Of a stretch of 64,000 nt of DNA, positions 1-64,000 are shown piece by piece. The notes beneath the pieces are model-generated. The model worked only from the letters and a program-made list of their open reading frames with translations. It had not been told where the DNA came from and did not search any database. The stretch is taken from positions 96,001-160,000 of the forward strand of contig CAVZRV010000030.1 of assembly GCA_963777605.1 (NCBI GenBank), read 5' to 3'. Every line of letters starts with the position of its first letter. Positions within the stretch are counted from its first letter, which is position 1. This DNA comes from an uncultured Acidobacteriota bacterium (GTDB taxonomy: Bacteria > Acidobacteriota > UBA6911 > RPQK01 > JAPXNP01). The position numbers were made by a program, and so were the translations under genes.

Positions 1-90
1 CTGCGAAGTGGCTTCAAGCAGGTATTCAACCTTCGCGGAGGGATCCACGCGTGGGCATTGCAGGTGGATCCCGACGTTCCAACCTACTAA
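1..90 (+). CDS. 3' end of a rhodanese-domain protein (MoeB/MoeZ-like C-terminus), truncated by the window edge
   Basis: Frame 1 reads LRSGFKQVFNLRGGIHAWALQVDPDVPTY*, the typical rhodanese C-terminal 'NLxGGIxAW...VDPxxPxY' motif. Confidence 0.8.
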   Translation: MRSGFKQVFNLRGGIHAWALQVDPDVPTY

Positions 91-373
91 GAACATCTAC
101 GATTTTTGATTTTTGATTGTTCTCGGGGCCTGGCTTGCGGAAACGGAGTAACTCGGATCCACTCTTCCGCCACCGAATCACAAGTCAGCAATCGAAGATC
201 ACAGCTGTTTTTGGGATTGTGGCAACGGAAGCTTTCGCTTCCTGACGGCGCTTGGACCGTTCTGTGTTGGGCAAAAGCGGAAGCTGCCGCTTCCCCACGC
301 CACATTGGGGTTCGCTCTATCACCAATTTAGGGATCGACTTCGAGCCTCAAACCTTGAACCGGGATACTTCAT

Positions 374-423
374 ACCAGGAACCAGGAACCAGGAACCAGG
401 AACCAGGAACCAGGAACCACGGA
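374..423. repeat. Heptamer tandem repeat (ACCAGGA)6 plus one degenerate copy
   Basis: Six perfect copies at 374-415, then ACCACGGA; intergenic between convergent genes. Confidence 0.95.
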
Positions 424-436
424 ACCACCACCCCCG

Positions 437-3151
437 TCACTTCCTCTCTTCCTGGAGCTTGTTCAGTAGCTCTCCAAGTTTCTTCTGTTCCTCCCCGTAG
501 GCCGCCCAGTCGCCTTGTTTCAGGTACTGCTGGCTGTTGTCGAATGCCTGGATAGCCTGTTTGACGAGATCGGACAATTCAATCGCACCCGTCGGAGGTG
601 TTGTCGGGGGTGCGGTTTCGCGGGGGGGTGCGTTCTCGGGTCGAAAAGACTTGTCTGCTCCGAAAACCGCGGTTTCGAGGGCTTCAGCCAGAGTTTCCCC
701 GAGGGCGACCTTGTTTTCGTAAACCACGATGACCCGGGTCAGTTCGGGGATCTCGCTCTTCTCAGCCTGGAGATAGAGGGGCTCAACATAGAGCACGGAG
801 TGCGCAATTGGGATCACCAGCAGGTTGCCCCGGATGACCTGAGATCCCTTCTGGCTCCAAAGCGTGATCAACTGAGAAATGTCCGGGTTTTGATCGATTC
901 GAGCCTCGATCTGCATGGGACCGTAGGTCAACTCCTGCTTGGGAAACTGGTAGAGGACCAGCTTGCCGTATTCGTCGCCGTCTGAACGGGCTGCCAGCCA
1001 GGAGATCATGTTGTTCTTGTTTCGCGGGGTGAAGGGAATCAGCAGGATGAACTCCTCCGAATTGCTCTCCGGGAGAGACATGATCACGTAGTAGCTCTCC
1101 ATCACCTGCTCGGTGCCGCGATAGATCTCGTTGGGAACTTCCCAGACGTCCTCCTGGTTGTAGAAAACCGTCGGATCGGTCATGTGGTATTGGCGGTAGA
1201 TATGCCGCTGTACGTCGAAGAAGTCGGTCGGGTAGCGGAGGTGCGACCGAAGCCCGGGCGTCATCTCCTCCAGTTTACGGAACATGCCGGGGAAGATCTT
1301 CGAGTAAACCTGGACGATCGGATCGCTGGGGTCGGAGACGTAGAAGAAGACGTCGCCGAGGTAGGCGTCGATTACGATCTTGACCGAATTGCGGATGTAG
1401 TTGAACTGGGGTGCCTCCCGACTCGGGAACGGTTCCGAGTAGGGATAACGGTTGGAGACCGTGTAGGCGTCCTGAACCCAGAAAAGCTTGCCCTCGTCGA
1501 TCACAATGTAGGGGTCCTGATCGAAATAGAGAAAAGGAGCCAGCCTCTCAACCCGGTCCTGGATGCGGCGGTGCAGGAGCACGCGGCTGTCCTTGTTGAA
1601 GTTGCCCGTGAACAGAACCTTGTAGCTCCCGAGTTCCCATGAGAAGAGCGCACGCATCAGGAGGGAATTGATCGGCAACCCGCGATCAGCCTGGTAGGTG
1701 CTAGTGGCGTTGGACTCGCCCATCGGGTAGTCGAACTCCTCCAGGTCGGTGCGAACGAAAACGGGGTAATCAGCTTTTTCTCCGAAATAGATTTCGGGGC
1801 GGTCAATCTGAATATTGATGCTCGACCGGGGCGGGATGTCTTTGATGAAGAACTCGGGAAGTCCCTCGGCGGTAACTTCGTTGACCGGGCTCATGCAGAG
1901 CCCCTGCCCGTGCGTGTACTGGAAATGCTTGTTGATCCAGTTCTGTGCGCTCTCGGAAATTCTGCTGAAATCGAGTTCCCTGACGGAAAGCATCACCTGG
2001 CGCTGTTGTCCCTGAATCGGGTAGCGGTCTACGTCAACATCCTCGAACTCGTAATAGAGACGAATCGACTGCAACTGGCTGTAGGCGTCCTTGAGCGGTC
2101 TCCAGTCCCACAGGCGAATGTTTCGGAGAGTTCCCTGGCGGTGGCTGAAATCCTGTTCGGTGATTGGCTTTCCGGTCTGGAAATCACGGATGTCGATCTG
2201 GTCCAGCTTGTAGGCGGCCAGGGTCGACTGGATGTGGTCTTGAATGTATGGAGTTTCCCGTTGAAGTTCGTTGGGGTTCACCCAGAAGGTCTGCAGAAGC
2301 GGCGGGAAGAACTGCGTCACGACGGTCAACAGGAGGTACCCGATGATGGTGAAAAGGGTTGGACGGATACTGCGGGCGGCCAGGGAGGAGAGCAGAACGA
2401 TCGCAGTCAGTACCGACGCTATGCCGAGAATGTAGTACAGCGGCAGCCACCCGTTCACATCGGTGTAGCCGGCTCCGTAGAGGACTCCTCCGGGGCTGTA
2501 CAGGATGTCGTAGCGGTGAATCCAGTAGCGAAAGCCGAGCACCACGAGGAGAGCGGCCAGGTTAATGGTCAGGTGAGTCCTGGCAATCCGGGAGAGCCTC
2601 AGGCCGTTGAGATAGCCGAGATGGCCGTGCACGAGGTACCCGGCACCTGACAGAAGCAGCCCCAACAGAAGCAGCCCGAAAAGATAGTCCGTACAGAGTT
2701 GATAGACGGGGAGGGAAAAGAGGTAAAACCCGGTGTCTTTGGAAAAGATAGGGTCGATCGCACCGCCACCGACCCGGTTGAAGAACTGGAGGAAGGTCAT
2801 CCAGTGATACTGGGCAACCAGCCCCGCGATGACTGAGGCTGCTGCGGCGACCAGAACCAGTACGGCGCGGGAACTCTTCTGGGCAACGCTGACGAATTCC
2901 TGTCTGAACCAGAACCCTTCTGTTTTCGCTTCGCGCGAGGACAGCCAGATCCCCAGCCAGAGGAGGCCGAACGCAATCAGCGCGCCGGCAGCAAAGGCGA
3001 AAAACCGGGCACTCAGAGTCAGACGGAAGACATCCCAGTAACCCAGTGATTCAAACCACAGGCCTTCGATATAGATCGTGATGCCACCCGCCAGGGCCGC
3101 CCAGATCAACAACAGGATCGCAATGAGAACGAGGTTGCGAGCTTTTTTCAT
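437..3151 (-). CDS. UPF0182 family membrane protein
   Basis: 904 aa; N-terminal TM helices, LWFxSLGY, DPIFSKDxGFYLFxLP, GAGYTDV, NIRLWDWRPL, YTHG, FNYIRNSVK, GPxQIEARIDQ and LYVEPLYLQA motifs. Confidence 0.95.
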   Translation of the reverse strand: MKKARNLVLIAILLLIWAALAGGITIYIEGLWFESLGYWDVFRLTLSARFFAFAAGALIAFGLLWLGIWLSSREAKTEGFWFRQEFVSVAQKSSRAVLVLVAAAASVIAGLVAQYHWMTFLQFFNRVGGGAIDPIFSKDTGFYLFSLPVYQLCTDYLFGLLLLGLLLSGAGYLVHGHLGYLNGLRLSRIARTHLTINLAALLVVLGFRYWIHRYDILYSPGGVLYGAGYTDVNGWLPLYYILGIASVLTAIVLLSSLAARSIRPTLFTIIGYLLLTVVTQFFPPLLQTFWVNPNELQRETPYIQDHIQSTLAAYKLDQIDIRDFQTGKPITEQDFSHRQGTLRNIRLWDWRPLKDAYSQLQSIRLYYEFEDVDVDRYPIQGQQRQVMLSVRELDFSRISESAQNWINKHFQYTHGQGLCMSPVNEVTAEGLPEFFIKDIPPRSSINIQIDRPEIYFGEKADYPVFVRTDLEEFDYPMGESNATSTYQADRGLPINSLLMRALFSWELGSYKVLFTGNFNKDSRVLLHRRIQDRVERLAPFLYFDQDPYIVIDEGKLFWVQDAYTVSNRYPYSEPFPSREAPQFNYIRNSVKIVIDAYLGDVFFYVSDPSDPIVQVYSKIFPGMFRKLEEMTPGLRSHLRYPTDFFDVQRHIYRQYHMTDPTVFYNQEDVWEVPNEIYRGTEQVMESYYVIMSLPESNSEEFILLIPFTPRNKNNMISWLAARSDGDEYGKLVLYQFPKQELTYGPMQIEARIDQNPDISQLITLWSQKGSQVIRGNLLVIPIAHSVLYVEPLYLQAEKSEIPELTRVIVVYENKVALGETLAEALETAVFGADKSFRPENAPPRETAPPTTPPTGAIELSDLVKQAIQAFDNSQQYLKQGDWAAYGEEQKKLGELLNKLQEERK

Positions 3152-3324
3152 GATTGTTTTCAGTACCCGATTCTCGACTTTCCTGGCCTGATTGTCGAGT
3201 TGAGGGATGGAATCCGAGGTGTCAACGCCCGCGTAAAGATATAATCATCATGCCGGGCGCCGGCATCGATACTGCGAAATCCGGACCATCGTTCCGGGGT
3301 TTCTGAATTCGGGTCAGGGTTGGT

Positions 3325-4927
3325 TTGGTGAGGAAATTTATTCTCTTAGTGATTGCTGTTCTTGCTGCCGCCGGGAGCGTAGTGGCCTCCCGTCAGGACG
3401 ATCGGCTCAAAGACGAAGAAGCGCTCAGCTACTATCGCAAGTGGCTCGACGAAGACGTCACCTACATCATCACCGAGGAAGAACGCGCCGTCTTCAACAA
3501 GCTTTCCACGCCCGAGGAGAAGGAGCAGTTCATCGAGCAGTTCTGGTTCCGGCGTGATCCGGATCCGCGCACTGCGGTGAACGAATTCAAGGAAGAACAC
3601 TACCGCCGGGTCGCGTACGCCAACGAACACTTCCATTCTGGTCTGCCGGGCTGGATGACCGACCGCGGACGCATCTACATCATTCACGGTCCTCCCAACG
3701 AAATCGAGTCCCACGCCTCCGGGGGCAACTACAACCGGAAGTCGTACGAGGGCGGCGGGAGCACCTCGACCTACCCGTTCGAGGTCTGGAGATATCGGCA
3801 TATCGAAGGCATCGGGGACGACGTGGAACTGGAATTCGTCGATCCCAGCCTGACCGGGGAGTACCGTCTCGCCCTCAACCCCGAGGAGAAGGATGCGCTT
3901 CTGTACGTTCCGGGAGGCGGCCCAACGATGGCCGAGGAACTGGGGTTGGCAACCAAGGCGGACCGCCCCTGGTTCTCTCCCGGCAACCGTGAGCACTATC
4001 CGCTGATGCCGCAACGGGCGAAGGACAACCCGTTCACCCGCTACGAGACCTACTCGCTGGTTCAGCGACCTGCAGAAATCAAGTACCAGGACCTGAAGGA
4101 AATCGTCCAGGTGAACCTGGCCTACGATTCGCTTGCCGTTTGTCTCCCGAGAGGACTACTTCAGGTTGTCGAAGAGCGAGTTGCTGGTACCGGTCACGTT
4201 TCAGATCCGGAACCGGGACCTGAGTTTTGCCCGGGAGAACTCCGGCCAGGTGGCGCGGGTAGCGGTCTACGGAATCGTCACCAGTATCACCAATCGTGTC
4301 GTGACCGAGTTTGAGGACGACCTCGTGGTCTCGTATCCGGATGATCGATTTCAGGAAGGACTTCTGCGGGATTCCGCTTACCAGAAGGTCGTCCTTCTCG
4401 ACCCGCGCCTGCGTTACAAGCTTGACCTGGTGGTCAAGGACAAGAACAGCCAGAAGGTTGGTGTCGTCCGAAAGGCCTTGATGCCTCCCGCGTTTCCTGA
4501 CGATCGACTCGTGGCCAGCCGGTTGATACTGGCCGATGAAGTGCGCCTCCTCGAGGGTATGCCCAGTCGGGACGAGATGTTCGTGTTGGGGGACGTCAAG
4601 GTGAGGCCCAGCCTTCGCGCCCGGTTCGAGTCCGACAAACCGCTCGGGTTCTACTGCCAGCTCTACAATGTCGCCCTCGACCAGACCTCGATGGCGCCCT
4701 CGCTGGACGTCTCGTACCGCCTGCTGCAGGATGGTTCGGTGGTCCGGGAAGCCCATGACGACCAGGGGTCGTCGATCCAGTATTTCTCCGCAGACCGGGT
4801 TGTCCTGGTCGGGCGGCTCAAGCTGCAAGGCCTGAGTCCCGGGAAGTACCAGGTCCAGGTCACCGTTCAGGACAAGCTGACCGGACAGTCCGTGGCTCTC
4901 AGCGAAAACCTGGAAATTACACCGTAG
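3325..4927 (+). CDS. GWxTD domain-containing exported protein, split by a +1 frameshift near 4130
   Basis: Signal peptide, FWxRRDPDP, EHYRRVAYANE and PGWMTDRGRIYI in ORF 3325-4314. The C-terminal beta-rich part continues in ORF 4133-4927. Removing one base in GATTCGCTTGCCG restores YDSLPFVSRE. Confidence 0.85.
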
Positions 4928-4972
4928 GGTCCATTCAGGGTTCCCTCGGTGCCAACCACGGATGAGGGTGTC

Positions 4973-5449
4973 CTACCTTCTCTCGCCGAAGAACTGCTGC
5001 AGGAGGCTTCTGGCTTCTTCGGAACAAACGCCACTGACGACCTCGACGGTGTGATTGAACCGTCCCGGGCTGAGGACTTCGAGCTTGGACACGACCCCGC
5101 CTCCTTTTTCATCCGGCGTCCCGAAGACGAGCCGCGAGAGCCGGGCCCAGATCAGGGAGCCGGCACACATGGGACAGGGTTCGACCGTGACGAACAGATC
5201 CACGCCGTTGAGCCGGTAGTTTCCGAGGACTCGACCCGCAGCCCGCAGGACGAGGATTTCAGCATGAGCCGTTGGGTCAGAGAGTTGCACGCTGCGGTTG
5301 TGGTCCCGGGCCAGTATCTCGCCGTTCCGGACCGCGACTGCACCCACCGGGACCTCGTGCTCGGCAGCCGCCAGCCTGGCCTCCTCCAGCGCCAGTTGCA
5401 TCCAGTCGGCATCTGCGGTTTGACCGAGTTCCTCAGGCAAGATCGTCAT
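4973..5449 (-). CDS. tadA: tRNA adenosine(34) deaminase
   Basis: WMQLALEEA, EVPVGAV, DPTAHAE, NYRL, TVEPCPMC, RFNH and FF near the C-terminus; start reassigned to ATG 5449. Confidence 0.93.
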   Translation of the reverse strand: MTILPEELGQTADADWMQLALEEARLAAAEHEVPVGAVAVRNGEILARDHNRSVQLSDPTAHAEILVLRAAGRVLGNYRLNGVDLFVTVEPCPMCAGSLIWARLSRLVFGTPDEKGGGVVSKLEVLSPGRFNHTVEVVSGVCSEEARSLLQQFFGERR

Positions 5450-5687
5450 AGACAATGTTCCCTCCCTGTTCGCGCAACATGCGGCAGATTGGGCAGTCAT
5501 CTTCGAAGAGCTCGCGCGGGTCGAACTCTCGAATTCGTCGCCCGATCTCCTCATGCGACGGATGATCGAGGTGAACGAGGTTGAAGTTACCCACTCTGCT
5601 GATGACGGCATGGTCGCCGAACATCCGTTTCAGTTCTGCTTCGGTCTCCGGTTCACAATCGCTCAAGAATGACCAGGAATTGGGCAT
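5433..5687 (-). CDS. Small hypothetical protein with a CxxC motif
   Basis: ATG preceded by AAAGGAGG; ~84 aa with DDCPICRML; overlaps the tadA start. Confidence 0.65.
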   Translation of the reverse strand: MPNSWSFLSDCEPETEAELKRMFGDHAVISRVGNFNLVHLDHPSHEEIGRRIREFDPRELFEDDCPICRMLREQGGNIVYDDLA

Positions 5688-5786
5688 TGATGCCTCCTTT
5701 CTGATCACTAATAACGATCGAGTCGGAAAATCTACCGGTTAACCTCCTGCACCCTCCGCTACGGGTATTCTGCGGACCGGCCTGAA

Positions 5787-7186
5787 TCAGTCGAGGAGGC
5801 GCTCGGGCATGTCGGCGAGGATGTAGGCGTAGACCGCCATCGCTGCCAGGTTTGCCCGCAGGTCCTGGGGTGAGATCTTGTCCACCGTGTCGGCATCGCT
5901 GTGATGCCAGTCGAAATAGTGCTCGCCGATGGTGCGCAGACCGAGGCCCGGGACACCGGATCGCATCAGTGGGCTGATGTCTCCTCCTCCGCCGCCTTTC
6001 GAAACCTGATCGGCACCGATCGGTTTCAGAAAAAGAGCGATCTGGCGAAGACGATCCAACGCACGCTCGATAGGTCTCGTCGCTTCCGTCGACGATGCCA
6101 AGACCGAAACCGACCGGACGCTCCGCCCCGGCGTCCATCTCGATGGCGGCAACGTGGGTGGCGTCCTGCTCTTTCGCCCACGCACCATAGGCACGACCAC
6201 CGTCGAGCCCGTTCTCCTCGTTGGTGAAAAGGACCACCCGGAGGGTTCGACGGGGGCGAAGTCCAAGGTCGAGCAGGAGCCGGGCAGCCTGCATGCTGAC
6301 CACCACGCCACCTCCGTCGTCGTGAGCACCCTGACCCACATCCCAGGAGTCGATGTGTCCTCCGATGACTACGACTTCGTTGGGAAGGCTCCATCCGACG
6401 ATTTCGCCGACCACATCCGCCGAGGGAGCGGGCGGGAAGCTCTTTGCCTCCATGTGGAGTTCGACCTCCACTTTTCCGACTTCACGGGTCAGGCGCTGAA
6501 GCAGTTCCGCGTCCTCGATCGAGATGGCCGCCGTGGGGATCTTAGGGGTGTCGTCGTGGTAGCGCATCGCGCCCGTGTGAGGAGACTGGAGGCTCACGGG
6601 GGTTGCCGATCGCACCAGTGCGGCGACAGCTCCGAGTTCGGCGGCTTTCGACGGCGCCGTCGGTTCGGTAGGCAACGGTCCGGCCATACCCTTCCCAGGG
6701 TTCGTTGTAAACGACAATTTTGCCTTCGACTTCGGCCCGTCCCCTGGCGGCGAGTTCGTCGAAGTTGCTAACCACGACAACCGGTGCCCGCACCCCTTCG
6801 GGAGGAGTCCCCACACTTCCACCCAGTCCGGTCATGTGCAGCGCCAGGTTGCGCGGAGTGACGATTCGAGCCGATTCCCGGCCTCGGACCCAGTGTGCGA
6901 CATGGGTCGGGAGGAGATGCACATTGGAAAGCCCGTCTCTCTTCATCTCGTCGGCTGCCCACCGAATGGCCTCGTCGAGCTGAGGGGACCCGCTGACACG
7001 GTTTCCGATTCGGTCACAAAGGTAGCCCAGCTTTCTCCATGCCCCTTCATCCTTCATAGCGGCCTGAATGATGCGGGCCGCCGTGTCCGGGTATGCCTGT
7101 TCGATGGGAGTAGGATCGCGAGCGACGGCGCCTGCGGCCGTCAGCGCCGCCAGCAGGAGCAAGGGCCAGTGGGTATGCTTTTTCAT
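5787..7186 (-). CDS. M28 family aminopeptidase/carboxypeptidase Q-like with PA domain; two +1 frameshifts (~6650 and ~6069)
   Basis: Signal peptide and LCDRIGNRxSGS, HWVRG (ORF 6542-7186); SPHTG, GGHIDSWDVGQGAHDDG, FTNEE, EMD (ORF 5653-6822); GGGGDI, YFDWHHSxADT (ORF 5787-6341). Confidence 0.88.
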
Positions 7187-7237
7187 GATTTTCTGGTCAT
7201 TGAGAATACACCAATGAACGGTTCCATCCCGCGAGGC

Positions 7238-8260
7238 TCAGCTCCTGGGCCACTGGGCGAGTGGGGCGGTCGACTTCACCAGGTGGACTCCGGCATTCCT
7301 GAACTCCTCAAAAGCCCGGTCGGCATCTGCCGTGAAATCAGGCCCCCCGGGGACGACCACGGGAGAGGTGCAGTCTTCCAGGAGGTAGAGCCGACCGGCG
7401 ATGTCCCCGCTATCGGGATCGTTGAGCAGGTCCCTGACCGTCCATGCGACACAGTGGCTTTTGGCCTGACCAGCTACGATCACGCGGTCGAATCCGGCGA
7501 GAGATTCAACCAGTTCCCGATTGCGGGAGCCGATCGATTGGCCGTCGGCCGAGCGATCGACCTCGGGCCCCAGGACCGAGTAGTGTTCGGTCAGTGGGTT
7601 GCTTCCTTTGATCTCGAACCGGGCGGGGCTGAAGCGGCACTGCTCGTGAAAGAAGACGGCCTGTTCCACGGATGAGACCAGGGCGTGGCCGATACCGCCG
7701 AGCATCGAGTGGTAGGGCCATATGATCCAGTCGAGTCGCGACGACTGGCGGAGCGTGCGGGCGTAGTGGAGACAGTGGCGGTTCAAATCGTCCAGGCTTC
7801 GACCGAGCGCCCACGCGGCCTCGGGATTGATCGACCAGCGGCCGCTTTCGATCTCTTCGACGGTGATTCGTGTATTCGGTTCGGGATGAAGACCGTTCGA
7901 GTCGATGAGAAAGACGGGGTGGAAAATCTGGAAGCTTTGATGGGTATCCAGGGTTGGAACCACCTGAGTGATCGAAGCAAGGTTGCGGTAGATGAACCGG
8001 CACAGGCGAATGTTGTCGTCAACGGCGCCGCGACCGTTGTTCCCCGCGACGAAGAGTTCGAAATCGGGGATACAGAAAGTGTTTTGGACGTCTACCAAGA
8101 GCAGGCATGTTCTGTGCGAATCCTCGGACGCTGGGCGAACGTCATGCTGTTTCCTCCACTCAGCGGCCAGTTGTGCGGTCTCCTGGTAGTCTGTTTTCCA
8201 GACTTTACCGACGAGGTCTTCGTCGAACAGTGCCGGGGTCGGTAACTCTTTCCGTGGCAT
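7238..8260 (-). CDS. Isochorismatase/nicotinamidase-like cysteine hydrolase
   Basis: LLLVDVQNTFC, TLDTH, IWPYH, KGSNPLTEHYS and AGQAKSHCV motifs; true start likely ATG 8260 (MPRKELP). Confidence 0.85.
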   Translation of the reverse strand: MPRKELPTPALFDEDLVGKVWKTDYQETAQLAAEWRKQHDVRPASEDSHRTCLLLVDVQNTFCIPDFELFVAGNNGRGAVDDNIRLCRFIYRNLASITQVVPTLDTHQSFQIFHPVFLIDSNGLHPEPNTRITVEEIESGRWSINPEAAWALGRSLDDLNRHCLHYARTLRQSSRLDWIIWPYHSMLGGIGHALVSSVEQAVFFHEQCRFSPARFEIKGSNPLTEHYSVLGPEVDRSADGQSIGSRNRELVESLAGFDRVIVAGQAKSHCVAWTVRDLLNDPDSGDIAGRLYLLEDCTSPVVVPGGPDFTADADRAFEEFRNAGVHLVKSTAPLAQWPRS

Positions 8261-8261
8261 A

Positions 8262-10220
8262 ATGCGTCCTTCAATGAAATCCTTGCATGGTCCGCTCCGG
8301 GTGATCTGTGTCTGCCTGATGCTCTCGTTTCCTGTCTTCAGCATGGGACAGGGCGGAGATCCCGAGGACCATCCCGGACCTAAACAGAGTAGCAGTTCCA
8401 AAGAGGGAGTACAGAAGGATCCGCTCACCGCCGTGCACCGGGAAGACGAGGTTGTCGTGACGGCCTCCCGGGGCGAGGAATCGGTTTCCGACAGTGTCTC
8501 ACTGGTGACCACGGTGAGCGGGCAGGAGATCGCCCAGTCGGGATCCCTGGTACTGGATGACGCCCTGCGCCAGATTCCGGGTTTCAGCCTCTTCCGGAGG
8601 AACAGCAGCCTCACGGCACATCCCACGACCCAGGGAGTCTCCTTGCGAGGCATCGGCCCCAGCGGAACCAGTCGATCGCTAGTCCTGCTCGACGGAGTTC
8701 CCCTGAACGACCCCTTTGGAGGCTGGGTTTACTGGAACCGGGTCCCCATTTCGGCTCTTCGCCAAGTCGAAGTTGTCCGGGGAGCAACCAGTCAACTTTA
8801 CGGGAGTTCCGCCCTGGGCGGGGTGATCCAGGTCCTTACCCGTGAACCTGGAGACGGGAACTTCTCTGGCTCGATCGCGGGCGGTTCCCACGCGACGATT
8901 GACCTCGACGCGACCTACAGCGGGACCGCAGCAGGAGCCAGGTACCTGGTCGGGGGACGCTTGTTCGACACCGACGGTTTCTACGTCATCGATCCCAGCT
9001 TGCGGGGCAGCATAGACCGGCCGGTGAGCCTCTCGTTCGGGACTTTCCTTGGCAAGGTGTCCATTGGGAAGGCCGACGTCGGTCTGAATTACTATTCGGA
9101 AGACCGCGGAAACGGTACTGTGTTGCAGACGAACTCGTCCAGCCTGGTTCAACTGAACGGAGGCTATACCGGCTCCAACTGGCGGGCGAACGGCTACTAC
9201 CAGGGCGGCCTCCTGGAAAGCCAGTTCTCGCGGATCCTTCCCGATCGATCGCAGGAGTTTCCTACGGCTTTTCAACGGTACGAGTCATCGGCTGTGGGCG
9301 GTTCTCTGGAGTGGAACCCTGCCGGTGACCTCCTGTTTGGAACTGATTGGAGGCGGGTTTCCTGGGACAGCGAATCTCAAAACCTCTGGGGAGCGTTCAC
9401 CCAGCTACGCCTGCCACTTCAACGACGACTCGACCTTCAGATCGGAGGGCGATTCGATGTCTGGGAAAACCAGTCCGCTCAGGGAACGTTAAGTCCCAAG
9501 GCCGGGATTCTCTTCAGGGCGACCGAGCGAATCGCCATCCGATCCTCGGTCTATCGGGGCTTTCGAGCTCCGACTCTGAACGAGCTGTATCGCCCGTTTC
9601 GGGTTGGAAACGTCGAAACCCTGGCCAACCCTGCGCTGGGAGCGGAAGCGCTCTGGGGAGGGGAAGGGGGATTTGACCTCTATCCCTCCGGCCATACCGT
9701 GGTCAGGTTGAATTTTTTCTGGAATCGCCTCGACAACCCGGTGGGAAACGTCACCCTTTCAGTTTCGGACAATCTGATCCTCCGGGAGCGACGCAACATC
9801 GGTCCTGCGACGGTGCAGGGAGTAGAGTCGGAGGCTCTCTGGCAATTGTCTTCGGACTGGTTCCTTGAGGCGGCCTACCTGTTCTCATCAACTCGGGTCG
9901 CCGAGACCGGGACCTGGATTCCCCAGGTGCCGCGCCACCAGGCATCGGCCTCTCTTCGCTACCAGGGGGTGTTGACGGCTACGCTCCAGGCGCGCGCTGC
10001 CAGCAGTGCGTTCGAGGATGATCTGAACGACTTCAGGATGGGCGGCTATGGACTTCTGGGATTCTCAGTATCCCGCAGGCTGATCAACGGGCTGGAAGTG
10101 TTCCTGACTGCAGAGAACCTGTTCGACAAGCGCTACCTGACCGGGCGGGTTCCCGATGAGCGCCTCGGAGAACCGCGCATCCTCTCGGGTGGGCTGAGGC
10201 TGAGCCTCAATCACCGTTGA
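8262..10220 (+). CDS. TonB-dependent receptor
   Basis: Signal peptide, TonB-box-like EVVVTASR, plug motifs (SLRG, LVLLDGVP, VEVVRG..SxLYGSSALGGVI), FRAPTLNELY and ENLFDKRY; start may be 8274. Confidence 0.92.
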   Translation: MRPSMKSLHGPLRVICVCLMLSFPVFSMGQGGDPEDHPGPKQSSSSKEGVQKDPLTAVHREDEVVVTASRGEESVSDSVSLVTTVSGQEIAQSGSLVLDDALRQIPGFSLFRRNSSLTAHPTTQGVSLRGIGPSGTSRSLVLLDGVPLNDPFGGWVYWNRVPISALRQVEVVRGATSQLYGSSALGGVIQVLTREPGDGNFSGSIAGGSHATIDLDATYSGTAAGARYLVGGRLFDTDGFYVIDPSLRGSIDRPVSLSFGTFLGKVSIGKADVGLNYYSEDRGNGTVLQTNSSSLVQLNGGYTGSNWRANGYYQGGLLESQFSRILPDRSQEFPTAFQRYESSAVGGSLEWNPAGDLLFGTDWRRVSWDSESQNLWGAFTQLRLPLQRRLDLQIGGRFDVWENQSAQGTLSPKAGILFRATERIAIRSSVYRGFRAPTLNELYRPFRVGNVETLANPALGAEALWGGEGGFDLYPSGHTVVRLNFFWNRLDNPVGNVTLSVSDNLILRERRNIGPATVQGVESEALWQLSSDWFLEAAYLFSSTRVAETGTWIPQVPRHQASASLRYQGVLTATLQARAASSAFEDDLNDFRMGGYGLLGFSVSRRLINGLEVFLTAENLFDKRYLTGRVPDERLGEPRILSGGLRLSLNHR

Positions 10221-10379
10221 TCGGCGAGATCGCCCCAAAGCAGTCCAGGCAGCCCTGCCTGGACTGGCCGCCGGGCAGCCTTGCCCGGCGCTCTGAAGCA
10301 CAGTCGAGAGCTAAACGGGCCGGCGGCCCGTTTGACCTGTCAGGCTGGCAGCCTCGACTACCCTGCGCGGGCAGTCGGA

Positions 10380-11360
10380 CTACCGGTCAACGAGACTCAT
10401 ATCCGGGTAGCGATTACCCGCCGCGGCGCCCACTGGAAAGACCCGGCTCAGAGCCTCGATTTCTCCGTCGGTGAGGGAAATCTCCGTTGCGGCCAGGTTC
10501 TGCTCCAGGTGGGAGGTCCGCCGGGTGCCCGGAATGGGAACGATGTGATCACTCTGCGCCAGGATCCATGCCAGGGCAACCTGGGCGCAGGTGACCTGCT
10601 TGTCGCGAGCGACGTTCTCGACCTGGCGGACGAGTTCAAGGTTGCGCCCGAAGTTCTTTCCCTGGAACCTCGGATTGGCTCTTCTCCAATCGTCTTCGTC
10701 CAGGTCATCGGGCGACTGGATGGCTCCGGACAGGAACCCGCGTCCGAGTGGGCTGTATGCAACGAAGGTGATTCCGAGTTCCCGGGTGACTTCAAGGTGT
10801 CCCGTTTCCGGGTCGCGGCTCCAAAGTGAGTATTCGGTCTGGAGCGCACTGATCGGGTGAACTGCATAGGCACGGCGAATGGTCCCCGGGTTCGCCTCGG
10901 ACAACCCGACGTGACGAACCTTGCCTTGCCTGACGAGGTCGCTCATCGCCCCGACTGTATCCTCGATGGGGATGTTGGGATCAACGCGATGCTGGTAGTA
11001 GAGGTCGATGTAGTCGGTCTTGAGCCGGCTCAGCGAGTTGTCGCAAGCCTTGCGGATGTATTCCGGGGATCCGTTAATGCCCAGAAACCGGCCGCTCTCG
11101 TCACGAACGATGCCGAACTTCGTGGCCAGCACGACTTTTTCGCGCCGGCCCTCGAGAGCCTTACCCAGCAGTTTTTCGTTGGTAAAGGGGCCATACATGT
11201 CGGCGGTATCGAAGAAGTTGACTCCAAGTTCGATTGCCCGGTGAATGGTTCGAATTGACTCCGCTTCATCCTTCGGGCTGTAGAAATCGGACATGCTCAT
11301 ACACCCCAGGCCGAGTGCGGAAATCGCGGGGCCGTCTTTTCCAAGTTGCCTCATTTTCAT
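10380..11360 (-). CDS. Aldo/keto reductase
   Basis: [48 protein letters not shown] and PIPGT motifs; start at ATG 11360. Confidence 0.95.
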
Positions 11361-11431
11361 GGTCTTGCTCACTTTCTGCGGTTTGAATTCAGGGTGTTGC
11401 GTTCCGAATTCCATTCTATCGACAATCCTGT

Positions 11432-11460
11432 CGGGGTTCCGGGGTTCCGGGGTTCCGGGG
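11432..11460. repeat. Octamer tandem repeat (CGGGGTTC)3.5
   Basis: cggggttc x3 plus cgggg, upstream of the aldo/keto reductase. Confidence 0.85.
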
Positions 11461-11601
11461 CGCAATCAGGGCGGCGCCCAGCATGGTGTGAAATGGACTT
11501 GCCCAGTATGAAGCCGAAGGCGGGATCCTGAGTTATCGCCTAGTCTATTCGATTTGACCCTCCGGGCCGGGCTTTCCCTTTGCCCCGAAACCCCGTTCCT
11601 C

Positions 11602-13095
11602 CTACGGTTTCCCGGGGGCGATTTCGATCGTCTTCTTGGGCTGCGGCTCGTAAGTTTCTTTCATAAGCCGGTCCCACTCCGCGGGGATCTCCGGGGATTC
11701 GGCAATCCTCCCCTGGTCGTTGGTCTCCATGATCCAGGCATCGAGAACAGACGAGAGGCGTTGCTGGATTTCCCGGTAATCGGGCAGTCCGGCCAGGTTG
11801 TGGATCTCGTAGGGGTCGTTCTCGAGGTCATAGAGTTCCTCGGCCGGCCGGGTCAGGTCGAAAAGGCGTTCCTGGACAGGGTCGAGGCGGCCCTCCTGGT
11901 GCAATTCCCGCATCAATGCCAGTACTGGATAGGTCCACTCCTTGTACCGGTTCAATTGCAGGAAAGGACGCTCCGGAAAGTAATTCCTGAGGAAGCGATA
12001 GCGCTCGTCCCGGACCGTGCGGATGCGATCGACTGTCTCGTCTCCTCGGTCACGTCCCCCGAAGACGTACTGGCGCGGCGGAGCGGCTTCATTTCCGAGG
12101 AAGACCCGACCCTGCATGAGCAGCGGGGGGTGGCTGCCGGCAATCGCCAGCGTAGTCGGGGCAAAATCAATCGCCGAGACCAGGCGGGTGCTGACCGCAC
12201 CCGGCGAAAAACCCTCCGGCCGTGGAAAACCTTCCGGCCAGCGGACGATCAGGGGAACGTGCAGGCCGCTCTCGTACGGCCACTGTTTCCCGCGGATCAT
12301 GGCCCGGCCGTTGTCCCCAAAGAAGATGACCACGGTGTTTTCCTCCAGGCCGTCCTGGCGGAGCAGGTCCATGACGAAACCGATTTTCCGGTCCAGCGCC
12401 ATCGCGGCATCCAGGTAGTTGGCCCAGTCCTGGCGGGTAATCGGATCGTCCGGGTAGTAGGGTGGAACGCGGACGAGCTCGGGGTCGGCACGCCTGTCGA
12501 TGTGCTGGGCGGCCTCGTCCCATTCGCGGCCCCGGTGAGTCTCAGAGAAATTGATCTGGGCATAAAACGGTTGATGTGCCGCCAGGTCGGACCAGCGGTC
12601 GGAATCGAACGGCTTTCCTTCGTAGGTGAAGTTCCAGTCCGTCTTGCCGGTACCCCGGTAGAAATGTTCCTCGGGATTGTCGGATAGATGAACGATGTTC
12701 GCGGTGAAGTACCCGATCGATCGCAACCAGTCGGGGAGCGTTCGGACGCCGTCGGGCAGCTGGTAGCCGTCGGAGCGGTGTGACCGGTGGTTTTGGGCGT
12801 CGATTGAGGTCTGGTACATACCGGTCATAAAGGCCGAGCGGCTGGGGGAACAGACTGGAGCCGTCGTGTAGGCCCGAGTATAGAGAACTCCCTCCGAGGC
12901 AATGCGATCCAGGTTCGGGGTCCAGACCTGGGGATGTCCATAGCAGGAAAGTTCAGGTCCCAGATCCTCTGCGATCAACCAGAGAACGTTGGGGCGCCTG
13001 GTGCCGGACTGATCGGGAACCGGTTGCCGGGCTACGGTGAAAGTCACGGACGTAACGAGGACGACGAGCAGGACGGATAATCGAAGGCGCATCAT
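11602..13095 (-). CDS. Exported sulfatase (Cys-type, formylglycine-dependent)
   Basis: Signal peptide, RPNVLWLIAEDL, CSPSRSAxxTG signature, FFGDNG, GKQWPYE and EELYDLENDPYE. Confidence 0.95.
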   Translation of the reverse strand: MMRLRLSVLLVVLVTSVTFTVARQPVPDQSGTRRPNVLWLIAEDLGPELSCYGHPQVWTPNLDRIASEGVLYTRAYTTAPVCSPSRSAFMTGMYQTSIDAQNHRSHRSDGYQLPDGVRTLPDWLRSIGYFTANIVHLSDNPEEHFYRGTGKTDWNFTYEGKPFDSDRWSDLAAHQPFYAQINFSETHRGREWDEAAQHIDRRADPELVRVPPYYPDDPITRQDWANYLDAAMALDRKIGFVMDLLRQDGLEENTVVIFFGDNGRAMIRGKQWPYESGLHVPLIVRWPEGFPRPEGFSPGAVSTRLVSAIDFAPTTLAIAGSHPPLLMQGRVFLGNEAAPPRQYVFGGRDRGDETVDRIRTVRDERYRFLRNYFPERPFLQLNRYKEWTYPVLALMRELHQEGRLDPVQERLFDLTRPAEELYDLENDPYEIHNLAGLPDYREIQQRLSSVLDAWIMETNDQGRIAESPEIPAEWDRLMKETYEPQPKKTIEIAPGKP

Positions 13096-13371
13096 TTGTC
13101 CTGGATCTTAAAGAAGGCCTCGGAATATGGCAACAAGGGCGTCGAAGCGCCTCCCGGTTCAGGGTCCCCCCGGGCTTGGACTATCGGTTGTTCAGAGCGT
13201 TGCAACTCTCCTGGCGATTTGCCTGGGATCAGTGCAAAATAACTGAAGTCTCAAGGGTGCACTGTAGTGCGCCGTTTGATTAGGTATTAGCCGGGTTTGG
13301 GGATGCGAATGGGTGAGCCGGGTTATTCCCGGTTCCGCGCGGAACTCGGCGTTTGAGGAAAGCCTCCTTCG

Positions 13372-13926
13372 GTGAAACCGAAACCGGACGACCAGTCGGA
13401 TCTGTCGAACCTGATGAGCCGCTATCAAGCGGGTGATTCGGCGGCGCCCGAGCAGATCTACCACAGGACGCGGGCCCGGGTGATGTATTACCTGCTTTCG
13501 CGAACGCTGGACAAGTCGTATGCCGAAGATTTATTGCAGGAGACTTTTCTGCAGCTGCACCGTTCCAGGCGGACGTACCGGCCTGGTAGGCCGGTGATGC
13601 CCTGGATTCTCGGGATAGCCCGTCACGTGATGCTGATGAATAGGCGCTCCGAGGCCCGACGGTCCCGGGTCCTGGTCGCCTCCGACGGATCCGAACTTCC
13701 CGAGATTCCCGTGCCGGCCGAGTTGGACCAGTTGGCCGACCGCGAGCTGGTTCAAAAGGCCTTGCGCGAGTTGACTCCCGATCAGCGCGAGGCGCTGGTC
13801 CTTCACTATGTCTGGGGACTAAGCTATCGCGAGATTGGCCGGAGCCTGGGAGTTCTGGCAAATACGGCGAAGTTGAGAGCGTTTCGGGGATTGCAGCAGG
13901 TCAAAGCCATTCTTAAGCGGGTGTAA
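13372..13926 (+). CDS. ECF-type RNA polymerase sigma factor
   Basis: AEDLLQETFL, WILGIARH, and region 4 LTPDQREALVL...LSYREI...NTAKLRAFRG. Confidence 0.93.
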   Translation: MKPKPDDQSDLSNLMSRYQAGDSAAPEQIYHRTRARVMYYLLSRTLDKSYAEDLLQETFLQLHRSRRTYRPGRPVMPWILGIARHVMLMNRRSEARRSRVLVASDGSELPEIPVPAELDQLADRELVQKALRELTPDQREALVLHYVWGLSYREIGRSLGVLANTAKLRAFRGLQQVKAILKRV

Positions 13927-13968
13927 CCGGTTTGCGAAAGCAGGCAAATAGACAACTGGGGAACAAAC

Positions 13969-14655
13969 TTGGGCAGTGAAGGAAACCGAAACGACCGGGT
14001 ACTCAAGGCGCTGAAGCAGGAAATCGGCGACACCTTGTCCCCCGTGCGTCCACTCCAGCCTCCCTGGATCAGAGCTGGCTCGATGACGTTCAGCTGGTTT
14101 CTCTTGCTTGGCCTTACTCTGGTCACGTTCGGGTTGCGAAGGGATTACGCGGAGATCGGCCCCCTCGCTTCCTGGGGCATTTCCGCGCTGCAGTGGCTGG
14201 TCGCCTACGGAGTGGCCTGGAGCGGTCTGCGCCTGGCGGTACCCGGAGACTTGACGCCGGGATCCGGTCGCGCAATGTTGCTTTTCTCCGGGTTCGCGAT
14301 TCATTTTGCCGGGGCCTGGTTGGCCTTTCGGGTGAGTCCCTCGTATGTCGAGCAGGGCCAGGAAGTCCGAATGACGATTGTCTGCTTCGTGTTCATCAGC
14401 CTGCTGGCGCTGCTGCCTCTTGTCCTGTCTATTCGCCTGGCTTCACAGGGTTTGGTGACAGAGTCCGTCCACGCCGGGATCCTGATCGGCCTTTCGGCAG
14501 GCCTGGCCGCCGAGGGGGCTTGGCGGATGCACTGCCCCTACACATCGTGGGAGCATATTTTCAGCGGCCATTCCCCGGCGGTTGTGGCGGTAACCCTGGC
14601 TGGTTTTTTCTGGTTCCGGCGACGTTCCAGGCCGCGGGCCAAGGTCGTGTCGTGA
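13969..14655 (+). CDS. NrsF/DUF1109-like membrane anti-sigma factor
   Basis: Follows the ECF gene; N-terminal 'L.PVRPL.PP' motif, ~6 TM helices, a conserved Cys, and WxxHCP...H...H near the C-terminus. Confidence 0.8.
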   Translation: MGSEGNRNDRVLKALKQEIGDTLSPVRPLQPPWIRAGSMTFSWFLLLGLTLVTFGLRRDYAEIGPLASWGISALQWLVAYGVAWSGLRLAVPGDLTPGSGRAMLLFSGFAIHFAGAWLAFRVSPSYVEQGQEVRMTIVCFVFISLLALLPLVLSIRLASQGLVTESVHAGILIGLSAGLAAEGAWRMHCPYTSWEHIFSGHSPAVVAVTLAGFFWFRRRSRPRAKVVS

Positions 14656-14754
14656 ACTTGAAACTTAACTTTGGATGATTTGGAGAACCTGGAAGATCCG
14701 GATGAACTGAGACTTCGATTTGATGAGTTTGACGACCTGGATAATTCAGACCGT

Positions 14755-15198
14755 TCAGCGACGGCCGCGCACGGGGCCATTGCCCCGGTTGTAGATCCAT
14801 GCGGCCACCAGGGCGGCGAGGACGGTTTCACCCAGCCCCCAGATGATTCCGAACAGCATCAGCCTCCAGGGGAAAATCTTCAGAATTCCCAGCCAGGCGC
14901 AGGTGTAGAGGTACACGGTCAACCACACGGTGAGAGCGGCCTCCAGTACCGACAGCACGCTCGATCCGGTCCGCCGCCGCAAAAGGACAGTCAGCCAGGC
15001 CAGGAACACGCCCAGCAGGATGGTGATCCCTCCCAGCGTGATGCCGGCCGCCGGCCCGATCTGGAGGTTGAGTTCAAAAAGGACCTGCTCCCACTCGGGA
15101 CCCAGGAGTAGGCCGTTCAAAACGGCCTCTCCTGCCACCAGGACGAGTCCCGCGAGGATTCCCGCCCAGACCAGTCGAACCCAATTCAGTTCTTTCAT
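14755..15198 (-). CDS. Hypothetical 4-TM membrane protein
   Basis: 147 aa with four hydrophobic segments; 'NWxRxxxAGxLAG' start. Confidence 0.75.
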   Translation of the reverse strand: MKELNWVRLVWAGILAGLVLVAGEAVLNGLLLGPEWEQVLFELNLQIGPAAGITLGGITILLGVFLAWLTVLLRRRTGSSVLSVLEAALTVWLTVYLYTCAWLGILKIFPWRLMLFGIIWGLGETVLAALVAAWIYNRGNGPVRGRR

Positions 15199-15240
15199 CG
15201 CAGAGCCTGACTTAATCAGTCTGCCAGCGCCGCGCTCCGG

Positions 15241-15837
15241 TTACAATGCCTGCGGCGGCTTTGAGCGGACTGCATTTCGGCGAATCGAAACCGCCCGAGT
15301 CCGGAGTTCGGATGCCATTTGGGCCTTGTCGGTCTGCCGGTAGACGGCGGCCAGGTTTTCCAGACAACTCGCAACTTCGACGTGATCTCTGCCGAAGCGC
15401 TCTTCGACCAGGGGGAGGAGGCATTCAAAGAGAGAGCCGGCCTCGTCGAACTTGCGCTGGTGGAGCAAGAGGATGCCGAGATTGTTCAAGGAGAGAGCAT
15501 GACTCGGGTCGCCGGCCGGCAGCATTTCGTTGCTGACAGCAAGTGCTTTCCGATAGAGCCGCTCGGCATTCTGGTTGGAGCCCGCAAATTCCTGGAAAAG
15601 GTCTCCAAGTTGGTTCAACTTGGAGACTCTACCGGCCGGAGTCGGATCGATTTTGAAGATTGCTTCTTCAGTAGTCCGAAGGAGCGGTTCGATCTGTTCA
15701 AACCGGCGTGCCTGGATGGCCTGGTAGACGACACCGACCCGGGTTTGCCAGGCTCCCTCGATGGTCCAAGGGGAATTGGGCAGAAGGCCGTTCAGCCAGT
15801 AGCCGATTTGGTTCGTGAAGCGAGTTCTCCACCCCAT
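15241..15837 (-). CDS. Tetratricopeptide repeat protein (kinesin light chain-like TPRs)
   Basis: AERLYRKAL, HALSLNNLG and VASCLENLAAVY repeats. Confidence 0.85.
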   Translation of the reverse strand: MGWRTRFTNQIGYWLNGLLPNSPWTIEGAWQTRVGVVYQAIQARRFEQIEPLLRTTEEAIFKIDPTPAGRVSKLNQLGDLFQEFAGSNQNAERLYRKALAVSNEMLPAGDPSHALSLNNLGILLLHQRKFDEAGSLFECLLPLVEERFGRDHVEVASCLENLAAVYRQTDKAQMASELRTRAVSIRRNAVRSKPPQAL

Positions 15838-15945
15838 TGATCCGCCATGTTAGCAGATCCCGGATCGCCGGGAGGAGGACGTGCCGGTTTATGTTTCTTT
15901 CCCGGTGTCCGACAATAGGCCGGGAAAGGAACACCCGGAAACACT

Positions 15946-17808
<1,863 letters not shown>

Positions 17809-17838
17809 CGGATCTGTCGGGTAAGCTATAGAGAATCG

Positions 17839-19500
17839 ATGGTTAGCTTTCTCTTGCACCAGCTTTTGCCCGCTTCTGTTTTCTGGATAGCGGTGCTTTT
17901 CTCGATATCCTCTCTGCCGGCGGCGGATACCAGGCCATCCGGGATCAACCCGTCAAAGTGGCAGGCGCACCTTCGATTTCTTGCCGACGATCGGCTGGCC
18001 GGTCGGGCGGTCGGGACTCCGGGAGCAGAGGAGGCAGCGGACTACATCGCGGATCAGTTGGAGGTCGCCGGCGTTGAGCCGGTGGGGGGCGAAGGGTTCT
18101 TCCAGCGCATTCCAATGCGAGGCGCCCACCCGCTTCGTTCGTCTCGCATGACACTGGTGAGCGGTTTGGACGAAGTCAGGTTGCAACTCGGAACCGACTA
18201 CCTCCTTTATCGCACCGGTGCCCAGACCTACATTACGAACCCGGTGCCTCTGGTCTTTGCTGGTTATGGAATCGTGGCCCCGGAGTACGACTACAACAGC
18301 TATAACGATATTGACGTGGCTGGGAAGATCGTCGTACTGCTGACCGGCGAGCCGTCTTCGACCCGCAATTCCTACTTTGGCGGTCATGCCCGAACGATCT
18401 ACAGCGATCCCGAGGCGAAGCACCGGCTCGCCATTTCACGTGGAGCCCGGGGAACGATCCTGATTCCCGACCCCCGTGACGAGAACCGGCGCAGCTGGGA
18501 ATTCTGGCGAAAAGAATTTTCCTTCGAACAGGTGAGCCTGGCCTACAGTCCGGTGGGTTCGTTCAGTATCCTGATGCGCCCGGAGTCGGCCGGTCGCCTG
18601 TTCGATCAGGCGCGCTATTCACTGCCGGATATCCTGGATCGAGAGAAGTCCGGGGAGATGGTCAGCTTTGACCTGGCTACGCGGCTTTCGTTTCACGGGG
18701 AATTCGAAGAGAGGGAGTTCATCGGCCGAAATGTGATCGGATACCTTCCGGGCAGTCAGCCTGGCCTTCGCGATACCGCCGTTCTGCTGAGCGCCCACTA
18801 CGACGGACTGGGAGTCGGACCTCCGGTCAACGGTGACTCGATCTATAACGGAGCCTTCGACAACGCGGCCGGGGTTGCGGCGCTGCTGGAGATCGCCGGG
18901 GTTTTGGCGGCTCGACCCTCTCGTCCCGCCCGGTCGTTTCTCTTTCTCTTCACGACGGGAGAGGAGAATGGCCTTCTGGGGTCGCTGTTTTACACCGAGC
19001 ACCCGGTCTTTCCCCTCTACCGGACGGTTGCGGCAGTCAACATCGACGGGATTGCGGCTTTCGACACGTTTCAGGATGTGATCGGAGTTGGCAGTCGGCT
19101 CTCGACCTTGGGGGATGTGCTTGACGACACTGCCACGGCAGAGGGGCTCACGGTGACTGCAATTCCCTCCGATCGCGAAAGGACGGAGGCATTCAACAAG
19201 TCGGACCAGGTGGCCTTCGCGGAGGCAGGAGTCCCCTCGATTCTGATTTTGGACGGCCTTCGCAACCGGCATGGCGGTGCGGGTAATGTCCTGGATTGGC
19301 TTCGGGACTGGAATCTGCGGATCTATCACAGTCCCTTCGACGATCTTTCGCAGTCCGTGGATCTGGCTGCGGTGACCCAGCACTGCGACTTCATCCTCTC
19401 GTTTTGTGACCGCCTGGCTCGTATCCCCAAGCCGCCGGAATGGCGTGAAAACGTTGCTTACTCCCAGGTTCGGCTGCAGTCGATCGCGGAACGGCGTTGA
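17839..19500 (+). CDS. M28 family metallopeptidase with PA domain
   Basis: LADDRLAGR, FAGYGI, SAHYD, IYNGAFDNAAG, TGEExGLLGS, NIDG, SDQ and YHSPFDD motifs. Confidence 0.93.
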   Translation: MVSFLLHQLLPASVFWIAVLFSISSLPAADTRPSGINPSKWQAHLRFLADDRLAGRAVGTPGAEEAADYIADQLEVAGVEPVGGEGFFQRIPMRGAHPLRSSRMTLVSGLDEVRLQLGTDYLLYRTGAQTYITNPVPLVFAGYGIVAPEYDYNSYNDIDVAGKIVVLLTGEPSSTRNSYFGGHARTIYSDPEAKHRLAISRGARGTILIPDPRDENRRSWEFWRKEFSFEQVSLAYSPVGSFSILMRPESAGRLFDQARYSLPDILDREKSGEMVSFDLATRLSFHGEFEEREFIGRNVIGYLPGSQPGLRDTAVLLSAHYDGLGVGPPVNGDSIYNGAFDNAAGVAALLEIAGVLAARPSRPARSFLFLFTTGEENGLLGSLFYTEHPVFPLYRTVAAVNIDGIAAFDTFQDVIGVGSRLSTLGDVLDDTATAEGLTVTAIPSDRERTEAFNKSDQVAFAEAGVPSILILDGLRNRHGGAGNVLDWLRDWNLRIYHSPFDDLSQSVDLAAVTQHCDFILSFCDRLARIPKPPEWRENVAYSQVRLQSIAERR

Positions 19501-19510
19501 GAGAACATCG

Positions 19511-20443
19511 ATGAACGGTCGTCACCCACACTCCCCGGTTTCCCGCCAGGAATGGGGGCAGCGATCTGTACCGGCGGGCGTCAGGAGATCGCCGATCAGT
19601 TGGGGCCGGTTTGTCAGGGTACTTCTTGCTGCCGGAGTCCTTTTCCTGTTCGGGAATTGTGCCGGCCGGAACGGACCCGCTGTCGGTGAGGGGCTCCAGC
19701 CTGCCGTCATCCGGATCAGCGGTTCGGACACGATGCTGATCCTCACCCGCCGCTGGGCCGAAGAGTACATGAAGAGGCACCCCGGAGTGTCGGCCTATGT
19801 CTGGGGCGGCGGAACCGCCCGGGGGCTGGAGGCGCTGGCTCGCGGCCGGGTGGATATCGCAGCGGCTTCCAGGCCTTTGGAGCCGCGGGAAGTTCAGATG
19901 CTTGCGGACGTCTTCAAGTCCGTAGGGATCTCGTTTGCTGTTGCCAAGGAGGCGCTGAGTATTTACGTGAACCCCCGGAATCCGATCCGGAACCTGACTC
20001 TTGACCAGATTCGACGAATTTTTTCCGGGGAAGCGGACAACTGGAATGAGTTGGGAGGGGAGGACGCTCCCATCCATGTTCTCCGCAGACCATCATCTTC
20101 GGGAACCTACCTCTACCTGAGGGAGCACGTTCTAAACGGGCAGCCCTATTCGACGGCTGCCGAAGTTGTCGAGGACACGCCGGGTATCGTCCGACGCGTC
20201 GAAGACGATCCCCAGGCCATCGGGTATGGTGGGGTTGCTTACGGGCCGGACCTGCATTGCCGCGTCGAGGGCGTTCTCCCAAGCGAACAGGCGATCCGGG
20301 ACGGGACCTATCCCATTACCCGCTACCTGTTCCTGATTACGACGAATCGGCCGCGCGGAGAGGTCCAGCGGTTTATCGACTGGGCTCAGGGTCCGGCCGG
20401 CCAGGCGGTGGTTCGGGAAGTCGGTTTTGTCGCGCTCTGGTAG
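19511..20443 (+). CDS. PstS-like phosphate-binding periplasmic lipoprotein
   Basis: Lipobox-like LFGNC, ISGSDTM, GGGTxxG, DIAAASR, RRPSSSGT, AIGY and YPITRYL motifs. Confidence 0.88.
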   Translation: MNGRHPHSPVSRQEWGQRSVPAGVRRSPISWGRFVRVLLAAGVLFLFGNCAGRNGPAVGEGLQPAVIRISGSDTMLILTRRWAEEYMKRHPGVSAYVWGGGTARGLEALARGRVDIAAASRPLEPREVQMLADVFKSVGISFAVAKEALSIYVNPRNPIRNLTLDQIRRIFSGEADNWNELGGEDAPIHVLRRPSSSGTYLYLREHVLNGQPYSTAAEVVEDTPGIVRRVEDDPQAIGYGGVAYGPDLHCRVEGVLPSEQAIRDGTYPITRYLFLITTNRPRGEVQRFIDWAQGPAGQAVVREVGFVALW

Positions 20444-20669
20444 CGTCCCGACCACTTGCAGGTCTGGACGTAAGTCTGGTAGCGTTCTCCTTCCAAATCG
20501 ATCATAAGGTCGCTTTCATTCGGAAGGTGATTCGTTTATTTGCGAGGAGATCCGTTGGAAGAACTCCAGGGGGGAGGTTCTTCCAACTCGATTCGGCGCC
20601 GGCTTGAGGTCCGCAATGGCGGTACCGGGACATGCGCCGACGGAGATCTCCGAAAGGAGTTGATTGATC

Positions 20670-22520
20670 ATGGCCCGACGCACGTCGATGCGCCTCGCGA
20701 TAACGGGTTGGGAAAACGGACGCGCTCAGACCGGATTTGGCGTAAAGGTTGGAGGGCTTGCGGCAGTACTGGAAGAACTGCCCGAGGAGTTGATCTCGGC
20801 AGCGGACCGCCTCGGCATCAACCTGGATATCGAATTGCTGACGCCCTGTTTTGCCCACTACGACCGGAGTCAACTCGAACTGGTCGGGGAGCCGATTCCG
20901 GTCCTTCTCGACTACACCCGGTTCGACTTCAAAGTTTATCGTCTGAGGGTTTCACGGAATCTTTCGATGATTTACTTTTGGGACGTGGGGCAGCTCCACT
21001 GGACTAATGCCCGAGCCGTCTATCCCGATGACCCGGAGGTCGGATTCAAGCTGTTTGCTTCCGTCTCCCAGGCAATGGCCGGCTACATCTTGAGGAACCG
21101 GTTTCATACCGTGCACAGCCACGACTACCACGTCGGGCTGATCCCCTTCTATCTCGGCGACGACTACCTGCGCCAGGTGCCACATCATTTCACCATTCAC
21201 AATGCCTCTTACCAGGGGACTTACCCGGTATTCGGAAACGGCTATGAGGCGCTTGGCCGAATCAATCTCCCCGGGGAAGAACTCTTCCACAAGTATTTCG
21301 ACTTCTTCGACAATCTCAACTTCATGAAGGCCGCTGTTATCAAGACGCATGAAGCCGGTGGGTTGGTGACGACGGTCAGTGGAGACCTTGAGGGGACTTG
21401 GGGATACGCAGCGGAACTCAAACAGGATCACGCAACGGTATTGGAACGGGCGAGGCGGCTGAGTCCGACCGGACAGGTGGGGCGGGTCTTCGTGCCCAAC
21501 CGCCACCTTGATATCTTTGAGCACATCCCCATCCATGGAATAACCAACGGGCTTGCCGAAAAGAACCAACCTGAGAACCTGGTTGAGCTGAAATCGGCGT
21601 GGCTCAGGCGTCACAAGGAAAAGTTGCCGGCCGATCGGCCGGTCTTTCGCAATCCTTCGGTCGAGACCGAGATGTTGTCGAAGGATCACAACTTCAGTGC
21701 TGACGACCTGGGGACCAAAGCCGAGGTCAAGCGTTGTCTTCACCTGGAGGCGTTCGGCAGTGAGCCGCCCTCTGACCTGATTTTCGTTGCCGCAGTTGGG
21801 CGGCTGGTCGAGCAGAAACATTTGGGCCTGGTTGCCGATATTGCCGATCGAACCCTTGCCTATGATGGCGGCGTGAAGTTCGTCATCCTGGCGTCCGCTC
21901 CTGATGGCGATTATCAGGGAAAACAGTCCGAGGCCAGGTTCCGCCTTCTCGCCGCCCGGAATCCTGACCGGTTCTTTTACGAGAGTGAGTTCAACCCACC
22001 CCTCTCCAGGCTCATCCTTGCGGGCGGCGACTTCACGCTGATTCCATCGAAGTTCGAGCCGTGCGGGCTGGTTGACTACGAGGCATCCTTGCTTGGGAAC
22101 ATCGTGATTGCCCACCGGACCGGCGGGTTGGCCAAGATGGAGAATTGCGGGTACCTCTACGACTGGTTGGATCAGGCCGACCCCGGTGGAGAGGCGAACG
22201 CCTTTTTCGAACAGGTTCGGAAGGCGATCGACACCTACCGGAACGATCCCGCCCGGCACGCTGCGCTGGTCCTTCGGGCCATGGAGATCGACGCGAGTTG
22301 GGCTCCGTCAGCCGAACAGTATGTCCGCATCTACCGCTACGGACTGCTGTTCCGGGAGTGGGAAAAGAAGCGCGAGTCACTCCTCAAGTCAGTCGACACC
22401 TACTCAAGGAAACTCGTTGAGAAGGAATCTTTGTTCGGCCGGCTGTTCAGCCCGGTCCATCAGGACGTTTTTGATTTTCGCCTCGAAAAGGCTTTCAAGC
22501 GCGATCAGTCTGCCGAGTAG
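20670..22520 (+). CDS. Glycogen/starch synthase-like glycosyltransferase (GT5)
   Basis: KVGGL ADP-glucose motif, HSHDYH, FTIHNxxYQG, GITNG, VGRLVEQK, PSKFEPCGL and TGGL. Confidence 0.88.
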   Translation: MARRTSMRLAITGWENGRAQTGFGVKVGGLAAVLEELPEELISAADRLGINLDIELLTPCFAHYDRSQLELVGEPIPVLLDYTRFDFKVYRLRVSRNLSMIYFWDVGQLHWTNARAVYPDDPEVGFKLFASVSQAMAGYILRNRFHTVHSHDYHVGLIPFYLGDDYLRQVPHHFTIHNASYQGTYPVFGNGYEALGRINLPGEELFHKYFDFFDNLNFMKAAVIKTHEAGGLVTTVSGDLEGTWGYAAELKQDHATVLERARRLSPTGQVGRVFVPNRHLDIFEHIPIHGITNGLAEKNQPENLVELKSAWLRRHKEKLPADRPVFRNPSVETEMLSKDHNFSADDLGTKAEVKRCLHLEAFGSEPPSDLIFVAAVGRLVEQKHLGLVADIADRTLAYDGGVKFVILASAPDGDYQGKQSEARFRLLAARNPDRFFYESEFNPPLSRLILAGGDFTLIPSKFEPCGLVDYEASLLGNIVIAHRTGGLAKMENCGYLYDWLDQADPGGEANAFFEQVRKAIDTYRNDPARHAALVLRAMEIDASWAPSAEQYVRIYRYGLLFREWEKKRESLLKSVDTYSRKLVEKESLFGRLFSPVHQDVFDFRLEKAFKRDQSAE

Positions 22521-23581
22521 CTCGAATCCGGAGCGGCTTCGTAGCAGCCGAGGAATTTGAAAACCGACGTCTTTGCCCGAACCCGGGTCAGGACGCTGAC
22601 AACATCGCGATCCTGATCGGATCCAAAAAAGTCCAGGAAGAAGACGTAGTTACCGGGATCGGCTCGGTTCGGCATTGACTCGATGCGGGTGAGATTGATC
22701 CCGGCATCGGCGAACTCCTTGAGGATCTGGAAGAGGGCGCCCGCTTTGTGCTCGGCGACGAATATCACGGAACACTTGTTGCCCGGTTGAGGGGATGTGC
22801 CCGCCGACAGGACGAGGAACCGGGTAACGTTCCCGGGGTGGTCTTCAATGTTTTCAGCGACCGTTTTCAGATGGTAATACTCTGCCGAAAAGGTGCTGGC
22901 GATGGCGGCGGTAGCTTCAGGGCGTTGCTGGACCAGCATTTTTGCCGCGCCCCCGAGATCGTAGTACAGGCGGGTTTCGTATTTCCCTTCGGTGAGGAAT
23001 GTCTGGCACTGGGACAGCGCCTGCCGATGGGAGTAAACGACGCGAATTTCTTCCGGGTCGGTTTCCGGAAGCGTGAGCAGGGAATAGTGGACCGGCAGCC
23101 TGATTTCCCCAATGACATTGAGGTTGGTTTTAACCAGGAGTTCGTTGACGTCGGTGACCGTTCCGCCAATGGTACTCTCCACCGGGACGACGCCGTAATG
23201 GAGCAGGCCCTTCTCAACTCCCTGGAAAACTTCGGCGTAGTCCAAGCAACTGATGTAGACAAGTGAATCGTTAAATTCGCGCGCGGCGATCTCGCTGTAG
23301 GAACCGTGTTCTCCCTGAAATCCGATCAGTTCGACGTCAACCTGCTGGAGCCGCTTGCTCTCACCGATGATGTCGAGAAAGAGCTTCTTGCAGAAGTCGG
23401 GTTCGATCAGCCCCTGAGAGTGCCTTCGGATGTATTCGATGACCTCGTGCTCCCGCCGTGGATCGGAAACGGACGTCTTGAACTTCTTGGTGCGGAGCGC
23501 AAATTCCATCCGGCTGTTGAGGAGTTTGAGGATTTCGAAGTCGATAGTGTTGATTCTTTTCCGGATTTCATCGAGTGTCAT
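22505..23581 (-). CDS. pheA: Bifunctional chorismate mutase/prephenate dehydratase
   Basis: LDEIRKRINTID...LLNSR (CM), FQGxxGSYSE, VPVES, SHxQALSQC, NVTRF and ACT domain INLTRIESMP; start ATG 23581. Confidence 0.95.
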   Translation of the reverse strand: MTLDEIRKRINTIDFEILKLLNSRMEFALRTKKFKTSVSDPRREHEVIEYIRRHSQGLIEPDFCKKLFLDIIGESKRLQQVDVELIGFQGEHGSYSEIAAREFNDSLVYISCLDYAEVFQGVEKGLLHYGVVPVESTIGGTVTDVNELLVKTNLNVIGEIRLPVHYSLLTLPETDPEEIRVVYSHRQALSQCQTFLTEGKYETRLYYDLGGAAKMLVQQRPEATAAIASTFSAEYYHLKTVAENIEDHPGNVTRFLVLSAGTSPQPGNKCSVIFVAEHKAGALFQILKEFADAGINLTRIESMPNRADPGNYVFFLDFFGSDQDRDVVSVLTRVRAKTSVFKFLGCYEAAPDSSYSAD

Positions 23582-23699
23582 GACTTTTCCTTCGGGTGCA
23601 CGGCAACCTGTTAGATTAGAAATGACTTCATGCGACCAGTTCAAGCGTTGAGGCGCGGGAATCGGTCGGGGCCGTCGAGGAAACCGCTGCGATAGGACG

Positions 23700-24629
23700 C
23701 TAGAAGTGCCTGACGAGGGCCGGCTTTGGACCCGAGTCCCGGTTCATCAACTCAACCAGCGCCGGGCTGGCGGGTCGAATCGTCTGGGTCTCGAGGTTGA
23801 CCGCCCAGACCAGGTGCGTTTCCGACGCCTGATCTGACTTCTGAGCCACGATCTCGATGGCAATCTCCGGCAGCTTGGTTCGGGTAACAGCCCACCTCTT
23901 GTACTGCAGGTCCAGATAGTTTCCGGTCTCAACCAGGGACCGGGCCACATCGGACCGCTTCTGGAGCAGTTCGAACGCCCGGCGAATCGGCAGCGTCGAC
24001 TGGGCGGGCTCGGCGGAGGCCGGTACTCGAGACGGCTCCGTGGCCGGTTCTGTCTTTACGGTTCCGGTAGAGGCTGTCGGCGCTCCGGGCTCGCCCGGCT
24101 CGTTCGGGGTCAGTGAGCCAGGGGGTGACTGCTCGTGCTCGGGCGCCACTTCGGAGGTCAGCGGTTCCTCTGCGTCCGGTGTCGATTCGGATTTCGGATT
24201 AGCACTATTACCGGAGAGGAGTAGAACAAGCACAATCACGACGGCGAGCCCCCCAACGGCCAGCCAGATGAGGTGGGTTCGCCGGCGACCTCCGGGTTCG
24301 AAGGCACTTTCGTAGAGCGATCCCGAAGGCGAAACCGGCGCCCGCGCAGGTGCCGATGGGCCACCCATTCTGTCGATCGGTCGGGTTGTTGAAGAGGCAG
24401 CAGCAGCGTGTCCCGAGGCAGTCTTGATCTGCAGCTGATTGCGGATCAGTTCGAAGGCCTGGTTGATGGCCTGGAGCTCCCGCAATGCCTTCCGTTCGAG
24501 GCGCGGAGTGTCCGTGAATCGCTTGGGGTCCCAGACCGTGACCAGGTCGCTGTGAGCCTCCATGACCTCTCGAAAGGAGGTCCCGGGCTCGAGTCCCAAA
24601 GTCCGATAAGCTTGCTCCAAGTCTGTCAT
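23700..24629 (-). CDS. Membrane-anchored protein with a degenerate N-terminal J-domain
   Basis: AYRTLGLEPG...DLVTVWDPKRF...LQAINQAF, then one TM helix, a Pro-rich linker and a C-terminal domain. Confidence 0.8.
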   Translation of the reverse strand: MTDLEQAYRTLGLEPGTSFREVMEAHSDLVTVWDPKRFTDTPRLERKALRELQAINQAFELIRNQLQIKTASGHAAAASSTTRPIDRMGGPSAPARAPVSPSGSLYESAFEPGGRRRTHLIWLAVGGLAVVIVLVLLLSGNSANPKSESTPDAEEPLTSEVAPEHEQSPPGSLTPNEPGEPGAPTASTGTVKTEPATEPSRVPASAEPAQSTLPIRRAFELLQKRSDVARSLVETGNYLDLQYKRWAVTRTKLPEIAIEIVAQKSDQASETHLVWAVNLETQTIRPASPALVELMNRDSGPKPALVRHF

Positions 24630-24764
24630 GGCCTGCGGGCGGATTCTAACACTAACGCGCGGTTGAGTGGGCTCCTGACCGGCATGGATGCCAATGCAGA
24701 CTGGTCAAGGTAGAAGTGGTCTTCACCGTCTGGTCTCGAACGGGGGAACCAGGTAGAAGGGACA

Positions 24765-25307
24765 CTAGTAAGCCTTTCGCAGAAAGGAGTCGATTCCTTC
24801 TTCCTTCAGCCGGACCTGATCGGAGAGCGCGTCCGACTTGGACAGATAGGGGCCGGCCAGAACCCTGAAATAGTCACTTGCCGATTCGGGAGTGCGCACC
24901 TGACAAGGGATACCCTTTGACCGAATCTCCGAGGCTCGCTTTTCAGCTCCCGGCTCGCCCTTGAAGGCCCCCAGTTGAAGGACTAACTCGCCGGATTTGA
25001 TCGCCTTTGAACGAGGATTGGGGGTCTCCGCAGATTCCTTTGGCTCGGCCTTCGATGATCCCCCCTGGATCACGATCTCAGGAGAAGTCTGCATCGAGTC
25101 TGCGTTTCCCCCGGGCGGGGACCCGGAGTCAGGAAGGGGGGCGGCTTTCAATTGCGTCGGCGTGCCTTGCACGGTCTTGGCAGCCGGAGCCGGGATGGTG
25201 TGATTCCACCCGAGGGTCAAGAACCAGAGTGCCGCCAGAATTGCCCAGACGGCGACGGCGACAAGCGCAATCGTTCGAAGACGGATTTCTTTCAATGAAT
25301 CGAACAT
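24765..25307 (-). CDS. SPOR domain protein
   Basis: N-terminal TM, low-complexity linker, and LQLGAF...YFRVLAGPY...LKEEGIDSF. Confidence 0.88.
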   Translation of the reverse strand: MFDSLKEIRLRTIALVAVAVWAILAALWFLTLGWNHTIPAPAAKTVQGTPTQLKAAPLPDSGSPPGGNADSMQTSPEIVIQGGSSKAEPKESAETPNPRSKAIKSGELVLQLGAFKGEPGAEKRASEIRSKGIPCQVRTPESASDYFRVLAGPYLSKSDALSDQVRLKEEGIDSFLRKAY

Positions 25308-25548
25308 AATTAGTCCTGACTCTTCCCAAAGACTGTAGCACCTCGATCTGGCAATTCACGGTCTGGCCAATTTGACAGCAACGGCATTCCGGTTATCTGG
25401 TGGACTCCTGATCGATCACCGCGCCTATGTGGATCTCCAGTTTCCGATTTCCGACGAACCTCCTTCCCGGAAGTGGCCGTTGCGGGTAGACTTCTGAAAC
25501 CCATCCAGTTCAGGATTTGACGTGTTCTGGAAAGGAAAGAGAGGTGTC

Positions 25549-25998
25549 ATGCGAACAATTCTGGGCATATTGTCTGGGCTGGCATTGTTTGGATTTCTGG
25601 TATCGTGTGGGGGATCAACGGAACCGGTTCCGGAAAATTCGGCGGCTGCATTGAATGAGGGAGGAGAACTGAACGTGCCTGGAAAATTCATCCATACCGT
25701 CTTTTTCTGGCTCAGGGAAGGGACCAGTGAAGCGGAGAAGCAGCAACTGGTCGAGGATTGTCGAACCTTGCTCGGATCGATCGAAACGGTGCGATTCCTG
25801 GAGACCGGCTTTCCGGCGGGAACTCCTCGGGACGTGGTGGACAACAGCTACGGGGTCGGCCTGGTGGTCCACTTTGACGACAAGCAGGGACACGATTTCT
25901 ACCAGGACGCCCCGGTCCACAAGGATTTCATCGCCAGGAACCAGGCAATCTGGGAAAGAGTGCAGGTTTACGATTTGGTGGTTGCTCCGAGGGACTGA
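25549..25998 (+). CDS. Dabb (stress-responsive alpha/beta barrel) family lipoprotein
   Basis: Lipobox LVSC; FIHTVFFWL, RDVVDNSY, YQxxPxHxxF and VYD motifs. Confidence 0.85.
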   Translation: MRTILGILSGLALFGFLVSCGGSTEPVPENSAAALNEGGELNVPGKFIHTVFFWLREGTSEAEKQQLVEDCRTLLGSIETVRFLETGFPAGTPRDVVDNSYGVGLVVHFDDKQGHDFYQDAPVHKDFIARNQAIWERVQVYDLVVAPRD

Positions 25999-26007
25999 TT
26001 GCGTTTC

Positions 26008-26484
26008 TTAAGCGGTCCCACCTGAGTCCAGGCTGGCTTGGGTCAGCAGCGTGACGGCGGTAACGGCCGCCAGCATGATCAGGAGCAGGAACAGGAGCAC
26101 GGAAAGAAGCGTCAGGGGCTTTCCCGTGAACCGGCGCATTGTCCAAATGGTACCCACGTTGGCGGCGACTCCGAGGATCGCGCAGACGAGGGCGCCCGTG
26201 AGGTGATCCGAGCCGGTCGGGGGAAGAAAGTCCGAACCCCTGATTGGTCCTCGGGCGAAGTCCCAGCCCATGTAGGCTCCGACCAGCAAGCCCGCACAAA
26301 TAAGCAACTGCCGGGCCATGCGGCGGTCGGGGATGTAACGGCCGGCCAGGCCCATCAGTACGCCTGTCGGAATTGCCGCACCGACGGGTATGAACGGACC
26401 CGCCAGCGGGTAGAGCAGTGTCATCGAGTGGGCGGACAGCCACCAGACGGCGCCGGATAAACACCAGAGGAATCCCTTTTCCAT
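26008..26484 (-). CDS. Hypothetical membrane protein
   Basis: ~158 aa with about 5 hydrophobic segments; fills the gap between neighbours. Confidence 0.6.
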   Translation of the reverse strand: MEKGFLWCLSGAVWWLSAHSMTLLYPLAGPFIPVGAAIPTGVLMGLAGRYIPDRRMARQLLICAGLLVGAYMGWDFARGPIRGSDFLPPTGSDHLTGALVCAILGVAANVGTIWTMRRFTGKPLTLLSVLLFLLLIMLAAVTAVTLLTQASLDSGGTA

Positions 26485-26544
26485 ATTGGTCACTTAGATT
26501 GTTTATCGTGATGGCGGCTTTGTCGAGGACCCAGGTTCAAGAAG

Positions 26545-28032
26545 ATGAGTTTTGAAACCCAGGGGCTGATTGCCATTATTTTCTTCTACGGATTGTTTTT
26601 CGCCGTGGGTAGCCTGGCGGCGAGAGTGCGAAAGTCTTCAAATTCCATCGACGAATTTCTCCTCGCTGGCCGAAATTTGCCGCTCGTAGTCGGCGCGCTG
26701 ACGATGGTGGCCACCTGGGTCGGGGGCGGGTACATCAACGGAACGGCTGAAGCGATGGCCGATCCCGCCCGCGGCCTGGTGTGGACCCAGGCTCCCTGGG
26801 GCTATGCCTTGAGCCTTATTGTCGGTGGACTGGTTTTTGCCGGTCCCATGCGAAAACAGGGCTTCCACACCTTGCTCGACCTCTTTGCCGACCGTTACGG
26901 GACCCGGGTTACGGCGGGTCTTTTCGTGCCTGCACTGTTGGGGGAGATCTTCTGGAGCGCCGCAATTCTGGTCGCACTGGGAACGACGTTTGGAACGATC
27001 CTCGACATTGATTTCACGACATCCATCCTCCTCTCGGCCGCCGTGGCGATCGGTTACACCATGATGGGGGGGCTAAGATCGGTTGCCTACACCGATGTCC
27101 TGCAGTTGGCCTTCATTTTCACGGGCCTCGTGGTGGCGGTTGTGTTCGCTCTCCACGGAAGCGGGGGGCTGGATGCGGTCGTGTCACGCTACTCTTCGAT
27201 GTTTTCAGGATCGAACCGGATTCTGCCGCCTGAGTCGGCGTTCAGCGGTTCGGCTCCATGGGGTTGGCAGTGGGCTGACGTTGCCCTCCTGCTGATCTTC
27301 GGAGGAATCCCCTGGCAGGTCTACTTCCAGCGAGTGCTGGCCTGCCGGGACGAGCGCTCGGCAATCCGACTGTCTTTGATGGCTGGCTTCGGCTGCCTGG
27401 TAGCGGCCGTCCCCGCCGCCCTGATCGGTGTGATCGGTGGGACTACCAACTGGACGGCGCTCCACATCGAACCGCCTGGAAACCCTGCTCTCACCCTGCC
27501 CTGGGTTCTGCTCCACCTGACTCCCCATCTGGTTGCCCTGCTGGGACTCTCCGCCATTGCCGCGGCGGTAATGTCTTCGGTCGATTCTTCCATCCTGTCG
27601 GCGTCATCGATGTTCGCCTGGAATATCTACCGCCCGTTCCTGAGCCGGGGGGAGGAAGACCGGTCAATTGCCTTGGTCACGAGGGTCGCCGTTCTCGTAA
27701 TCGGATCAGCGGCCGCCAGCCTGGCGTTGGCCGTCCAGAGTGTCTATACGCTCTGGGCGCTTTGTTCCGACCTGGTTTACGTGATCCTGTTTCCGCAGTT
27801 GCTGATGGCCCTTTTCTACCGTCGGGTGACGCGGACCGGCGCCGTGGCCGGCGCCCTGGTTGCCCTCGTGCTTCGAATCGGCGGTGGAGAACCGCTGCTC
27901 GGAATCGACTCGATTCTCCCTTATCCGATGTTCGACGCAGCGCATGGACTGATGTTTCCTTTCCGGACCTTCTCGATGGTCGCCGGGTTGCTGACAATCT
28001 GGGCCGTGTCGAAGGCAAGGGTTTTCGATTGA
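26545..28032 (+). CDS. Sodium:solute symporter of the high-affinity choline transporter (CHT1/SLC5A7-like) type
   Basis: ATWVGGGYINGTAE, QAPxGYALSL, GExFWxAAI, AYTDVxQL, GGIPWQxYFQRVL, SDLVYVILFPQL and GGEP motifs. Confidence 0.9.
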   Translation: MSFETQGLIAIIFFYGLFFAVGSLAARVRKSSNSIDEFLLAGRNLPLVVGALTMVATWVGGGYINGTAEAMADPARGLVWTQAPWGYALSLIVGGLVFAGPMRKQGFHTLLDLFADRYGTRVTAGLFVPALLGEIFWSAAILVALGTTFGTILDIDFTTSILLSAAVAIGYTMMGGLRSVAYTDVLQLAFIFTGLVVAVVFALHGSGGLDAVVSRYSSMFSGSNRILPPESAFSGSAPWGWQWADVALLLIFGGIPWQVYFQRVLACRDERSAIRLSLMAGFGCLVAAVPAALIGVIGGTTNWTALHIEPPGNPALTLPWVLLHLTPHLVALLGLSAIAAAVMSSVDSSILSASSMFAWNIYRPFLSRGEEDRSIALVTRVAVLVIGSAAASLALAVQSVYTLWALCSDLVYVILFPQLLMALFYRRVTRTGAVAGALVALVLRIGGGEPLLGIDSILPYPMFDAAHGLMFPFRTFSMVAGLLTIWAVSKARVFD

Positions 28033-28115
28033 CGGTCTTCGATTTATGATTTCTTTTTCGATTTGTGATTTAGAGCGTTCTTTTGGGTGCCGGAATGAGC
28101 AGGGAGGGTGCGGGA

Positions 28116-28847
28116 ATGAGTAGTGGTACAGGGGGAGCACGAGGAACTGGAGTGGCTGGGCGTATGGCGGCTCTGTCCGTTCACCTATACACGGCTTCCG
28201 GGGCGGTGTGGGCCGCGCTGACTGCACTGGCAATTTCGCGAAGCGACTACCGGATGGCGTTCATCTGGATGCTGGCGGCACTGGTGGTGGATTCGACCGA
28301 CGGAACCCTCGCTCGCCGGTTTCGGGTCAAGGTGATGTGGCCCAGCATCGACGGCCGGAAGCTGGACGATATCGTTGACTACCTCAATTACACTTTTCTT
28401 CCGCTGATCCTGATTGCCCACGCGGGATGGGTGGAGGAGCCCCGGGTACTCTGGATCGGGCTGGCGGCTGTCGCCAGCCTGTTCGGGTTCGCCAATGTCG
28501 GAGCCAAGGAGGAAGACGAAGGATTCTTCCTGGGCTTTCCCTCTTACTGGAACGTGTTCGCGCTCTATCTTTTCCTGCTGTCACCCGATCCCGTGACAGC
28601 AACCGCCTGGACCCTGTTTTTGACCGCTCTGACGATAGCTCCGTTGCGGTTCCTTTATCCCAGCCACTCTTCCCGCTGGAACCGTTTTTTCACTTGGGGA
28701 GGGCTGATCTGGACAGCAATGGCGGCGTGGATCCTCCTCGAGCAACCGGAGAGCCATCCAGTCCTCGTCTGGATCTCGGCACTCTATCCCGCTGCCTATT
28801 GCCTGCTTTCTTTCGTGGAGGACTTTCGTACGAGGCGCGCAGGCTGA
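28116..28847 (+). CDS. pcs: Phosphatidylcholine synthase (CDP-alcohol phosphatidyltransferase)
   Basis: VHLYTASG, VDSTDGTLAR, IDGxxLDDIVDYLNYTFLP and FFLGFPSYWN, all Pcs-type motifs. Confidence 0.85.
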   Translation: MSSGTGGARGTGVAGRMAALSVHLYTASGAVWAALTALAISRSDYRMAFIWMLAALVVDSTDGTLARRFRVKVMWPSIDGRKLDDIVDYLNYTFLPLILIAHAGWVEEPRVLWIGLAAVASLFGFANVGAKEEDEGFFLGFPSYWNVFALYLFLLSPDPVTATAWTLFLTALTIAPLRFLYPSHSSRWNRFFTWGGLIWTAMAAWILLEQPESHPVLVWISALYPAAYCLLSFVEDFRTRRAG

Positions 28848-28957
28848 ACCTTCCTTGTTTGGCCGACACCTTGCTGGGCCAGAGTTGAGTGCGCACGAAG
28901 TGAGCGCTATCGTCGCCGGTGCGTTGACTTTGGACGGGGAAACGATAGAGTCAGGCT

Positions 28958-30301
28958 ATGCGAATGGCCTCACGTTTTATTCTGCCGATCGTCATTTTGT
29001 CGCTTGCCGGGACGCTGGTTCCTGCCCAGCAGGGGGCCGAGTCAGTGGGGCTGTCCAACCGGCCCGAACGCTTGGCGTGGTTTCAGGATCAGGGTCTTGG
29101 ACTGTTTATTCACTGGGGTGTGGACAGCCAGATCGGCTCGGTGATCAGTCACTCCCTGGTGGGAGCGTCGGACGACTACCTCCGTCGATTCTTCGAAGAA
29201 CTGCCGGCTACTTTCGATCCCACTGGGTTTGACGCCGATGCATGGGCCCGACTGGCCCGAGTCGCCGGGTTCCGTTATGTCGTGTTCACGACCAAGCACC
29301 ACTCCGGGTTCACGATGTTTCAAACCGACACGACCGACTTCGGCATTACCCACACTCCATTCGCCCGTGACATAACAGCGGAACTCGTTCGGGCACTGCG
29401 AAACCAGGGCTTGGCGATCGGGTTCTACTTCTCTCCGGACGACTTCAACTTCCTTTACAAGCAGGGCACCCTGATCAGTCGGCGCCGTCCCGAGGCGCAG
29501 CCTGCGAACAACCCGGAGTTGATGGCTCACAACCTGGCGCAGGTGAGGGAGTTGCTCTCCAATTACGGTCCGATCGACGTGGTCTTTTTCGACGGCCCGG
29601 CTGACGGTCTGCTCGACCTCACCTGGAAGCTGCAGCCCTCGGTCGTCGTGACTCGTGGGGCCATGAAAACCCCCGAGATCACCCCTTCCACGAAAGAGGG
29701 GCTGCCGGCGCTCACCTCTATCGAACCATGGGAGGCCTGTTTCACAATGGGAACCTCCTGGCAGTTCAAGCCGACCAACGAGAGTTACCTTCCAGGGAGC
29801 CACTGGATTCAGACCCTGATCGAAACCCGGGCCAAGGGCGGAAACATGCTGCTCAATGTGGGGCCGACACCCGAGGGGCGGATCTCCGCCGTACAGGAGA
29901 ATATCCTCCGTGAAATCGGTCTCTGGATGTTCGTGAACCGGGAGTCTGTCCTTGGTGTTCGTCCCTGGGTCGTTACCAATGAGGGGCCGATCTGGTTTAC
30001 ACAAAAAGAGAAAGAGTCCACCGTCTACGCTTTTGTTGCCGGGGATCCCTGGCCGTGGGGAGCCGGAAAAACGGTTGAACTTCGATCGGTCCAGGCCGGA
30101 CCCGAGACTCGAGTTCAGGTGTTGGGACAGAATGACCAGGTACTCGAGTACCAGCCGGATGTGGTTCCCCGGACTTCCTGGAAGCAGGAGGGCAAGGTTC
30201 TCCGGATCACGGCAACCCGGGCCCAGCGACTCTACAATGACCGGACCTGGCCGAACCCGGTTGTCCTGAAAATCGTAAACGCGAAGGCTGCACCCAGATG
30301 A
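28958..30301 (+). CDS. Alpha-L-fucosidase (GH29)
   Basis: Signal peptide, GLFIHWG, FDADAWA, YVVFTTKHHSGF, FFDG nucleophile region, WEAC and GGNMLLNVGP. Confidence 0.92.
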   Translation: MRMASRFILPIVILSLAGTLVPAQQGAESVGLSNRPERLAWFQDQGLGLFIHWGVDSQIGSVISHSLVGASDDYLRRFFEELPATFDPTGFDADAWARLARVAGFRYVVFTTKHHSGFTMFQTDTTDFGITHTPFARDITAELVRALRNQGLAIGFYFSPDDFNFLYKQGTLISRRRPEAQPANNPELMAHNLAQVRELLSNYGPIDVVFFDGPADGLLDLTWKLQPSVVVTRGAMKTPEITPSTKEGLPALTSIEPWEACFTMGTSWQFKPTNESYLPGSHWIQTLIETRAKGGNMLLNVGPTPEGRISAVQENILREIGLWMFVNRESVLGVRPWVVTNEGPIWFTQKEKESTVYAFVAGDPWPWGAGKTVELRSVQAGPETRVQVLGQNDQVLEYQPDVVPRTSWKQEGKVLRITATRAQRLYNDRTWPNPVVLKIVNAKAAPR

Positions 30302-31059
30302 ATCGAACGGTCCTGACCCCTTTCTTTCTCGACAGCCTTGTCCCTGGGCTGCTGGAGTTGAGCTCCGGGGACTCGGTCTTGAACGACCGGGAGCCGGCAG
30401 GGAAGGATCTCCTCGAGCGAATCAGTTCGGTTCACTGCCGGCTGGCGGATCAAGTGGCTGCAGCTGTCTCATCCGGATTCCGTCCTGTTTCGATCGCCGG
30501 CGACTGCTGCACGAGCCTGGCGGTGATGGCCGGACTGGAGCGTGTCGGTGTCTGCCCCCACCTGATCTGGTTCGACGCTCACGGGGATTTCAACACGTTC
30601 GAGACTTCACCGAGTGGCTTCCTGGGAGGCATGCCGTTGGCGATGATGGTCGGGCGAGGGGAACAGCGACTGGTTCGCGCCCTCGGATTGACTCCGTTGG
30701 CCGAGAGCCGGGTAACCCTCACGGATGGGCGGGATCTGGACCCGCTCGAGCGGGAGGCGCTGGCCGCGTCCCGGGTCAACTTTCTGCCCCGGGTGGAAGC
30801 TCTCCTCGAGGGCAGTCTTCCGGACGGACCAATCTACGTTCACTACGATACCGACATCGCGTCGGCTGTCGAGGTGCCGGCGCAGAATTACCCGGTCCCG
30901 GGGGGACCCGGGGCGAAGGAACTGAGACGGGTATTCGATCGCCTGGCGGGTACCGGAAAGATTGTGGCAGTTTCGGTTTCCACCTGGAATCCAAAACTGC
31001 CGGATGCCGCGGTGAGTCGATCGGTCTCGATGGAGTTGCTCCGCCGATTGCTCGGATAG
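30298..31059 (+). CDS. Arginase/ureohydrolase family protein
   Basis: AGDC, WFDAHGDFNT, SGFLGGMPL, RDLDPxE and VHxDxD metal motifs; ATGA overlap with the fucosidase. Confidence 0.88.
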   Translation: MNRTVLTPFFLDSLVPGLLELSSGDSVLNDREPAGKDLLERISSVHCRLADQVAAAVSSGFRPVSIAGDCCTSLAVMAGLERVGVCPHLIWFDAHGDFNTFETSPSGFLGGMPLAMMVGRGEQRLVRALGLTPLAESRVTLTDGRDLDPLEREALAASRVNFLPRVEALLEGSLPDGPIYVHYDTDIASAVEVPAQNYPVPGGPGAKELRRVFDRLAGTGKIVAVSVSTWNPKLPDAAVSRSVSMELLRRLLG

Positions 31060-31136
31060 TCTGTGGATCGGTGTCGAATCAACAACTCTTCCGGGGCGAG
31101 GGCCGGACTCTTGTGTAGAATCGCCCGGGAAGGAGA

Positions 31137-31625
31137 ATGCGCATGCTGAAAGGGATATCCCCGGTGCTGACACCGGATCTTCTGGACGTGTTGAATCGGA
31201 TGGGACATGGAGACGAAATAGTGCTTGCCGACGCACACTTTCCCGGCGAGAGCACGGGGCGAATCACGCTCTGGTCGGGTTGCGGGATTCCGCAGCTCCT
31301 GGATGCCATTCTGCCGCTCTTTGAACTCGACGTCTACGTGGAAAGCCCACTCGTGATGATGGCACCTGTGGAGGGAGATTCCCTGGATCCCGAAGTGGAG
31401 TCGTCCTACCTTGTGGCGATCCAGCGCCACGCTCCGAATTCTCCGGCGATTGAGAGGATCGGCCGGTTCGAGTTCTACGATCGCGCTGCCGAGGCCTTCG
31501 CCGTCGTGATGACCGCCGAAACAGCGAAGTACGGCAACATCCTCCTGAAGAAGGGGGTTACGCCCGTAACGGAGTCCGTCTTGAGGCGTTTCCTTCCGGA
31601 AGCGCAAAGCCAGCCAGTGCCCTGA
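31137..31625 (+). CDS. fucU: L-fucose mutarotase (RbsD/FucU family)
   Basis: [32 protein letters not shown] and [10 protein letters not shown]. Confidence 0.92.
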
Positions 31626-31630
31626 TGGGA

Positions 31631-32899
31631 TCAGTTTGGCTGTGACACCAGGTCATCGAGGACCCGAAGCAGTCCGGTGATTTTCGGACACCACTCCGAC
31701 GGCCTCATGCTGGGGTGAAGCTCGTTCAATGTGAACATCACTCCCAATCGGTCATCGACGATTGACCGCAGTTTCTGCTGATGTCCTTCCAGTTCGTCGT
31801 CGCCTTCCAGATTGCCGAAATTGAAGGTCAGCTTTCCGTCCGAGAAGAGGGTCAATATGGGCTGATCGGTGATGACGCGTTGCAGGACTTCGAGTGCGCC
31901 GGTCTCTTCTTCTCCTGCCCAGGTGACGTCGTAGGCGAGTTTCTGAAGAGACTGAAAGAAGGTGCGGACGGCCTGAATCTGCGCCGCCGCCAGGTTCTGC
32001 TCGATGGCTGTGAAGAACGAGTCTTCATCCCAGTCCCAGTCGTGATTGATTCCGTTGCCGTTGCTCGAAGCGACTGCCACGGTTTCAAGTTCGACAGGAA
32101 GAGGCGGAGGGACACTGGTCTCTGCAGGAGATTCTTCTTCCTCAGGCTCCACTGCATCCGACGCCTCGTTCGTTACCAGGTCCGATTCGATTTCCTCGAC
32201 CGTTTCGGCCTCTTCGCCGGGGCCCTCAATCAGAGGGGCGGGACTTTCGCTTTCGCCGAACAGGGAAGGAATCAGCATCCGGAATCCAGCGGCGCGGAAT
32301 TCCCGGATCTCTACGAGTGCAACATCGAGCCGCTCAACCTGCTCGTTGACGAAGTCAACTACCTTGCCAACTTCGTCCGGGTACCCGGCCGCCACATAGA
32401 TCAGGCGAGCCTTGCCTTCTTCAAGCCGATCTTCCACACGGGCACAGAATTCTTCCGGGGTTTCTTCGTGAGAGGGGTCAACCCGGCTCACCGCTTCAGC
32501 CAAGTCCTCGTTCTCCGCTTCGGCCCACTCGAGAATGCTCGATTGGCCAAGACTCCGCTGGGCGGAGGCGGCGTTCTCCAGCATCTGTCCAATCAGTTCC
32601 CAACGGGAGCGGCCCGAGAAATCGGGAAGGCATTGAACGAAGATCGGATAGCCGGCCGAATTCGCGAAAACGAGGTCACACTCCCATTGAGTCTCCAGCG
32701 ATTCGGGATCGCGAACCTGCAGTTTCCGCGTAATCAGTAGCCACTCGGGTGAATCTTCAGACGTGTCCAGATTCCCCGAGAGAAGACCGGTGTTCTCAAC
32801 CAGTAAAGCCTTGAGATCGTCCTTATTGGCCGAGAAATCGACAGGGAGCAGTCGGGAAATCTTCCCTGACTGATCCACGGCAAAATAACAACTCTGCAT
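31631..32899 (-). CDS. Acidic hypothetical protein with a degenerate PD-(D/E)xK-like N-terminal domain
   Basis: 422 aa with GGAGG RBS; DLVF...G.PIFVQC...R.ELIGQMLExA pattern and a D/E-rich linker. Confidence 0.7.
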   Translation of the reverse strand: MQSCYFAVDQSGKISRLLPVDFSANKDDLKALLVENTGLLSGNLDTSEDSPEWLLITRKLQVRDPESLETQWECDLVFANSAGYPIFVQCLPDFSGRSRWELIGQMLENAASAQRSLGQSSILEWAEAENEDLAEAVSRVDPSHEETPEEFCARVEDRLEEGKARLIYVAAGYPDEVGKVVDFVNEQVERLDVALVEIREFRAAGFRMLIPSLFGESESPAPLIEGPGEEAETVEEIESDLVTNEASDAVEPEEEESPAETSVPPPLPVELETVAVASSNGNGINHDWDWDEDSFFTAIEQNLAAAQIQAVRTFFQSLQKLAYDVTWAGEEETGALEVLQRVITDQPILTLFSDGKLTFNFGNLEGDDELEGHQQKLRSIVDDRLGVMFTLNELHPSMRPSEWCPKITGLLRVLDDLVSQPN

Positions 32900-33553
32900 G
32901 GCGCCTCCGCCTTCTTTTCCGGTCCCACTGGCGCTGCTAAACGCTCCCGGGGTACCGGGAAGACCGTCCGCATATTCTCTTCAACCTGACGTCCTTTGAT
33001 CCAGTCCGGAATGGCTCCCGATTCTGGGCAGGTCCATGCCATACTACCGGATCGATTTTCTGAAGCAGGATTTTCGCAGTTCTGGAGCGGGTTTACGGTG
33101 ATCGCAGTCACCTCGATCCCATTAACCGACAGATTAATGCGGACGTAAGGTGCGCTGACGAAGCTCCCAAGCCGGGAGCTTAACGCCTCGACAACCTTTG
33201 ATCCGTGCCTCTCCTCGCGTATACTGAGTCGCCGCAGAAAGAGCAATGGTTCCGCACTCCGGGTTGGCTGGAATCGGTGACACGCACCAATTCAGCGCAC
33301 AAGTCAGCCTGAATAAAGAGTTTTCTTTCAGGTCTGGTACGGTTTTTGGTTTCGAGACCGACCGGGTCCCCTTGCAGGTGCGCAAGACTGGCCGGAGTTG
33401 ACCGCAAGGTCAAACGTCTGGCGGCGAGGCCAATCAGACGATTCGTTTCGGCCGCGGCGATTGCGCGAAGCCGTCTGGCCGGCACTGGAATTCGTACCAG
33501 TCCTGAGTTAATTCCATTTATCCATGGTCACTTGCGATCCAGTTTGGTGCGTG

Positions 33554-35686
33554 TCACGGAATTGGGGTGCACTTGACGAGAAGATAGTTCTCGAACCGGG
33601 CATCGAGTTTTCCGACCGGGCCGTGGACTTTGGCGAGGGGCTTTCCCTCGACGTAATCGATCACCTGATAGGAACGATCCTCCAGCCCCCGCAACTCGAT
33701 CGGTCCGGTCCACTCGTCGGAGTAGAAACCGTAGTACATGACCTCTCCTTTGCGGATCGCGTGGCTTTCGGGCAAATCATAGGAGATGTCGTAAAGGTTC
33801 AGGTAGTCTCCGGTACTGATCATCTCGCGGTGGTAGATGTCGAACCACTTCTTGTACTGCCGGAACATTTCCGGTGTCAGTTCCGCGTAGAGCGTCGTCA
33901 GGATCGACCCAATCCCGACACTGGACGCAAAGTCGGCATCGGAGAACTGGGGCAGGGGGTCCCGACGGCCCTCTTCGATGTAGCAGTTGGTGTAGGCCCA
34001 GCGCGGACCGTGAGTGGCCTTTTCTACTTTGATCCGGGTGCGAACCTGGAAGTTGGTCAGAGGATCTGAGGCGCTCGTCATGTTCATGTACGGCCCCTTG
34101 AACAGGGAGTGGGGCAGGGAACAGATGCAGGTCTCGGCGAACGGATCCGGGTGCAGTTTGTGGAGCTCATCCCAGATGATCTTCCAGATCACGGGAGTCG
34201 CCGCGAAAGCGTCGGTCGGCTTCTCGTGGTGGTGAGCGGGGTTGAAACAGGCGGGGGCCACCGAGTTCATGGCAAAGTCGTTGTAGAGACCGTCGTAGCC
34301 CCACTCAGAAATCCACTTGCGGACCAACTGTCGAATGTGTTCCTGGACCGGCGGATAGGCGGGGCAGAGGGTGTGCTGCCGGGTGGTCGCCGGCTTGCCG
34401 TCTTCGCCGAGAACCAGCCATTCGGTCTTCCTGGCCATCTCGGAGTCCGGATCAACGCCGAGCGGGTTCCACCAGAGATAGACGCGTTCGATGCCAAGCC
34501 GCCTCATCTCCTTGATCGAGGCAATGACGTCCGCTTCGCCTCGCGGGTATTTCTCCCGGTTCGGGTTCCAGTCGCCGACGTAGTCCTGCCAGCCGTCATC
34601 GATCTGAAGTTGGCGAATGCCGAGTTCCAGAAGCTGGGGAATGCGGTCGTAAACCATCTGCATGGTGAACTTTCGCTGCCAACCCCAGGTCTTCCAATAG
34701 GACTGGTAGGCCCAGGCCGGGGAGTCTTCCTGGACATCGACGCCCTCGTCGATCACCAGGTCGCGATAGGTTCTGAGCGGTGCGAAGTAATCTCCGTCAT
34801 GAAAGATGATTCCGATGGGAGCCCGGACCCTGTAAACCTCTCCAGGTGCGATCGTCACCTGGTCTCCAAGAGTCCGGTCGGGCTCCTCCATCACGGAGAT
34901 TCGGACCAGTCCACTCGGGTCGGTTTCGGTGGGGAAGGATATGAAGAGATCCCGCGACGCCAGATGGGACAGGGCGATTCCAGAGACCTGGTTCCAGATG
35001 TCGATCAGGTTGATTCCGCCTCCTTCCCCTTCGGGGTCGTCCTCGCTCCGGCGGTAGAGTCCCATGAAATTCTTCTGCTTGAAGTCGGCAGTGATCGGGA
35101 CCCCGGCGTAGGAATGACCCCACTCATAGGATCCGCCCTGGAAGGTGTGGAAGCCATAGGCGGGATTCTCCGGGAACGAGATCGACGAATTCAGCCGGAG
35201 ATAGCCGGTCCATGTCCGGGTGACGGTCAACGGGTGGTTGATTCCGACCCCCTGGTAGGAGACGCCCAGGACGGCGAGTGCCGGGTAACGGTCATAAAGA
35301 TCCAGGTCGACAATCTGCTGAACGGAGCCACCGCTGTTCAAGGGAGCCGACAGCGTGAAGTGAACGCGGGATCCGGAGCCATGATCGCCGTTCACCGGGC
35401 TGGTGGAGACGGATTGCGGATCGAGCGCGAAATTGCTTACCCGTTGCCCTTCGATCTCGAGGAAGTTCAGTGGTTCCGAGCCCTCGGATGGAGGATCCAC
35501 GAGCGTCTTTCCCTGGAACTCGATGGTTGGCCTGCCCTGCGGATCAATCGCCAGTTTCAGGTCCCCCCTGGTTACGGTCACTCCATCGGATTCTGAAGCA
35601 GAAACCCGAACGGCGTTTGGGTCAGTCGTTCCGCATCCGAGAAAAATCACGAGAACACCGAGGCACACCGCGTAAACCTTCATCAT
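33554..35686 (-). CDS. Alpha-galactosidase-like glycoside hydrolase (GH36/clan D), lipoprotein
   Basis: Lipobox FLGC; WKTWGW, QIDDGWQ...GDW, LWWxP, WGYDGLYxD and E.CxC motifs. Confidence 0.85.
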   Translation of the reverse strand: MMKVYAVCLGVLVIFLGCGTTDPNAVRVSASESDGVTVTRGDLKLAIDPQGRPTIEFQGKTLVDPPSEGSEPLNFLEIEGQRVSNFALDPQSVSTSPVNGDHGSGSRVHFTLSAPLNSGGSVQQIVDLDLYDRYPALAVLGVSYQGVGINHPLTVTRTWTGYLRLNSSISFPENPAYGFHTFQGGSYEWGHSYAGVPITADFKQKNFMGLYRRSEDDPEGEGGGINLIDIWNQVSGIALSHLASRDLFISFPTETDPSGLVRISVMEEPDRTLGDQVTIAPGEVYRVRAPIGIIFHDGDYFAPLRTYRDLVIDEGVDVQEDSPAWAYQSYWKTWGWQRKFTMQMVYDRIPQLLELGIRQLQIDDGWQDYVGDWNPNREKYPRGEADVIASIKEMRRLGIERVYLWWNPLGVDPDSEMARKTEWLVLGEDGKPATTRQHTLCPAYPPVQEHIRQLVRKWISEWGYDGLYNDFAMNSVAPACFNPAHHHEKPTDAFAATPVIWKIIWDELHKLHPDPFAETCICSLPHSLFKGPYMNMTSASDPLTNFQVRTRIKVEKATHGPRWAYTNCYIEEGRRDPLPQFSDADFASSVGIGSILTTLYAELTPEMFRQYKKWFDIYHREMISTGDYLNLYDISYDLPESHAIRKGEVMYYGFYSDEWTGPIELRGLEDRSYQVIDYVEGKPLAKVHGPVGKLDARFENYLLVKCTPIP

Positions 35687-35797
35687 GTCTCTCCCTCCCT
35701 AGATTACTAGACACTCTCCGGCAGGAAGCACAATTGAGGGAAACCGTTCCCAAAAATCACAATTCCGCAAGTCACAAATCTTTGTTACGCTTAGCTC

Positions 35798-36562
35798 GTG
35801 GCTGAAAAAGAGAGTGCGCTGGCGGTGTTTTTGGATTTTGAAAACCTGGTTCTCGGACTCGACGACAAACGGAGGGGGCAGTTTCAGATCGATCTCGTCC
35901 TCGAGCGCCTGGTCGAAAAGGGCAAGATCGTGGTCAAGAAAGCCTATTGCGACTGGAGCCGGTTCGCGGATTACAAGCAGGAGCTCCACAACGCGGCATT
36001 CGAGATCATCGACATTCCCAAGCGATCTCACACCGGGAAGAACTCGGCCGACATCCGCCTCTGCGTGGATGCCATGGATCTCTGTTACAGCAAGGAACAC
36101 ATCGACACCTTCGTGATCCTTTCCGGCGACAGTGACTTCTCCCCGCTGGTTTCAAAGCTGAAGGAAAACGGCAAGTACGTGATCGGGCTGGCAACCAAGG
36201 AAGCGGCCTCCAGTCTCCTGGTGGACAACTGCGACGAATTCACGTTCTACGAAGAACTTTCCGGCGGGGGCTCCAAGCCTCCCCAACTCTCCACCAAGAT
36301 CCCTAAAGAAAAACGGCCCGCTTTCCAACTCCTGATCGACTCCGTACTCGCACTGGGGCGGGAGGGCAAGGACGTGCTCTATTCCTCACTGGTCAAGCAG
36401 ACCATGAAGCGGAAACAGCCGGCCTTCAGCGAATCGCGTTTCGGCTTTCGGACCTTCTCCGACCTGCTCGAGTCGGCTCAGAAACTGGGTCTGATCGAAC
36501 TTCGGGAAGACGCCCGCAGCGGAACCTACGTCGTGGTCGGATTTGGGAAGTCCTCGTCCTGA
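35798..36562 (+). CDS. NYN (LabA/DUF88, PIN-fold) domain protein with OST-HTH/LOTUS domain
   Basis: VFLDFEN, KKAYCDW, GKNSADIRLCVD, SGDSDFSPLV, CDEF and C-terminal PxFSExxFGFRTFSDLL. Confidence 0.93.
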   Translation: MAEKESALAVFLDFENLVLGLDDKRRGQFQIDLVLERLVEKGKIVVKKAYCDWSRFADYKQELHNAAFEIIDIPKRSHTGKNSADIRLCVDAMDLCYSKEHIDTFVILSGDSDFSPLVSKLKENGKYVIGLATKEAASSLLVDNCDEFTFYEELSGGGSKPPQLSTKIPKEKRPAFQLLIDSVLALGREGKDVLYSSLVKQTMKRKQPAFSESRFGFRTFSDLLESAQKLGLIELREDARSGTYVVVGFGKSSS

Positions 36563-36622
36563 TCGGTGCCGTGGCGGCAGATCCGCTGCAAGTTACAGAC
36601 TGTTCCCGGTGGAGTAAGTGAA

Positions 36623-37798
36623 ATGAATGACAATCGCCTCAGAGTTGGAATTGTGGGAGCGTCGGGGTGGATGGCCGGTGCTCTTGCTGTTGGTGTGGAA
36701 TACGAAGGTGACTTCGACCCGGCAGCGGGCTCCGGAGTGAAGAGCGCACAATCGGTTGTCACCGGTCTGTTCGACCTGGATCGCGACAAGATGGCTCAGA
36801 GAAAGCAGGAACTGGGACTGCGGGAAGCGCAGTGTTTCGACTCCTACGAGGCTCTCCTGGCCTCGGACGAAATTGACGCGGTCGCGCTGGTGGTTCCGAA
36901 CTTCCTGCACGCGGATCTTGCCATTGAGGCTCTGGACGCCGGCAAGCACCTGTTTCTCGAGAAACCGTTCGCCACTACCAGGGAAGATTCCGTCCGGCTT
37001 GCCGAAGCCGTCCGCAGGAGCAATGTTACGACCAAGCTGGACTACATCCTGCTCCACTACGACGAACAGGAGAATCTCCATAAACTCATTCAGGACGGGG
37101 CGTTCGGTACCCTGGGATCGGTCCACTTCACTTATCGCCACCCGATCGAAGTCGGCCAGTCCGCCGGACAGTCCTGGAAGCTGTCCCGTGAAAAGTCGGG
37201 CGGAGCCCTTCCGATGGGTGTTTGCCACGCCGTTTCGATGGCTGTCTACCAGGTCGGCGCGGCTCCGGAGTGGGTGGCCTGCGTTTCCCGTCCGCCCAGG
37301 TTGAGGACGTTCGACTATGACACCCAGGTCGACCTGCTGATTTCGTTTGAAAATGGGGTCACCGGAGTCATTCAGGGAAATATCGATTTCGCCGAGAAGT
37401 ACGATGCCCGGCACACGATCATCGGGACCGGCGGGCAATTCGATTACAACCCGTACAACCCGCTGGAGAGCCGGGTCACCTGGTCGTCCAAGCCGATGGA
37501 CCGGCCCTATTCTCCCGATCCCGCGTTTGCCCGCGATCACCTTGACAGTGGCGACGTCTGGAAGCACCAGTGCGGAAGGACGATCCGCGAATTCGTGCGG
37601 CTTGCCCGGGAGGGGTCGCGGGACACCCTGCTCGGTCTTGACTCAGACGTGGTCCGGTGGTGCGAGGCGGTAATCTGGGCTGCCGAAGAATCCGCTCAAA
37701 GCGGAAGCAAGCCGGTATCAACCGCCAACTTATGCGCTGATAAAACGAGCCGGTCTCACCAGATCATGCGGTCGTCCGGAGGCACGCTGGTCAGCTGA
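36623..37798 (+). CDS. Gfo/Idh/MocA family oxidoreductase
   Basis: LRVGIVGA, DAV..VVPNFLH, AGKHLFLEKP and SGGAL motifs; start at ATG 36623. Confidence 0.88.
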   Translation: MNDNRLRVGIVGASGWMAGALAVGVEYEGDFDPAAGSGVKSAQSVVTGLFDLDRDKMAQRKQELGLREAQCFDSYEALLASDEIDAVALVVPNFLHADLAIEALDAGKHLFLEKPFATTREDSVRLAEAVRRSNVTTKLDYILLHYDEQENLHKLIQDGAFGTLGSVHFTYRHPIEVGQSAGQSWKLSREKSGGALPMGVCHAVSMAVYQVGAAPEWVACVSRPPRLRTFDYDTQVDLLISFENGVTGVIQGNIDFAEKYDARHTIIGTGGQFDYNPYNPLESRVTWSSKPMDRPYSPDPAFARDHLDSGDVWKHQCGRTIREFVRLAREGSRDTLLGLDSDVVRWCEAVIWAAEESAQSGSKPVSTANLCADKTSRSHQIMRSSGGTLVS

Positions 37799-38520
37799 AA
37801 CCCGGTGTCCGTGTATTCAAGGCGCAACGAAGTGACATTCATGTAGGTATCAGAGTTGATATAGAGCATTCCGAGAAATTCGGCTGGTAGCTGCCCTTCG
37901 AAAATCTCGTCGATGAAGTGAGCATAGTGGCCCGCTCCATCGATGGTCTTCGTTGCGACCACATTCCCGTCCACGTCGTAGAGCGTTAACTCGATCGAGT
38001 AGTTTGAAAACAACGTGGCCCAAGCGACACCGGTGTTAATTTGAGTCGACTTCTCGACCGGGACTATGAACTCCTTTTTTGCCTGTTCGTAAGCAACGCC
38101 AGTGGAATCGAGTAAGTGCCCCTGGGCGTCCGAGAAGTTATAGAAGAAGCTGAAGGCAACATCGATGTCCGTACCCTGATTGTCGCCGTCCTTCAAGGGG
38201 GTAACCTTCACATATCCAACCTTGAGGTTGTCCAGTTCTCCAAAGATCCCAATCTTGCGAGTGGATTTGGCCGGCACTCTGACATTCAACTCACTCGTGC
38301 CCCCATAGAGGACGCCGTCATAGCGCCAGCCGACGACCCACGGTTCCCGATTGGCCTGAAGGGCATAAATGTCCGCCGTCCAGTCAACGTCCTTCTTGTT
38401 ACTGATGATCAGGAAGCATTCATACCCCCCGCCGAGCGCGAGTTGAGGGAATATGGCCGCCGCCGCCGGTGCGGTCATCCCAATTACGAGAATGAGCGTT
38501 GTCAAAATTACTCGCCGCAT
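37756..38520 (-). CDS. Hypothetical exported protein with FPQxAxGGGY beta-rich modules
   Basis: Signal peptide, IFPQLALGGGY, NTGVAW, ELTLYDxDG, GHxAxFIDEIF and LTSVP; lower GC than the flanks. Confidence 0.8.
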   Translation of the reverse strand: MRRVILTTLILVIGMTAPAAAAIFPQLALGGGYECFLIISNKKDVDWTADIYALQANREPWVVGWRYDGVLYGGTSELNVRVPAKSTRKIGIFGELDNLKVGYVKVTPLKDGDNQGTDIDVAFSFFYNFSDAQGHLLDSTGVAYEQAKKEFIVPVEKSTQINTGVAWATLFSNYSIELTLYDVDGNVVATKTIDGAGHYAHFIDEIFEGQLPAEFLGMLYINSDTYMNVTSLRLEYTDTGFQLTSVPPDDRMIW

Positions 38521-38976
38521 TGCAGTGTCCTCCCCGATTAGTGTTTAGCAGGTGAACCAGACAGCCGCTTTCAAACCGCCCCTAATTGCCTGCCAGTGCA
38601 GGAGACGGGAAAGGATCGCCCGCTACGTCGAGCCTGCCCGTCCCAGAATCGTCAAAATGGGCAAGTCAGATTCTTTCATGAGTTGGCAAAAATGGAAATA
38701 TTCAGTAACGTAAAATTCCGAAATTGCGGCGCGAAGACAAGAAGCAGGACCGGGACAGCGGCGAAGAAAGTTAAACGGTCGTGACCGGCAGCGACTCGAC
38801 AGCGTCTCGTTGACCGACCCGAACCATTGAGGTGCCCGCAGAGAATGACTTCCGATTGCTATTTTCTTTCTTTGAAGGCCGTTTTTCGTCATAATAGTTT
38901 TCCGTAAAAGCCATGGATACCGCAGCGCGGCTCACCAATATTGACGCTCCCCGAAAGGTGCAGTTTCAGGTACCGG

Positions 38977-39180
38977 TTCGCCTCACCGGCGATCCTCATT
39001 CGGGCTGGGCTACGTTACCCTAGAGTCCTTTTTCCCAATCTTTTACGTCTGGGTTAAAGGGTTAGCCACTCTGGTTGATCGGGTCGGTGGCACCGGGTCA
39101 GGCGAAAAGGAGCACACGCAGACGGAAAATCAAAGAGATGTCCTCGGTGGGTTCTAAGATGATGAATCAGTTCGGGGACA
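38977..39180 (+). promoter_or_regulatory. Putative structured 5' leader RNA of the aminomutase operon
   Basis: Nested complementary segments 38977-38994/39077-39106 and 39008-39021/39058-39067, a second hairpin 39139-39146/39173-39180, and TTGACG at 38941 just upstream. Confidence 0.4.
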
Positions 39181-39209
39181 GGACCTCGGAAAGAGAAAGG
39201 AAGTAAGAA

Positions 39210-40622
39210 ATGTTTAACATTGCTGTAAGAGAAAGGAGGAACAGGCTCATCAAGTCGACGCCATCGACTGCCGGAGAGGTCGACTCTGACCATCCTCCGC
39301 CGGATCAGCTACCACAGGCTCAGACCTTTCGACCCATCGCGCAGGTCAGCACTTTCCTGTCGTGCGATTCGAGAGGCGATCAAGGCATTCAATCGACCCT
39401 GTGGTCCGACTGGCGCTGGCAACTGCGAAACCGGATTCGGACGGCCGAAGATCTGGTTTCCCGCTTTCCCCAGGTTGAAAGCGGCGGCTGTATTGCGGAG
39501 ACTTCCTCCAGGTTCCCGCTTGCGGTGACGCCCTACTATGCATCGCTGGTCAAGTCCCCCGATGCGAGTGATCCCATTTTTCAGATGGCCGTTCCGCAAC
39601 TGGCCGAACTGACAGACCGGTCCTTCCTGATCGAAGATCCTCTGGGCGAAGAACACGACATGCCTGTGCCGGGCCTGATCCACCGGTACCGGGATCGGGC
39701 GTTGCTGATCGCGACGTCGACCTGTTCGGTCTACTGCCGCCACTGCACCCGCAAGCGGGTGACTGGTTTCCGGGAAGGCGTAATCGCCCCCGACGAACTG
39801 GATCAGGCGGTTCAATATTTGCGGAGCCACCCGGAGATCCGTGACGTAATCGTTTCGGGCGGCGATCCCCTGACCCTGGCGACGGAAACCCTGGAACGGA
39901 TCCTCTCGCGCCTGCGCGAAGTCGAATCAATCGATATTCTCAGAATCGGGACCCGAGTTCCGGTCGTGCTTCCCATGCGGATCACCGCGGAACTGGTGCA
40001 GATGCTCGGCCGCTATCACCCCCTGTACGTCAATACTCATTTCAATCATCCCGTCGAATTGACGCCGGAGGCGTTGGAGGCCTGCCGGATGATGGCGGAT
40101 GCTGGAATTCCGCTCGGGAACCAGACGGTGCTGCTTCGGGGCGTTAACGATTCTCCACAAACGCTGGAAACTCTTTTCAGGGGGTTGCTGCGAAATCGCG
40201 TTCGCCCCTACTACCTGTTCCAGTGTGACCTGGTGCGGGGCGTCGAGCACTTCAGGACTCCCCTCTCCCGGGGGATCGAAATCATGGAGTACCTGCGGGG
40301 CCGGGTGAGCGGGATGGCGATTCCGACCTTTGTCGTGGACGCGCCCAACGGTGGAGGAAAAATCCCCCTCCTGCCCAATTACCTCGTGAGCATGAGTCCG
40401 ACCCACACTGTCCTGCGGAATTTCGAGGGTATGTTCGTCTCCTATCCGGAGCCGGCTTCTGAAGGCTCGTCATGGTACGCCGCCGAATCAGTTAATCCCG
40501 GTACCGGAGGAGTCTGGGACGTCTCGACCGGTCGGTTGACCCACATTCAGCCCAGAGTGTCGGAGCGGTCGTTGCGACGGCGACATCACCGCCACCGGCG
40601 CAAGTTGGAGCGACCGTCTTGA
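39210..40622 (+). CDS. kamA: Lysine 2,3-aminomutase (KamA-type radical SAM/PLP enzyme)
   Basis: WSDWRWQLRNRI, TPYY, DPLGEE, HRYRDR, CSVYCRHCTRKR, SGGDPL, NTHFNHP, NQTVLLRGVND, YYLFQCD and FVVDAPNGGGK. Confidence 0.92.
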   Translation: MFNIAVRERRNRLIKSTPSTAGEVDSDHPPPDQLPQAQTFRPIAQVSTFLSCDSRGDQGIQSTLWSDWRWQLRNRIRTAEDLVSRFPQVESGGCIAETSSRFPLAVTPYYASLVKSPDASDPIFQMAVPQLAELTDRSFLIEDPLGEEHDMPVPGLIHRYRDRALLIATSTCSVYCRHCTRKRVTGFREGVIAPDELDQAVQYLRSHPEIRDVIVSGGDPLTLATETLERILSRLREVESIDILRIGTRVPVVLPMRITAELVQMLGRYHPLYVNTHFNHPVELTPEALEACRMMADAGIPLGNQTVLLRGVNDSPQTLETLFRGLLRNRVRPYYLFQCDLVRGVEHFRTPLSRGIEIMEYLRGRVSGMAIPTFVVDAPNGGGKIPLLPNYLVSMSPTHTVLRNFEGMFVSYPEPASEGSSWYAAESVNPGTGGVWDVSTGRLTHIQPRVSERSLRRRHHRHRRKLERPS

Positions 40623-42400
40623 TTCGGATTCACCGGGTCTACAGTACCGCTCTGCCCATCGATCAACACCGGATCGAACAGATCCAGGAGATCTTTCGCC
40701 AGAGCTTTCCGGAGGTGGCCGAGTCGTCGGCCACCATCCCTGACAAGATCGCCCACCCTTTCGCGTACGGTTATCTCAGCGTCGCCTTGGTGAGCGAGGC
40801 GGCAACGGGTCGAGTCAGCGGTTTTTCTCTCTTCAATCACTTCCCCGATATCAACGCAGCGCTGCTGGATTTCATTGCTGTTCAACGCGGCCACAGAGGC
40901 GGCGGCATCGGCGGTGCTCTCTATGAGGCAACCCGGGAGTATTTGATCTCGATGAAGTCTCGGGGACTCTATTTCGAGGCATTACCCGACGATCCCATTC
41001 TGGTGGCCGACGCCGTCGAATTGCGGGAGAATCGGAAACGACTGTCCTTCTATGAAGGATACGGAGTCTTCCCGGTCATCGAGACGGACTACGAGACCCC
41101 CATCGACGAATCCCCTGCACCCTTTCTGCTCTTCGATCCGTTGGGAAGACAATCGCCTCTCGGAAGAAGCGAAGCACGGTCCGCCGTCCGGGAGATCCTG
41201 GAGCGAAAGTACGGCCACCTGGTTGATGCCGCCTACATTGACAAGGTCGTCAGGTCATTCAGGCACGACCCGGTGCGGTTCAGACAACCCCGCTACATAC
41301 GGAACAGCGACACCGTGAGCGCTAAACAGCCTCCGCATGGCCGGCTCGAGCGCCCATTCGTGGTTGTTTCCAGCACGCGCCACCAGATCCACCATGTTCG
41401 TGAACGGGGCTACGTCGAACGACCGGCGAGGGTCAATGCGATCCTGGACGCCGTGTCCACCCTGGACTTGTTCGAAACTCTCCCTCCGCGCCATTTTGGT
41501 GAGGAAAGAATTCGCAAGGTTCACAACTCCGGCCTGGTTTCCTATCTGCGAGAGGTCTGCCGGACGTTCACGGACAGTCGCCCCGTGTACCCTTACGTTT
41601 TCCCGATCCGCCGACCGGAACGAAAGCCCAGGGACCTGGCCGTCCGCGCCGGGTACTACTGCATCGACACGTTCACGCCGCTCGATCGAAATGCCTACGT
41701 TGCGGCGCGGGAGGCCGTCGATGTGGCTCTGACAGCCGCGGAGATACTCGTGCGCCGGGGGCCCCGCATGGCCTACGGCGTCTGCCGGCCCCCTGGCCAC
41801 CACTCTGAAGCCAAGTCGTTCGGAGGATTCTGCTATTTCAACAACGCGGCCATTGCAAGCCAGTATCTGAGTACCTTTGCCCGGGTCGCCCTGCTCGACA
41901 TCGACTTTCATCACGGCAATGGTTCTCAGGACATCTTTTATCAGCGGAGCGACGTCCTGACCGTCTCGATCCACGGCCACCCCAACTACGCCTATCCTTA
42001 CTTCTCCGGTTTCGCGGACGAAAACGGGGAGGGGCCCGGGAAAGGCTATAATTTCAATTATCCTCTTCCCGAGAACACCGCGGCCGATGTTTATCTGGAT
42101 ACGCTCAGCCGGGCGCTCAAGAGAATCCGAGATTACGATCCCGGCTTCCTCGTTGTGTCTCTGGGCTTCGACACGATGAAGGGCGATCCAACCGGAGCTT
42201 TCCTGCTGACATCGGATACGCTCAAGCAGATGGGACAGGCAGTTTCGGCCCTCAACCGGCCGACGCTGGTCCTTCAGGAGGGAGGCTACAGCCTTCGCAA
42301 TCTACGTCGGGGAGCCCTCGGATTCTTTTCAGGTTTTGCCAAGCCCCTCTTCTCCGGGGACACGGGTTCCCGTACTGAGAAGAAGACTCGGACCTCATGA
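40619..42400 (+). CDS. GNAT-fold domain fused to a class II HDAC/acetylpolyamine amidohydrolase-like deacetylase
   Basis: N-terminal LLDFIAV...RGGGIGGALYE...FYEGYG; C-terminal ERPARV, RPPGHH, GFCYFNNAA, LDIDFHHGNG, SLGFD and QEGGY; TTGA overlap with kamA. Confidence 0.9.
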   Translation: MIRIHRVYSTALPIDQHRIEQIQEIFRQSFPEVAESSATIPDKIAHPFAYGYLSVALVSEAATGRVSGFSLFNHFPDINAALLDFIAVQRGHRGGGIGGALYEATREYLISMKSRGLYFEALPDDPILVADAVELRENRKRLSFYEGYGVFPVIETDYETPIDESPAPFLLFDPLGRQSPLGRSEARSAVREILERKYGHLVDAAYIDKVVRSFRHDPVRFRQPRYIRNSDTVSAKQPPHGRLERPFVVVSSTRHQIHHVRERGYVERPARVNAILDAVSTLDLFETLPPRHFGEERIRKVHNSGLVSYLREVCRTFTDSRPVYPYVFPIRRPERKPRDLAVRAGYYCIDTFTPLDRNAYVAAREAVDVALTAAEILVRRGPRMAYGVCRPPGHHSEAKSFGGFCYFNNAAIASQYLSTFARVALLDIDFHHGNGSQDIFYQRSDVLTVSIHGHPNYAYPYFSGFADENGEGPGKGYNFNYPLPENTAADVYLDTLSRALKRIRDYDPGFLVVSLGFDTMKGDPTGAFLLTSDTLKQMGQAVSALNRPTLVLQEGGYSLRNLRRGALGFFSGFAKPLFSGDTGSRTEKKTRTS

Positions 42401-42425
42401 TTTCTGTCCTCGAGGAGGAAGCACT

Positions 42426-43424
42426 TTGTTGATCGGTCTGGTTTACGATTTGATTGATGATTACCTTGCCGACGGCTTTTCAGCCGAGGAGGCAGCCGAA
42501 TTCGATTCGCTCTCGACGATCGAAGGCCTGGAAGCAGCCTTGCGCTCGAACGGCCACGACGTGGAGCGCGTCGGCAGCGGTCGTCGCCTTTGCGGCCAAC
42601 TCGCTGCCGGCAGGCGGTGGGACCTGGTGTTCAACATTGCCGAGGGGATCAGCGGGCGCAGCCGTGAGGCGCAGGTCCCGGGTCTGCTGGACCTGTTCAA
42701 CCTTCCCTACACCTTTTCCGACGCGCTGGTCTGTGCGGTGACCCTCGACAAGGGAATGGCCAAGCGGATTGTTCGTGACGCCGGCCTGGCGACGCCGGCC
42801 TTTGCCGTTGTCAGCTCGCCCGCGGACGTTGACAAGGTTGACCTCCGGTATCCCGTTTTCGCCAAGCCGCTTTGCGAGGGTACGAGCAAGGGCATCGACG
42901 GTCGTTCCCGGGTGCCCCACCGTGAAGCCCTCGAGGAGCGCTGCACACACCTCCTCGACCGGCACAGGCAACCCGTACTCGTCGAGGAGTACCTTCCCGG
43001 AAGGGAGTTTACCGCCGGTATCATCGGTTCCGATTCCCAGTCCCGGGTGATCGGGATCATGGAGATCTCGATCCGGCAGAGTTCGCCGGTGGCCGACTAC
43101 TCCTACCAGGTGAAATGCGACTGGGAGCGTTTGGTCACGTACGAGCCTCTGCCAAACGGCGAACTCCGGGAGCAAATCGAGAGGCTGGCTTTGGGAGCCT
43201 ACCGGGTGCTGGGCTGCCGCGATGCCGGCCGTGTCGATATTCGGCTCGATGACAGGGGAAAGGCTTCTTTTATCGAGATCAATCCGCTTCCAGGTCTCAA
43301 TCCCGTCTACTCCGATCTGCCGATCCTGGCCGCTCAGCAGGGCTGGTCCTATCTTGAGCTGATCGGTGCGATCGTGGCTAGCGCCCGGGAACGAATCAGC
43401 GAAAAAGCCGGGGCCGCAACATGA
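42426..43424 (+). CDS. D-Ala-D-Ala ligase-like ATP-grasp enzyme (non-canonical)
   Basis: VFNIAEG, LDKGMAK, YPVFAKPxxEGTSKGI, LVEEYLPGREFT, GRVDIR and EINPLPG; TTG start after GAGGAGG. Confidence 0.88.
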   Translation: MLIGLVYDLIDDYLADGFSAEEAAEFDSLSTIEGLEAALRSNGHDVERVGSGRRLCGQLAAGRRWDLVFNIAEGISGRSREAQVPGLLDLFNLPYTFSDALVCAVTLDKGMAKRIVRDAGLATPAFAVVSSPADVDKVDLRYPVFAKPLCEGTSKGIDGRSRVPHREALEERCTHLLDRHRQPVLVEEYLPGREFTAGIIGSDSQSRVIGIMEISIRQSSPVADYSYQVKCDWERLVTYEPLPNGELREQIERLALGAYRVLGCRDAGRVDIRLDDRGKASFIEINPLPGLNPVYSDLPILAAQQGWSYLELIGAIVASARERISEKAGAAT

Positions 43425-44953
43425 GACCGACCGTTCTGGTCCTTTTCAACACCCCTGGCAAGGGGGACGATCCGGGTGGCTGCTCGTACCGGGAATCCGA
43501 GGGGGGCGTCGCAGCGGAGGTCGCCGCCGTGGAAGCGGCGCTGCGGCAGTTGGAGATCCCGTTCCGTTCGGCCGGGGTCCACAGCGTTCGTGACCTCGAC
43601 GGCCTGTTCACGGTGGGTCGAGAACCGGTTGTGGTCAACCTGGTCGAGGCCCTGGATGGGCTGGATGAGTACGCCTGTCTGGTTCCCGACATCTGCCGCA
43701 GTTACGGCTGTACGGTCACCGGGAATTCAACTCGCTGCCTTGCACTGACGCTGGACAAGGCCGTCACAAAGTCGGTCCTGAGAGCATCCGGGATTCCCAC
43801 CCCCTGGTGGGTCCAGGTTTCGGTCGGAGAGGAGGTTCCCCGGATCCCACCCGAGTACTTTCCTCTGATCGTCAAGCCTTCCCGGTCCGATGCCAGTGAA
43901 GGGATCGATGCCCATTCAGTCATCGGACAGCCCGGTCCCGAACTTGCCGGCCTGGTGGATCGACTCCACCGGACAAGCGGCGAACCGGTGCTGGTCGAGC
44001 GCTACCTGGAGGGGCGCGAGTTCAACGTGGCTCTTCTCGAGGAGGCCGGGTCGGTTCGCGTTCTTCCGCCCGCGGAGATCCTTTTCAAAGGTTACCCGGC
44101 GGGTAAGCCGAGGATTGTCGATTACGCTGCAAAATGGTTGGAAGAAAGTTTCGAATACCGCAACACCGAGAGGCAGATTCCGGCGCAGATTTCCGATTCG
44201 GAGTTCCAGCAGATTCGGGACCTGGCACTGCGGAGTTGGACAGCGTGTGGATGTCGCGATTACGCCCGCGTCGACTTTCGGATGGAGGCGGACGGCCGTT
44301 GCTCGCTCCTCGAAGTCAATGCCAATCCTGACGTTGCGCCGGACGCCGGTTTTTCCGCCGCGCTGGACGCGGGGAGAATAGGATACCCAAAATTCGTCGC
44401 AACCATCGTGGACAATGCCCGCTCTCGTCATTTCGAGACCGTCCATTTGTCGGAGCAGCCTTCCGACGGTCCAGCCGGTCCGGAAGGTCGCGAGGGGATC
44501 TTCCGGACTGCTGCCGCGGAGGTCGGCCCCATCGTAGCGATGGTCGCTGAAACCGGGTTCTTTCGTCCCGATGAAGTCGAAATTGCGGCGGAAGTTCTCG
44601 AAAGTGCCGTTCACCGCGGGGACTATGAATCCTACACCTTCCGGGTTGAGGGAGCCGCGGTCGGCTGGGTCTGCTACGGAGCCACGCCGTGCACGATGGG
44701 TACGTACGATGTTTACTGGCTGGCGGTCTCTCCCGGACTCCAGGGACGGGGGATCGGTCATCGGTTGATGGACTTCGCCGAAGCGCGGATCCGCGAGGCG
44801 GGAGGCCGGATCGCCGTAGTGGAGACCGCAGGAAGACCGGATTACGAGCCGACAAGGAAGTTCTACGAACGGATCGGTTACCTTCTCGAGCATCAGATCA
44901 TCGATTTCTATGCTCCCGGAGACGACAAGATGATTTACTGCAAGAGATTCTAA
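43421..44953 (+). CDS. Ddl-like ATP-grasp enzyme fused to a C-terminal GNAT acetyltransferase
   Basis: NLVEA, LDKAVTK, PLIVKPxxxDASEGI, LVERYLEGREFNV, YARVDFR and EVNANP; then YWLAVxPxxQGRGIG and TRKFYERIGY; ATGA overlap. Confidence 0.9.
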   Translation: MRPTVLVLFNTPGKGDDPGGCSYRESEGGVAAEVAAVEAALRQLEIPFRSAGVHSVRDLDGLFTVGREPVVVNLVEALDGLDEYACLVPDICRSYGCTVTGNSTRCLALTLDKAVTKSVLRASGIPTPWWVQVSVGEEVPRIPPEYFPLIVKPSRSDASEGIDAHSVIGQPGPELAGLVDRLHRTSGEPVLVERYLEGREFNVALLEEAGSVRVLPPAEILFKGYPAGKPRIVDYAAKWLEESFEYRNTERQIPAQISDSEFQQIRDLALRSWTACGCRDYARVDFRMEADGRCSLLEVNANPDVAPDAGFSAALDAGRIGYPKFVATIVDNARSRHFETVHLSEQPSDGPAGPEGREGIFRTAAAEVGPIVAMVAETGFFRPDEVEIAAEVLESAVHRGDYESYTFRVEGAAVGWVCYGATPCTMGTYDVYWLAVSPGLQGRGIGHRLMDFAEARIREAGGRIAVVETAGRPDYEPTRKFYERIGYLLEHQIIDFYAPGDDKMIYCKRF

Positions 44954-45025
44954 TGATTGTGCTCTCCTTCTGATACCCTATCGGCTGCTGAGTGACTGTG
45001 TTCCAATGACCTACAAGGAGAAGAC

Positions 45026-45754
45026 ATGCGAAGGATAACTCTACTTCTGGCAGCAACGATCACCTGCTGCATTCTCGCTGGCCGTGTCGGGGCTGTGGAA
45101 GTGCCTCAGTTTCGTGATCTGTTCAACGGGAAGGACCTGAGCGGGTGGGTCAACGTCAACACCGACCCCGATACCTGGTCGGTTCGCGACGGCATGATCA
45201 TCTGCAAGGGGCAACCCATTGGTGTCATGCGGAGTGAACGGCAGTACGAGAATTTCATTCTTCACATTGAGTGGATGCATATGGAGCCCGGAGGGAACTC
45301 GGGCGTCTTCGTCTGGAGCAATGCCGCCCCTCCGGAAGGCCAGAGGCTGCCCAACGGAGTAGAGGTCCAAATGTTGGAGCTGGAGTGGCCCTTCATCAAT
45401 AAGGACCGCAACGGTCAGCCCCGTCCCCTCGCTTACGTGCATGGAGAACTGTTTGGAGTGGGGGGCGTCGTGACGACGCCGGACAATCCTCGCGGCCGGC
45501 GGAGCAAGTCGATTGAGAATCGCTGCTTGCCCAAGGGTGAGTGGAATACCTACGATGTTGTCTGCGTTGACGGAGTGATCAAACTTGCCGTAAACGGAAA
45601 GTTCGTCAACGGCATCAGTCATTCCACTCAGAGAAAAGGGTATCTCTGCCTGGAGTCGGAAGGGGCCGAGATTCATTTCAGGAACATCAAGATCCTGGAA
45701 CTCCCGCCGGGAGTCCTGACCCCGGACCAGATTGCCCCGGTGATCAACCGGTAG
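45026..45754 (+). CDS. DUF1080 / 3-keto-disaccharide hydrolase family exported protein
   Basis: [10 protein letters not shown], YENFxLxxEW, GNSGVF, EVQ, GEWN and [13 protein letters not shown]. Confidence 0.9.
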
Positions 45755-45966
45755 ATTTCCGCCTCTAATTTTGCCAGTCCCGGATTCGGGTTTGCCCTTT
45801 CCGCTACCTCGGATTCGGGGCCGGCAGGAATGCCCTCCTGCTCGCTTTTTCTGATTTCTCTTGACGGTTGATCGGTCCGTCGTGTATTCAAAGGACAAGC
45901 TTTGCCCCGTTTCGGGTTGCACTTCTTCGAACTTGAGGGCAGCTGTATTTTTCACCGATTGGTCGC

Positions 45967-47226
45967 ATGGCGAAAACTAACTTGCGCTGGATAGGCGTTA
46001 CGATTGCGGTCGGCTTTCTTCTTCTGGGCGAAGCTGTTGGCCAGAACGAGGACGTAACGGGGCAACCGGGTTCGAGGTCACTGACGGGTTACAACCGCAG
46101 GCGCTCGGCTACCGCCCATATCCCGCTTATCAACCTGGTCGGACGAGTCCTCATGGATACCGGGGAGGCGCCCAGCGAAATCGTCCAGGTCGAACTGGTC
46201 TGTAACGGTCGGGTCAGATCCCAAACCCCGACGGGGGCAGACGGCAGCTTCAGCTTTGATCTTGGCGGGCCCCGGAACGACGACATGCTGGATCCGTCGG
46301 TTGGTGGAAGCTACGACGGAAGCCTGCGATCGATTGGAAATCTGTCTCGACCCGGCCCGGGACAGGTGTTTGGGAGCACATCAGGATCCTCGCCAGACCG
46401 CGTCATCCTGGGGGGCTGTGAAATCCGGGCTGCCCCAAAACCGGGCTTTGCGTCGGAGACCATTAATCTCAGGGCTCGCGACACCATCGACAATCCCGAC
46501 GTCGGCGTTCTCATTCTGAGGCGACTCTCCAACGCGGACGCGACCACCGTGAGTCTTAACACTTTGGCTGCTCCCAAGAAGGCCCACGACGCGTTTGAAG
46601 CCGCGCAAAAGGCAATCGCCCAGAAGAAGCCTGATTTGAAGAAGGCGACCAAGCTGTTGAAGCGCGCCGTCGATGCCTATCCACGCTTTTCAGCCGCATG
46701 GGAGCTGCTCGCCCGGGTCCAGTTGTCGCAGGATAAGACTGCCGACGCGGTCAGCTCGCTTCAGAAGGCGGTTGAGGCCGAGCCCGGCTTTATCTCCCCG
46801 TACCTCGTCCTGGCGCAGATCTCGATTCAAAAGAGTGACTGGGCGAGCACAGCGGAGTGGACTAGCAAGGTTCTTTCCTTTGACAAGGAAAACGCAACCT
46901 CACTTTACTGGAATGGCCTCTCCCACTATTACCTCGCCCGGTTCGACCGGGCCGAGCCGATCCTTGCGGGACTCTACCGGAAGGGCCGGGAACTGGAAGA
47001 GGAGTACCCGTTCGGGCTCTTGCCGCTCGGTGTGATGCACGCCAACCAGGGAAGAATTCGGGAGGCCGCCCGGGAATTCAGGAGTTATCTCCAGTTCATG
47101 CCCGAGGCTCGGGTCTCCGTGGAACAGCGCGGCCAACTCCTCAGCCAGATCGCCACGTGGGAACGGGCGGGATTGATCGAGGAAAAGGCTGACGACTCTA
47201 CGATCGCCCGCAAGACACCCGAATAG
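45967..47226 (+). CDS. Exported TPR protein with N-terminal beta-sandwich domain
   Basis: Signal peptide, GRVLMDxG, LxC, GxFSF, L.APKKA and several TPR helices. Confidence 0.82.
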   Translation: MAKTNLRWIGVTIAVGFLLLGEAVGQNEDVTGQPGSRSLTGYNRRRSATAHIPLINLVGRVLMDTGEAPSEIVQVELVCNGRVRSQTPTGADGSFSFDLGGPRNDDMLDPSVGGSYDGSLRSIGNLSRPGPGQVFGSTSGSSPDRVILGGCEIRAAPKPGFASETINLRARDTIDNPDVGVLILRRLSNADATTVSLNTLAAPKKAHDAFEAAQKAIAQKKPDLKKATKLLKRAVDAYPRFSAAWELLARVQLSQDKTADAVSSLQKAVEAEPGFISPYLVLAQISIQKSDWASTAEWTSKVLSFDKENATSLYWNGLSHYYLARFDRAEPILAGLYRKGRELEEEYPFGLLPLGVMHANQGRIREAAREFRSYLQFMPEARVSVEQRGQLLSQIATWERAGLIEEKADDSTIARKTPE

Positions 47227-47229
47227 CGG

Positions 47230-49242
47230 TCAGTCCGGTCTCTTTTCATCGGGGTGATTTCGAAAGAGCGAGGGGGGGGCAGGTTTCTTTTCGGTCTTGT
47301 CCAGGTTTGAGGCGCTCTGGGTCAGTGCATCCTGCACCTTGCGTCGTTCTTCCAGGGTCAGGGTCTGCAGGTCGTGGTCATTGAATCCCAGCCGCTTCCC
47401 GACCTCCGCCAGCCTCTTTTGACCGATTTCCCCCAGGTCCCCACCCAGTGCCGCCGTCCGAGCGAACCAGCTGAGTGCTTCTTTGGCCTTACCCGCTCTC
47501 AGGAGGGCCTCCCCGAGCCGAAATGAAGCGTACTGGTGATGAGGCGCATACTCGATTGCCTGTTCGAGTCGGTGAATGGACTGGTTCAAGAGTTGGCGGG
47601 CGGCTTCTCCCTGGGCCTCAACTGCCCGGCCGAGGTAGACACGCCCCAACGCATAGCAGGCGTCGCTGGAGACCTGATCCCGTCGCATGGTCCAGTCGGA
47701 TTCCGCTTCACCAGTTCGTCTTCCGATCTTGTCGGCCGCGTTCAACGTCTCTAGAGCTCTTTGTTCGGCCTCGGTCACGCGTCCGGATTCGGAATAGACC
47801 AGGGCCAGGTACCCGGACAGCTCAGGAAAGACCGGGATCGCCTCGAGGACTTTTTCACTCTGGGCCACGAAATTGGGGACATCGTTGTTCCGCCGGTAGA
47901 TGCTGGCGAGTATGTAGTGAGCATAGGGTGCCATGCCACCGTCCGGGAACTCCTTGAGGAAGGCTTCAGATGCGGATTTCTGGTTCTCGATTCCCTCGGC
48001 TTTTTCAACTGCCTCCCAGGCGCGGGATTCCTGGGGCGAAGAAGGGCGACCCACGACCCGAGCGGCCTTGTCAGGTGCGGGTCCAACAGGTTCACCCCTT
48101 CGGTCAGTGCGAACCGGGCCGTCGGCAGGAGGCGTTTCGACGATCGCCTCTGTTGGCTTGTCGGCAGGGGGGGAATCCTTTCGGTTGTTCAACCGGTCCA
48201 GTCGAAGTCGCGCGAGGTCGGAAAAGATGCCTGAGGGAAACCGTTTCAAGAAGAGCCGGAAGTCTTCGGAATGAGCACTGTTCTCGATCGATTTCCAGAA
48301 AGTGATCTCGGCCGTCTCGGAAATGTCGGGACTCGGTTTTGCCGGTTTGACGACTGGGTCGGGGGACAGGTCCCGGCCGGGGACCATGAAAATGAACTCA
48401 CCTTCACCGCTCCGGCCGAGTTGGGGATTTTGCCGGGCCTGCCAGTTGGAAAGCGCCGTTTGGGCCACGCCGGGTTCGATATAGGCATAAAGTTCGCTCG
48501 AGGTCAGAATGCCGTCTCCGTTCGAATCCCCATTGCCTTCCAGGGCCTCGACGAAGAAATAGGTGAACAGCCCCTGTCCGCGCCACTCGTGGGCCTCCTG
48601 GTCGGCCCGCCCGGCCGTCAGGGCGAGGCGCACCTTCTTCTGGGTAACCTGCCGAAGATAGTCCTCAAGCGTTGTGGGCAGTCCCACGCTGCGGGTCGAC
48701 AGCGCCAGTCCCGAGTAGCAGGCATCGGCGACGAACATGACGTGCTTGCTCGGATAAAGAGCGAAGATTCGCTGGAGTTCGCTCATGGCGATTCCGGTCG
48801 CCATCCGACGTTCGTTGTCCCCTTCTACCGGCATCAGGTAACCCATCGCCGCGTCTCCTTCGCCCACCGTCACGCCGTGGCCGGCGAAATAGATCAGGAC
48901 CCGATCGCCATATTTCAGCACTGGAATGAGCCGGTCCCCAAGTTCGGTCGTAATCCGGGTTCGGGTGGCATCACGGTTCAGGAGCAGGCGGACGTCGAAC
49001 TTGTGCTGCTTCTCCAGAACCTCCGCCACGTGCCTGGCATCGGGAACGGCCCCGGGAAGATCGGGGAGGCTCTGGTAATCTGAAATACCGATCACTACAG
49101 CGTAGGATCGGTTGTAGACGCGGGATTCACCCCCCGGCCCGATCAAATCGTTGGACGACGCCTTGTAGATGAGCGAACCCAGGTCCTGGGCCTGCACGGG
49201 AATCCCCATGCCGAGGAAAAGAATAAGAATCAATCGTGTCAT
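47230..49242 (-). CDS. Exported caspase-family (peptidase C14) protein with C-terminal TPRs
   Basis: Signal peptide, YAVVIGISDY, YFAGHG and DACYSG His/Cys dyad, GLFTYFF and TPR repeats; start likely 49242. Confidence 0.9.
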   Translation of the reverse strand: MTRLILILFLGMGIPVQAQDLGSLIYKASSNDLIGPGGESRVYNRSYAVVIGISDYQSLPDLPGAVPDARHVAEVLEKQHKFDVRLLLNRDATRTRITTELGDRLIPVLKYGDRVLIYFAGHGVTVGEGDAAMGYLMPVEGDNERRMATGIAMSELQRIFALYPSKHVMFVADACYSGLALSTRSVGLPTTLEDYLRQVTQKKVRLALTAGRADQEAHEWRGQGLFTYFFVEALEGNGDSNGDGILTSSELYAYIEPGVAQTALSNWQARQNPQLGRSGEGEFIFMVPGRDLSPDPVVKPAKPSPDISETAEITFWKSIENSAHSEDFRLFLKRFPSGIFSDLARLRLDRLNNRKDSPPADKPTEAIVETPPADGPVRTDRRGEPVGPAPDKAARVVGRPSSPQESRAWEAVEKAEGIENQKSASEAFLKEFPDGGMAPYAHYILASIYRRNNDVPNFVAQSEKVLEAIPVFPELSGYLALVYSESGRVTEAEQRALETLNAADKIGRRTGEAESDWTMRRDQVSSDACYALGRVYLGRAVEAQGEAARQLLNQSIHRLEQAIEYAPHHQYASFRLGEALLRAGKAKEALSWFARTAALGGDLGEIGQKRLAEVGKRLGFNDHDLQTLTLEERRKVQDALTQSASNLDKTEKKPAPPSLFRNHPDEKRPD

Positions 49243-49459
49243 CCCAACGACTCTCATCAGGATCGCTACGCGACGCCGCTGGAAATCAGATTCCTCATGC
49301 GTCGCGCCGATGGCCCAAAGCTGAACAAGTGGAAACCACCCAAGCAAGCGGGCGAGAAATTAAAGTTAGTGTACCGCGAGCACAGGGAAACCCGCAAGCA
49401 GTTCATTCACAGTGGGATTCCGAGCATTCCCCGACTGGCCTATACTAAACTGCAAAGCC

Positions 49460-50779
49460 ATGACTACTCAGCGTGAGAAGATGTTGACCCCCTACACGAA
49501 TAAGTTGAGGGCGGCGCAGCAGGAGTACTTGTTTCCCTGCCTCAAACCTCTATACGAGGAACCCATCGCAATAGTCGAGGCCAACGGGGTGACCGTCATC
49601 GATGCGGAAGGTGAGGCGTACCTCGACTTTTTCGCCGGTATCCTGACAACCTCCATCGGGCATTGTCACCCCGAGGTCGTGGCGCGAGTCCGAGATCAAA
49701 TCGGTCGCTTGGGGCATACTTCGACGCTGTACATTACCGAGAACCAGATCAACGTCGCACGCAAGCTGGAGGCGATTGCACCGGGTTCGCTGAAGACATG
49801 CTTCTTTACCAACAGCGGGACCGAGGCCGTCGAGACGGCAATGATGCTGGCTCAACAATACACGGGTCGCCAGGAGATCATCGCGCTCCGCCACGGCTAT
49901 TCCGGCCGCAGCGCTTTAGCGGCGACACTGACGGCCCAAGCGCCGTGGCGTCCCCTTTCGAGCGCCGCACCATACGTCCGCCATGCCCTGTCGCCGTACC
50001 CCTATCGCGGTCCCTGCGAGGCGTCCGGCAGTGACCTCGGTGAGCGGTTTGCTGAGGATCTTGAAGAGGTCATTCAGACCACCACCAACGGGCGACCGGC
50101 GGCGTTCTTTGCTGAGACCATCCAGGGGGTGGGTGGTTACATCGTCCCTCCGCCCGGCTACTTTCAGCGGGCCGCCGAGATTATCCGCCGCTACGGCGGG
50201 CTCTTCATAAGTGATGAAGTCCAAACGGCTTTTGGACGAACCGGGGACAGATGGTTCGGGATCGAGCACTGGGATGTCGAGCCCGACATCATCGTGATGG
50301 CCAAGGGCATTGCCAATGGGTTTCCGGTCGGTGCCACGATTACCCGGCCGGAGATCGCAGCAGGCTGGACGGCGAAGACGATCTCGACCTACGGCGGCAA
50401 TCCGGTCGCGATGGCGGCGGCCGAGGCGACGCTGGACGTGATGCGGCGCGAAGATACGCCAAAACGTTCCGCTGAACGCGGCCTCCAGCTCCGCGAGGGG
50501 CTGAAAGGCCTGTACGAAGAGCATCCTTGGATTGGTGAAGTGCGCGGCATGGGTCTCATGCAGGCGATGGAGCTGGTTGAAGACCGCCAAGGCAAGGCTC
50601 CTGCTCCGAAAAGAGCCGCTGCTCTTCTTGAAGCCGCCAAAGCCGAAGGGTTGCTGCTTGGCCTTGGAGGCCTGAATGGTCACGTTGTCCGAATGGGTCC
50701 GTCGATGCTGGTCACCGAAGTCGAGGTGGCGGATGCCTTGGCTCGCCTGGGTCGCGCCTGCCGGAGGGTGGACAGTTGA
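49460..50779 (+). CDS. Class III PLP aminotransferase (AGXT2/GabT-like)
   Basis: YLDFFAGI, GHCHP, FTNSGTEA, ETIQGVGG, DEVQTAFGRTG, MAKGIANG and VRGMGLM; start likely 49460. Confidence 0.92.
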   Translation: MTTQREKMLTPYTNKLRAAQQEYLFPCLKPLYEEPIAIVEANGVTVIDAEGEAYLDFFAGILTTSIGHCHPEVVARVRDQIGRLGHTSTLYITENQINVARKLEAIAPGSLKTCFFTNSGTEAVETAMMLAQQYTGRQEIIALRHGYSGRSALAATLTAQAPWRPLSSAAPYVRHALSPYPYRGPCEASGSDLGERFAEDLEEVIQTTTNGRPAAFFAETIQGVGGYIVPPPGYFQRAAEIIRRYGGLFISDEVQTAFGRTGDRWFGIEHWDVEPDIIVMAKGIANGFPVGATITRPEIAAGWTAKTISTYGGNPVAMAAAEATLDVMRREDTPKRSAERGLQLREGLKGLYEEHPWIGEVRGMGLMQAMELVEDRQGKAPAPKRAAALLEAAKAEGLLLGLGGLNGHVVRMGPSMLVTEVEVADALARLGRACRRVDS

Positions 50780-51038
50780 GCAACTCGGCACTGCCGACTA
50801 TCCAGACCGGGTTTTGAGGAAAGTGCGAGGGGCCAACGTTAAGAGCGGTGCCGGATAGACCGTGTTCTGTGGACGTGTTCCGATTAGCTGGACAGCGAGG
50901 GGTCCTTGAAATGCTTCAACCTTGATCCTCGAACTGTTCACGACATTGATCCTTGAGCTTCGTTGAACTTCCGGCGCTGATGATCAACAGGTTCTGGGGA
51001 ATCCGATGACGTGAGTTTTGTAGCGAACTGGAGGAACG

Positions 51039-51179
51039 ATGATCGCCGGTTTACCCTGGACGGCCTGGCTGCTGCTGCTCGTTTCCGTAGGGTTGGGTCT
51101 CGGTATCGTTCTGAACTTCTATCGAACCCACCGGCGGAAAGGGCCTTCTGCTGCAGTGGATAACGACGAAACCGGCTGA
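51039..51179 (+). CDS. Small single-TM protein (putative symporter accessory subunit), not in the ORF track
   Basis: GGAGG RBS; MIAGLPWTAWLLLLVSVGLGLGIVLNFYRTHRRKGPSAAVDNDETG*; stop 4 nt before the symporter ATG. Confidence 0.75.
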   Translation: MIAGLPWTAWLLLLVSVGLGLGIVLNFYRTHRRKGPSAAVDNDETG

Positions 51180-51183
51180 AGGC

Positions 51184-52719
51184 ATGGCGTCTTACACGGT
51201 CATCGGTGTATTCATCGGATACCTCCTGGTTCTGCTGGGTTTCGGCGTCTGGGGAAGCCGGGAGTCAGACAGCATAGTCGGGTACTACCTGGCCGGCAAG
51301 AAGCTGCCATCGTGGGTGATCGCCTTTAGTTCCAACGCGACAGGTGAAAGCGGATGGCTCTTGTTGGGGCTGACCGGGATGGGGTACCTCGTGGGTATCC
51401 ACGCCCTCTGGGTTGTACTCGGTGAGGTGATGGGAGTAACGCTGGGTTGGGTGCTCGTCGCCCGGCCGTTCAAGGCATACACCGATCGGTATGGAGCCGT
51501 TACCGTGCCGGATTTCCTGGAGGCCCGCTTTCGGGACACCGGGCACTGGCTTCGGTTCCTGAGCGTCACGATTATCCTGTCGATGGTGACGGTGTACCTG
51601 GCGGCACAGCTGGTCGCCACCGGGAAGGCGTTTCAGACCTTCCTGGGGATGAGCTATGTCGGCGGGGTGCTGCTCGGCGCTGCCATCACACTGTTCTATA
51701 CGACGGTTGGCGGGTTCAAGGCTGTGGCCTACACGGACCTGCTGCAGGGAGTCCTGATGGCGGCGGGACTCGTAACCCTGGCGGTTGTGGGAATTGTTGC
51801 GGCCGGTGGCTGGCTGCCGTTGATGCATCAGCTCCAGGAGATCGACCCGGCGTTGCTACTCCCGATGGGAAAGCACGGCGTGTCCGCTTCCGGTGTGATC
51901 AGCGCGGTCGGTTTTGTTGGCGTCGGACTGGCATTCCTGGGTGTGCCGCAGCTGCTCGTACGATTCATGGCTGCCAAAAACGAACAGGAGATCGTCTCGG
52001 GAAGTGTCGTCGCTGTGATCTGCATCATCCTGTTCGACGTCGGAGCCGTCTTTTCCGGGATGGCTGGCCGAGTCCTGTTCCCAGGTCTGAAGGACGCGGA
52101 AACGATCATGCCCAGGATGAGCACGGACCTTTTCCCCCCCCTTATCACAGGGATCTTTGTGGTCGTCGTCTTGGCCGCCATCATGTCTACGGTTGATTCG
52201 CTCTTGATTCTGGCATCCTCGGCGGTGGTGCGAGACCTGGTCCAAAAGGTATTCCAGCCGGCTCTCCCAGAGCGTCGTCTTTCACGCTATGGCCAGTGGA
52301 CGACAGTTATTCTGGGTGTTCTGGCCATCCCGTTTGCCATAGCGCAAGTGCAGGTGATTTTCTGGTTTGTCCTGTTTGCCTGGTCAGGGCTGGCAACAGC
52401 CTTTGCACCGGTCGTGTTGTGCGCGCTCTTTTGGAAGCGCACCACTCTGCCCGGCGCGGTCGTCGGCATGGCTGGGGGGTTCCTGACGACCGTCCTCTGG
52501 GTATTGGCTTTCAAGGCGCAATTCTACGACCTCTACGAGATGATCCCAGGTTTTCTAGTGGGGACGATTCTAACGATTCTCGTAAGCCTCGGCACCGCTC
52601 GACCGGAAGGAGCCGGAGAAGAGTTCGAGTCGGTCAAGCGGGCTTTGGGATCGACTGCGCAGGGCACCAGACCAGAATGGGAGTCCCCCGGCTCTTCCGG
52701 GGAGGCAGCCGTAGTCTGA
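51184..52719 (+). CDS. Sodium/proline (PutP-like) solute symporter
   Basis: YYLAGKKL, SGWLLLGLxG, PDFLExRF, GGFKAVAYTD, GxPQLLVRFMA, LAAIMSTVDS, FAWSGL and YEMIPGF. Confidence 0.9.
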   Translation: MASYTVIGVFIGYLLVLLGFGVWGSRESDSIVGYYLAGKKLPSWVIAFSSNATGESGWLLLGLTGMGYLVGIHALWVVLGEVMGVTLGWVLVARPFKAYTDRYGAVTVPDFLEARFRDTGHWLRFLSVTIILSMVTVYLAAQLVATGKAFQTFLGMSYVGGVLLGAAITLFYTTVGGFKAVAYTDLLQGVLMAAGLVTLAVVGIVAAGGWLPLMHQLQEIDPALLLPMGKHGVSASGVISAVGFVGVGLAFLGVPQLLVRFMAAKNEQEIVSGSVVAVICIILFDVGAVFSGMAGRVLFPGLKDAETIMPRMSTDLFPPLITGIFVVVVLAAIMSTVDSLLILASSAVVRDLVQKVFQPALPERRLSRYGQWTTVILGVLAIPFAIAQVQVIFWFVLFAWSGLATAFAPVVLCALFWKRTTLPGAVVGMAGGFLTTVLWVLAFKAQFYDLYEMIPGFLVGTILTILVSLGTARPEGAGEEFESVKRALGSTAQGTRPEWESPGSSGEAAVV

Positions 52720-52831
52720 CATTTGCGGAACTCTGAGGGAGAGTTCCCCTTCGTAAGCCGACCAAAACTGCACGAAAGGGAGTTCAATGACGACAGCAGC
52801 ATCCGGGTGTCGATCGGTCGATCGAACCAAT

Positions 52832-54679
52832 GCGCGCCCACAGGCGCGCATTGTCAGGAGGGTGAGAGTCCCTCCAGGCCAGAGCTCTCCGGGCCTGTAA
52901 CCGAATGTTACTGCGCCGTCGTGAGACGGGGTGGGGGGCACAGGAGGTGAGTCACCGGTCCGTACGCGAGGAACTCGATTCGGCGATGTGTCTGGGCGAG
53001 CCTGCAGTGGAATGGCGAAGCCTGATCCGAAAGGACGGTTCTTCCTCTATATGGGTAGCTGTCAAAGAGAGAAGGGCGGGACATGGCGTGGTTGGAGACG
53101 GAACGGCGACAGAAGGCAATGCGACGCGAGCGTGGGGAGACCTGCCGACCCGGGAGAGGGTCGGACAGGAGTCCGAGTCCTCATAGTAGTGATGAAGGTC
53201 CTGTAATGGGACTGGAGCGAAGGGGGACAGGAAGGTGGAGACGAGACGACATGGGCAGCGAAGAGCAACCGACGGCAGTGTCTGAGACTAAACAAGTCGG
53301 AGAAGCCGGGTCCCGGTGGGACTGGGCGGAACGCAGCGTATGGACGGATCGGATGTTGAAGGCCCTGGAAACGGGAGTGAAAGGAGGAGCCTGGTTCAGC
53401 CTGATGGACAAGGTCTACGGTCGATGCAACTTGGGGGCGGCCTTTGCGAAAGTGAAGGCCAACCGGGGAGCGGCGGGAGTGGACCATGTCACGGTCGAGC
53501 AGTTCGACAAGCGCCTGGACGAGGAACTGGAACGGCTGCACGACAGCCTCAAGAACGGGACCTACCGCCGGCAGGGAATCCGTCGAAGCTATATCGACAA
53601 ACCGGGCAGCCGCGAGAAGCGGCCGCTGGGGATTCCGACGGTGCGGGATCGGGTAGTGCAGACGGCACTACGCAATGTATTGGAACCGATCTTTGAGGAA
53701 ACGTTCGCCGTGCGAAGTTTTGGTTTTAGTCGGGGCGCGGATGCAAGGATGCCTTACGGCAGGTGCAGCAGACGATCCAGAGCGGCCACTATTGGGTGGT
53801 CGATGCGGACATCCGCAGCTACTTTGACCGAATCTCCCACACCCGGCTTCGGGAGGAGATCCAGGGACAAGTGGCGGATGGACGCGTGCTGGAGTTGCTC
53901 GAGGCTTTCCTGAAACAGGAGATCTTCGAGGCGCTGCGGCACTGGACGCCGGAGGAAGGCTGTCCGCAAGGGGCGGTCATCAGTCCACTACTGGCCAACG
54001 TCTATCTCAATCCACTGGACCACCGGATGGAGCAAGCCGGTTTCGTGATGATCCGGTATGCCGATGATCTGGTGATCCTATGCCGAAGCGAGCAGGAAGC
54101 CCGCCGGGCGTGGCGACTGCTGGCGGAGTGGATGGAGGCGGTGGGGCTGGAATTGCATCCGGAGAAGACCCGAATCGTGGATCTTCACGAGGACGGGTTT
54201 GACTTCCTGGGGTACCACTTTCAAGCAGGCAGGTCCGGACTGCCGCGGCTGGTCAAGTATCCTCGGAAGAAGAGCATGCAGAAGCTTCGCGCCAATCTGA
54301 AGCCGCTGACCAAGCGGGCGAATGGGCGGAGTCTGGACGCGATCATCCGACTTGTGAATCTGCGACTGCGGGGCTGGTTTGGCTATTACAAACACAGTAA
54401 CCGCCGTACGTTTGAGCAAGTCGATATCTGGGTGCGCGGACGGCTCCGAGCCATTCTTCGCAAACGCCACGGTCTCCGCGGACGAGCGTGGGGTGCCGAC
54501 TACCAACGCTGGCCCAACGCCTATTTCCGCGAGCGCAGGCTGTTCTCCCTGACTGCAGCCTACGACTTGGCCACTTAATCCTCTTCGAGGTGAACCACCA
54601 ACTGGAGAGCCCGGTCCGGGAGAACCGGATGCTGGGTTCGGAGGGAAGGGTAGCGGACCAACCGCTATCCTACCCCTAG
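52832..54679 (+). mobile_element. Group II intron (RT-encoding, no endonuclease domain) with non-canonical termini GCGCG...AG
   Basis: DI basal stem CCCAC 52837/GTGGG 53132; GGGTGAGAGTCCC motif at 52860; DIII GTCC...GGAC; DV 54607-54639 with AGC triad; DVI with bulged A at 54672. Confidence 0.9.
53251..54578 (+). pseudogene. ltrA: Group II intron reverse transcriptase/maturase, frameshifted near 53730
   Basis: WFSLMDKVY, GAAGVD, RPLGIPTVRDRVVQ, then a -1 break in FGFRPGRGC, VVDADIRSYFD, GCPQGAVISPLLANVYL, RYADD, FDFLGY and thumb LRGWFGYY. Confidence 0.9.
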
Positions 54680-54799
54680 CGACAATCATTGCTTGACTAG
54701 GCAACCAGGATGCGAGGAGCATAGGGACGGTTCTTCCTCTTGTTTCAGCCATGCGCATTTTTGGGCAAACGATGCGGACGAGGAAAGGTGGTCCGAGGC

Positions 54800-57643
54800 A
54801 TGTTTTTTGTTCATCCCCTGCGATGTGGAGTCATTCTTACCCTGGTTTCCTTCTCAATGGCTTCTGAGCTGAAGGTGGGCTTTGCCGAGTTCACTCGAGA
54901 GAGTTCCGGGTCGAGTCCGGCGGCGAGTTCCTTATTCAGTCTCACAAATCCTCAGGGAATACTGATTTCGGAAGCGGGCGTCGAATCCAGCACCTTGTTG
55001 AGCCGGGGGCGAATCTTCGTGCAGCAGGATCAGCAGGTGGGCACGGGTATTGCTCTCGCAAACCCAACAGATTCTTCTCTTTCACTGAATCTGATTCTCC
55101 GCGATCTGAACGGGCAGGTGGCAGACCGAATAGATGACTTTGGGATAGGACCGCATCATCATGTTGCCCGATTTGTCAGCGAACTCTTCCCGGATGTGTC
55201 CAGCGAATTCACAGGCACCCTGACTTTGGAAGGGGTGGGACCGCTCGACAAAATAGCAGCTGTGACCCTCCGGCAGTCCACGAACGGATTCGGAGAGCCT
55301 CTTCTCACTACTCTTCCCGTCGTTGACCTGGACAGTGTGAGGGGGTCGGCCCCAGCCTCATCCAGCGAGTTCATCTTTCCCCATGTGGGCGCCGGGCCCG
55401 GCTTTTCCACTCAGCTCATTCTGATCAACCCCGGAACGGCTCGTACGGAAGGTGTCATCCACTTCAACTCTTCGAATGGAAAGAAGCTCGAACTTCAGTC
55501 AGGAGCAACGAAGGCGTCCAGTTTTCCGTTTGTGATTGCCCCTGACGGAGTCTTCTTTGGCGAGTTTGTTGCGCCTCCGGGGGGAGCGCTCGGAGTCGGT
55601 TACGCTCGAATTCAGGTGACGACCGGAGCCTTGCCGTCAGGCAGCGCCATTTTTCGATACACGGCAGGGGGGAAACCGATCTCAGAGGCCGGCGTCGGCG
55701 CACCACCTTCGATGAAGAGGGTGCGCCTCTTCGTGGATACCCGAGACACTTCTACTGGTTTTGCGATAGTCAACCCAAATACAGCTCCGCTGAACTTGAC
55801 GCTCCGGCTCCACGATGCCAATGGGAAATTGCAGTCGGAGACGAGCCGCCAACTGGCGGCCGGAAATCATCTTGCCCAGTTTGTGGGCGAGGCATTTGAA
55901 CTGGCCAGCCGGTTTGTCGGATTACTTGAGATCGAAAGCGACAGCAACTTCGTCCCGATCACCTTGAAGCTCACTCAGAACGCTCGCAGTCAGTCCATCC
56001 TGACGACGTTGCCGGTCGCCAATGTGGGGACTCCTGTTGCCGAACCACTGCTCGTCCTTCCCCAGGTCGCGACTGGAGAGAGCGTGATTGGTGAGTTCCT
56101 TACTCGCTTGGTCTTCATTGCTCCGGTTCAGGAGCAGTCGGTGAGTGGGAACCTTCAATTCTGGCAGGGGGTCGGAGAACCTCTGCAACTGTCTCTTTTT
56201 GACGGCACGATGGTCTATGCGATTGAGGACTCCGCGGTAGGGGAGATTGTCTTCAGTGATAGCCAGCTTGAGGCCAGGCTTGACAGACGTGAGAGTGTCA
56301 GCGCGGAAATCGGTTCAGAAGGGGGATCGCTCGTGCTCGAGGATTGCCTGAGCAGCCGGGTGAGCCTTGCTGTGCCGCCGTATGCGCTTCTCTCCTCGAG
56401 GGAGATCAAAATGACTTGTCTCGGATCCCGGCCTGTCGATACTCTGGGCAGCAACGTTTTTCCCGGGATATTGCTGGAGCCGAGCGGTCTGATCTTTCGG
56501 TACCCGGCAGAGCTCAGGGTCTTCCTTCCGGAACCGGTTGAGGACCCGGAGCGAAACTCCATCTTCACCCTTGGAGTCGATGGTATTCCCCGTCCGGTTT
56601 CGAACACTGCGGCGGCAGGGCAGTTCCTGGTTGGAGAGGTTCGTCATTTCAGCGAATACTGGGGAGATTCCGCTAACCTTGCCGATATCTTTAAATCGAT
56701 AGATCTGATCATTCTGGCGAAGGGGGATCCGGAGTTCCGAAAGAAATTGCTTGCGAAGTTCCGAGAGGAAATGGGGTATGAACTGAATATCGAGAAACTG
56801 GATATTGAGACGCTGGAGTTCATACGGAGTCTCGCAGAATTGGATGCATTTGCCCAATTCCGTCGCTTGACCGATATCCTGGGCGCCGACCTGGACAAGG
56901 TCCCGGATCCCCTGCGAGACTTTCTCGAAGTTCTGGTCCTCGATTTTAAGGCAAAACCCTTCCCGAAAAATCATTGCGGATACTTCCACTCTTTTGCGCT
57001 TGAGCTGAGAGATGTAGCCAAAATTGTCCTGGACTACGATCCTGATTTGGATGCCAAAATTGATCAACTGGATACTCTTTGCGTGCCTCCCGATCTGACC
57101 GGCTGGTGGAGAGCGGAATCTCGAGAACAGTCTGAATTCTGCGAGCGAATCATTACGCCGGTCACCCCATGTAACTGCGGCCCGGACGGATACGATCGGT
57201 TCACAGAATACGACTTCACCAAGCCCTATCGATTCTTCATCAATCAGGTCGGCTCCTATTTCACGATCAGCTTACCCGAGGAGCCGGGAACTCCGTTCTT
57301 CGTCGGAACCCTACAGGCGACCGGGAACATCCTTGCACCGTTTCATCTTCGGCTCGCCGTCCCCCCCGAAAATTCTCTGGAATGTAAGACCTTCTTCGAA
57401 ACGAAGGGTTCCTTCGAATTTGGAGATTCAATCTGCGTGCCGGACTACTACAACGAGTGCGAGCCGGTTTCCTGCTACGACCAGGAAACGTTGTGGGCCA
57501 CGGTCACGGGAGAGGGTCGAATTGAGGGTGTGTCCAGCTGGCTTATCGGAGCCAGGGTTATCGAATGGCTTGATGGCTGCTGCGACTATCTCACCAACAT
57601 TTCCTGCAGCGGCTCGGGCCCGTTTGTAGCCGTTCCGGATTAG
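54800..57643 (+). CDS. Large exported protein: repeated FP(Q/H)xAxG beta modules, ZU5-like domain with HFS, and Cys-rich C-terminus
   Basis: Signal peptide; two pairs of ISEAGV / TGxAxxNP / LTTLPV / FPHVGAGxGF modules; IGSEGGSL..LAVPPYAL..LEPSGLIF..EVRHFS; many Cys in the last ~200 aa. Confidence 0.8.
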   Translation: MFFVHPLRCGVILTLVSFSMASELKVGFAEFTRESSGSSPAASSLFSLTNPQGILISEAGVESSTLLSRGRIFVQQDQQVGTGIALANPTDSSLSLNLILRDLNGQVADRIDDFGIGPHHHVARFVSELFPDVSSEFTGTLTLEGVGPLDKIAAVTLRQSTNGFGEPLLTTLPVVDLDSVRGSAPASSSEFIFPHVGAGPGFSTQLILINPGTARTEGVIHFNSSNGKKLELQSGATKASSFPFVIAPDGVFFGEFVAPPGGALGVGYARIQVTTGALPSGSAIFRYTAGGKPISEAGVGAPPSMKRVRLFVDTRDTSTGFAIVNPNTAPLNLTLRLHDANGKLQSETSRQLAAGNHLAQFVGEAFELASRFVGLLEIESDSNFVPITLKLTQNARSQSILTTLPVANVGTPVAEPLLVLPQVATGESVIGEFLTRLVFIAPVQEQSVSGNLQFWQGVGEPLQLSLFDGTMVYAIEDSAVGEIVFSDSQLEARLDRRESVSAEIGSEGGSLVLEDCLSSRVSLAVPPYALLSSREIKMTCLGSRPVDTLGSNVFPGILLEPSGLIFRYPAELRVFLPEPVEDPERNSIFTLGVDGIPRPVSNTAAAGQFLVGEVRHFSEYWGDSANLADIFKSIDLIILAKGDPEFRKKLLAKFREEMGYELNIEKLDIETLEFIRSLAELDAFAQFRRLTDILGADLDKVPDPLRDFLEVLVLDFKAKPFPKNHCGYFHSFALELRDVAKIVLDYDPDLDAKIDQLDTLCVPPDLTGWWRAESREQSEFCERIITPVTPCNCGPDGYDRFTEYDFTKPYRFFINQVGSYFTISLPEEPGTPFFVGTLQATGNILAPFHLRLAVPPENSLECKTFFETKGSFEFGDSICVPDYYNECEPVSCYDQETLWATVTGEGRIEGVSSWLIGARVIEWLDGCCDYLTNISCSGSGPFVAVPD

Positions 57644-58340
57644 AGCGACCGGGAATCCATCCGATGTGAAATCTCTAGTTCGTGAGGGATGCCATGCCCC
57701 TGCCGGCCCCGGCTCTGCCGGTACACACTCCGGCTCTGAAAATCGATGTGATCCATGGGCCAGGAGGGTAGCCCCAAGTATTCCGAGTTGGAACCAGATT
57801 TCCGGTGGTTTGCGGGAGCTAGACCAATTTCGGAAATCTCTCGCTACCAGCGTGGCATAGAAGCACTGCCGTGCTTTCCGCTGTCCCAGGAATAGGCGAG
57901 TCTGACTACCACCAGGGATTGGAATCAGTTAAGTGGGGACCTATTGAGTGCCGTCTGCCCCCCGGTCAGTGCATTCCTTCATCGTTGCATCTTCAACCCT
58001 ACTCCACTTTAAATCTCCTGTTATGGAGTAGATGAACGCTTAGAACCTTGGAGCCCACTTGCGTCACTCACCCTGTGTGTTCGTCTTCAGCGAAAGTGGG
58101 ACAGTCGGGTCTCCGAATTAAGGGAGAGTGAACGTCTCAGCTGGTTCGACTGACTGTGTATTGACGCTTTTCCCACACAAGCATGTTTCCTAACCGGACC
58201 GGAGGGTGACTTTGGTTGGTTCCATTGAGTTGGAGTTGGATTGGCACGGGCACAATCACGGGCACAACCCCCCTTTTTGAGCGATTCTCAGCGAGCGGCC
58301 AAACAGCCGGAAACTCCCGTCAGGCGCGGGTTTGGGGTGC

Positions 58341-58382
58341 CGCGCTCGGCGCGATTCGAACGCGCGGCCTACGGATTAGAAG
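58341..58382 (-). other. 3' half of tRNA-Arg(TCT), att-site remnant of an integrative element
   Basis: Minus strand reads CTTCTAA TCCGT AGGCC GCGCG TTCGAAT CGCGC CGAGCGC G (anticodon loop through discriminator); no matching 5' half. Confidence 0.85.
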
Positions 58383-58559
58383 ACAGGAACTCTCGTGTTT
58401 CACAACCTCCTCATTTTCAACAAGTTATTGAAATCAAGCGAGTTTCCGTTTTGTCGACTTTGGCTCATTTTCCACGTTATGGCACGTTTTGGAAGGGTTT
58501 TCTCACACAGATTCTCACACGGGAAATGAGCAGGGGTTGCTTCTGTCCGCACCTTTGGC

Positions 58560-59085
58560 CAAGCGCTGCTCCACTGGGCTCGACTCTTGAAGAAGTTCCA
58601 CGAGGTCGATCCCTTGACCTGTCCTCGGTGCGGGAATCAGATGCAGATCATTGCCTTCATTGAAGAGTGGAGCGTCATCCGCAAGATCCTTCAGCACCTG
58701 AATCTGTCGGAGTACTCGCCGCGCTCTCCACCGCCGCCCCGCCTATTGCCGCACAAACTGGAGGCTTTCCTGGCCACCCTCTTTCCCCGCCAGGCACAAC
58801 AGGTGCTGCGAGCCTCCACCGACTATGTCTTTTGGGACGATGTTCCCGTCTACCCCGGCTGAAGAGCCACGGCTCTTCAGTTGCTGCCAATCTTGTTGCG
58901 CCTGCTATCCGCTCCCAGTTCGGGCTGATGTGCTGACTCATCTCATTCCAAGCCCCCTGAAAACGACAGCTGCAATTCCCTGCAGCCAATCTCTACCCAT
59001 ACCTGCTACCCAACCGCTCATCTCAGCGCTTTACGCGCCATTTCCGCTGAGATACACTCATCCCCGTAGAAAGCAAATTCCTATC
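58560..59085 (+). mobile_element. IS91/ISCR-like element remnant: transposase C-terminus and probable oriIS end
   Basis: HWARLLKKFHEVDPLTCPRCGxxMxIIAFI...IRKILQHL...RSPP (stop 58862); element end GCAAATTCCTATC at ~59073-59085. Confidence 0.75.
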
Positions 59086-59213
59086 GGCCTACACGATCGA
59101 ACGCGAGATCGGGAGCGGCGGGACGGCCACGGTCAGTGTCGAAGGGTATCTCACCACCTCCACCACAGAGACGGCTGCGTAAACGACATCTCGAAAGCGC
59201 GGGGGGCACCGAC

Positions 59214-61193
59214 ATGAAGACCATGAGGCAGAATCCGGGAACCGTATCCATCCTCGTCCTGGTCGTGATCACGTCTGCAGCCTGGCGCGACTACCGGGTG
59301 GAGTATGAGGCCTCCGTGGACGGAATCTTCGTGCTCCAGCGGCTGGAAATGGCGCAGTTGGCAAGTCAGGACCCGGTGAACGCACCCACCGTCTTGGACC
59401 AGTGGGCACGTGAGGTGGAGAGTGCGGACTCACCCCTTCGCCTTATCTCTACCGCCTTGGAAGCAGCAGACATTCCGGTACCCGAGGTCGTTTCACTTGG
59501 AGAGGATCTGAGCGCCGTGGAACTTCTGGATTCTGTCGCCCTGGGGGCTCACACGGTCCTTGAGGCGGAAGCGCTCGGAGCACTGGGCGAGAACGAACGA
59601 GCCCTCCTTCCGTTTATGGTGCGGTACCTCATGACCACGGGCGGGACCTATCACTCCAGTTCGCTGGAGGCTCCATCGTACAACTGGGGACTGGAGGCCG
59701 GGCTTGCTCCGACGAAGCTGGCATGCCAAGAGCTCGTGAGCCTCACCGGGTACGACTATTCGATCAACTCGGCAAGGCTCGTGAGCGCAACGGATGATCT
59801 GCCGGAGTATTGTGAAGTAGAGGGGCAGATCCTACCGGAGGTCGCGTTCAAGCTGAGGCTCCCGACCCGATGGAACCAGCGCTTCCTGATGCTGGGAAAC
59901 GGGGGCTTCGCCGGCGGGATCAGCGGGAATCTCAACCTGGTCCGGGAGTTCCTCGCGGTGGCCGGAACCAACACCGGTCACATCTCGCCGCCGCAGCTCG
60001 AACAGGCAGCAAGCTTCGCCCAGGATCGCCAGAAGCTGATCGACTTCGGCTACCGGGCGGTTCACGTAACGTCGCTGACAGCCAAGGAGATCATCGGCCT
60101 CTACTACGATCTCCCCTTGGAGTATTCTTACTTCTCGGGAAGCTCGACCGGCGGGCGGCAGGGTCTGATGTCCGCGCAGCGCTTCCCCGACGACTTCGAC
60201 GGCATCCTCGTGGGCGCACCGGTGGTGGACCATGTCGGCATGGTCATCTCGCATGCCTGGATCGCGAAGGCGCTGAGGAACGCTCCGAAAGACCTTCGCT
60301 TGCTTGCCGAGCGGGTCTATGAGAAATGCGACAGCGTGGACGGACTCATGGACGGCCTTATCGACGATCCACGCCGCTGCGCATTCGATCCGTCCGACGA
60401 TCTGCCGGCCTGCGGTGCCAGAGCGGACAGGTCCGAGTGTTACACGGAAAGCGAAATCCGGGCGCTCGCGGCGGTCTATGAAGACGTGGTCGTGGATGGG
60501 GAGCGGTTGTTTCCGGCATTTCCCGTTGGATCGGAAGCCTTCGTCGACTTCTCCGGCGTGGGAGTGACCACCGGTCCGGGCTGGTACTTATGGAGGGTGG
60601 GAGTGGAGAAGCCCCTCTTCGAAGCATTCACGGAGACCTTCCTCCGGTACATGGCCTTCGAGCGAGCCGATCCAGACTTCGACATGTTCACGTTCGATTT
60701 CCAGGAGGATCCGGCACGGATGGAGTGGGTCCGCCCCATCCTCGATGCAACCGATCCCGATCTGCGTCGATTCAGGGATAGGGGCGGAAAGATGCTCATG
60801 TACTTCGGGTGGGCCGACCCGGCCGCCAATCCCCTGATGGGCATCGAGTACTACGAGCGCGTATTGGAGAAGATGGGTCCCTCGGTGCCGGAGTTCTTCA
60901 GGTTGTTCATGGTGCCGGGCATGTTCCACGGGGACGTTGGAGTTGGAGTTGACAGGGTCTCGTGGATTCCGGAGCTCATGGATTGGGTGGAAGAGGGAGA
61001 AGCCCCGGACCGGATCGTCGGGACCCGCAGTGGACAAACCCCGAGGGTGGGCGATGACCCGATCGGACGCACCCGCCCGCTCTGCCCGTACCCTCAGATT
61101 GCCAGATACAAGGGCGAGGGGAGCATCGACGACGCGGCGAACTTCGAGTGCACAGACCCCACATCGCCCGTCGGCTCCACCGGTCACAACTGA
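59214..61193 (+). CDS. Tannase/feruloyl esterase (MHETase-family) alpha/beta hydrolase with an extra N-terminal domain
   Basis: LPTRWNQRF, GNGGFAG, TNTGH, DFGYRAVH, GSSTGGRQG, DFDGILVGAP, CDxxDGLxDG, GGKMLMYFGWAD, PGMFH and TRPLCPYP. Confidence 0.92.
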   Translation: MKTMRQNPGTVSILVLVVITSAAWRDYRVEYEASVDGIFVLQRLEMAQLASQDPVNAPTVLDQWAREVESADSPLRLISTALEAADIPVPEVVSLGEDLSAVELLDSVALGAHTVLEAEALGALGENERALLPFMVRYLMTTGGTYHSSSLEAPSYNWGLEAGLAPTKLACQELVSLTGYDYSINSARLVSATDDLPEYCEVEGQILPEVAFKLRLPTRWNQRFLMLGNGGFAGGISGNLNLVREFLAVAGTNTGHISPPQLEQAASFAQDRQKLIDFGYRAVHVTSLTAKEIIGLYYDLPLEYSYFSGSSTGGRQGLMSAQRFPDDFDGILVGAPVVDHVGMVISHAWIAKALRNAPKDLRLLAERVYEKCDSVDGLMDGLIDDPRRCAFDPSDDLPACGARADRSECYTESEIRALAAVYEDVVVDGERLFPAFPVGSEAFVDFSGVGVTTGPGWYLWRVGVEKPLFEAFTETFLRYMAFERADPDFDMFTFDFQEDPARMEWVRPILDATDPDLRRFRDRGGKMLMYFGWADPAANPLMGIEYYERVLEKMGPSVPEFFRLFMVPGMFHGDVGVGVDRVSWIPELMDWVEEGEAPDRIVGTRSGQTPRVGDDPIGRTRPLCPYPQIARYKGEGSIDDAANFECTDPTSPVGSTGHN

Positions 61194-61213
61194 AGACGAA
61201 ATGAGCCTTGGAC

Positions 61214-61597
61214 GGCGCTGTCAAGTTAGTGGTGGCCAAGAGAATTGAAGACAGAAGACGCCCAGGCTAAGTGCTGCTCAGCAGGCGCAGGTCACCTCTC
61301 TCCAATGGGAGAAAGCCCTGTCGCGGAGTCGTCTGCTAAGCTTGTCGGTGGTCAGTTTCCACGGCGGTTCCCCTTGTCCTTTCAACACCTTACGGAAGAA
61401 CCGCTTAGCTGCTTTCGTGTTTCGCCTCCTGGTTACCAGGATGTCGAGAACATCGCCATCCTGATCGACTGCTCTCCAAAGATAGAACTGTAGGCCCTGA
61501 ATCTTCATAACCAATGATCTCAGCAGGAAAACGATGACCTTTGAAGAGCGAGTTCATTCCTGTATCTTCTCAACGAGCCCATCAACTTGACAGTGCC
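61214..61597 (-). mobile_element. Internally deleted IS6-family element (384 bp) with both terminal inverted repeats
   Basis: IRs GGCGCTGTCAAGTT (61214) and AACTTGACAGTGCC (61584); transposase fragment YLWRAVDQDGDVLDILVxxRRxxxAAKRFF...TDKL. Confidence 0.88.
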
Positions 61598-61621
61598 GTT
61601 GTGAGGGCTCCTGGATGTCGT

Positions 61622-63835
61622 TCAGAAACGGTCGAGGTTCATTACCTTGCCCCAAGCGGTGACGAAGTCGTTCACGAACAATTCGGTCGCATCATCGGAG
61701 GCATAAGCCTCGGAAACCGCTCGAAGTTCAGAGTTCGATCCGAAGACGAGATCAACCGGGGTGGCAGTCCACTTCAGCTTGCCGGTCGCCCGGTCGTAAC
61801 CCTCGTAAAGCCCCTCGGATTTTGCAGACTTCTGCCACTTGGTCGACATGTCGAGCAAGTTGACGAAGAAGTCGTTGCTTAGCGTGCCGGGACGGTTGGT
61901 GAATACACCATTTACCGAGTGCCCGCTGTTTGCATCGAGTGCGCGCATACCACCAACCAGCACCGTCATCTCCGGAACCGTCAGTTCCAACATATTGGCC
62001 TTATCGACCAGCATTTGCGCCGGAGGAAGGTGGCTGTCTGCGCCGTAATAGTTGCGGAAGCCGTCGGCGTGGGGGCGCAGGTGCTCGTAAGATGCGACAT
62101 CGGTCTGCGACTGCGTGGCATCGACCCGGCCCGGGGTAAATGGCACGCTCACGCTATGGCCAGCCTTCTTCGCCGCCTGTTCGATGGCTGCGTTGCCGCC
62201 GAGCACGATGAGATCCGCGATCGACACTTGCTTGTTGCCGGTGGCCGAGCTGTTGAATTTCTTCTGGATACCTTCCAGTCTGCCAAGCACCCTGGTCAAT
62301 TCGGCCGGGTCATTGACGGCCCAACTCATGGCAGGCTCCAACCGGACGCGGGCACCATTGGCGCCGCCTCGCATGTCGGTCCCCCGAAAGGTCGATGCGG
62401 AGGCCCACGCAGCCTTGACCAATTCGGGGGCGGTAAGGCCCGTCGCCAGTATCTGCGCCTTGAGCTGGCTCACATCGGATGCGTCGATCGTCGCGTAATC
62501 CGCCTTGGGAAGCGGGTCCTGCCATGAGAAGGATTCCTTCGGTACGTCGTTGCCGAGGTAGCGGGCGATTGGCCCCATATCGCGATGGGTCAACTTGAAC
62601 CAGGCACGCGCAAAAGCGGCGGCAAACTCATCAGGATTGTCGTGGAAGCGCTTGGAAATCACCCGGAAGCCGGGATCTTCTTTCAGTGCGATATCTGTGG
62701 TGAACATTATCGGCGCGTGTCGCTTGCCCTGGACATGAGCGTCGGGGACCAAATTTGCGGCATTGGGGTCAGTGGGAATCCATTGCGTCGCGCCGGCCGG
62801 GCTCTTCGTCTTGACCCATTCGAAACGGAACAGATTGTCAAAATAATCCGTTGTAAAGGCTATCGGGTTGGCTGACCATGCGCCCTCAAGACCGCTGGAG
62901 ACGGTGTCCTCGGCATTGCCCTTGCCGCACTTGTTTTCCCAGCCAAGTCCCTGCTTCTCCACGCCCGCGCTCGCGGGATCAGCCCCGACACATTCGTCAG
63001 GCTTGTGGGCTCCGTGCGCTTTGCCAAATGTGTGCCCGCCGGCAATCAATGCGATAGTCTCTTCATCGTTCATCGCCATGTTGCCGAAAGCGATGCGAAT
63101 GGCTTTCGCGGCCGCGAGCGGATCGGGATTGCCGCCTGGTCCCTCCGGGTTGACGTAGATCAGGCCCATCTGGGTCGCAGCGAGTGGACCTATGAGATTC
63201 CCATCCTTGTCGAAACGGTCGGCAGCGAGAAACTTCGTTTCCGGACCCCAGAACACCAGGTCCGGCTGCCAGGTATCGACCCGACCACCGGCAAAACCAA
63301 TGGTCTTGAAGCCCATGTTTTCCAGCGCGACATTGCCCGTAAGAACCATCAGGTCGCCCCAGGAAAGCTTGCGGCCGTATTTCTGCTTTATCGGCCAGAC
63401 CAGGCGGCGCGCCTTGTCGAGACTGATATTGTCAGGCCATGAGTTGAGCGGTTCGAAACGCTGTTCGCCGCCCCCAGCGCCGCCGCGCCCGTCACCGACG
63501 CGGTAAGTTCCTGCACCATGCCAGGCCATGCGGATGAAAAACGGGCCGTAATTACCATAGTCGGCCGGCCACCACGGCTGGGAGGTAGTCAGAACTTTGT
63601 CGATGTCTTTCTTGACAGCGTCGAGGTCAAGCGTGGCAAACTCGGTCGCATAGTCGAAGTTGTCACCATAGGGATTGTCCCCCGCGTCGTTCTGGCGCAG
63701 CGCGCTCAGGTCCAGCCGGTTCGGCCACCAGTCCTGGTTGGACATAACCTTTTCTTCGGCCTGGGCAGGACTTGCCAGCATGACAGGAGCCATTGCTGCG
63801 AAAATGGCTATGAATGATACTGAAACTTTGTCCAT
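61622..63835 (-). CDS. katG: Catalase-peroxidase with N-terminal signal peptide
   Basis: [19 protein letters not shown], IRMAWHxAGTYR, [22 protein letters not shown] and [12 protein letters not shown]; AGGAGG RBS; AQA cleavage site. Confidence 0.97.
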
Positions 63836-63860
63836 TTCTTCCTCCTAAGGTGAACCTAAG

Positions 63861-64000
63861 GGCACTGTCAGGTTGAAGCTTAGTCAGGGACAATCGTAGC
63901 TTGAACAGCATAATATAGGGGCTACCGGTTCCCGCCGTAGATCATCAGTCTCTCCGTTTGATATTACCGCCGTTTTCAGCTGAGCCTTCGCGACATCGAG
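63861..64000. mobile_element. Terminal inverted repeat of a second IS6-family element, running off the window
   Basis: GGCACTGTCAGGTTGA at 63861 is nearly identical to the reverse complement of the IR at 61584-61597. Confidence 0.6.

Follow-up and report, generated by a model that had tools for sequence, protein, structure and literature searches.

The four co-directional genes at positions 39210-44953 of the window (the whole stretch of DNA analysed, 64,000 nucleotides from an uncultured Acidobacteriota bacterium) raise the question of what product could require an aminomutase, two ATP-grasp ligases, two acetyltransferases and a deacetylase together. They encode, in this order, a lysine 2,3-aminomutase (KamA), a GNAT-HDAC fusion (GNAT1-ApaH), a ligase (AG1) and a fusion of a second ligase with a second GNAT (AG2-GNAT2), and the region is laid out as follows:

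38893..39209, + strand: upstream intergenic region, presumed promoter and leader (317 nt)
39210..40622, + strand: KamA-type lysine 2,3-aminomutase, 470 aa (Pfam LAM_C and Radical_SAM)
40619..41323, + strand: GNAT1 domain, residues 1-235 of a 593-aa fusion (weak Pfam Acetyltransf_1 match, predicted fold)
41354..42400, + strand: ApaH-type (HDAC-fold) deacetylase domain, residues ~246-593 of the same fusion (Pfam Hist_deacetyl, E 2.5e-71)
42426..43424, + strand: AG1, Ddl-like ATP-grasp ligase, 332 aa (Pfam Dala_Dala_lig_C, E 1.8e-28)
43421..44455, + strand: AG2, second Ddl-like ATP-grasp domain, residues 1-345 of a 510-aa fusion (Pfam Dala_Dala_lig_C, E 8e-25)
44480..44953, + strand: GNAT2 domain, residues ~354-510, fused to AG2 (Pfam Acetyltransf_1, E 1.9e-11)

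An earlier note on this DNA had described six catalytic domains in four tightly coupled genes; all six domains were matched by Pfam, and the coordinates of the open reading frames confirm the coupling. GNAT-HDAC starts at the TTG at 40619, which overlaps the KamA stop as TTGA, and its N-terminus agrees with the family consensus MIRIxRVY; the ATG at 43421 that opens AG2-GNAT2 overlaps the stop codon of AG1 in the sequence ATGA. The most likely start of AG1 is the TTG at 42426, which lies behind GGAGGA and 25 nt past the stop at 42400; the list of open reading frames gives a longer frame from 42336, and the protein read from the TTG fits the family consensus MxIGLTYDL. A leader RNA upstream of KamA was considered and rejected: Rfam models found nothing in the intergenic region (38893..39209) at E<=1, a blastn-short comparison with the sequences upstream of 105 related loci gave no similarity, the two closest loci showed no clear conservation of this region, and no sigma-70-like site was seen in it.

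The aminomutase and the two ligases

With 307.2 bits, KamA passes the cut-off (199.2) of the NCBIfam subfamily model for the KamA family, falls far under the cut-offs of the glutamate and arginine aminomutase models, and aligns with the clostridial enzyme (PDB 2A5H) at E 1.1e-133. Its best NCBIfam model is the AblA equivalog, on which it reaches 491.9 bits; this is slightly under the cut-off of 525.4, and was counted against the reading of the genes as a beta-lysine cassette. The enzyme carries an N-terminal extension of ~60 aa and a basic C-terminal tail. Its radical-SAM motif CxxxCxxC is present as CSVYCRHC and is kept, together with the equivalent of R134, in the alignment to 2A5H, in which D293, D330 and K337 lie in the segments matched by YYLFQCD and FVVDAPNGGGK, as expected from the earlier claim that the lysine-binding Asp residues and the PLP Lys are retained. 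In 2A5H, K337 binds PLP, and D293 and D330 the epsilon-amino group of lysine. The equivalents of these three residues are found in 110 of 110 cassette-linked aminomutases and those of the three Cys and R134 in 108, the other two lying outside the alignment coverage. Judged by these alignments, KamA retains every clostridial residue for the binding of lysine, PLP and the Fe-S cluster.

The closest solved relatives of both ligases are Ddl and VanA, with which they have in common the fold and every residue that serves in ATP or Mg binding or in catalysis. In comparison with E. coli DdlB (1IOV), AG2 keeps K97, K144, E180, E187, K215, R255, D257, E270 and N272, and the equivalents of these nine residues are invariant in the AG2 family (16 sequences) as well as in the AG1 family (28 sequences). 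By contrast, the D-Ala site of Ddl, formed by GGxSxE, HGxxGEDG, Tyr216 and Ser281/Leu282, is replaced in both enzymes by family-specific, largely acidic residues. At these motifs AG1 has DGFSAE, of which only the acidic residue is kept family-wide, and EGxxGxSREAQ, and AG2 has NLVExxxG, W239 (in place of Y216) and NPD(V/I)xPDxG (with D304 in place of G276); the residues that are invariant and specific to each family include E73, E81, E151 and D297 in AG1, and E76, D157, E160 and D304 in AG2. The claim that both ligases keep the ATP and metal residues and have lost GGxSxE and HGxxGEDG is thus sustained, except that AG1 retains the acidic residue of the former motif. That neither is a housekeeping Ddl, as had also been supposed, is supported by their scores on the Ddl models with cut-offs of 243 and 245.65 bits (166.1 and about 129.4-129.6 bits for AG1; 107.1 and about 98.6-99.6 bits for AG2), all Ddl and Van models being far under their cut-offs, by the presence of a canonical Ddl of the same genome on another contig (329.9 bits; cut-off 245.65), and by a quick tree that puts AG1 and AG2 in a clade of their own, separate from 19 canonical Ddl sequences. 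The two ligases may act as a heterodimer, as the earlier note suggested; a complex prediction of AG1 with the ATP-grasp domain of AG2, run without controls, gave a score of 0.18 (mark 0.32) and is uninformative on binding either way.

The acetyltransferase and deacetylase domains

GNAT2 aligns with an uncharacterised GNAT (DDE_3044, PDB 2R7H) at E 7.7e-31, and its best named NCBIfam match is the rimI model, on which it reaches 35 bits where 86 are required. GNAT1 matches Pfam Acetyltransf_1 weakly (E 1.5e-4); nevertheless, its AlphaFold2 model (pLDDT 89.7) has a real GNAT fold, with Foldseek matches to GCN5 and other GNATs. These Foldseek matches are generic GNATs, with no specific relative of known function among them. 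Within the acetyl-CoA loop of GNAT1, all of 39 sequences share G96 and G98, and R93 and G94 are nearly invariant in an alignment of 16; both GNATs keep these loops. The GNAT1 profile matches 166 representative proteins at E<=1e-30.

The solved chains closest to the deacetylase domain are acetylpolyamine amidohydrolases (9GKZ at E 4.4e-75, 6PHR and 3Q9B). A motif comparison indicates that the domain keeps the Zn ligands, the double His and the catalytic residues, and RPPGHH, DxDxHHGNG, the Asp of GxD and EGGY are invariant in 16 GNAT-HDAC fusion proteins. In PMC11532494, RPPGHH and EGGY are named as motifs, and 9GKZ is PsApaH, a member of cluster 4, the sole bacterial cluster for which activity was found there on acetylputrescine and on acetylcadaverine; one peptide was deacetylated by PsApaH as well. 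With the cluster-4 enzymes (PsApaH 9GKZ, M. ramosa ApaH 3Q9B and PA1409) the domain shares RPPGHH and EGGY, and it aligns with 9GKZ nearly without gaps, also through the region of the L2 polyamine-specificity loop. If a numbering offset of 11 is assumed, the equivalent of R95 is kept but its partner in the R95-D163 salt bridge of the dimer is Lys/Arg, PTG stands for PIS and Ala for E106/H106; these three departures were counted against the reading as a beta-lysine cassette. [quoted passage not shown] From sequence comparison, the deacetylase is predicted to be of the small-molecule (acetylpolyamine) type. The earlier note had left the acceptor of beta-lysine open between small molecules, the cell wall and protein; the deacetylase type favors a small-molecule acceptor and makes a cell-wall or protein acceptor less likely. 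Why a GNAT should be joined to a deacetylase is not obvious chemically, which was likewise counted against the beta-lysine cassette.

Distribution of the genes and genomic context

Among the AG2/GNAT2 pattern matches listed in species-representative genomes, at least 599 in all, 597 encode a relative. With AG2/GNAT2 as bait, 80 genome loci were kept, 42 of which are flanked by >=4 kb at either end; 62/80 of all loci contain KamA and 67/80 AG1, and the figures for the well-flanked ones are 38/42 and 37/42, respectively. The absence of KamA from four and of AG1 from five of the 42 was counted against. The gene order varies (KamA is first in 48 and last in 14 of the 80 loci), and a frame-and-stop test calls AG2 and GNAT2 as fused in 46 and separate in 33. 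Among the 120 longer AG1 relatives listed there are 22 AG1~AG2 fusions, one AG1~AG2~GNAT2 and one KamA~AG1. The core of aminomutase, two ligases and GNAT is conserved across many phyla, and the co-occurrence of the genes elsewhere, in several orders and far beyond chance, agrees with what the earlier note had anticipated.

The six-domain set as a whole is less constant. The GNAT-HDAC fusion, which that note had treated as a regular member, occurs in 7/42 well-flanked AG2/GNAT2 loci. When GNAT-HDAC was used as bait on metagenome contigs, at least one cassette gene was found in 56/80 loci, in several gene orders, and in 16/22 of those with >=5 kb on both sides; the six well-flanked loci lacking one were counted against. 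It lies between AG2 and GNAT2 in six metagenome loci, and one 750-aa open reading frame is a GNAT1~HDAC~GNAT2 triple fusion. The fusion is an accessory part, yet one that is tied to the cassette. Around the 80 AG2/GNAT2 and 80 GNAT-HDAC loci, no transporter or further enzyme recurs, and the sole recurring neighbor is a TetR regulator (8/80 and 11/80 loci). In the phylum sample the cassette is found in 42/151 genomes; a whole-protein search in the phylum gave 122/301 genomes, a number that includes canonical Ddl and is not a count of the cassette.

The known contexts of beta-lysine are absent here, as had been stated. No match to the AblB-type GNAT (TIGR03827) was found in the genome, which is 96.7% complete, nor do GNAT1 and GNAT2 match the AblB model, and the best match to the EpmA model genX, at 262 bits for a cut-off of 286.9, comes from the housekeeping LysS, which reaches 653 bits on lysS_bact. 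The genome encodes a single EF-P, which, in the absence of EpmA, has no known beta-lysyl ligase. As regards polyamines, SpeA is present, whereas neither SpeE nor NspC over the cut-offs nor a SAM decarboxylase was found in the genome. A test of the idea that the product substitutes for polyamines brought no clear signal and was counted against it: SAM decarboxylase occurs in 11/42 cassette-positive and 37/109 cassette-negative genomes of the phylum, with no clear anti-correlation among these 151 genomes, which are related to one another and include an unpublished one.

The predicted product and known systems

These observations make it reasonably probable that the genes form a self-contained biosynthetic cassette, and that its product is a small N-acetylated compound which is based on beta-lysine and probably stays inside the cell. 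The product is most likely an N-acetylated beta-lysine amide or short peptide, on which the accessory fusion would remove or reset an acetyl group. KamA would convert L-lysine to beta-lysine, and AG1 and AG2 would each make one amide bond via an acyl phosphate, with beta-lysine as at least one of the substrates and possibly further beta-lysine, another amino acid or an amine as its partner. GNAT2, fused to AG2, would cap one amino group with acetate. In the variant of this window, GNAT1-ApaH may work on the same compound: the ApaH domain would hydrolyze an N-acetyl group on an aminoalkyl chain, an N6-acetyl-beta-lysyl group having the same acetylated 1,4-diamine skeleton as acetylputrescine, and GNAT1 may restore the acetyl group or place it elsewhere, so that the net effect could be product turnover, a charge switch, or a protection and deprotection step. 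A compatible solute and a polyamine-like cation are the two most likely physiological roles. As a speculative and rather unlikely extension, one might imagine that short acetyl-capped beta-lysine amides of this kind are a widespread class of metabolites, which would behave as carboxylated polyamine analogs since beta-lysine carries a putrescine-like 1,4-diamine, and that GNAT1-ApaH is a built-in reversible acetyl switch that turns the cationic compound into a neutral one and back. If true, this would be a polyamine-style homeostasis system for a new molecule.

Other products can be envisaged. The ligases might join beta-lysine, singly or as a short chain, to a protein such as EF-P or one of the ribosome, in the way that RimK adds glutamate; the GNATs would then acetylate the same protein and the deacetylase would take the acetyl marks off again. 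The RimI match of GNAT2, the TTL and RimK families in the precomputed Pfam lists of some homologs, the single EF-P and the activity of PsApaH on a peptide are consistent with this idea; however, the ligases are Ddl-like and not RimK-like, the deacetylase is closest to a polyamine-specific cluster, the patchy distribution of the cassette is unlike that of a core translation-factor modification, and no candidate substrate protein gene recurs beside it in 160 loci, so that modification of a protein seems improbable. Acetylation followed by deacetylation is a known prodrug logic, and would serve as self-protection and activation if the product were a secreted, antibiotic-like beta-lysine compound comparable to streptothricin or negamycin. 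GNAT1 matches OrfE bound to glycylthricin, albeit weakly in sequence (E 0.022) and at rank 36 by fold, and the negamycin cluster (bioRxiv 10.1101/2025.05.27.656397) co-localizes genes for beta-lysine formation and ATP-grasp enzymes. On the other hand, no exporter, resistance gene or tailoring enzyme recurs in the 160 loci, and the same minimal gene set is present in many phyla, which is unusual for antibiotic clusters; a secreted metabolite is therefore quite improbable.

The presence of a GNAT in 79/80 loci and the choice of AblA as the best model for KamA would also fit an end product that is simply the osmolyte N-epsilon-acetyl-beta-lysine, made by KamA and one GNAT as by AblA/AblB, with the ligases serving another purpose. 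This is very improbable, because the genome has no AblB-type GNAT, the linkage of KamA to two ligases that are catalytically intact by sequence is as tight as its linkage to the GNAT, and AG2~GNAT2, AG1~AG2 and KamA~AG1 fusions exist. Still harder to credit is a role in the cell wall, in which the ligases would produce D-Ala-D-X as an alternative terminus or modify peptidoglycan precursors with beta-lysine: the kinship with Ddl and VanA is offset by the low model scores, the replaced D-Ala site, the separate clade and the canonical Ddl elsewhere in the genome, and no mur or van gene is adjacent in the window or recurs in related loci.

Knowing the product, be it a new compatible solute or a polyamine-like compound, would close a conspicuous gap in the small-molecule metabolism of bacteria, and a GNAT-ApaH fusion would for the first time have a physiological substrate. 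Functions would follow for two large families that now bear the names "D-alanine--D-alanine ligase" and "histone deacetylase family protein." The gene set is carried by at least 597 species-representative genomes of many phyla. The view that the set had not been described was borne out by searches in the main text of papers, which gave no description of it; the supplement of PMC11532494 may list GNAT-fused deacylases.

Besides Ddl and the cluster-4 amidohydrolases, three known systems resemble the cassette in part. The negamycin cluster likewise joins an aminomutase-derived beta-lysine unit by means of an ATP-grasp enzyme, but it adds hydroxylase, methyltransferase and hydrazine-forming genes, none of which is present here, and its producer is an actinomycete. 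AblA/AblB of methanogens and some bacteria shares the KamA-type aminomutase, a GNAT and, probably, the theme of acetylated beta-lysine. In the cassette, however, there is no AblB-type GNAT, the variant of this window has an ApaH-type deacetylase and a further GNAT, and the two added ATP-grasp ligases imply at least one amide bond beyond acetylation. In the pathway to the osmolyte NAGGN, a single polypeptide, Ngg, comprises a GNAT and an ATP-grasp ligase and makes an N-acetylated dipeptide. A protein-language search placed the Ngg cluster at 0.90, as a lead only, and the fusion of a GNAT to an ATP-grasp ligase in one polypeptide is common to both; the ATP-grasp domain of Ngg is of the RimK type, and the Ngg cluster listed carries PF08443, whereas the cassette described here has two ligases of the Ddl type and beta-lysine as its building block.

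Layout and recurrence of the cassette

Four co-directional genes occupy 39210-44953 in the ORF listing of the window, and their surroundings are as follows:

35798-36562 (+), 254-aa protein with an NYN nuclease domain and a weak OST-HTH/LOTUS match
37756-38520 (-), predicted ORF of 254 aa without Pfam match
38623-38892 (-), predicted ORF of 89 aa without Pfam match, directly upstream of the operon like the preceding ORF
39210-40622 (+), KamA, lysine 2,3-aminomutase
40619-42400 (+), GNAT-HDAC, a GNAT domain (GNAT1) fused to an ApaH-type (HDAC-fold) deacetylase
42426-43424 (+), AG1, Ddl-like ATP-grasp ligase
43421-44953 (+), AG2-GNAT2, second Ddl-like ATP-grasp ligase fused to a second GNAT domain
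45026 (start), 3-keto-disaccharide hydrolase family protein, the next gene downstream, unrelated to the cassette
45967-47226 (+), 419-aa TPR protein, adjoining the following gene
47230-49347 (-), 705-aa caspase-like (Peptidase_C14) protein with C-terminal TPR repeats

The tight coupling claimed in the earlier note is borne out: the TTG at 40619 that starts GNAT-HDAC overlaps the KamA stop as TTGA, the ATG at 43421 that starts AG2-GNAT2 overlaps the AG1 stop as ATGA, and a 25-nt gap lies between the stop at 42400 and the AG1 start. The latter is most likely TTG 42426, which is preceded by GGAGGA, and the TTG starts of GNAT-HDAC and AG1 agree with the N-terminal consensus of their own families. 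All six of the claimed catalytic domains were recovered by Pfam, GNAT1 as a weak match (E 1.5e-4) for which the predicted structure is a GNAT domain (pLDDT 89.7). The upstream neighbours are unrelated to the cassette, and the flanking genes on either side were not found to recur beside it in the compared loci.

Of 7995 candidates scored, 1084 proteins are homologues of the AG2-GNAT2 fusion at E<=0.001, and when one genome per species was scanned for a pattern, 597 of the 599 matches listed encoded a relative; their sources include Acidobacteriota, Planctomycetota, Verrucomicrobiota/Lentisphaerae, Bacteroidota/Ignavibacteria, Chloroflexota, Desulfobacterota, Myxococcota, Gemmatimonadota, Proteobacteria and others. 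Eighty loci were kept from the matches listed and searched by tblastn with the six domains; KamA was present in 62 and AG1 in 67 of them. The genes recur together in other genomes, against the refuting outcome set in the earlier note: where 4 kb or more flanks the bait on each side (42 of these loci), KamA was found in 38 and AG1 in 37. Gene order varies with lineage: among the loci kept, KamA-AG1-AG2-GNAT2 occurs in 37 (AG2 and GNAT2 fused in 26, separate in 11) and AG1-AG2-GNAT2-KamA in 14 (fused in 2, separate in 12), and AG2 and GNAT2 are fused in 46 loci and encoded separately, side by side, in 33. The best 120 longer AG1 relatives comprise 22 AG1-AG2 fusions, one AG1-AG2-GNAT2 fusion, one KamA-AG1 fusion and 96 double ATP-grasp proteins in which both halves are AG1-like. 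These 96 tandem proteins of ~680 aa (within P0248-P0363 of the listed proteins), with both domains nearer AG1 than AG2 and with Myxococcota and Bdellovibrionales as named sources, may be a related yet distinct double-ligase family. Among the matches listed, the whole five-part arrangement has its closest relative, with 50-65% identity in each domain, in a MAG from the Acidobacteriota that genome search places in the same family as the window's genome. No transporter or further enzyme recurs beside the cassette in the compared loci; the sole recurrent neighbour is a TetR regulator (8/80 and 11/80 loci in two locus sets), a gene not found in the window.

Aminomutase and ligases of the core

KamA matches the clostridial lysine 2,3-aminomutase 2A5H with an E-value of 1.1e-133, and the claimed retention of the lysine-binding Asp residues and the PLP Lys (D293, D330 and K337) extends to the three cluster Cys and R134, all of which align residue for residue; the roles of R134, D293, D330 and K337 are those given in the literature on that enzyme. 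Both Asp and the Lys are kept in 110/110 aminomutases adjoining cassette genes in the fetched loci, and the Cys and Arg positions in 108, the other two sequences not covering them. With 491.9 bits, KamA falls slightly short of the cut-off of the AblA equivalog model (525.4), and it stays far below the cut-offs of the glutamate and arginine aminomutase models. Beta-lysine is therefore the predicted product. Outside the window, the same genome (G000) encodes another, divergent radical SAM protein of the KamA family (G000:C31:338226-339278; locus L086 1342-2766), next to a small GTPase gene; it reaches 236 bits with the family model and remains far under all models for a specific aminomutase.

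AG1 and AG2 both score far below the curated cut-offs of the Ddl models, and a canonical Ddl (329.9 bits) is encoded on another contig of the genome. In alignments to E. coli DdlB and the genome's own Ddl, both ligases retain, as claimed, the ATP and metal residues (equivalents of K97, K144, E180, E187, K215, R255, D257, E270 and N272), and these nine are invariant in 16 AG2 and 28 AG1 sequences. The D-Ala site is remodelled in both: HGxxGEDG, correctly reported as lost, is replaced by EGxxGxSREAQ in AG1 and NLVExxxG in AG2, the Tyr216 equivalent is Trp in AG2, and the C-terminal loop reads NPLPGxxPxxSD in AG1 and NxNPDxxPDxG in AG2. The residues newly invariant at these sites include several acidic ones (E73, E81, E151 and D297 in AG1; E76, D157, E160 and D304 in AG2), which would fit a substrate carrying two amino groups. 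A quick tree of 19 canonical Ddl from related genomes, 28 AG1 and 16 AG2, from which one unpublished genome's locus was excluded, splits Ddl from AG1 plus AG2 with an SH-aLRT of 100, on a narrow Ddl sample and long branches, and recovers an AG2 clade at 99.

The accessory GNAT1-deacetylase gene

GNAT-HDAC accompanies 12 of the 80 AG2-GNAT2 loci kept from the matches listed, and 7 of the 42 well-flanked ones. With GNAT-HDAC as bait in metagenome contigs, a relative was encoded in 563 of 598 matches; of the 80 loci retained, 56 carry one or more cassette genes next to it, as do 16 of the 22 flanked by 5 kb or more on each side. It is placed between KamA and AG1, as in the window, in 11 complete loci, after GNAT2 in 14, between AG2 and GNAT2 in 6, and divergently from the cassette in at least 7. 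GNAT1 and the deacetylase are fused in 90 cases and separate in 2, and one contig carries GNAT1, deacetylase and GNAT2 in a single 750-aa ORF (L148 40-2292). The GNAT1 profile finds 166 representative proteins at E<=1e-30 in 1.84 billion; full-length ones have the length of the fusion (~575-600 aa), and two others, of 738 and 762 aa, may be the same triple fusion. On these findings the module belongs functionally to the cassette, despite the 6 of 22 well-flanked loci that have no cassette genes nearby.

The nearest solved chains of the deacetylase domain are acetylpolyamine amidohydrolases (9GKZ, E 4.4e-75; 6PHR, 6.5e-75; 3Q9B, 3e-66), with HDAC6 and HdaH-type enzymes ranking behind. According to the main text of PMC11532494, 9GKZ is PsApaH of cluster 4, acetylputrescine, acetylcadaverine and acetylspermine are deacetylated by cluster 4 enzymes only, and RPPGHH and EGGY are motifs of cluster 4-type enzymes. 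Both motifs and the Zn ligands are invariant in the fusion's deacetylase family. At positions discussed in that text, aligned to 9GKZ on the assumption that the numbering is shifted by 11 residues, the equivalent of R95 is retained, and PIS is changed to PTG, E106/H106 to Ala and D163 to Lys/Arg; because of these changes the fusion's deacetylase is, as judged from this alignment, a distinct subfamily. The main text of PMC11532494 mentions neither GNAT-fused forms nor an aminomutase context. A second, stand-alone HDAC-family gene is present in the genome (G000 C27:519356-520216).

Beta-lysine has its N3 and N6 four carbons apart; therefore, an N6-acetyl-beta-lysyl group equals acetylputrescine with a carboxymethyl branch, a likeness that would explain the fit of an ApaH-type enzyme.

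Candidate product and related systems

In the proposed pathway, KamA would supply beta-lysine, AG1 and AG2 would form one amide bond each, and GNAT2 would acetylate one amine. No exporter recurs, so the product, a small, acetylated amide or oligopeptide of beta-lysine, would probably remain intracellular; it might serve as an osmolyte or polyamine-like cation. The GNAT1-ApaH module would strip an acetyl group and perhaps re-add acetyl at another nitrogen; the outcome would be turnover, a switch in charge or deprotection. The polyamine idea, put to a first test on polyamine genes in the genome and in a 151-genome phylum sample (counts including one unpublished genome), gave no clear signal. G000, which is 96.7% complete, has the arginine decarboxylase SpeA (717 bits), SAM decarboxylase was not found in it, and SpeE and NspC do not come up to the model cut-offs.

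Other roles can be weighed against this pathway. A cell-wall role of the ligases is unlikely given the rebuilt D-Ala site, the sub-cut-off Ddl scores, the separate clade and the genome's own Ddl, which also speak against the refuting outcome named in the earlier note, that they simply make D-Ala-D-Ala. That the cassette modifies a protein would agree with the lack of EpmA in the genome and is nonetheless improbable, as no substrate gene recurs beside it, the ligases are of Ddl type and the deacetylase is of polyamine type. N-epsilon-acetyl-beta-lysine alone as end product would leave two intact ligases unexplained and has a very slight chance of being correct, and a secreted antibiotic is unlikely because the gene set is minimal, exporter-free and pan-phylum. 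An acetylated beta-lysine amide or oligopeptide remains our preferred product.

A full-text literature search returned no description of the gene set, in agreement with the earlier note, which was aware of no biochemical characterisation. The present analysis adds a reciprocal test of how the accessory fusion is linked to the cassette, places this fusion in the polyamine-deacetylase cluster, surveys the gene fusions and compares the active sites of both ligases. Among the nearest analogies are AblA/AblB and Ngg of the NAGGN pathway, which combines a GNAT and an ATP-grasp in a single protein and whose cluster gave a 0.90 feature match in a protein-language search. The negamycin cluster, as far as described in bioRxiv 10.1101/2025.05.27.656397, is likewise among the systems most similar to the cassette.

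Follow-up and report, generated by a model that had tools for sequence, protein, structure and literature searches.

The window analysed here, a stretch of 64 kb, contains a group II intron on the + strand at 52832-54679 (1848 nt), which is a decayed member of a family 1851 nt in length. It lies between a sodium:solute symporter gene upstream (51184-52719; Pfam SSF) and a 967-aa ORF without a Pfam match downstream (54740-57643). The 5' exon (52790-52831, +) is the short relic of a transposase gene read antisense, probably an IS21-like one. Within this flank, 40 nt are 95% identical to C35:35614-35653 of the same genome, and ORF 1106-2098(-) of the uninterrupted paralog at G000:C35 (L005) holds the same peptide stretch. 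A hairpin, TCGATC GGTC GATCGA (52810-52825, +; stem 6 bp, loop 4), ends 6 nt upstream of the insertion site, and it is followed by IBS1, CCAAU (52827-52831, +).

No match was found anywhere in the 64-kb window at the Rfam gathering threshold, and all four genomic copies of the intron were missed at that setting. A permissive Rfam search placed RF00029 (DV/DVI) on 54605-54673 with 36.8 bits (E 5e-5), the gathering score being 40. The intact copy L002 reached 42.9 bits under permissive filters, and relatives reached 56-57 bits. A DV hairpin that has the catalytic triad and a 2-nt bulge, with DVI directly behind it, marks the element as a group II intron, and the fold z-scores were -6.4 and -7.1. 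Pfam matches on the ORF pieces in the window (RVT_1, 1.7e-29; GIIM, 5.4e-15) showed that the intron-encoded protein (IEP) consists of RT and X domains only, with no En domain.

The following parts of the intron, all on the + strand, were assigned. The 5' terminal GCGCG (52832-52836), with C at position 2 where relatives have U, is followed by the 5' strand of I(i), CCCAC (52837-52841), whose partner GUGGG (53132-53136) was identified from the consensus alignment and the sequence. EBS1, AGUGG (53006-53010), lies in the loop GCCUG-C-AGUGG-AAU-GGC and covaries with the 5' exon. The Domain II hairpin (53142-53168) was recognized from sequence and alignment, its helix not being called in the RNAalifold consensus. 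J2/3 follows as CGA at 53174-53176, a reading that was checked against the sequence and agrees with the original prediction. Its first base, C53174, is γ, a position at which every relative outside the clade has A. Domain III (53177-53228; alignment columns 459-510) is covarying, and the RT/maturase pseudogene, which has no endonuclease domain, occupies 53251-54593. Domain V (54607-54639) has an AGC triad, a 2-nt bulge and the 5-nt loop GAGAA, with C-to-T changes at 54630 and 54633. Domain VI (54640-54679) contains the predicted branch A at 54672, 7 bases before the end, and closes with G54679, which is γ'. The first base of the 3' exon, C54680, is a putative IBS3 and is C in all four copies.

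Copies in the genome and decay of the window copy

The genome (G000, 53 contigs) contains four copies of the intron with 99-100% identity. The exact block common to all four extends from T52831 to C54680, and the flanks beyond it are unrelated. Two copies, L002 and L003, are intact, each encoding a 447-aa RT/maturase that differs from the other by one residue. Divergence is greatest in the window copy, which departs from L002 at 13 points. These include three 1-nt deletions, located in DI, at ~53730 (the IEP frameshift) and in DVI near 54668. They also include a CAA-to-TAA premature stop (C-to-T, 54576-54578), whereas the IEP stop in the intact copies is a TGA corresponding to window 54591-54593. 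The two C-to-T changes in DV belong to the same set, as does a G-to-A change in DVI at 54647. The copy L004 is also decaying, with a frameshift and a DV change.

The window copy is a decaying member of the family. Having lost its own IEP, it would at best splice with protein supplied by the intact copies. The proposal that the intron is a functional variant rather than a product of decay was supported for the lineage (intact L002 and L003, and an intron in genome G431) and not for the window copy, in which the IEP is broken and the 13 differences have accumulated. The predicted bulged A at 54672 was likewise right in position and wrong in form. In the window copy the 1-nt deletion and the G-to-A change place this adenosine in a 1x1 A/A loop, while in L002 and L170 the branch A bulges cleanly as a single base, followed by 7 more bases.

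Placement of the splice sites

The 5' end had been predicted from the DI basal stem, and this derivation held. Intron nucleotides 6-10 pair with 53132-53136 (columns 379-383) to form I(i), with compensatory changes in the RNAalifold analysis of DI-DIII from 10 lineages. This pairing therefore leaves five unpaired 5' bases, which are GCGCG here and GUGCG in 9/9 relatives. The uninterrupted paralog L005 crosses the junction as ...GAACCACT|CGAC (CCACT|CGAC), and its alignment with the 5' flank runs through T52831. Since T52831 is present in this paralog, it belongs to the exon; it is also the pairing partner of the first EBS1 base.

The EBS1 loop occupies a fixed alignment position (GCCUG-C-NNNNN-AAU) and complements the five bases with which the 5' exon ends. 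EBS1 AGUGG forms 5 bp with each of the IBS1 sequences CUGCU, CCAUU and CUACU of L002, L003 and L004, G-U pairs included. It makes 4/5 pairs with CCAAU in the window, and CCACU of the uninterrupted paralog is a perfect match (5/5). The pairing covaries elsewhere, in at least seven lineages (L015, L018, L021, L022, L007/L011, L106 and L170), as GAACG/CGUUC, GGAGU/ACUCC, GGGUG/CACCC, CUCCU/GGGAG, UGACC/GGUCA, CGUGC/GCACG and GAGUG/CACUC. The fit is poorer in L013, L016 and L019 (4/5, 4/5 and 3/5). Three lines, namely the paralog L005, I(i) and EBS1-IBS1, place the predicted 5' splice site at U52831|G52832.

At the 3' end, the common block of the four copies terminates as ...CCCCUAG C, and relatives align with it base for base as ...CCCCUAU|C. 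The terminal 'Au' of the RF00029 model falls on AU in relatives and on AG in L002. The predicted 3' end, CCCCTAG at G54679, is correct in its coordinates, and both the end of the copy block and the Rfam model on L002 agree with it. All the genomic relatives shown have C at +1, and among the 121 metagenome ends listed this base is C in 98, T in 11, A in 10 and G in 2, with the J2/3 G invariant, indicating that +1 behaves as an exon base. An EBS3 partner of the putative IBS3 C54680 was not located. Because +1 is C across the lineages, EBS3-IBS3 yields no covariation, and the 3' end rests on the copy ends, homology, the distance from the branch A and the γ covariation. The alignment of copies and homologs that had been suggested as a check supports both ends, and the boundaries 52832-54679 are fixed by four independent lines: the copies, the L005 target, the EBS1 pairing and the Rfam DV/DVI model.

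The proposed γ-γ' pair and position 2 across the clade

The stated group II consensus is GUGYG...AY (PMC4028801). The 5' end deviates from it as GCGCG in all four copies and in G431, and the 3' end deviates as AG in the same introns and in G442. All four copies also carry C at γ and G at γ'. Complete relatives have GUGCG...AU in all 14 copies from 6 genomes, and γ (J2/3, column 456) is A in 9/9 aligned relatives and C in this family. Relatives with an IEP identity of 49-61% came from the same phylum and from a single MAG record.

We then scanned metagenome contigs with a pattern that allowed G or T as the last base, and obtained at least 121 matches, at 120 or more loci. The 3' end was TAT in 121/121 of the matches listed, and γ was A in all 25 of the listed introns that had J2/3 on the contig. 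Among 137 genomes of the class, TAT ends gave 166 matches in 24 genomes and TAG ends gave 7 in 4. Four metagenome 'TAG' ends returned by a looser pattern were in truth TAT|AG. The one TAG end in G423 (C103) stands beside 8 TAT copies that have an identical DVI and looks like a plain mutation, so that a TAG end alone is no proof of function.

The altered ends are not confined to this genome. G431, from another family of the same order, contains an intact intron (IEP identity 73%) that has GCGCG, CGA and TAG|C together with its own matched EBS1/IBS1 (GAGUG/CACUC). A second intron fragment in G431 also has CGA. G442 carries a 3' fragment of the same clade ending in TAG|C, the 5' part of which was not assembled; a J2/3 pattern match in this genome (L187) proved not to be an intron. 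DNA contigs from two other sequencing runs are ~93-94% identical. Their similarity starts at the last base of the exon, GCGCG is kept, and the first 33 intron bases show no difference. The original prediction would have failed if this copy alone were mutated while its homologs had RGA/AY. AGA/AU is indeed the state of the homologs, but CGA/AG occurs in 4/4 copies and in G431. As read from these genomes, CGA/AG is a clade trait and not a lesion of one copy.

The two clade changes fall on γ and γ' and turn a Watson-Crick A-U pair into C-G (C53174-G54679), as had been predicted. Both pair-forming positions changed while relatives keep A and U, which indicates a compensated double change. At the level of sequence comparison, A-U to C-G at γ-γ' is a true compensatory swap. 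The C-G state is documented to have arisen only once, and the covariation thus amounts to one event in evolution. We infer that C53174 and G54679 do pair and that the GC...AG ends serve in both splicing and reverse splicing.

The change at intron position 2 appears to have its own history. U2-to-C is common to this family and G431, and GUGCG is found in all other relatives with the exception of the metagenome intron L106. L106 also has C2, yet it keeps AGA and AU, and two pairings determine where it starts, EBS1/IBS1 (CGUGC/GCACG) and I(i) (UUUGC/GCAAA). U2-to-C and the γ swap are therefore independent. Three further apparent GCGCG starts (L063, L078 and L164) came from a misplaced anchor of the search pattern. 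The family-specific changes at positions 12, 107 and 300 were considered as partners of C2, but each is broken by G431 and metagenome variants, and no consistent partner was found. A local 5' hairpin, GCGCGCC-CACA-GGCGCGC, in which U2-A17 would become C2-G17, was rejected as the cause of U2C. In the RNAalifold consensus, nucleotides 6-10 and 13-24 form covarying pairs with the 3' end of DI; relatives with G17 keep U2, and L106 has C2 without such a complement.

Taken together, the element in the window very probably belongs to a mobile family of group II introns, of which it is a decayed copy, and its clade has GC...AG termini, with γ-γ' inverted and U2C acquired separately. In the proposed mechanism, EBS1 (53006-53010) would pair with the last five exon bases and set the 5' splice site at U52831|G52832, and the DVI adenosine 54672 would act as the branch point. 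In the second step, the last intron base would be held by the γ-γ' Watson-Crick pair with the first J2/3 base. With the A-U of relatives inverted to C-G, the 3' end would become AG while the penultimate A is kept, and U2-to-C would be a separate, tolerated substitution. The intron has identical termini at four sites with EBS1-complementary exon bases at each, suggesting that RNA with these ends has been reverse-spliced.

This reading was weighed against three others. The lineage might be dead, GCGCG, CGA and AG being inactivating mutations spread by recombination or by carriage on another element. The clear decay of the window copy and L004 fits this view, as does the violation of the consensus at both intron ends. 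We nevertheless regard it as improbable, because the copies cease to be homologous precisely where the intron is predicted to end, their flanks being unrelated, EBS1-complementary bases lie just upstream at each site, and two copies keep 447-aa IEPs one residue apart. In addition, the G431 intron has an open frame and all three states at 73% protein identity, a state that requires long maintenance, and the two changes together restore a Watson-Crick pair. A placement of the splice sites elsewhere, with the intron starting at T52831, ending at C54680 or bounded by a nearby canonical GUGYG or AY, is the least probable of the three and very improbable. T52831 and C54680 occur in all four copies, so the copy alignment alone leaves an uncertainty of ±1 nt, but the presence of T52831 in the uninterrupted paralog and its pairing with EBS1 position 1 argue against a shifted start. 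Base-for-base alignment of the relatives puts GUGCG at positions 1-5 and AU|C at the end, +1 varies in the metagenome ends listed above beside an invariant J2/3 G, and no GUGYG or AY exists within the ends of the common block.

The intron might also function with C53174 and G54679 unpaired, the double change being a coincidence. The 3' site would then be selected through the IEP, EBS3-IBS3 or the DVI distance, possibly with hydrolytic or inaccurate splicing. IIE introns are described as self-splicing in vitro by hydrolysis only (PMC3753933), and the γ position of RmInt1 is described as not close to the catalytic centre (PMC4238363). The single evolutionary event behind the swap also leaves room for chance. 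However, both positions changed together, to a complementary pair, in the one clade, while among the metagenome matches listed γ varies in 0/25 and γ' in 0/121, and the class genomes give 166 TAT matches. We consider an unpaired γ unlikely, to about the same degree as a dead lineage or slightly more so, and the inverted C-G pair remains our preferred explanation.

Relation to known introns and implications

We compared the intron with known classes. Its ribozyme is ~507 nt (1851 nt minus a 1344-nt ORF), and published work gives 450-700 nt for IIE/IIF ribozymes and describes a 5-nt DV loop as an idiosyncrasy of IIE/IIF (PMC3753933). Like class E/F (IIB-like) introns, it has an En-less RT/maturase, a ribozyme of this size, an AGC triad, a 5-nt DV loop and a 5-nt EBS1. 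Unlike them, it has GCGCG...AG in place of GUGYG...AY and a pyrimidine at γ, and most of its relatives lie directly after GC-rich hairpins, an arrangement described only for class C in the literature searched. The ribozyme therefore appears IIB-like with a IIE/IIF-type DV loop. A Kuenenia intron near class F, noted by Toro and Martinez-Abarca (PMC3552965), serves here only as a lead.

Some features recall IIC introns. The nearest solved RTs are IIC (GsI-IIC RT, 224.5 bits), and En is absent. Unlike IIC, the intron has a DV with an AGC triad whose sequence differs from that of same-phylum IIC introns (L029, L034-36, L038, L041), its termini differ, and its IEP is 36-39% identical to those of same-phylum IIC introns. 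The class C boundary consensus is 5' GUNYGCCNRGCAUGG and 3' CCUACYCGAU (PMC4028801), and neither this consensus nor a IIC-type DV was found in the intron.

Departure from AY has a precedent. RmInt1 (class D), which ends in CC, is mobile and En-less and functions (PMC4238363). RmInt1 alters the penultimate base and keeps G(γ)-C(γ'), whereas the present clade keeps the penultimate A and inverts the pair to C-G. The γ-γ' interaction is described in PMC4424553 and PMC3919574 as Watson-Crick pairing of the last base of the intron with one in J2/3, and natural pairs are said to be A-U or G-C with equal frequency (PMC4238363). In the same source, RmInt1 γ-γ' mutants that keep Watson-Crick pairing were less impaired than those that disrupt it, although none matched wild type, and the pairing-keeping mutants still lowered first-step efficiency. 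Other non-consensus group II ends, UUGCG..GU, have been reported in silico (PMC7923331). Our literature search, which stopped short of primary catalogues and supplements, found no natural GCGCG...AG group II intron with γ C and thus a C-G γ-γ' pair.

The suggested likeness of the 3' AG to spliceosomal introns held for the letters only. The terminal dinucleotides are formally identical to those of spliceosomal GC-AG introns, and no homology of mechanism is shown. The last group II base is read by the Watson-Crick pair with J2/3, and no such reading is reported for spliceosomal introns (PMC4424553). If splicing with these ends is true, group II chemistry would tolerate AG at the 3' end, the 3'-terminal pyrimidine rule would be a mere consequence of the J2/3 base, and a spliceosomal-type AG would lie one compensated step from AY. 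GUGYG...AY serves as a defining signature and is used in tools that find boundaries, and the Rfam gathering threshold missed the four copies described here. In the lineage with inverted γ-γ', evolution has in effect carried out a compensatory-mutation experiment on the active site of the second step, and the clade supplies a wild-type construct with which the reading of the 3' terminal base can be tested.

A broader reading has two parts, which we hold jointly with somewhat better than even confidence. A recently mobile bacterial clade would splice and retrohome with GC...AG ends through a γ-γ' pair inverted to pyrimidine-purine (C-G), and this family outside class C also appears to choose its targets by an upstream DNA or RNA hairpin. 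If true, hairpin-adjacent insertion outside class C would widen known group II target recognition, since the literature searched reserves this mode for IIC. The relatives insert 1-6 nt after a hairpin at 37/51 sites, compared with 12/188 control windows, and of the four copies studied here one lies at a stem of at least 6 bp.

Hairpins at insertion sites

We surveyed insertion sites at relatives' loci (L007-L022, L042-L049 and L050-L169) and found a GC-rich hairpin 1-6 nt upstream of the insertion in 37 of 51 distinct sites of the intron family, compared with a comparable hairpin in 12 of 188 control windows. The stems measured 7-9 bp, and the loops were mostly 3-4 nt. Among the four own-genome copies, only the window copy had a stem of at least 6 bp beside the insertion (hairpin 52810-52825). 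The literature search yielded descriptions of upstream-hairpin insertion for class C introns only, and none outside that class.

The 5' exon of the window intron (52790-52831) is itself a 40-nt remnant, in antisense orientation, of a transposase gene that is presumably IS21-like. An intact paralog of this gene was located in the same genome (L005:1106-2098, minus strand), and there the perfect target, composed of the hairpin, CCACU and then C, is present without the intron.

Variant termini and the 5' head

We found that a same-family intron on a metagenome contig (L106:45-1994) begins with GCGCG, yet retains AGA in J2/3 and AU at the 3' end. Its start was confirmed by the EBS1/IBS1 pairing (CGUGC/GCACG) and by the domain I basal stem, I(i) (UUUGC/GCAAA). 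The U2-to-C change therefore arose independently in this intron. A TAG end was also observed in one copy in another genome, G423 (L179, C103:97-142), the J2/3 of which lies off the contig. Eight other G423 copies with an identical DVI end in TAT, and the TAG is probably an uncompensated point mutation.

Within intron nt 1-18, the 5' end, GUGCGC (GCGCGC in the own-genome copies), is complementary to nt 13-18, and at least six contiguous pairs from nt 1 are possible in 34 of 45 distinct 5' heads from own-genome copies and relatives. These bases are also part of helices I(i)/I(ii), which show covariation. The complementarity could represent an alternative hairpin that sequesters the splice site, or reflect a chance resemblance between the two strands.

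Annotation and ORF-less derivatives

At the Rfam gathering threshold, none of the four copies (window 1-64000; L002, L003 and L004) was reported; intact copy L002 scored 42.9 bits with permissive filters only. The ribozyme of the GCGCG...AG family would escape standard annotation. Directly downstream of the window intron lies a 967-aa ORF (54740-57643), for which a Pfam search returned no family at E <= 0.001.

Genome G385 contained 97 DV/DVI matches of a related AU-type intron, as opposed to just 11 IEP matches. One derivative there (L044:51-796) is 746 nt long, lacks about 1.1 kb of the ORF, and matches full-intron positions 1-581 and 1686-1851 at 99%. These sequence matches suggest a burst of ORF-less intron copies in G385. 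Metagenome loci displayed a similar apparent size class of ~720-815 nt.
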